NCBI GenBank assembly: GCA_963727525.1
Contig: CAVSGO010000001.1
Coordinates: forward strand, 1-22,821
Origin: an uncultured bacterium
GTDB taxonomy: Bacteria > Krumholzibacteriota > Krumholzibacteriia > LZORAL124-64-63
Reading direction: 5' to 3'
DNA: 22,821 nucleotides
Under the pieces are notes generated by a model. It was not told the origin of the DNA. It made no database searches and saw only the letters and a list, made by a program, of their open reading frames with translations. Shown in pieces: positions 1-22,821 of this stretch. The position numbers and the translations under genes were made by a program. Position 1 is the stretch's first letter. Every line of letters starts with the position of its first letter.

Positions 1-66
1 CCGTGGATAGATTTAAGGAAATTCCTAAATCCGTTAAGCTTCTGTAAAATCGGCATGTAGAAAACA

Positions 67-94
67 GGGGCGAGAACACATGGGATCTCGCCCC
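67..94 (-). terminator. Probable intrinsic terminator of pepD
   Basis: Perfect 9-bp inverted repeat GGGGCGAGA (67-75) / TCTCGCCCC (86-94), starting 10 nt after the pepD stop. On the minus strand it is followed by TGTTTT. Confidence 0.7.
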
Positions 95-103
95 CGACCT
101 CGC

Positions 104-1555
104 CTAGCGGTTCACGTCGTCGAGCACCGCCTGGAGCAGCGTCCACATCTTCTGCACGGACGAGATCTGCACCATCTCGTCGGGTGAGTGAGCGCCGCGG
201 ATGTTCGGACCGAAGGAGACGATCTCCAGCCCCGGATACTTCTCCGTGAACAGGCCGCACTCGAGGCCCGCGTGGATGGCCTGCAGGTGCGGCTTCACTC
301 CGAATGTCTTCGCATACTGCGCCGTCGTCGTCTTGAGCAACTCCGACCGCAGGTTCGGCTGCCAGCCGGGATAACCCTCGGGCTGGTCGATGTCGCAACC
401 GGCCAGTTCGGCGAGCGCGCGGTGACGACCCACGAGGTGATCGAGCCGACTCATCACGCTCGAGCGACTGCAGCAGGTGACGCTGATCGCGGTGGGGTCG
501 GTGCGCAGCACACCGAGATTCGAACTGGTCTCCACCAGGCCCGGCAGCGCGCGGCTCATGCCGAGCACGCCGTCGGGAATGGCGAGTAGCAGATCGAGCA
601 GGCCGCGACTCGCATCCAACCCGAGACAGCGCTCCACCTTGGCGCTGGCGACCTTCCACTCCAGACCCTCGTCGGCACCCACGAGTTCCTCGGCCTTCGC
701 GCGCTCCAGGCAGCCGTCCACGAGCTTCTTGAACTCGCGCGCTTGCTTCTCCGGCACGGCCACCACGGCCGTGGCTTCGCGCGGGATGGCGTTGCGCATG
801 GAACCGCCGTCGAGGCTCACCAGGCGCACGGACATGACGGCCGCCGCGGCATCGATGGCGCGTACGAGCAGCTTGTTCGCGTTGCCGCGGCCGGTATCGA
901 TGTCCAGGCCGCTGTGGCCGCCGCGTAGGCCCTTGAGCGTGATCTTGCGCCCCACCGTGGTCTTGGGCGCCTTGCTTAGGCGGCGCGGGATGATGAACTC
1001 CGTGTCGCGGCCGCCGGCGCAGCCCACGAATATGGCGCCGTCCTCCTCGCTGTCGAGATTGATCATGCGCTTGGCGGTGAAGAAGCCCGGCTCGATGTTC
1101 TGGGCGCCCGTGAGCCCGCGCTCCTCGTCGATCGTCAGCAACACCTCGATCGGGCCGTGGGGCGAGTCGCTCTCGGCCATGCCCAGACCCATCGATACGC
1201 CGATGCCGTTGTCCGATCCGAGGGTAGTGCCCGTGGCCTTCACCCAGTCGCCGTCGACAACGGGCCGGATGGGATCCTTCAGGAAATCGTGCTTCGTGGC
1301 CGCATTCTTCTCGCACACCATGTCGACGTGGCCCTGGATGACCACCGCCGGCGCGTTCTCGCGCCCCGGCGACGCGGGGATCGAGATCAGCACGTTACCC
1401 ACGGTGTCCTGCTGCCAGGCCAGCTTCCGCTCGTCGGCCCAGGCCTTGAACATGTCGAGGATGGCCGCCTCATGGCCGCTACCGTGCGGCACCGCACACA
1501 TCGCATCGAACACGCGCCACACCGGCGCCGGCTGCAACTTCTCCAGCTCGCTCAT
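104..1555 (-). CDS. pepD: Aminoacyl-histidine (Xaa-His) dipeptidase, peptidase family M20C, 483 aa
   Basis: Motifs QGHVDMVCEKN, GTTLGSDNGIG, DEERGLTGA, NLDSEE, GGHSG, IHAGLECG and GAHSPDE. Start re-assigned to the ATG at 1555 (MSELEKL) with a GAGGAG RBS, which gives a typical PepD length. Confidence 0.95.
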   Translation of the reverse strand: MSELEKLQPAPVWRVFDAMCAVPHGSGHEAAILDMFKAWADERKLAWQQDTVGNVLISIPASPGRENAPAVVIQGHVDMVCEKNAATKHDFLKDPIRPVVDGDWVKATGTTLGSDNGIGVSMGLGMAESDSPHGPIEVLLTIDEERGLTGAQNIEPGFFTAKRMINLDSEEDGAIFVGCAGGRDTEFIIPRRLSKAPKTTVGRKITLKGLRGGHSGLDIDTGRGNANKLLVRAIDAAAAVMSVRLVSLDGGSMRNAIPREATAVVAVPEKQAREFKKLVDGCLERAKAEELVGADEGLEWKVASAKVERCLGLDASRGLLDLLLAIPDGVLGMSRALPGLVETSSNLGVLRTDPTAISVTCCSRSSVMSRLDHLVGRHRALAELAGCDIDQPEGYPGWQPNLRSELLKTTTAQYAKTFGVKPHLQAIHAGLECGLFTEKYPGLEIVSFGPNIRGAHSPDEMVQISSVQKMWTLLQAVLDDVNR

Positions 1556-1603
1556 GGATCGCTCCTCGGATCGGATGGCAGGGATGCAGACTCGCGCCTG
1601 ACA

Positions 1604-1632
1604 GGTATAGCGTCGGGGGCCGGTGGAGTCAA
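1604..1632 (-). promoter_or_regulatory. Candidate sigma70 promoter for pepD
   Basis: Minus strand TTGACT-17 nt-TATACC, about 50 nt upstream of the start codon. Confidence 0.4.
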
Positions 1633-1838
1633 TGCGGACGGGCCGAAACCAGCGGACATGCGGACATTCACCAGGGTGTGCCACATCTCCAGTCCGATCC
1701 TGAACCGGATGAAGGAGCCGAAACGGACCCTCGCTTTCATCGAGGACGGCGACGGCGCACGACGCGTCGGGAACCGAACGGTCAGGCACGAGTTTCGCAA
1801 AGCTCCCCCCGTCCGTTGAAACCGAGGAGGACGAGACG

Positions 1839-2618
1839 ATGGAAGCCGCGCAAGACCGAGACATGGCGCCGACAGACGAGATACTGAGCAAGGTGCCCCA
1901 GGTCACGCTCGTCTTCTGGATCGTCAAGATCGCCGCGACCACGCTGGGCGAGACCGGGGGCGATGCAGCGTCCATGTCGCTCGGTCTCGGGTATCTCGTG
2001 AGTACGGCGATCTTCGGCGCGGTCTTTCTCGGTGCCGTCTATGCGCAGATCCGCGCGACGCGTTTCCACGGGGGAATCTACTGGCTGACGATCGTCGCCA
2101 CGACGACGGTCGGCACCACGCTGGCCGACTTTGCCGACCGCTCGCTCGGGATCGGCTACGCTGGCGGATCGTCGATCCTGCTGCTGTCGCTGCTGGGGTC
2201 GCTCTTCGTGTGGCGTCGCGTGATGGGCTCGGTCGCGGTCGCGACAGTCGCCTCGCGTCGAGCCGAGATGTTCTACTGGATCACGATCATGTTCTCTCAG
2301 ACGCTGGGCACGGCCCTCGGCGACTGGACAGCCGATTCGGCCGGCCTCGGCTACCGGGGTAGCGCCGTCATCTTCGGCGCATTGCTAGCCGTCGTCGGAG
2401 CGGCCTACCGCTGGACACGCACCTCACGCACGCTGTTGTTCTGGGTGGCCTTCATCCTCACGCGACCCCTCGGGGCCGTGGTCGGCGATCTGCTGGACAA
2501 GCCCGTTGCGGCGGGGGGCCTGGCGCTGAGCCGCTATGCGGCGTCGGCCGTACTCCTGGCGTTCATGGCGGCATGTCTGTTCCTCATACCGCAACGCGCG
2601 GCCAGGCGGGCCCACTGA
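1839..2618 (+). CDS. COG4705 / DUF347-repeat integral membrane protein, 259 aa
   Basis: N-terminal SKVPQVTLVFWIVKIAATTLGETGGD, internal repeats YW..I....T.GT...D and FW.AFILTRPLGA..GD.L.KP, and multiple TM helices. GAGGAGG RBS. Confidence 0.85.
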   Translation: MEAAQDRDMAPTDEILSKVPQVTLVFWIVKIAATTLGETGGDAASMSLGLGYLVSTAIFGAVFLGAVYAQIRATRFHGGIYWLTIVATTTVGTTLADFADRSLGIGYAGGSSILLLSLLGSLFVWRRVMGSVAVATVASRRAEMFYWITIMFSQTLGTALGDWTADSAGLGYRGSAVIFGALLAVVGAAYRWTRTSRTLLFWVAFILTRPLGAVVGDLLDKPVAAGGLALSRYAASAVLLAFMAACLFLIPQRAARRAH

Positions 2619-2722
2619 AGTGGGACGTCGGCGATCGCCGGGTTCCGCGCAACGTCAGACTCGAGTATAGGCGGCACGGCCCGCCATGTTTGCCATGGAC
2701 ATGTGTCAGGACTCAATACGTC

Positions 2723-2751
2723 TTGTATTAGATTTTGCACAAGTCTAAGAT
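2723..2751 (+). promoter_or_regulatory. Candidate sigma70 promoter for the zinc-ribbon membrane protein gene
   Basis: TTGTAT (2723-2728)-17 nt-TAAGAT (2746-2751) in an AT-rich patch. An imperfect palindrome TTAGATTT...AAGTCTAA spans the spacer. Confidence 0.45.
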
Positions 2752-2799
2752 GCTGTCGGCATAGTTGAGATTATCGCATCGGCCTGGAGAGGGGATGGC

Positions 2800-3279
2800 A
2801 TGGGACTGCATACCTGCCCCGATTGTGGCGGAGACGTTTCTGATCGCGCCTCGGCCTGCCCGCACTGCGGCGCGCCCATGGCCAACCCGTCAGATTCCAG
2901 AAATCCGAAGAAGGTCGTCGTCGACGATGGGACCTACGCCGCCGGCGCAGAGGCCGGGCGCGGTTGTGCCCTGTTCTTTACGAGTGCGCCGATGGCCTTC
3001 GTGATCTTCTTCGTGTCCTGGTTCGTGGGCTGTACGTTTCTCGCCGTTCGGACCGGGGTCTACCAGGAGGGAGTGGAGCCACCTCTGTGGCTCGGCTTCG
3101 CACTCTTCGTCGCGCCGATCATTGTGGCCATCGTGGGGCGCAAGGTGATCCGCCGCGTGATTCCGATCATCGTGGGCAGCGGCGTGCTGATTGTTTCGGT
3201 GATTGCCGGCCTGCTTCTGCTCCTGCTGGGAGCGTCGATGATCTTCGGGTTGTTTTTCCACTGGCCCGGCGCGCACTGA
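2800..3279 (+). CDS. Zinc-ribbon domain membrane protein, 159 aa
   Basis: N-terminal CPDCG...VSDRASACPHCGAP (two CxxC pairs) followed by three hydrophobic segments. GGAGAGGGG lies upstream. Confidence 0.8.
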   Translation: MGLHTCPDCGGDVSDRASACPHCGAPMANPSDSRNPKKVVVDDGTYAAGAEAGRGCALFFTSAPMAFVIFFVSWFVGCTFLAVRTGVYQEGVEPPLWLGFALFVAPIIVAIVGRKVIRRVIPIIVGSGVLIVSVIAGLLLLLLGASMIFGLFFHWPGAH

Positions 3280-3486
3280 TCTGGTGACGACGCCGCCGCC
3301 CCGTGGCCCATTCCCCATGAGAATCCCGTCGTGTCACACCCCGTCGGATGGCGCGACCTATACCAAACCATCGGCGCAGTCGAAACATCAGTCGCCTGAC
3401 CGCGCGCCGCGAGTTCGCTCGTCGCGACGAGCGCCGAATTCCGAAAAATCGCTGACCCCTCAGCCAATCCCTCAGGAGGATATCCG

Positions 3487-6400
3487 ATGTCTGCACGACG
3501 ACGCATCGCCCGGCGCCTGCCGTGGCTCCTTGCACTCCTGGCCATGTCTTGCGGTCTGGCGCTCGCCACCGGCGCTCAGGCCATCGAATACAGCTACCCC
3601 GATAAGCTCTTCGGTGGCGACTACACGTTCTCACCCAGCGCAGACGAGATCATCGTGCGCCTGGCCACCGTCCCCGGTGGTATTGGCACTTCTGAAGTCG
3701 CGGCCATCGCCGCCGATGGCGGGCTGGATGTGGTGCGCGACGCCGGCGTCGCCGACAACCGCGTCGCCGTGCTGCGCACCCGGTCGGGCGGCTCGACCGT
3801 TGCCGCCCGCGCCACCCTCGCCGCCGATCCGCGCGTGACGCGGGCCTATCCGGCCCTGCGCAACGCCGACGGCACCACGCGTTACTTCGTGCCCGACCAG
3901 GTGGTCGTGCAGTTCCGCGGCGGCATGCGCGAGGCCGCCATGCTTGCCGATATCGCGCGGCTCGGTTCGCAGGTCGTAATCGACCACTGGACGCCGGGCT
4001 TCTACACGGTGTCGGTGCCCGAAGGCGTCGACGTATTCGACCAGGTGCGCGCGTTCATCGCCCTGCCGGACGTGGTGTTCGCCGAGCTCAGCACCATCTC
4101 CTACGACGACGGCGCCTTCGTGCCCAACGATCCGCTCTACGCGACCCAGTGGGCCTGCAATAACACGGGTGGCGGCGGTATGGTGGCCGACGCCGACGCC
4201 GACGTCCAGCAGGCGTGGGACCTCGAGCGCGGCGACCCGAACGTGATCGTCGCCGTCATCGACAGCGGCGTCGACTGGGACCACCCCGACCTGCAGCCCA
4301 ACATCCTCCAGAATCTGGGCGAGGACGCCGACGGCGACGGCCAGACCATGGTCTGGAACGGCAGCAACTGGGTCATGGATCCCGGTGACATCAACGGCAT
4401 CGACGACGACGCCAACGGCCGCATCGACGATGTCTTCGGCTGGGACTTCTCGGCCAACGACAACGATCCGAATCCCAACACCGCTGAGGACCAGCACGGC
4501 CACGGCACGTGCTGCGCCGGTCTAGTGGCCGCCGTGGGCAACAACGCCCAGGGCGTGTCGGGTGTGGCGCCAAACTGCCGCCTCCTACCTCTGCGGATCA
4601 ATCTGTTCAGCGGCATGAACCAGAACCGAGCCGACGCCATCAATTACGCGGTAGCCCAGGCACCGAACTACGGCGCCATGATCATCACTTGCTCCTGGAT
4701 CGCTTCCAGCGGCAGCACGATCTCCATCCAGAACGCCGTCAACGCCGCTCGTGCAGCCGACGTGCTGCCGCTGTTCGCGGCCGGCAACTCGAACAACGCT
4801 GTGCGGTTCCCGGCGAGTCTGGCGTCGGCCATGGCCATCGCGGCCACCAGTCCGTGCGACGAACGAAAGTCGCCCACGAGTTGCGACGGCGAGAACTGGT
4901 GGGGTAGCTGCTTCGGCGCGGCCCTCAGCGTGGGTGCACCCGGCGTGCAGATGCAGACGACCGACGTCATCGGCGGAGGCTGGTCGCCCGGCGCCTACCT
5001 GTCCAACTTCAACGGCACGTCGTCGGCCACCCCGTTCGCCGCGGGCATCGCCGCCCTGCTGCAGTCCAAGGCGCTGGAGCTGTTCGGTTCGCCACTATCC
5101 GCCAATGACTTGCAGGCGCTCATCGAGGACTCTGCTGAACAGGTGGGTGGGTACGCGTACCCCGGCGGCGTGTCCAATGAGCTCGGCCACGGCCGCGTCA
5201 ATGCCTTCGACGCGCTGAACCGGCTCATCATCGGCCCGGCCGTGGAGATCCTGCCCCCGCCGGTGGACATCGCTCTGTCGATCGACCGCTCCTACAGCAT
5301 GGTAGGCACGCCCATCCTGGCGGCCGAGAACGCGGCCGCGCAGGTGGTGCGGCTCATGGATGTGGGCGATCGCATCGCCGTCACCAGCTACAGCGGCGGC
5401 ACCAACCCCGGTGGCTTGCCCGGCTGGCCCGCATGGACGGACTACGCCACCACCACGATCATGAGCAACATCGACAAGGACGCTGCCATCGCCGCCATCA
5501 ACACCGGCGGCCACGTCTACGACCTGACGGCCATCGGCGCGGGCCTCACGCAGGCGCGCAACGAGCTGTTCGGCGCCTCGCCGGCGAACTACCCGCAGTC
5601 CATCATCCTGCTGTCCGACGGCAACAATACCGACGGTCCCGATCCGTTGACCCTTCTGCCGCTGCCGGCGCCGCAGCCGCATGTCTACACCATCGGCTTC
5701 GGGCCGTTCGCGGACGCCGCCACGCTGTCGGGTCTGGCCAGCGGCACCGGGGGCCAGTATTACTTCGCCGGCGGTACCGGCGCCAAGACGATGGGCGGCG
5801 AGTTGCCCATCATCCAGACCTACCAGATGTCGCTCATGCAGGCGACCGAACGGGAGAACCTCGGCTGGGAACGCGGCCAGATCCGCGACCAGGGCGAGGA
5901 GCGACATTTCTTCCAGGTCGATTCATCGTGTGATCAGATCCTCATCGGCCTGCTCTGGGGGCCGTACGACCCCGAGGCATTCAAGCTGTACCTGCAGGAC
6001 CCATCCGGCGTCACGTACGACTCGAACAGCCCCGAGTGGATCGGCGACATCACCCTGTCCGCGTTCCGCATCAACCGTCCCGAGCCCGGACAGTGGCTGG
6101 CGCAGGTCGTGCGCGTGGGCAACGGCCAGGGCAGCGGATACTACGACCTCAACCTCGCCGCCTCGTCGCGCGTGCAGTCGCAGCTCACGCTCATCCCGCG
6201 CGGCTGGAGCCTGCCGCTCACCATCCAGTTGCGCCTGTTCCAGCTCAGCCAGGACGAAGGCGTCGTTCCCCTGCGAAACTGCCAGGTGCCTTGCGCCGTG
6301 ACTTACCCCAACGGCGAGTACTCGCAGCTCCAGCTCAACGACGCGGGCCAGGACGGCGACGAGATGGCCGACGACGGCGTCTACACCGCCACCCTGCTCA

Positions 6401-8148
6401 ACACTGGCGACAGCGGCAACTACACCGTCGAGGCCACGGCCTACGGTCAGACCCTCGGCGGCGATCCGTTCACCCGCTACGACATGGCCAGCACCGTACT
6501 GCTGCGCGACGCCGTGCCCACGACACCCACGGTGGACCTACCCGACGTGGTGGCCCTGCATGGCACGGAACTCGAGTTGCCCATCGTCATCTCGCCACTG
6601 GTCGACTCGTTCGGCATCCAGACGCTGGAGCTGGGCGTGACGTACGACCCCGCCGTGCTCCAGCTCGGCGGCCTCGGCGACCTTTCCGGCACACTCTTGG
6701 AGAACTGGGCGACCCAGGTGGCCGACCAGGGCAGTGGCCTGCTTCTGACGGGCAGCGGGCCGGCTCTGCGGGGCAGCGGCATCCTCGCGCGCGTGAAGTT
6801 TCAGGTGGTGGGGGAACTGGGCGACGCCACGCCGCTCACGTTCAACCTCATCAATCTCAAGGACGGCCAGGGCAACCAGGTGCCCACCAATGGTCAAAAC
6901 GGCTCGGCGGTGGTGCAGTCGTCGCTCGAGGACCGTGTGCCCACGCCATTCGGACTGACCAATGGCTGGGGCTTGCGCTCGTTGCCGGTGGTGCTGTCGG
7001 ATGGCGAGACGCTGGCCGACCAGCTGCCCGCCGTCCAGGCGGTGCTGGGCTGGACGCCCAACGGCTACGACCAGACGCCGTCGCCCGAGGCGGGCCAGGG
7101 CTTCTGGCTGAGCTATGGCGGTCCGGACTCCGACGGCATCGTCACCGGCACGCCCCTGGGCATCTACACCCGCGAGCTGCCGGCCGGCTGGTCGCTGGTG
7201 GGCGGCCTGTTCGACCGGTCCGCAACGCCGGTAGTCGAGCCCACCACGGCCAACGCCGAGGTCTTCCGGTATGCGCCAAATCAGGGCTACTTGCCCGCCG
7301 TGCAGCTCGACCCGGGCCAGGGCTACTGGATCCACGTCGACGAGGCGGCCTCACTGACCGCCATGCCCGGGCAGAACAAGCAGGCTGACCGGCACGATGC
7401 CGACAAGGTGCTCACGCAGGCCGAGTTCACGGCCAACGGCGACGCCATGAGCGGCGTGCCGTCCATCAACTCCGTGGTGATCGGCGACGGTGCATCCGGC
7501 GACACGCAGGTGCCGTACCCGCCGGCGCCACCGGCATACACAACCCTGCTGCGCTTGCTGGCCGGTGGTGATGCGGGCTTCCCCCTCTACAGCGACCTGC
7601 GTGTGGACGCCTCGGGTCAGATGTGGTTCTTCGAACTGCAGGCCGGCGGCAACCAGAACGGCTCTGGCAGCACCGTGCGCTGGTACCCCGATCAGCTCCG
7701 CGCGATCCTCGATCAACCGTGGGTCCTGCATGAGGGCGTCGGCATCGGCGGCCCGGTGGTGGTGGCCGACATGCGCGAGACCAGCGAGCTGACCGTGAAC
7801 GACGGCGGCACGCACCTCTATACCATGGTCGTCGGCGCCGTCTCGGCGGTCGACGGCGAGTCGCTGCCCACCAGCTACGCGCTGGCAGGCAACTTCCCCA
7901 ATCCCTTCAACCCCCAGACCACCATCCGCTATGACGTGCCCCGTACCGGCCACGTGCAGCTCGACGTGTACGACCTGCGCGGCCAGCGAGTGGCCCGCCT
8001 GGTGGACGGCACCGTGGAAGCCGGCCGCCGCAGCGTGATCTGGAACGGCCGCGACGATCACGACGCCACCGTACCCAGCGGCGTGTACTTCGCACGTCTC
8101 AGCGCCGGCGGCGTGCAGCAGACCGGGCGCATGGTCCTGCTGAAGTAG
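3487..8148 (+). CDS. Secreted multidomain S8 (subtilisin-like) serine peptidase with VWA, cohesin-like and FlgD-Ig/T9SS-A-like C-terminal domains, 1553 aa
   Basis: Signal peptide ending AQA. Catalytic triad VAVIDSGVD (Asp at 4261), HGTCCAG (His at 4501), NGTSSATP (Ser at 5020), plus the oxyanion motif AAGN. VWA MIDAS DRSYS (5284), T in LTAIGAGL and ILLSDG. LNDAGQDGDEMADDGVYT motif. Cohesin-like block with YDPAVL...GSGILARVKF. C-terminal NFPNPFNPQTTIRY...WNGRD...SGVYFARL...MVLLK. AGGAGG RBS. Confidence 0.93.
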   Translation: MSARRRIARRLPWLLALLAMSCGLALATGAQAIEYSYPDKLFGGDYTFSPSADEIIVRLATVPGGIGTSEVAAIAADGGLDVVRDAGVADNRVAVLRTRSGGSTVAARATLAADPRVTRAYPALRNADGTTRYFVPDQVVVQFRGGMREAAMLADIARLGSQVVIDHWTPGFYTVSVPEGVDVFDQVRAFIALPDVVFAELSTISYDDGAFVPNDPLYATQWACNNTGGGGMVADADADVQQAWDLERGDPNVIVAVIDSGVDWDHPDLQPNILQNLGEDADGDGQTMVWNGSNWVMDPGDINGIDDDANGRIDDVFGWDFSANDNDPNPNTAEDQHGHGTCCAGLVAAVGNNAQGVSGVAPNCRLLPLRINLFSGMNQNRADAINYAVAQAPNYGAMIITCSWIASSGSTISIQNAVNAARAADVLPLFAAGNSNNAVRFPASLASAMAIAATSPCDERKSPTSCDGENWWGSCFGAALSVGAPGVQMQTTDVIGGGWSPGAYLSNFNGTSSATPFAAGIAALLQSKALELFGSPLSANDLQALIEDSAEQVGGYAYPGGVSNELGHGRVNAFDALNRLIIGPAVEILPPPVDIALSIDRSYSMVGTPILAAENAAAQVVRLMDVGDRIAVTSYSGGTNPGGLPGWPAWTDYATTTIMSNIDKDAAIAAINTGGHVYDLTAIGAGLTQARNELFGASPANYPQSIILLSDGNNTDGPDPLTLLPLPAPQPHVYTIGFGPFADAATLSGLASGTGGQYYFAGGTGAKTMGGELPIIQTYQMSLMQATERENLGWERGQIRDQGEERHFFQVDSSCDQILIGLLWGPYDPEAFKLYLQDPSGVTYDSNSPEWIGDITLSAFRINRPEPGQWLAQVVRVGNGQGSGYYDLNLAASSRVQSQLTLIPRGWSLPLTIQLRLFQLSQDEGVVPLRNCQVPCAVTYPNGEYSQLQLNDAGQDGDEMADDGVYTATLLNTGDSGNYTVEATAYGQTLGGDPFTRYDMASTVLLRDAVPTTPTVDLPDVVALHGTELELPIVISPLVDSFGIQTLELGVTYDPAVLQLGGLGDLSGTLLENWATQVADQGSGLLLTGSGPALRGSGILARVKFQVVGELGDATPLTFNLINLKDGQGNQVPTNGQNGSAVVQSSLEDRVPTPFGLTNGWGLRSLPVVLSDGETLADQLPAVQAVLGWTPNGYDQTPSPEAGQGFWLSYGGPDSDGIVTGTPLGIYTRELPAGWSLVGGLFDRSATPVVEPTTANAEVFRYAPNQGYLPAVQLDPGQGYWIHVDEAASLTAMPGQNKQADRHDADKVLTQAEFTANGDAMSGVPSINSVVIGDGASGDTQVPYPPAPPAYTTLLRLLAGGDAGFPLYSDLRVDASGQMWFFELQAGGNQNGSGSTVRWYPDQLRAILDQPWVLHEGVGIGGPVVVADMRETSELTVNDGGTHLYTMVVGAVSAVDGESLPTSYALAGNFPNPFNPQTTIRYDVPRTGHVQLDVYDLRGQRVARLVDGTVEAGRRSVIWNGRDDHDATVPSGVYFARLSAGGVQQTGRMVLLK

Positions 8149-8174
8149 CGGCTTCGGAGCGAACTGACGTGCGT

Positions 8175-8204
8175 GGGGTGGGTGGCCCTGGGGTCGCCCA
8201 CCCC
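8175..8204 (+). terminator. GC-rich hairpin downstream of the S8 gene (possible terminator or RNA-stabilising stem)
   Basis: GGGGTGGGTGGCC (8175-8187) pairs with GGTCGCCCACCCC (8192-8204), with two G-U pairs. No strong U-tract. Confidence 0.45.
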
Positions 8205-8227
8205 GCCTTGCGCACCGGCCCGGCGCA

Positions 8228-8256
8228 TTGACCCTCCGTCCGAAAGCGGGTACAAT
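8228..8256 (+). promoter_or_regulatory. sigma70-type promoter for the 8302 gene
   Basis: TTGACC (8228-8233)-17 nt-TACAAT (8251-8256): 5/6 match at both boxes with optimal spacing, 45 nt before the start. Confidence 0.7.
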
Positions 8257-8301
8257 TGACGCGTTTTGGTCAATATCGTTTTCTTGTGCGGGAGGCCCAT
8301 C

Positions 8302-8922
8302 GTGTTTCGCCTCGCCATTCTGTCCCTTCTCCTGCTCCTGCTGGTCGCAGCCCCCGCGGTCGCTCAGCTCGCCCCGTACTGGATTCCCGACGAAGGTTGC
8401 GAGCTCGCGCGGCAGTTCGGCACGTCGATGACCCAGTACTACCGCGGCGAGAATTCGCTGGACCTGAGCATCACCTCCGACCACGTCGAATACCATATCG
8501 AGGTCTATTCCTGGGATGGCAACGACGGTCTGTGCCGGTCGCGCAACGATTACCCGGGCATGGATTACGTGATCTATCGTTATGATCCGCCGCTGAAGGT
8601 TCTCCAGCTTCCGCTCTCGGTGGGCGCGACATGGACGAGCGAGTCGGTGCGGACGCGACAGGGCGGAGGCTCGATCCCTCGCACGATCACCCTGTCCAGC
8701 GCCGTCGTCGGCGAATCGAACGTCGAGACCGAAATCGGTACGCTCCATGTCTTTGAAGTCACCGAGGTCGTGACCTCTGAACCGGGCGGATTCACCGACA
8801 CCACCACCCGCCTCCTCAATGACCAGTTCGGCGACGTGAGCGGCCTCATCGGGATGGACGGTTGCACGACGGTGGCCGACGAACCCTTCTCCTGGGGAAG
8901 CGTGAAAAGTCTGTATCGTTGA
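8302..8922 (+). CDS. Secreted hypothetical protein, 206 aa, with C-terminal SWGSVKSLYR tail
   Basis: GTG at 8302 preceded by GGAGG (8291-8295). Signal peptide FRLAILSLLLLLLVAAPAVA. Beta-rich body with LPLSVGATW and ESNVETEIGT...FEV segments. Conserved tail. Confidence 0.8.
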   Translation: MFRLAILSLLLLLLVAAPAVAQLAPYWIPDEGCELARQFGTSMTQYYRGENSLDLSITSDHVEYHIEVYSWDGNDGLCRSRNDYPGMDYVIYRYDPPLKVLQLPLSVGATWTSESVRTRQGGGSIPRTITLSSAVVGESNVETEIGTLHVFEVTEVVTSEPGGFTDTTTRLLNDQFGDVSGLIGMDGCTTVADEPFSWGSVKSLYR

Positions 8923-9025
8923 TGGCGTGGTCGCCAGACGCGATCGTGCATAGATTGCCGGGCGCGGGCATCCCGACGCAATCCCGCGCTTGTCCCGCCT
9001 CGCTCGACACCGCGGAGGAACGCAG

Positions 9026-9379
9026 GTGACCATCGAAGCCGCCCAGGATGCCGCCCGACGCAAGGGCGTCGACAGGATCCGCCGCCATATCTTCCTCTGC
9101 TGCGACCAGGCCGAACCGAAGTGCTGCGCGAAGGACGCTGGCCTCGCGAGCTGGGCCTTCCTCAAGAACCGCCTCGAGGAACTGAACCTCACGGGCGACG
9201 GCGGCATCTACCGCACGAAGGCGAACTGCCTGCGCATCTGCCGCCAGGGCCCGATCGCCGTGGTCTACCCCGAGGGTGTGTGGTATCACTCCTGCACACC
9301 CGACGTCCTCGAGCGTATCATCCAGGAACATCTGATCGGCGGCCGACCCGTGGCCGAATACGTGCTGCAGGCGAAGTAG
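9026..9379 (+). CDS. Thioredoxin-like [2Fe-2S] ferredoxin, 117 aa
   Basis: RHIFLCC..., [28 protein letters not shown] and [15 protein letters not shown] at 9026 with a GGAGG RBS. Confidence 0.9.
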
Positions 9380-9403
9380 CCGAACGCAGACTCCTCGCGC
9401 GGC

Positions 9404-9583
9404 AATGAAACGAGATCGAGGTTATTCTCCACCGAGCTGATCGTGGCCTTCGCCGCCATCTTCGTGAGCACGGCCACACTGTTCGTCTCTATCTACCAGA
9501 CTCGCATCATGCTGTCGGCCACGATGGCCGTGCATGGCGAGCCGATTGCCGGCTGCTGTATCTGCAGTGCGGGCCGCATTTGA
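9404..9583 (+). pseudogene. Start-less fragment of a single-TM membrane protein gene
   Basis: Frame reads RLFSTELIVAFAAIFVSTATLFVSIYQTRIM, a protein-like TM helix resembling the N-terminus of a common hypothetical family, then degenerates to TGA at 9581-9583. No RBS or ATG upstream of the helix. Confidence 0.45.
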
Positions 9584-9615
9584 CGCAAGACCGCTGGCGG
9601 GATGAAGCGTAACGA

Positions 9616-10386
9616 TCAGCGGTAGAGGCTCTTCAAGGCGCCCCAGGTTTCGCGCTCGATCGTGACCGGGTCGCAGTCGCTGTCGTCGATGACATACGCG
9701 CCATCGAGCAACCAGCGCGCGAGATCGAGCGTGCAGCAGTGGAAGGCCGCCGCACATCCTTCATCCAGTTCCCCATCCTCGTGACCGGAACTTCCGGTGT
9801 TGTCGGCGATGGTCGTGCCGTACGCCGTGAGCGTCGAGCCCAGACCAATCTCCACGCCCCCCGGGTAGAAGAGGCTCGCATTGCCCGAGATCTCGCAGTC
9901 GATGAACGTGGGCTGACTGCCATAGATCGCCACGCCACCGCCGCCACGCGCGTAGTTGCCCGTGATGACGCAGCGGACGACGGTGAGCGCCGACCCGTAC
10001 GACACGTCCAGACCGCCCCCGGTCGCACCGAAGAACGAATCGTTGGCATTGCCCCCAGTGATCGTCAGCCCCTCGATCCGCGTGGCGTCGTCGACGCCCG
10101 AGCAGAAGAGGATCGAACCGAAGCCCTGCGGCTGCTGGCCGTCGATCGTCACGCAGTCAGGCTGCCCGGTCGCGCTGCGCAGGGTGATACCGGACTTCAT
10201 CATGATACCCCAGGCCACATAGGTTCCGCACGCCAGCTCGACGACGTCGCCGGCCACCGACGAATCGATCGCGGCCTGGATGGTCGGCGCGTCACCCGTA
10301 CCGACAGGATCGACGTACCAGATTCGCGCCTGTGCCGGACCATTGGCGAGAATCAGACACAGGAATGCGGGAATCCCGATGCGCAT
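9616..10386 (-). CDS. Secreted right-handed parallel beta-helix (pectin-lyase-fold) protein, 256 aa, with C-terminal TWGALKSLYR tail
   Basis: ATG at 10386 with an AAGGAG RBS. Signal peptide ending AQA. VDPVGTGDAPTIQAAID...GDVVELACGTY, IEGLTITGG and repeated C.I.GN.A..GGG turns. Confidence 0.88.
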   Translation of the reverse strand: MRIGIPAFLCLILANGPAQARIWYVDPVGTGDAPTIQAAIDSSVAGDVVELACGTYVAWGIMMKSGITLRSATGQPDCVTIDGQQPQGFGSILFCSGVDDATRIEGLTITGGNANDSFFGATGGGLDVSYGSALTVVRCVITGNYARGGGGVAIYGSQPTFIDCEISGNASLFYPGGVEIGLGSTLTAYGTTIADNTGSSGHEDGELDEGCAAAFHCCTLDLARWLLDGAYVIDDSDCDPVTIERETWGALKSLYR

Positions 10387-10470
10387 GAGGAACTCCTTCG
10401 CAGTGGTCGCCCGACGGCATCCGCGGGACGGCCATCTCGATCTGGCCCTGGTGTGGCGCATGACGTCTCG

Positions 10471-10499
10471 ATTCTACCACACAATCGCCGATAGGTCAG
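10471..10499 (-). promoter_or_regulatory. Candidate extended -10 sigma70 promoter for the beta-helix gene
   Basis: Minus strand CTGACC-17 nt-TAGAAT, with TG immediately upstream of the -10 (TGGTAGAAT). Confidence 0.55.
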
Positions 10500-10503
10500 T
10501 CTC

Positions 10504-10593
10504 GCGAAACCCGCGGCAACTTCGCGCCACGACGGCGTGGCATAGTGAATCGGCGCCATGCCGTTGCGCGTCCGTATGAGCGAGTGGTTAGAT
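10504..10593 (-). mobile_element. Degenerate integron attC-like site
   Basis: Minus strand ATCTAAC (RYYYAAC, containing the VOC stop TAA)-CACTC-GCTCATAC-GGACGCGCAACGGCATGGC...GCCACGCCGTCGTGGCGCG. The internal stem is retained, but the distal L'/R' (GTTRRRY) boxes are degenerate. Confidence 0.5.
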
Positions 10594-10968
10594 CTCACTC
10601 TTGCCACCTGCCCGAAAGGCTCGATTCGATATGGAGATGGAGTTATTGTCGGGATCCTTTGCGTTCGCGAATGAATACCCGTTCGCCTCATGAACCGCGC
10701 CAAACTTCAGTCCCCGTTTCGCTGCCAGCGCGGCAAACGCAACGACGTCTTGAACGTGGAAAGTGAGCTTGACTCCGACTTGGCCGAGCTTCACCGACTT
10801 GGCAGCTTGATGAATGAGGATGCCCGCTCCACCTTCTGTTGCCCGCAGTTCAATGAGGCCTTCCGAAACCTTCCCTGATGTCTCGAGCCCGAAGTGCTTG
10901 CTGTAGAAGGCCGCTGACTTCTCCATGTCGCGAGCGTAGATGAGGACGGTTCCAAGGGGTGAATTCAT
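10588..10968 (-). CDS. VOC (glyoxalase/bleomycin-resistance-like) family protein, 126 aa
   Basis: LIYARDMEKSAAFYSKHFGL, LTFHVQDV and AKDPDNNSISI match VOC beta-alpha-beta-beta-beta repeats. AAGGAG RBS. Lower GC than its neighbours. Confidence 0.88.
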   Translation of the reverse strand: MNSPLGTVLIYARDMEKSAAFYSKHFGLETSGKVSEGLIELRATEGGAGILIHQAAKSVKLGQVGVKLTFHVQDVVAFAALAAKRGLKFGAVHEANGYSFANAKDPDNNSISISNRAFRAGGKSEI

Positions 10969-11137
10969 GGATCTCCTTCAAGCAGTCCCCATAGTGGGCA
11001 TCCGCATTCCAAACTGCCTTTTCGACCGGCATCTCCCCAGTCGACCGACTCAAGGCCTCGAGTGTAACACACCTTCGCCGATCGATCTTGCCGGATGCGC
11101 CGGGGATCCCTGAACATCTGGCGACAACGCAGACGTC

Positions 11138-11203
11138 GGAAAACGACCATTGCCGAAAGGGCACGTGTGGCAGGACCTCGTCGACGAGGTGCGCAGCGAC
11201 GTC
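11138..11203 (-). pseudogene. IS91-family (rolling-circle) transposase remnant
   Basis: DVAAHLVDEVLPHVPFRQWSFS matches the AAHLVD.VLP.VP.RQWV.S segment that follows the zinc-binding domain of IS91-type transposases. The flanks do not continue the homology. Confidence 0.6.
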
Positions 11204-11383
11204 TGGTCGATGGGCGACGAGACATTTGCGACCTTCGCCGCGGCCGACAACATCGTGCGCGAAGGACCGGGCATGACGGGCATCGGGACGCCAACGTCGC
11301 GCAGTACCCCTGGGGAGCCCCACACCTCACAGAGACCGTTACGCCGCCGCAGTAGCGATAGCATGAATAAGGTGGGCTCAGAG

Positions 11384-11584
11384 AGACCAGCGCGATCGCC
11401 CTGGCAGAATGGCTACTGCGAGCACGTGATCGGCACCCGCGAGCGCGAACGCTCGCACTCCGTCATCGTGTTCAACGGGGCTCATGCTCGACACCTGCTC
11501 GAACAATTCCTCGAGGACTACCGATCGAACCGCCCGACGAGTGACAGATCGAGTCTTGACAGGGCACAAGGGCCCCGACTCTAG
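11384..11584 (+). pseudogene. Integrase-core (rve, IS3/IS481-like) transposase remnant
   Basis: RSPWQNGYCEHVIGTRERERSHSVIVFNGAHARHLLEQFLEDY...SLD matches the C-terminal core pattern SPWQNG..ER.IG..RRECLDHVIV..E.HLR..L..Y, with degeneration. The N-terminal part is missing. Confidence 0.7.
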
Positions 11585-11632
11585 CCGGGGCCCAAGGAGC
11601 GCACTCACCGACGCTTGACCGGCCGTTCCATA

Positions 11633-14600
11633 TCAGCGGACGAGCATGAGCTTGCTCGTCTGCACCTCACCGTCCGCGTCCAGCCGCAGCAGGTAAGTCC
11701 CCGAGGCCAGGGTGCGCGGCGCGAAACGCACTTGATGCAAACCCGCGGACATGTCGCCATCGGCGAGGTCGGCTACGCGGCGGCCGGCCACGTCGTACAC
11801 CCGTAGCTTGACCCTCGCGTCATGGGTCAAGGTGAAGCTGATGTCCGTTATCGGGTTGAATGGATTAGGGTTTGCGCCCTGGAGTATCACCAGCGGCGTG
11901 GATGTGGGCGGCGTGACGGGGTGGAGTCCGTCCTGCGCCCCCGTGATCGTGGACCTTCCGACCGCGCGCAGGATCGTGCCGTCCAAGCCTACGGCCCAGC
12001 CGTGCTGCGTATCGACGAAATCAACGGCCTCGAGACTCCAGTCGCCGTTGCCGATCATCTCCTGCCAGCTACTGCCGCCATCGTTCGTCCTGACGCCGTG
12101 CCCCGACGCTGCGCTGCTGCCGACGCTCCACGCATGCGTCGCGTCCACGAACTGGATGTCGTGCAAGTACTGGTAGAAGTTCGGATCGGAATCGAACCGC
12201 AATTGCCACGACTGGCCCCCGTCCGTGGACTCGAAGATCTTCCCGGTACCGGTGGTGAGCCACCCATGGTCCTCGTCGAAGAAGTCGAGCCCGAAGCCGC
12301 TGTCGTCCCCCGGGATCACTCCCGGGATCCAGTGCATGCCGCCGTCAGTCGTGTGGAGCGCCTGGCCGTTGCGGCCCACCGCCCAGCCGTGCAAGAGGTC
12401 GATGAACTCGACGTTGTACAGCGCGTCGCTGGCTCCGATGTCCTGCATCTGCCAGCTCGCGCCACCATCCTCGGTATGCAGCAGAACCCCTATGCCGGAC
12501 AGTGTGTCCCCGCCCACCGCCCAGCCGTGCTGCTGGTCGACGAAGGTGATCACGCGCAACCGCAGAGAGGTGGGCGTGGGTTGGACGACCCAGGTCGTGC
12601 CGCCATCGGCGGTCGCCAGGACCAGGCCGTCGTCGCCACAGATCCAGCCCGTCTGCTGGTCGAGGAACGTCACGCACCAGAGGGCATGCGACGTGATACC
12701 CGCGTGAACTGCCCAGCTGTCGCCGCCGTCCGTGGTCGAGAGGATCGCACCATACTCGCCTACTGCCCACCCGTGCACGGAATCGGTGAAGTCGACGCCC
12801 CGCAGTGCACTGGAGACGGGACTGGCGAGCTGCTCCCAGGACGTACCCGGGGTTCCGAAGAACATGTTCTCGTAGATCTGTAGACCGGCGTCACCATCGC
12901 TGGTGAAAACGTACTGGTCCCGTGCCACCAGCCCCTGCGGCGCGTCCGGGGTCCTGAAGTCGCCGACGAACACCGGGCTGGTCGGATCGTCCACGCTGAT
13001 CAGCCCCAGATTGTAGAGACCGGAGGAGACGACGAACCCGCCGCCGACGTCCAGGTCGAAGGAACCCGCGCTATGGTACAGGTGTCCCAACTCCTGCGGG
13101 TTGGTCGGATCGCTCACGTCCTCAACGTAGAGCCCGTCGGGACCGACGATGCTTCCCACGTAGAGCAGGTTTCCCTCACGCGCGACGTCCGCGGCATACG
13201 CGCCGTGGGTGTCGATGGTGGCCACCTGGGTGATCTGCTGTTCAGGATTCGACACGTCCAGGACAAGCACGCCGGACTGGTCCGCCGCCACGTACGCGTA
13301 CTGTCCGTCGGACAGGATCGCGCTGGCGAACTCGGTGGGCAGTTCGAACCCGCCCAGCTCGACGGGCGCGCCCGGGTTCGTGACATCGAGCACGTGCAGA
13401 GTCTTGTGCTGGTTGCCTGGGGGATTGTCGAGGACGTAGGCGCGCGCGCCGACTGCCGCCACCCGCCAGGCGTTCGGCAAGTCGGTGTCGTCCCCCAGAA
13501 CCGCGGGGCTAGTCGGGTCCGAGATGTCGATGATGCGCAGGCCATCGGCGTCGGCGGCCAGATAAAGGGTGTCGCCCTCGATGGCGAGATCGGACGCTCT
13601 ACCGTCTCCGTCGATCTGAGCGACCCGCTCCGGGTGCTCCATGTCGCTCAGGTCAATCACGTTCAGGCCGTCAAAGGAGGCCGCGACGAAGGCGTAGTCG
13701 CCCACCAGGCGAGTCTCGAGACTGGGCTGGTACGTGGTATAGGAGCCGACGATGTGCGGCGCGCTGCCGTCGCCAAGCTCAATGGTCTCGAGTCCCGCGA
13801 CATCCGCATAACCCCGATCTGCCAGATAGAGGTATCCCTGCGCAACCGCCAGGTGCTTCGGCGAATTGGGCAGGGACATGGTCCCGACCAGATCGGGAGA
13901 AGAGGGATTCTGGAGATCGTACACGGACAGTCCGTTCGTGTTCGCAATGTAGAGCATGTCGCCGTCGAAGGCCATGTCGTCGAGGAAGCCGAGGTGCAGC
14001 GTGGCGAGAGTGGGAAAGCCGGCGGCAGTCATGTCGACGATGTCTTCCTGGACGAAGCCCGGTCCGTGGTGCTCGAAGCAGGCGACCCGATCGTTGGCGG
14101 CGACAGTGCCGGCGCCATAGGAGTCCGTGCCGAAGGCGTCCGACACGTAGATGGAGCCGTCGGCATCGAGTTGCCCGGCCGCGGTGACGGTGAAGCGCGT
14201 GTAATAGAGCGAGTCGGTGGCATGGAGCTTCCCGTCCTCGGGAGAGACGTAGAGATCGGCCACGCGTTCGCTGCCGACGCCTCCGCCGGTGGCGACCGGG
14301 TTCAAGGGGTCGGTGACGTCCACCACAAAAACCCCGAAGTCGCCGATGGCGGCGAAGTGCTCCCAGACGACGACGGTATTGGCGTCGCTCACGCCGAAGC
14401 CGAAGAACTCCACCGTCTGGGAAAGAAAGGCCGGTGCGGTCGGGTTCTGGACGTCCCAGATCTCGAGACCTTGACTTCCGCAGGCCATGAACAATCGCTG
14501 TGTCGCCGGATCGTAGGCAATGTCCTTGACGAGTCCACGGGTGCGAATCTCGTCGTCGACGAGGGTGGGATTGGCCGGATCGGTCCCATCGAGGATAAGT

Positions 14601-14770
14601 ACGGCGCCGCCGGATGAGAGGAAGATCAAGTGGCGACCCACGTCGACTCCAACCGCGCGGGCGGGACCGTAGGGCCAGGCTCCAACCTGGTTGAACGCGG
14701 TGACGGCCGATGCCACCCCGGTCACGGCCAGAGAAAGGATGGCGGCAACGACGAGGGTTTTCCGGTACAT
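11633..14770 (-). CDS. Secreted LVIVD-repeat plus YCF48/BNR-like beta-propeller protein with FlgD-Ig/T9SS-A-like C-terminal domain, 1045 aa
   Basis: ATG at 14770 (MYRKTLVVAAILSLAVTGVASA signal) with an AAGGGG RBS. Many GL.I.D.SDP..P repeats. About seven F.D...GWAVG..G..L.T.DGG.SW repeats. C-terminal ANPNPFNP...SGTYLLRL...KLMLVR. Confidence 0.9.
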   Translation of the reverse strand: MYRKTLVVAAILSLAVTGVASAVTAFNQVGAWPYGPARAVGVDVGRHLIFLSSGGAVLILDGTDPANPTLVDDEIRTRGLVKDIAYDPATQRLFMACGSQGLEIWDVQNPTAPAFLSQTVEFFGFGVSDANTVVVWEHFAAIGDFGVFVVDVTDPLNPVATGGGVGSERVADLYVSPEDGKLHATDSLYYTRFTVTAAGQLDADGSIYVSDAFGTDSYGAGTVAANDRVACFEHHGPGFVQEDIVDMTAAGFPTLATLHLGFLDDMAFDGDMLYIANTNGLSVYDLQNPSSPDLVGTMSLPNSPKHLAVAQGYLYLADRGYADVAGLETIELGDGSAPHIVGSYTTYQPSLETRLVGDYAFVAASFDGLNVIDLSDMEHPERVAQIDGDGRASDLAIEGDTLYLAADADGLRIIDISDPTSPAVLGDDTDLPNAWRVAAVGARAYVLDNPPGNQHKTLHVLDVTNPGAPVELGGFELPTEFASAILSDGQYAYVAADQSGVLVLDVSNPEQQITQVATIDTHGAYAADVAREGNLLYVGSIVGPDGLYVEDVSDPTNPQELGHLYHSAGSFDLDVGGGFVVSSGLYNLGLISVDDPTSPVFVGDFRTPDAPQGLVARDQYVFTSDGDAGLQIYENMFFGTPGTSWEQLASPVSSALRGVDFTDSVHGWAVGEYGAILSTTDGGDSWAVHAGITSHALWCVTFLDQQTGWICGDDGLVLATADGGTTWVVQPTPTSLRLRVITFVDQQHGWAVGGDTLSGIGVLLHTEDGGASWQMQDIGASDALYNVEFIDLLHGWAVGRNGQALHTTDGGMHWIPGVIPGDDSGFGLDFFDEDHGWLTTGTGKIFESTDGGQSWQLRFDSDPNFYQYLHDIQFVDATHAWSVGSSAASGHGVRTNDGGSSWQEMIGNGDWSLEAVDFVDTQHGWAVGLDGTILRAVGRSTITGAQDGLHPVTPPTSTPLVILQGANPNPFNPITDISFTLTHDARVKLRVYDVAGRRVADLADGDMSAGLHQVRFAPRTLASGTYLLRLDADGEVQTSKLMLVR

Positions 14771-15069
14771 GGGAGCCCCTTTCGGTTTGATCGTATAGAT
14801 TGGCGTGTCAATTCGGCGAACGTTGCCGGTATCCGGTCGCTCGATATTCGCGGCTTCTCCGTCTTGGCATGCAGCGCCGCAAGTCGTCCAATATTGGAGT
14901 ACGCAACTTCGGTATTGGCGTGACAGGGCGTATCCCGATTCCGCGTCCGGCAGGCCGGCTGTCTGGTCCACGTCATCCGAGATCATCGGACCCGCGGCCT
15001 GCGAGAACACCATTTCCCTTCGTAGAGACGAACTCGCCAGTGGGAACACCGGTGCGAACAGGGCGCAGA

Positions 15070-15099
15070 TTGTCAATGCCCGCCATCGTGTGATAAACT
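15070..15099 (+). promoter_or_regulatory. Candidate sigma70 promoter for the 15203 gene
   Basis: TTGTCA (15070-15075)-18 nt-TAAACT (15094-15099), with extended TGn. Confidence 0.5.
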
Positions 15100-15202
15100 C
15101 TGATCGTAATCTCGGAATTTCATCCGACACACCGGACCATCGTCGTCGCGATGCCCTCGCCGGGCCGCAAGGACCTGGGACGGAGCATCGGGGAGGTCCA
15201 GC

Positions 15203-17398
15203 ATGCTCCGACTGAACCCTGGTATCATGGCCTCGCTCCTCATCGTGGCGACGGGCCAGATCGCTGCCGCCGTCGACTACACGGCATTTCCCCACTGGGT
15301 CGAGAGCTTCGGGGATGCCGAGGGTCGGGATATCACCAGCGTCACGATTGTCGAGATCCTCGGTCAGCCCTACGTGCTGGCCACGGCTCCCAGTCACGGG
15401 CTCATGTCGTTTCGGCCCGGTCCCGACGGCCTCGAATTGCTGAGCGATCTTGCTGTTGCGGGCGCCGAGGTCGGCGTGGCGGTCGCTGCCTGGGACGCCT
15501 ACGTGGCCGGCGACGGTCCGTCGGCGAGGCTGAGCAAGGTCAACGTCGCCTTTCCGGAGAACCCGATGCTGGTCTGGCAGTCCAGCCTGCCGCTACAGCC
15601 GCGCGGCGTGGCGCTTCTGGACCACTACGCGCTCCTGCCCTGCGGCGGCGACGGGCTGCTGGTCTTCGATCTCACCGAGGTGCTCGGCATTCCGGTCGGC
15701 GTGGTGGGGCAGTGGGACTCTCCGGCGCTCGAGGTATCCGTGATCGACGGCCATGTCTTCGTACTCACATCCAGTGGGCTCTCCACACTGGACCTGACCG
15801 ACCCCACCGCGCCTGGCGAGCTTGCCCATCTCGATCTCGATGGTGCGACGACGATGGTGGCGCACGCGGGATCTCTCGTGATCGGACGATCAGGCAACGT
15901 CGCGGTGGTCGATATCTCGGACCCCCTGGACCCGCAGGCGGTGGCCTTCGCGAACGTGGGGTTTCCGCCGGTGGCCCTTGCCAGCGCGGGTGACGACATC
16001 TGGGTCGCGGGCCATCAATTCGTCGAGGTGCTCGGACCGGAACTCGTCGTCCAGTGGCGGACGCCGCTGGATATCGGCACTGCCGGGAACACGTGCCTCG
16101 CAGCCGGCCTCGGACTCACCGTCGTCGGCACCGAGAGACGCGGTCTGCAGGTCCTCGTCGATGGCATCCACGAGTCGGTGCAACCGGTGACGTCATTTCA
16201 CATCGACGGTTTCAATCCCCAGGTTCGCCAGCTCGTTGGCGACATTCTCTACGTCACGGTGGGTGGCGAGTCCCGGGCCTATCGCGCGGATGAGAACTCG
16301 TCGGAACCGGTGTGGGTACATGCCGCTCCGGATCCGGGCGCCATCGCTCTCGATCTTCTCGTGGCCGATGGGCGCGCGTTCGTTGCCTACACGTCCGGCG
16401 TCGTCGAGGTGCTCGACGTGACGGGGCCGCAGGCCGAGCCCATCGCCTCGGTCCTGCTCTCAGAAGATCACGAGATCTTCGACCTGGCGTGGACCGGTTC
16501 CGCGCTAGCGGTGCTATGGAACCATGTCGATGCACCCGAGACGGCGGTCTCGATCTTCGCGTTGACAGGGTCGCAGCTCGAGCAACTCGGCTTCGTTGCC
16601 GTGGACACGAACCAGCGTAAACTGGGCGCCCTGGGCAATGTGCTGGCCTTGTGGAACACGTTCTCCATCGGCACGAGCGTGACGTTGATCGACATCAGCG
16701 ATCCGACCCAGCCGCAGCCAGCTGGGGACTTCCCGAAGCCGGGCTTGAGCGACGTGGTGACCAGCGGTGCATACCTCTACGTGCTGGGTGGTGAGACCTT
16801 GCAAGCGCTGCACTTCGTCGCCCCGTTCTACGTGGAGGCCGGTCCCGAGCTGCAAGTCCCCTCCTACAACGGCTACCACATCCTCGCACCCGCCGGGGAG
16901 CTGGGTTTCCTCTCGTTCGCGGAGCTGATGTTCGACCTCGACGATCCGCTGGTGCCGCGACCCATCGGATCGTTCGCGAACCTGACCGTGGACCGCGCCA
17001 TCCCGGTCTTCTCCAATGCCGGCCGCGTGGTTCTCTACAAGTTTGGTTACGTTTACAGCTTCCCGCCGCAGGCTGCGGATCTCACCGCAGCGCCCGATGC
17101 AGCGCCCGCGGTGGTGCCGGCACCAATCACGCTCCTGCAAGCTGCGCCCAATCCCTTCAACCCGCAGGTGACCCTGGTCTTCCGGATGCCACATGCGGGC
17201 GACGCGCAGCTCGAGATCCTCGATGTCCGTGGCCGGCGCGTCGTGGCACAGTCCGTGACCGTGCACGAGTCAGGAGAGACATCCGTCGTCTGGGACGGCC
17301 GCAGTGACGAAGGGCGCGCACTCCCGTCCGGAACCTACCTGGCGCGGGTGACGGGGCCGGGCGTGACGGCAATCACGAAGGTGACCCTGGCGAGGTAG
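15203..17398 (+). CDS. Secreted LVIVD-like repeat (beta-propeller) protein with FlgD-Ig/T9SS-A-like C-terminal domain, 731 aa
   Basis: GGGGAGG RBS. Hydrophobic signal ending AAA. Repeats GLLVFDL, GLSTLDLTDPTAP, VVDISDPLDP and LIDISDPTQP. C-terminal AAPNPFNPQV...WDGRSDEGRALPSGTYLARV...KVTLAR. Confidence 0.88.
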   Translation: MLRLNPGIMASLLIVATGQIAAAVDYTAFPHWVESFGDAEGRDITSVTIVEILGQPYVLATAPSHGLMSFRPGPDGLELLSDLAVAGAEVGVAVAAWDAYVAGDGPSARLSKVNVAFPENPMLVWQSSLPLQPRGVALLDHYALLPCGGDGLLVFDLTEVLGIPVGVVGQWDSPALEVSVIDGHVFVLTSSGLSTLDLTDPTAPGELAHLDLDGATTMVAHAGSLVIGRSGNVAVVDISDPLDPQAVAFANVGFPPVALASAGDDIWVAGHQFVEVLGPELVVQWRTPLDIGTAGNTCLAAGLGLTVVGTERRGLQVLVDGIHESVQPVTSFHIDGFNPQVRQLVGDILYVTVGGESRAYRADENSSEPVWVHAAPDPGAIALDLLVADGRAFVAYTSGVVEVLDVTGPQAEPIASVLLSEDHEIFDLAWTGSALAVLWNHVDAPETAVSIFALTGSQLEQLGFVAVDTNQRKLGALGNVLALWNTFSIGTSVTLIDISDPTQPQPAGDFPKPGLSDVVTSGAYLYVLGGETLQALHFVAPFYVEAGPELQVPSYNGYHILAPAGELGFLSFAELMFDLDDPLVPRPIGSFANLTVDRAIPVFSNAGRVVLYKFGYVYSFPPQAADLTAAPDAAPAVVPAPITLLQAAPNPFNPQVTLVFRMPHAGDAQLEILDVRGRRVVAQSVTVHESGETSVVWDGRSDEGRALPSGTYLARVTGPGVTAITKVTLAR

Positions 17399-17479
17399 TC
17401 CCGACCTCACGTTGGCGACTCGGCCGACTATCCGCCAGCGGCCGCTCATCGTTCCAGACCGGAGATCCGCGCGTGACCG

Positions 17480-19708
17480 TTAGCGCAACCCGTCGATCAC
17501 CGCGTTGAACGTGGCGCTCGGCCGCATGGCGGCGGTCGCCTTGGCGTCGTCCGGCTGGTAGTAGCCGCCAAGGTCCATCGGCTTGCCCTGGGCGGCCAGC
17601 AGTTCCGCGGCGATTTTCTCCTGATGCGCCGCCAGCGCCTGGGCCACGGGCGCGAAGCGCGCCTTCAGCTCGGCGTCCTCGTCCTGCGCCGCCAGCGCCT
17701 GGGCCCAGTACAGAGCCAGGTAGAATGTGCTGCCGCGGTTGTCGATCTCGTTCACCTTGCGACTCGGGTAGCGCGCGTTCTCCAGGTAGGTCCCGATGGC
17801 CGCATCGAGCGTCTCGGCCAGCACCGCGCCGCGCGCGTTGCCCGTCGCGGCGACCTGCTCGAACGACGGCACCAGGGCACAATACTCGCCCAGCGAGTCC
17901 CAGCGCAGGTGCCCCTCCTGCAGGAACTGCTGCACGTGCTTGGGCGCCGAACCGCCCGCTCCTGTTTCATAGAGCCCGCCGCCGTTGAGCAGCGGCACGA
18001 TCGAGAGCATGCGGGCGCTCGTACCCAGCTCGAGGATCGGGAACAGGTCGGTCAGGTAGTCACGCAGCACGTTGCCCGTCACCGAGATGGTGTTCTCGCC
18101 GCGGCGCGTACGGGCACAGGTGTAGGCCATGGCATCGTCCGGTGTCATGACCGGAAGCTCCAGTCCCTTCGTATCGTGCTCGGGCAGGTAGGCCTTCACC
18201 TTGGCAATGATCTGCGCGTCATGGGCGCGCTTCTCGTCGAGCCAGAAGACGGCGGGGGTGCCGGCGGCGCGGGCGCGCGTGACGGCCAGCTTCACCCAGT
18301 CGCGGATGGCCGCGTCCTTGGCCTGGCACATGCGGAAGATGTCGCCCGTCTCCACCGGCTGCTCCAGCAGCACCTTGCCCATCGCATCCACCACGCGCAC
18401 GACACCGGGGCCATCCATGATGAACGTTTTGTCGTGCGAGCCGTACTCCTCGGCTTTCTGCGCCATCAGGCCGACGTTGGCGACGGCGCCCATCGTGGCC
18501 GGGTTGAACTGGCCGTGCGTCTGGCAATCCTTGATGACGGCCTGGTAGATCGTGGCGTAGCAACGGTCCGGCACCATCGCCACCGTGTCCTGCAGCTGGT
18601 CGTCCTTGTTCCACATGCGGCCACCGTCGCGCACGACGTTCGGCATCGAGGCGTCGACGATCACGTCGTTGGGCACATGCAGGTTCGTGATGCCCTTGCG
18701 CGAATCGACCATGGCGATGTCCGGCCGCGTGGCGTAGATCGCCTGGATGTCGGCCTCGATCTCGGCCTTCTTCGCCACCGGCAGGCGGTCCAGCTTCTCC
18801 AGCACGCCAGCCAGCCCGTGGTTGACGTTGGCGCCGATCTCCTTGAGCGTCGCGGCGTGCTTGTCCAGCGCCGCGGCGTAGAACACCGACACGGCGTGGC
18901 CGAACATGACGGGATCGGAGATCTTCATCATGGTGGCCTTCAGGTGCAGCGACAGCAGCGTGCCGTCGCGCTTGCATTCGTCAATCGTCTTCGCGTAGAA
19001 CGCGCGCAGGGCCGCCACGTTCATCACTGCGGCATCGATGACCTCGCCCGCCAGCAGGTCCAGCCCCTCCTTCAGGGTCTTCTTACCGCCGCCCGCGGCG
19101 GTGAACTCGATGGTCACCGTGGTGGGCGACGACAGGGTGACCGACGTCTCGCTGCCGTAGAAGTCCTTCTCGGTCATGTGCGCCACACGAGTCCGCGAAC
19201 CGTCCTTGGGCCAGTCCTTCATCATCCGGTGCGGATTCTTCTGGGCGAACTTCTTGACCGACGACGCCGCGCGTCGGTCGGCGTTTCCCTCGCGCAGCAC
19301 CGGGTTGACGGCGGAGCCCAGCACCTTCGCGAAACGGGTTTGCAGCGCCTTCTCGGCGTCGGTCTGCGGCTCCTCGGGATAGTCGGGAATGTCGTAGCCG
19401 TGCGCCTGCAGCTCCTTGATGGCGGCCTGCAGCTGCGGGATCGATGCCGAGATGTTCGGCAACTTGATGATGTTCGCCGCCGGGGTCCTGGCCAGCTCGC
19501 CCAGCGCGGCCAGGGCGTCGGGCAGCTTCTGGGCCGCCGTCAGCTTATCCGGGAAATTGGCGATGATACGGCCGGCCAGCGAGATGTCGGCAGCCTCGAC
19601 GTCGATCCCCGCTGTCCGGGTAAAGGCTTGGACGATGGGCAGCAGGGCGTAGGTCGCCAGCGCGGGCGCCTCGTCGATGCGAGTCCAGACGATCTTGGAG
19701 TTGGCCAT
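17480..19708 (-). CDS. icd: Monomeric NADP-dependent isocitrate dehydrogenase, 742 aa
   Basis: [79 protein letters not shown] and [14 protein letters not shown]. Start re-assigned to MANSKIVW at 19708. Confidence 0.97.
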
Positions 19709-19816
19709 GGGTATCCCTCGGCTTGGCTGGGGTGAAAAAGGGGGTAATCCAATATTCCCGCCAAAAATCACCCAGTGGAGGGGTAGAGTCAAGCCGCTCG
19801 GCTCGGCGCCGACTCG

Positions 19817-21865
19817 CTAGCCGGCGAGCGTCGCCGTCAACGGACTTGCCGCCGTGGACCAGTTGCCCTTGAGCACCTGGCCCGACGCCGCCGGCAGCAG
19901 CAGCCAGCCGTACTTGCCGTAGTGGCCCAGCCGCTCGCCCAGGCGCGGCAGGCGGTCGGGAGTCCGGGTCACGATCACGAGATCGGTGACCGGAAGGTGG
20001 TACGGGCTGCGCGCGGCGAAGACGAGGTCGTAGTCCTTCAGCGAGTAGCGCTTGCCGGCGATGAAGACGAGGTCGCCGGCGATCTTCAGCTCGTCGGGCA
20101 GGTAGGCGGTGAGTACATCATCACGGGGGTTCATGAGCACGCTGGTGACGGCCCCGGTCGGATCGATGTCCTGCGGCGGTACGCCGCCGGTGATGAGGGC
20201 TGGCGGGTCGGTCTCCGTGAAGGCATGGGCGAAGCCCTCGGCGGCCGCCTTCTGCGACGCGTCGAAGGGCAGCACGAAGTTGGGCGAGGGCTCGGCGAGC
20301 ACCTGGGCCAGGGTGGGATCGATCTCCTGCGGCCAGAGGCGGCGGAAGAGGTCGAAATCGGGATCCACGCTCAACGTGGTTGCGCCGGGGGCCTTCACGC
20401 GGAAGCTGTCGCGCGCCTTGGCGAGGGTCACGGTGGTGCGCACGTCGCCCTGGGGCGTGGACACGACCACCGGCACCTCGAGGGTGTACGGCGGCATGCC
20501 CTGGCTCAGGGTGAAGGTCACGGCGTCGCCGTCGCGCTTCGGCTCCTCCAGGGTGAGGGTGGGCGCGCCGGGGCGGGTGAGCCACTGGTCCTGGAACGCC
20601 GACAGGTCGCGGCCGCTGACCTTCGCGATGGCGGCGAAGAAATCGCTCCAGCTCGCCTCCTGGTAAGTGAACCGAGACACCACGTCACGCAGGCCTTGCA
20701 GCACGGTGTCGTGGCCCAGCTCCTGGCTGAGCATGTGCCACACCATCATGCTCTTGCCATAGCCCACTGCTCTTGTCGCACCCGAGTGGCGGCTCTTGAA
20801 CTCGGTGAGCGGGAAGTCGAGCTTCGGGTCGCGGCCGACGTAGGCGGCATAGTCCTTCAGTAACGTGTGACGATAGTCGCGCGCGGCCTCGGCCGACTCC
20901 AGCGCCTTGTAATGATAGTCGGCGCACCACACCGTGAGACCCTCGCACCAGTTGCCCTCGGCGGGGTTCACCATGACGCCGTTGCCCCACCAGTCGTGGC
21001 AGATCTCGTGGCCGAAGCTGGTGTAAGGGATGAAGGGCAGGCGCATGACCTGCGCACCCAGCAGCGTCCAGCCAGGCATGCCGTAGCCGGTGGGAAACCA
21101 GTTCTCGACGGTGGCGAACTTCTCGAACGGGTACGGCCCGAGCATGTCCTCGTACATGGCGATGTAAGCCTGCGTGCGCTCGAGGTAGGTGTCGCGCAGC
21201 TTCTCATCGGGTTCGAGCAGGAAGACCTGGGCCTTCACTTTTCCGTCCTTGCCGGCACTATCCGCGTAGCGGTAGTACTGGTGCGCGATGACCGTGATGC
21301 CGTCGCTGGGGTGCACCGCGTTGAAGACCGTGGTGCGCTGGCCGTCCGTCTCCTCCTCGTTCACCACCTCGCCCTGCGTGACCGGCAACCATCCCGCGGG
21401 CGTGACGACGGTGACGCGGTACGTGTTGAGGGCGCCGGCGAACGAGGGCAGCCACGGGAGGGCGCTGGACAGGTAGATGCCGTCCTCGCCCACGGTGCCG
21501 GTGATCTCGTTGGCCACGTTCTCGCGCGAGAAGCGCATGGTGGCGGCGTCCTGGTGCACACGTGCGGCGTAGCGCAGCGTGACCGGCGTGTGGGCGTCGC
21601 GCCAGCCGACGAGGCCGCGGGCGACAGGCTCGCCGAGCGCCGTGTCCACCGTGGTCGACATGGCCGTTCTCGCGGGGTCGAATGCCGCCGCGAGCTGGAA
21701 GCTGTCGAGGCCGGCAGGCACCAGGAGGGCGTCCTCGATCGTCACCTCGTGCGCGGCGACGTCGAAGGTGACGCGGGCGTCGTGGTGCACGACAGGCAGG
21801 GCGGCCGTGGCCATGGGCGCGGCGAGGAGCGCGGCGGCGAGTGCGATCAGGCGGCGGGAAGTCAT
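19817..21865 (-). CDS. Exported M1-family (gluzincin) aminopeptidase, 682 aa
   Basis: Signal peptide ending ATA. GPYPFEKFATVE, GYGMP (at the GAMEN position), HEICHDWWGN...WCEGLT (HExxH-x18-E) and GYGKSMMVWHML. CAGGAG RBS. Confidence 0.88.
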   Translation of the reverse strand: MTSRRLIALAAALLAAPMATAALPVVHHDARVTFDVAAHEVTIEDALLVPAGLDSFQLAAAFDPARTAMSTTVDTALGEPVARGLVGWRDAHTPVTLRYAARVHQDAATMRFSRENVANEITGTVGEDGIYLSSALPWLPSFAGALNTYRVTVVTPAGWLPVTQGEVVNEEETDGQRTTVFNAVHPSDGITVIAHQYYRYADSAGKDGKVKAQVFLLEPDEKLRDTYLERTQAYIAMYEDMLGPYPFEKFATVENWFPTGYGMPGWTLLGAQVMRLPFIPYTSFGHEICHDWWGNGVMVNPAEGNWCEGLTVWCADYHYKALESAEAARDYRHTLLKDYAAYVGRDPKLDFPLTEFKSRHSGATRAVGYGKSMMVWHMLSQELGHDTVLQGLRDVVSRFTYQEASWSDFFAAIAKVSGRDLSAFQDQWLTRPGAPTLTLEEPKRDGDAVTFTLSQGMPPYTLEVPVVVSTPQGDVRTTVTLAKARDSFRVKAPGATTLSVDPDFDLFRRLWPQEIDPTLAQVLAEPSPNFVLPFDASQKAAAEGFAHAFTETDPPALITGGVPPQDIDPTGAVTSVLMNPRDDVLTAYLPDELKIAGDLVFIAGKRYSLKDYDLVFAARSPYHLPVTDLVIVTRTPDRLPRLGERLGHYGKYGWLLLPAASGQVLKGNWSTAASPLTATLAG

Positions 21866-21881
21866 GGGTTCTCCTGTGTGT

Positions 21882-22820
21882 CTAGTTCACCACGACCGTC
21901 ACCAGCGGTAGCTCGCTGAAGAACTGGGCCGACACGCGCTGCAGGTCGGCGAGAGTCACGCGATCGTAGCCGCCGACGGCATCGAGATAGGCGCGCGCGT
22001 CGCCATCCAGCTCGGCCATCGCCAGGTAATAGGCGCGGCTGATCGAGCTGAGGCGGCGCATCATCTGACGACCGCGAATGGCGCTGCGCACGCGGTCGAG
22101 TTCCTCCTGCGAGATGCTTCCGGCGTCGAAGTCGCGCAACGCTCCCGTGAGCGCGTCCTCGCCCTCGGCGAGGCGCTCCACCGGCGGGTTGATCCAGGCG
22201 CGCAGCACGGCCTCGCCCGCGACATCGTCCACCGCCACGCCCACGCTGTAGGACAGGCCGCGCTTCTCGCGCAGATCCATCTGCACGCGGTCCGAGAGGA
22301 TGGCTACGAGCAGGTCGAGCGCCGGCATGTCGGCCGGATCGACGTCGCGCACGCTGCCCAGCCTGACGGCCCCCATCTCGCCACCCACAGTGGCTGTGAC
22401 GCGCTTCGGCGTCGTGGTCGCCGGCAGGGGTGGCAGGCCGGCGGCCGGCTGGCCGGAGCCGGGCGCCAGCGCTTCGATGCGAGCCTTCAGCTCATCGTGC
22501 GGCAGGGGTGAAATCACCGACCAGATGAGGTTCTCCGGCGCGAAGGCCTTGCGATAGAGCGTGCGTACCTGGTCGTAGGTGATCTGCCCGAGATCGGCGG
22601 GCGTACCCTCGGGCGGCAGCACCAACGGGTTGTCGCCGTAGAGCGCCTGCTGCAGCATACCGCCCGCCTCGCGGCTCGCGCTACCCTGGCGGTTGGCGAG
22701 GATCTGGATCTCGTCCTGGCGTGCGCGCTCCAGGTCGTCGCGGCCGAATGTGGCGTGCTGCGTGAGGTCGCTCAGCAGGTCGAGCACGGCGGGGCCGTTG
22801 TCGGCCGTGCACTCCACGCG
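21882..22820 (-). CDS. M16-family (insulinase/pitrilysin-like) peptidase, C-terminal part; 5' end lies outside the window
   Basis: LYGDNPL..PPEGTPADLGQIT..QVRTLY...FAPEN, LSDRVQMDLREKRGLSYSV, ISQEELDR and VTLADLQRV are Peptidase_M16_C-type motifs. The ORF is open to the window edge. Confidence 0.85.
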   Translation of the reverse strand, partial: RVECTADNGPAVLDLLSDLTQHATFGRDDLERARQDEIQILANRQGSASREAGGMLQQALYGDNPLVLPPEGTPADLGQITYDQVRTLYRKAFAPENLIWSVISPLPHDELKARIEALAPGSGQPAAGLPPLPATTTPKRVTATVGGEMGAVRLGSVRDVDPADMPALDLLVAILSDRVQMDLREKRGLSYSVGVAVDDVAGEAVLRAWINPPVERLAEGEDALTGALRDFDAGSISQEELDRVRSAIRGRQMMRRLSSISRAYYLAMAELDGDARAYLDAVGGYDRVTLADLQRVSAQFFSELPLVTVVVN

Positions 22821-22821
22821 G

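Follow-up and report, generated by a model that had tools for sequence, protein, structure and literature searches.

Several described systems for sorting proteins to the bacterial surface combine an N-terminal signal peptide with a short C-terminal tag on unrelated passengers, and link many such substrates to one dedicated enzyme that is sometimes encoded beside a substrate gene. PEP-CTERM/exosortase, LPXTG/sortase, GlyGly-CTERM/rhombosortase and MYXO-CTERM/myxosortase are tripartite systems of this type. In the T9SS, Sec-exported and unrelated passengers end in the type A C-terminal domain (CTD; TIGR04183/PF18962, with the FlgD_ig-like variant PF13860), a folded beta-sandwich of about 70-100 residues. 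The CTD is described as essential (PMC11285876), and PorU as the sortase by which it is cleaved off and A-LPS attached (PMC8545088).

The tag described here has features of both arrangements. Like the tripartite systems, it couples a signal peptide to a short C-terminal sequence on unrelated passengers; unlike them, it has neither a transmembrane helix nor a basic tail, and where they rely on a membrane-embedded enzyme, its candidate processor is a C25 peptidase that is soluble and exported to the surface. Like the CTD, it sits at the C-terminus of Sec-exported, unrelated proteins; the two are used within one genome and by homologous passengers, and the candidate reader of the tag is a C25 peptidase of the family of PorU, the processor of the CTD. 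Unlike the CTD, it spans only about 20 residues, and the proteins that carry it are smaller (median 289 versus 760 aa).

Two unrelated exported proteins share a C-terminal tail

The window, that is, the whole 22,821-nucleotide stretch of DNA analysed here, encodes two proteins with this tag as well as a subtilase that bears a CTD. The pertinent features are as follows.

8266..8922, + strand: exported 218-aa protein, domain-less by known families, tag carrier (ORF and translation)
8863..8919, + strand: C-terminal tag CTTVADEPFSWGSVKSLYR, followed by the stop codon at 8920-8922
9616..10386, - strand: exported right-handed beta-helix protein, 256 aa, tag carrier (ORF and Pfam)
9619..9675, - strand: C-terminal tag CDPVTIERETWGALKSLYR, followed by the stop codon at 9616-9618
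3487..8148, + strand: subtilase, 1553 aa, with VWA, a cohesin module and a T9SS type A CTD (Pfam, NCBIfam)
6529-6906, + strand: cohesin module of the subtilase (Pfam Cohesin, 26.2 bits, above cut-off)
7894-8136, + strand: T9SS type A CTD of the subtilase (35.7 bits)

The first tail protein matches zero Pfam or NCBIfam families, and its tail scores 35.7 bits on the tail profile described below. Its ORF has an alternative GTG start at 8302, which was the start taken in the sequence-only reading of this DNA. The second matches Pfam Beta_helix (7e-08) and has the signal-peptide-like start MRIGIPAFLCLILANGPAQA; both tail proteins pass our signal-peptide heuristic. A gap of 117 bp separates the end of the subtilase gene from the 8266..8922 gene.

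The sequence-only reading had proposed that these two secreted proteins are unrelated apart from a common tail, conserved at the level of protein rather than DNA, and both points hold. The tails (8863-8922 on the + strand and 9616-9675 on the - strand) are identical at 10 of 19 residues, gap-free and both exactly at the stop, and BLASTP between the two proteins aligns the tail alone (E 0.001; other segments E 9 or worse). Among the 10 identical residues the same codon is used at only 2 (Cys, TGC, and Trp, which has a single codon), and nucleotide identity is 33/57. These comparisons confirm that the window holds one C-terminal tail on two unrelated bodies.

The tail is a proteome-wide tag on diverse exported passengers

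Across all six-frame ORFs of at least 40 aa in the 4.66-Mb genome, the core motif WG.[ILVMA]K..[YFW] occurs 58 times, and 54 of these occurrences lie at most 5 residues from the stop. Composition predicts about 1.9 occurrences anywhere and about 0.06 at C-termini, so chance is excluded. An iterated 23-position profile, applied genome-wide at a threshold of at least 15 bits, matched 92 ORFs at the C-terminus and 1 internally, which extends the tag from the two window proteins to about 2% of this bacterium's proteins. Signal-peptide-like starts, called with the same lenient heuristic for tagged and control ORFs, were found in 73 of 84 tagged members of at least 150 aa (87%) versus 1443 of 4793 controls. 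By BLAST the passengers sort into 57 families, of which 51 have a single member. Most passengers are small modules of binding type, with Pfam families that range over beta-helix, CHRD, NIDO, LTD and cohesin, and 48 of 80 tagged proteins have no Pfam family at E ≤0.001. Each of these properties (occurrence across the proteome, restriction to C-termini, enrichment for signal peptides and diversity of passengers) had been anticipated for a sorting signal, and the sorting-type reading is supported. We consider the tail very probably a genuine sorting or recognition tag; its role would lie in export, anchoring or docking.

The tag is about 17-23 residues long, with the consensus V-[AP]-[TV]-E-P-x-[ST]-[WF]-[GS]-x-[VI]-K-[SA]-[LM]-[FY]-[RQEN]-COOH. 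Lys is its sole invariant residue in three independent alignments, and the Trp, Gly, upstream Glu and Ser/Thr are kept across phyla. At positions left free by the search pattern, 130 tails from other genomes have Ser/Thr at -1 in 120 cases and Glu at -4 in 68. The upstream V-x-x-E-P loosely resembles the PEP motif. A Cys within 16 residues upstream of the Trp is present in 31 of 92 members, so the conserved Cys suggested from the two window tails is not a general feature.

The end of the tag is variable. The last residue in 54 seed tails is most often R (32), followed by Q (6), E (4), N (3) and G (3); overall, R, Q, E, N and D are seen at the final position, and up to 5 extra residues are allowed after the motif. 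This bears on whether the tail could be a turnover or quality-control tag for a periplasmic tail-specific or PDZ protease, as its extreme C-terminal position is where such proteases read their substrates. The variable last residue and the extra residues are unlike PDZ ligands, however, and constitutive tagging of so large a share of the proteome, the stable-looking binding modules among the passengers and the alternation with a secretion domain described below also argue against turnover, which we regard as extremely improbable.

The tail had also been proposed to form a short amphipathic helix. A helix is indeed predicted, as a short terminal element of low confidence with at most two turns, but its amphipathicity is only modest: the mean helical moment of the tails is 0.41 versus 0.31 for the C-termini of controls, 31% of which score at or above the tail median. 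For the window beta-helix protein, the tail helix carries little weight because the AF2 model is poor (mean pLDDT 63.9, and <50 from residue 194). Such a helix raises the alternative that the tail has no reader at all, and instead tethers exported proteins to a membrane surface through interfacial residues (Trp, Phe/Tyr, Lys, Arg), in the manner of the membrane-targeting sequences of MinD and FtsA. The predicted terminal helix, the interfacial type of its residues and a net charge of +1 or +2 over the last 10 residues in 71 of 91 tails are consistent with tethering. Yet the helical moment is unremarkable beside that of controls, and lipid-binding helices tolerate change, whereas the tag has an invariant Lys and residues retained from phylum to phylum; we therefore consider tethering without a reader very improbable.

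The tag matches no described sorting signal

The sequence-only reading knew of no characterised machinery for such a tail, and searches of curated models agree: no Pfam or NCBIfam model matches it, and NCBIfam sorting-domain models gave zero matches to 64 tails at E up to 10. Full-text literature searches returned no passage describing either the tag or the PorU-like peptidase group discussed below. The tail is an undescribed C-terminal sorting tag.

Several known classes were rejected individually. A PEP-CTERM/LPXTG-type tripartite domain is contradicted by the lack of a transmembrane segment (within the final 25 aa, none of the 92 members has a stretch of more than 13 residues free of charged or strongly polar side chains) and by the lack of an NCBIfam match. 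PEP-CTERM/exosortase ancestry was dismissed as exosortase (PF09721) has 0 matches in the 96.67%-complete genome. An outer-membrane-protein beta-signal does not fit, as the aromatic residue of the tag is second to last and not last. Neither window tail protein matches the T9SS type A CTD (TIGR04183/PF18962) even at E ≤1. Finally, the tag is not a dockerin (PF00404): there is no Dockerin_1 match on 80 tagged proteins or the two window tail proteins, and its roughly 20 residues lack D-x-D-x-D-G repeats, dockerins having about 60-70 residues with a duplicated calcium-binding loop-helix.

Tag and T9SS C-terminal domain are mutually exclusive

Of the 241 ORFs that end in a CTD, not one has the tail, and 21 of 89 tagged passengers have a homologue that bears a CTD in place of the tag. 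The window beta-helix protein illustrates this, with nine same-genome homologues that end in a CTD instead (best E 1.4e-23). The tag thus stands in for the T9SS type A CTD: no protein combines the two, and related passengers end in either of them. Genes for CTD proteins flank tail genes 23 times, versus about 8.5 under label shuffling. A strict pairing of T9SS cargo genes with tail genes was nevertheless rejected, as this adjacency is just about 2.7 times the shuffled expectation and fits secretome islands.

A PorU-like C25 peptidase is a candidate reader

Outside the window, the genome encodes a peptidase that resembles the enzyme acting on the CTD.

G000:C7:1681884-1686260: PorU-like C25 peptidase (Pfam Peptidase_C25, PF01364, 1e-45)

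Its N-terminal and C25 domains both align with PorU; it retains the His/Cys pair (His981/Cys1023, invariant in 25 orthologues) and, like PorU, ends in its own CTD. It is only 22% identical to the genome's own PorU, which scores 436 bits on the PorU model (NF033707). The candidate itself was rejected as a PorU by this model (157.9 bits versus a cut-off of 420) and as a PorU2 (NF052324; 63.2 bits versus a cut-off of 450), and so lies apart from both PorU and the catalogued putative PorU2/PorV2 pair (NF052324/NF052325). In a C25 tree that includes Eisenbacteria canonical PorUs and leaves out three truncated rows (Ocan_G202, Xcan_G205 and Cloa_G203), the 26 canonical PorUs, drawn from two phyla, cluster together with support 1.0, and none of the 64 paralogues lies within this cluster. 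The neighbourhoods differ as well: a PorV-like ORF adjoins canonical PorU at 20 of 20 loci, versus 0 of 41 and 0 of 20 loci with a PorV-type barrel beside the paralogue. Judged by sequence, the peptidase belongs to an orthologous group of its own, separate from both PorU and PorU2.

The peptidase and the tag have similar distributions. In Krumholzibacteriota, the phylum of the window, tails occur in 201 of 201 genomes and a peptidase orthologue in 61 of 61. Eisenbacteria have the orthologue in 37 of 41 genomes (36 of 40 when the unpublished genome G220 is set aside), with tails counted at a comparable threshold in 6 genomes only, and one genome, G228, has neither. In a small third phylum, tails are present in 12 of 12 genomes and the orthologue in 10 of 12. 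Cloacimonadota, by comparison, have 0-1 tail per genome and full-length orthologues in 0 of 41, and Zixibacteria have tails in 0 of 41 and clear orthologues in 0 of 41, with one borderline match at 356 bits. The exceptions run in both directions: G287 (41 tails) and G289 (29 tails) yield no more than partial C25 matches (181 and 157 bits, respectively), and the Eisenbacteria genomes G217 and G222 have orthologue-like peptidase fragments without detectable tails. The tail count of G201 depends on the threshold, with 43 matches falling to 4 at E 1e-6. The tag users are Krumholzibacteriota, Eisenbacteria, the small third phylum and one Effluviviaceae-labelled genome, mostly uncultured and related, which bears out the occurrence of such tails that the sequence-only reading gave for the first two phyla. 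Over the five phylum-level samples the peptidase follows the tag, co-occurrence having been scored for the peptidase alone among candidate readers. The tag-bearing phyla are apparently related, and therefore any clade-specific gene would show the same profile.

The two are also linked on the chromosome. At 35 of 41 peptidase loci, from families of the window's phylum, 1-5 same-strand tail ORFs lie directly upstream of the peptidase gene; of the 6 loci that lack one, 3 have <1 kb of upstream sequence. Two tails at these 41 loci are labelled downstream (one, at L102, via a negative distance) and none is on the opposite strand. Canonical PorU in the same genomes has no tail ORF in its flanks of about 6-7 kb at any of 20 loci. 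Among the 10 third-phylum genomes that have the orthologue, at least 5 show this tight linkage too, and it recurs in G202, G204, G298, G299 and G301. In Eisenbacteria, a same-strand tail ORF lies upstream within 2 kb at 2 of 20 loci and within 7 kb at 6 of 20, usually with a SurA-like chaperone gene between it and the peptidase. Cell-wall enzymes flank the cluster at many of the 41 loci (MltG at 19, SpoIID/LytB-like at 35 and NagZ-like at 30). The tail family linked to the peptidase consists of cohesin-fold proteins only, with 94 members in 37 loci. Because this is one vertically inherited cluster with one tail-bearing family, the linkage is close to a single evolutionary observation.

These observations also leave room for a genuine sorting signal with a different reader. 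The tail could be recognised by a PorV/PorQ-family barrel, by the T9SS translocon, for which it would be a minimal export signal, or by another envelope protein, with the peptidase tied only to its own cohesin-fold and dockerin-like cluster. The single gene-linked family and the loose linkage in Eisenbacteria point in this direction, as do the two tail-rich genomes (G287 and G289) without a full orthologue and the at least 7 full-length PorV/PorQ-family barrels in the genome, one of them PorV2-like at 145 bits. On the other hand, the peptidase comes from the one class of enzymes with a known role in processing C-terminal signals of the T9SS, and it follows the tag through the phyla sampled. 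We find a different reader unlikely. The PorU-like C25 peptidase is the likeliest reader of the tag and, in our judgement, stands an even chance of being it.

The linked substrates are predicted to have a cohesin fold

The AF2 model of the operon-linked tail family has a mean pLDDT of 86.6. With this model, nearly all Foldseek matches listed are cohesins (probability 1.0), and the best 18 matches in VIA-align are all cohesins (Z 9.0-12.2, rmsd 2.5-3.8 Å, 115-138 residues aligned), which suggests a cohesin fold for proteins that include L063 and L064, neither of which has a Pfam family at E ≤0.001 and hence no Pfam PF00963 match. At the start of the cluster lies a protein with a divergent dockerin-like C-terminus, in which Dockerin_1 is matched at E ≤0.1 in 9 of 33 orthologues, once above the cut-off.

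This arrangement recalls cohesin-dockerin pairs, and the tail could be a minimal, dockerin-like docking peptide that binds non-covalently to cohesin-fold modules of surface-anchored scaffolds, giving cellulosome-like assemblies and possibly piggy-back export with T9SS cargo. The predicted fold of the linked tail proteins, the predicted short helix at the end of the tail, the excess of CTD genes next to tail genes and the cohesin module of the T9SS-anchored subtilase, encoded just upstream of a tail gene in the window, are all consistent with docking. However, the tag is too short and has no duplicated calcium-binding loops, most tagged proteins have no cohesin module, and such modules are few beside the roughly 92 proteins with the tag: Pfam detects 4, spread over 3 proteins, and a body-only profile of the small family finds 8 ORFs, missing its own seed. 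Furthermore, the dockerin-like partner within the cluster is a more natural cohesin ligand, and the monomer model shows no confident docking of the tail on its own cohesin (pLDDT 57-68). We therefore regard docking as unlikely.

The same cluster suggests a second, covalent possibility, in which the peptidase acts as a pilus-type transpeptidase that cleaves one tail and joins the new C-terminus to the invariant Lys of another tail or to peptidoglycan. The products would be covalent polymers or wall-linked arrays of cohesin-fold subunits that display the dockerin-like protein and other tagged modules, a sortase-and-pilin logic evolved independently on a T9SS chassis in a diderm. The invariance of this Lys and the cell-wall enzymes around the cluster are in line with such a scheme. 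The tandem paralogues beside the peptidase, with 1-5 linked substrates, resemble pilin clusters, and the next-best structural matches of the cohesin-fold proteins after cohesins are sortase-assembled pilins (Z up to 8.1), a resemblance that may be generic. We consider this scheme decidedly unlikely.

A proposed sorting mechanism

In the mechanism that we propose, the tagged proteins are exported by Sec, and their reader would be the dedicated PorU-like C25 cysteine peptidase, itself a T9SS cargo. By analogy with PorU, this peptidase may recognise the tail and cleave near the conserved V-x-x-E-P-x-[ST] stretch, after which the passenger would be released or attached to a surface acceptor. Recognition and cleavage of the tail, attachment of the passenger and the way through the outer membrane are steps that we infer. 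The peptidase should sit on the cell surface because it carries a CTD; that tail proteins with a Sec signal only would have to reach it there, and that it has no PorV partner alongside, weigh against the mechanism. Taken as a whole, the statement that this is an undescribed sorting tag, alternative to the CTD and read by a dedicated PorU-like C25 peptidase, is in our view evenly poised between being right and wrong.

Biological significance

C-terminal sorting tags define how bacteria build their surfaces, and the earlier tag-enzyme pairs (sortase, exosortase, rhombosortase and PorU) each opened a field. The tag reported here is carried by about one protein in fifty across entire phyla of uncultured bacteria from soil and sediment, and goes unrecognised by annotation pipelines; giving it a name would at once assign thousands of 'hypothetical' proteins to the envelope or the surface. 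Its pairing with a peptidase in which the catalytic residues are retained makes the question of the reader testable at the bench, and the tag could serve as a very short surface-display tag. More generally, these observations suggest that the T9SS sortase family has diversified toward signals far smaller than the folded CTD, which bears on how this secretion system recognises its cargo.

Two C-terminal tails belong to a genome-wide tag

The features of the window discussed here are as follows.
8266–8922 (+), tail protein without any Pfam or NCBIfam family
8990–9379 (+), 129-aa ORF with paired Cys-Cys motifs, between the two tail genes
9616–10386 (−), tail protein, a right-handed beta-helix by Pfam search
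~11095–11584 (+), overlapping ORFs in different frames, possibly transposase or integrase pieces, adjoining the next feature
11645–11869 (−), end of a T9SS-CTD gene

A sequence-only reading had proposed that the 8266–8922 and 9616–10386 proteins share a C-terminal tail conserved at the protein level on unrelated, Sec-exported bodies. The tails match this description exactly, with 10 of 19 residues identical without gaps, while the codon is the same at only 2 of these 10 residues and 33 of 57 nucleotides match. The bodies are indeed unrelated, the tail being the sole BLASTP alignment between the two proteins, and both have signal-peptide-like N-termini.

Across genome G000 (eight contigs, 4.66 Mb, 67% G+C; the window is contig C1), six-frame ORFs of at least 40 aa together contain the core WG.[ILVMA]K..[YFW] 58 times, in 54 cases within 5 residues of the stop; composition predicts ~1.9 occurrences anywhere and 0.06 at C-termini. 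Widening the family with an iterated 23-position profile (threshold ≥15 bits), so that W-S and F-G variants were included, gave 92 C-terminal matches and 1 internal match, as expected of a proteome-wide motif restricted to C-termini. The consensus is V-[AP]-[TV]-E-P-x-[ST]-[WF]-[GS]-x-[VI]-K-[SA]-[LM]-[FY]-[RQEN]-stop, in which Lys is the sole invariant column (64 aligned tails). The earlier stress on a conserved Cys does not extend to the family, since only 31 of the 92 tagged members have a Cys within 16 residues upstream of the Trp.

The tag marks exported and diverse passengers, as had been anticipated. Signal-peptide-like starts were called in 73 of 84 tagged members of at least 150 aa versus 1443 of 4793 gene-like control ORFs (odds ratio 15, Fisher P ~1e-26), using a deliberately lenient heuristic applied alike to both sets. 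BLAST groups the 89 passengers into 57 families, of which 51 are singletons. Of 80 tagged members scanned, 32 have a Pfam family and 48 have none; the commonest are Beta_helix/NosD (10), CHRD (4) and NIDO, LTD and PPC (2 each), with cohesin, DUF642, Calx-beta, DUF4397, CBM_4_9, cupredoxin, Temptin_C, DUF7450 and GH28 also represented. No Pfam model covers the tail in these 80 proteins, and the NCBIfam models gave no match to any of the 64 tails at a cut-off as loose as E 10. In the literature, titles and abstract openings contained no description of the tag or of the candidate peptidase discussed below.

Relation to type IX secretion

Genome G000 has at least 150 matches to the T9SS type A C-terminal domain (CTD), with 209 candidates at first look. 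It also encodes a canonical PorU (436 bits), next to PorV, and at least 7 PorV/PorQ-family barrels; a search for an exosortase found none. A tripartite anchor is excluded because the longest uncharged run in the tails is at most 13 residues. None of the 241 ORFs assigned a CTD by a local profile also carries the tail, and median lengths differ (760 aa for CTD carriers versus 289 aa for tail carriers). Of the 89 tail passengers, 21 have a CTD-bearing homologue in the same genome, among them the window's beta-helix protein. The tag thus takes the place of the CTD, a known domain for secretion and anchoring, on passengers that are interchangeable. A CTD gene neighbours a tail gene 23 times versus ~8.5 under shuffling, a modest enrichment exemplified in the window by a subtilase with a cohesin module and a CTD, followed by the 8266–8922 tail gene.

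Several further CTD loci were observed. The PorV/PorQ-family barrels G000:C7:361732–362532 and G000:C2:60417–61232 begin right behind the CTDs of two giant proteins (2327- and 2842-aa open frames), and may form dedicated cargo-shuttle pairs with them; another barrel, G000:C7:967258–968259, resembles PorV2 at 145 bits, below the cut-off. There are also repeated two-gene cassettes, in which a small T9SS-CTD protein is followed by a ~390-aa beta-helix protein that starts 'RTW.VEKDGSGD' and has a WG tail (G000:C7:5619–7094 and C8:263359–264834; also C5:2222–4807, C7:9603–11118 and C8:111541–116352). Their third-position G+C is unusually low (0.49–0.68 vs ~0.8). Two copies with identical N-terminal and C-terminal stretches lie at contig ends, suggesting that the repeat is mobile or was acquired recently and that it interrupts the assembly.

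A PorU-like peptidase is a candidate reader of the tag

Directly downstream of two same-strand tail genes lies a 1458-aa C25 peptidase (G000:C7:1681884–1686260) that falls below the cut-offs of both the PorU model (157.9 bits; cut-off 420) and the PorU2 model (63.2 bits; cut-off 450), is 22% identical to the genome's own canonical PorU, and ends in a CTD of its own. Its His981 and Cys1023 are invariant across 25 orthologues. All 61 sampled genomes of the window's phylum have an orthologue (60 by single-protein search, G009 by profile search), always at a locus distinct from that of canonical PorU. In a C25 tree (90 sequences, 1001 columns, FastTree LG+gamma; three truncated rows left out), 26 canonical PorUs from two phyla cluster together with support 1.0 and all 64 paralogues fall outside this cluster, which makes the paralogue an orthologous group of its own, and an old one.

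To assess linkage we used the flanks of 40 orthologues across families of the window's phylum together with the window genome's locus (L081, G000:C7:1676001–1694000). In 35 of these 41 loci, one to five same-strand tail ORFs of ~185–330 aa lie directly upstream of the peptidase; the other six are L092, L094 and L117 plus three loci whose upstream sequence is shorter than 1 kb. No tail was on the opposite strand, and of the two classed as downstream, one (L102) owes that label to a negative distance. By comparison, canonical PorU loci of the same genomes had a tail ORF in 0 of 20 (~6–7 kb flanks), and PorV adjoins canonical PorU in 20 of 20 loci versus the paralogue in 0 of 41. The peptidase cluster is set among cell-wall remodelling genes, an arrangement that may have a function or may be mere housekeeping synteny.

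Gene order of the peptidase cluster (loci out of 41)
1, MltG: 19
2, ~220-aa protein: 33
3, tail family: 37
4, peptidase: 41
5, SpoIID/LytB-like protein: 35
6, GH3 NagZ-like protein: 30

The upstream tail proteins are one homologous family of 94 members, with the tail detected in 80. An AF2 model (mean pLDDT 86.6) has a confident beta-sandwich (residues 35–180), a linker and a short terminal helix on W-G-x-V-K-x-L (residues 205–211, pLDDT 57–68), which fits an appended, flexible peptide. Cohesins make up nearly all listed Foldseek matches to the modelled sandwich and all top 18 in VIA-align (Z 9.0–12.2), and the predicted fold is that of a cohesin. This fold, and the window's pairing of a cohesin-bearing subtilase with a tail gene, make it attractive to suppose that the tail docks onto cohesin modules; however, such modules are scarce, and the cluster encodes its own dockerin-like partner. 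At its C-terminus the ~220-aa protein has two loop-helix repeats; it falls in Atlas clusters where 14–19% of members carry Dockerin_1, and 9 of 33 orthologues match Dockerin_1 at E 0.1 or better (one over the cut-off), although the window genome's own copy has no match at that level. Two findings weaken the idea that the tail is a self-anchoring amphipathic helix: its hydrophobic moment is unremarkable (0.41 vs 0.31 in controls, of which 31% reach the median of the tails), and its residues are strictly conserved.

Distribution of the tag and the peptidase

In other genomes, a degenerate DNA pattern for W-G-x-I-K-x-h-Y-R-stop matched at least 132 loci. Among the matches listed, 118 were genuine in context, and positions outside the pattern showed the same preference (Ser/Thr at −1 in 120 of 130, Glu at −4 in 68 of 130); their MAG labels, which may be loose, were Eisenbacteria, Krumholzibacteriota, Latescibacterota, Cloacimonadota, Zixibacteria, Fibrobacteraceae, Gemmatimonadota, UBP1 and Effluviviaceae. 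Phylogenetic profiling, suggested earlier as a route to co-occurring machinery, placed the peptidase orthologue in the tag-bearing phyla and in neither comparison phylum.

Tails and full-length peptidase orthologues by phylum
Window's phylum: tails 201/201; orthologue 61/61
Eisenbacteria: tails counted comparably in only 6 genomes; orthologue 37/41 (36/40 without unpublished G220)
Third phylum (12 species): tails 12/12; orthologue 10/12
Cloacimonadota: tails 0–1 per genome; orthologue 0/41
Zixibacteria: tails 0/41; orthologue 0/41 (one borderline, 356 bits)

Of the Eisenbacteria genomes without a full-length orthologue, G206 combines 26 tails with a C-terminal orthologue fragment, G217 and G222 have fragments and no detectable tails, and G228 has neither. 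Among single genomes, a full-length orthologue was present in 8 of 8 with 13–59 tail matches (G201, G202, G204, G205, G298–G301) and 0 of 2 with 0–1 (G203, G297). At least 5 third-phylum genomes have a tail ORF ending ~380–510 bp upstream of the orthologue.

Ten of 41 Cloacimonadota genomes encode a single 238–260 aa protein with a tail-like end (e.g. G248:C1:1114872–1114934, G262:C22:29320–29382), though the phylum is without a proteome-wide tag and peptidase orthologue; the protein is perhaps a relict, or a carrier of ancestral type. In Eisenbacteria, G211 has three PorU-like paralogue copies, two in tandem (C12:19548–27654 and C49:1662–5336).

Other observations speak against pairing tag with peptidase. 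The linkage is mostly gone in Eisenbacteria, where a same-strand tail ORF lies within 2 kb in only 2 of 20 loci and within 7 kb in 6; 7 of 20 loci have homologues of the cohesin-fold family 4–9 kb upstream in the same orientation, usually with a SurA/PpiD-type chaperone gene in between. Two tail-bearing genomes, G287 (41 tails) and G289 (29 tails), gave no more than partial C25 matches. The peptidase should be located at the cell surface, and tail proteins with Sec signals only would need a way through the outer membrane to meet it. The linkage is that of one inherited cluster with one tail family, and since the tag-bearing phyla are apparently related, the shared profile of tail and peptidase is confounded by ancestry.

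The tail itself is a genuine, uncatalogued C-terminal sorting tag working in parallel to the T9SS CTD. The paralogue is a third type of PorU-family peptidase and a specific candidate reader of this tag.
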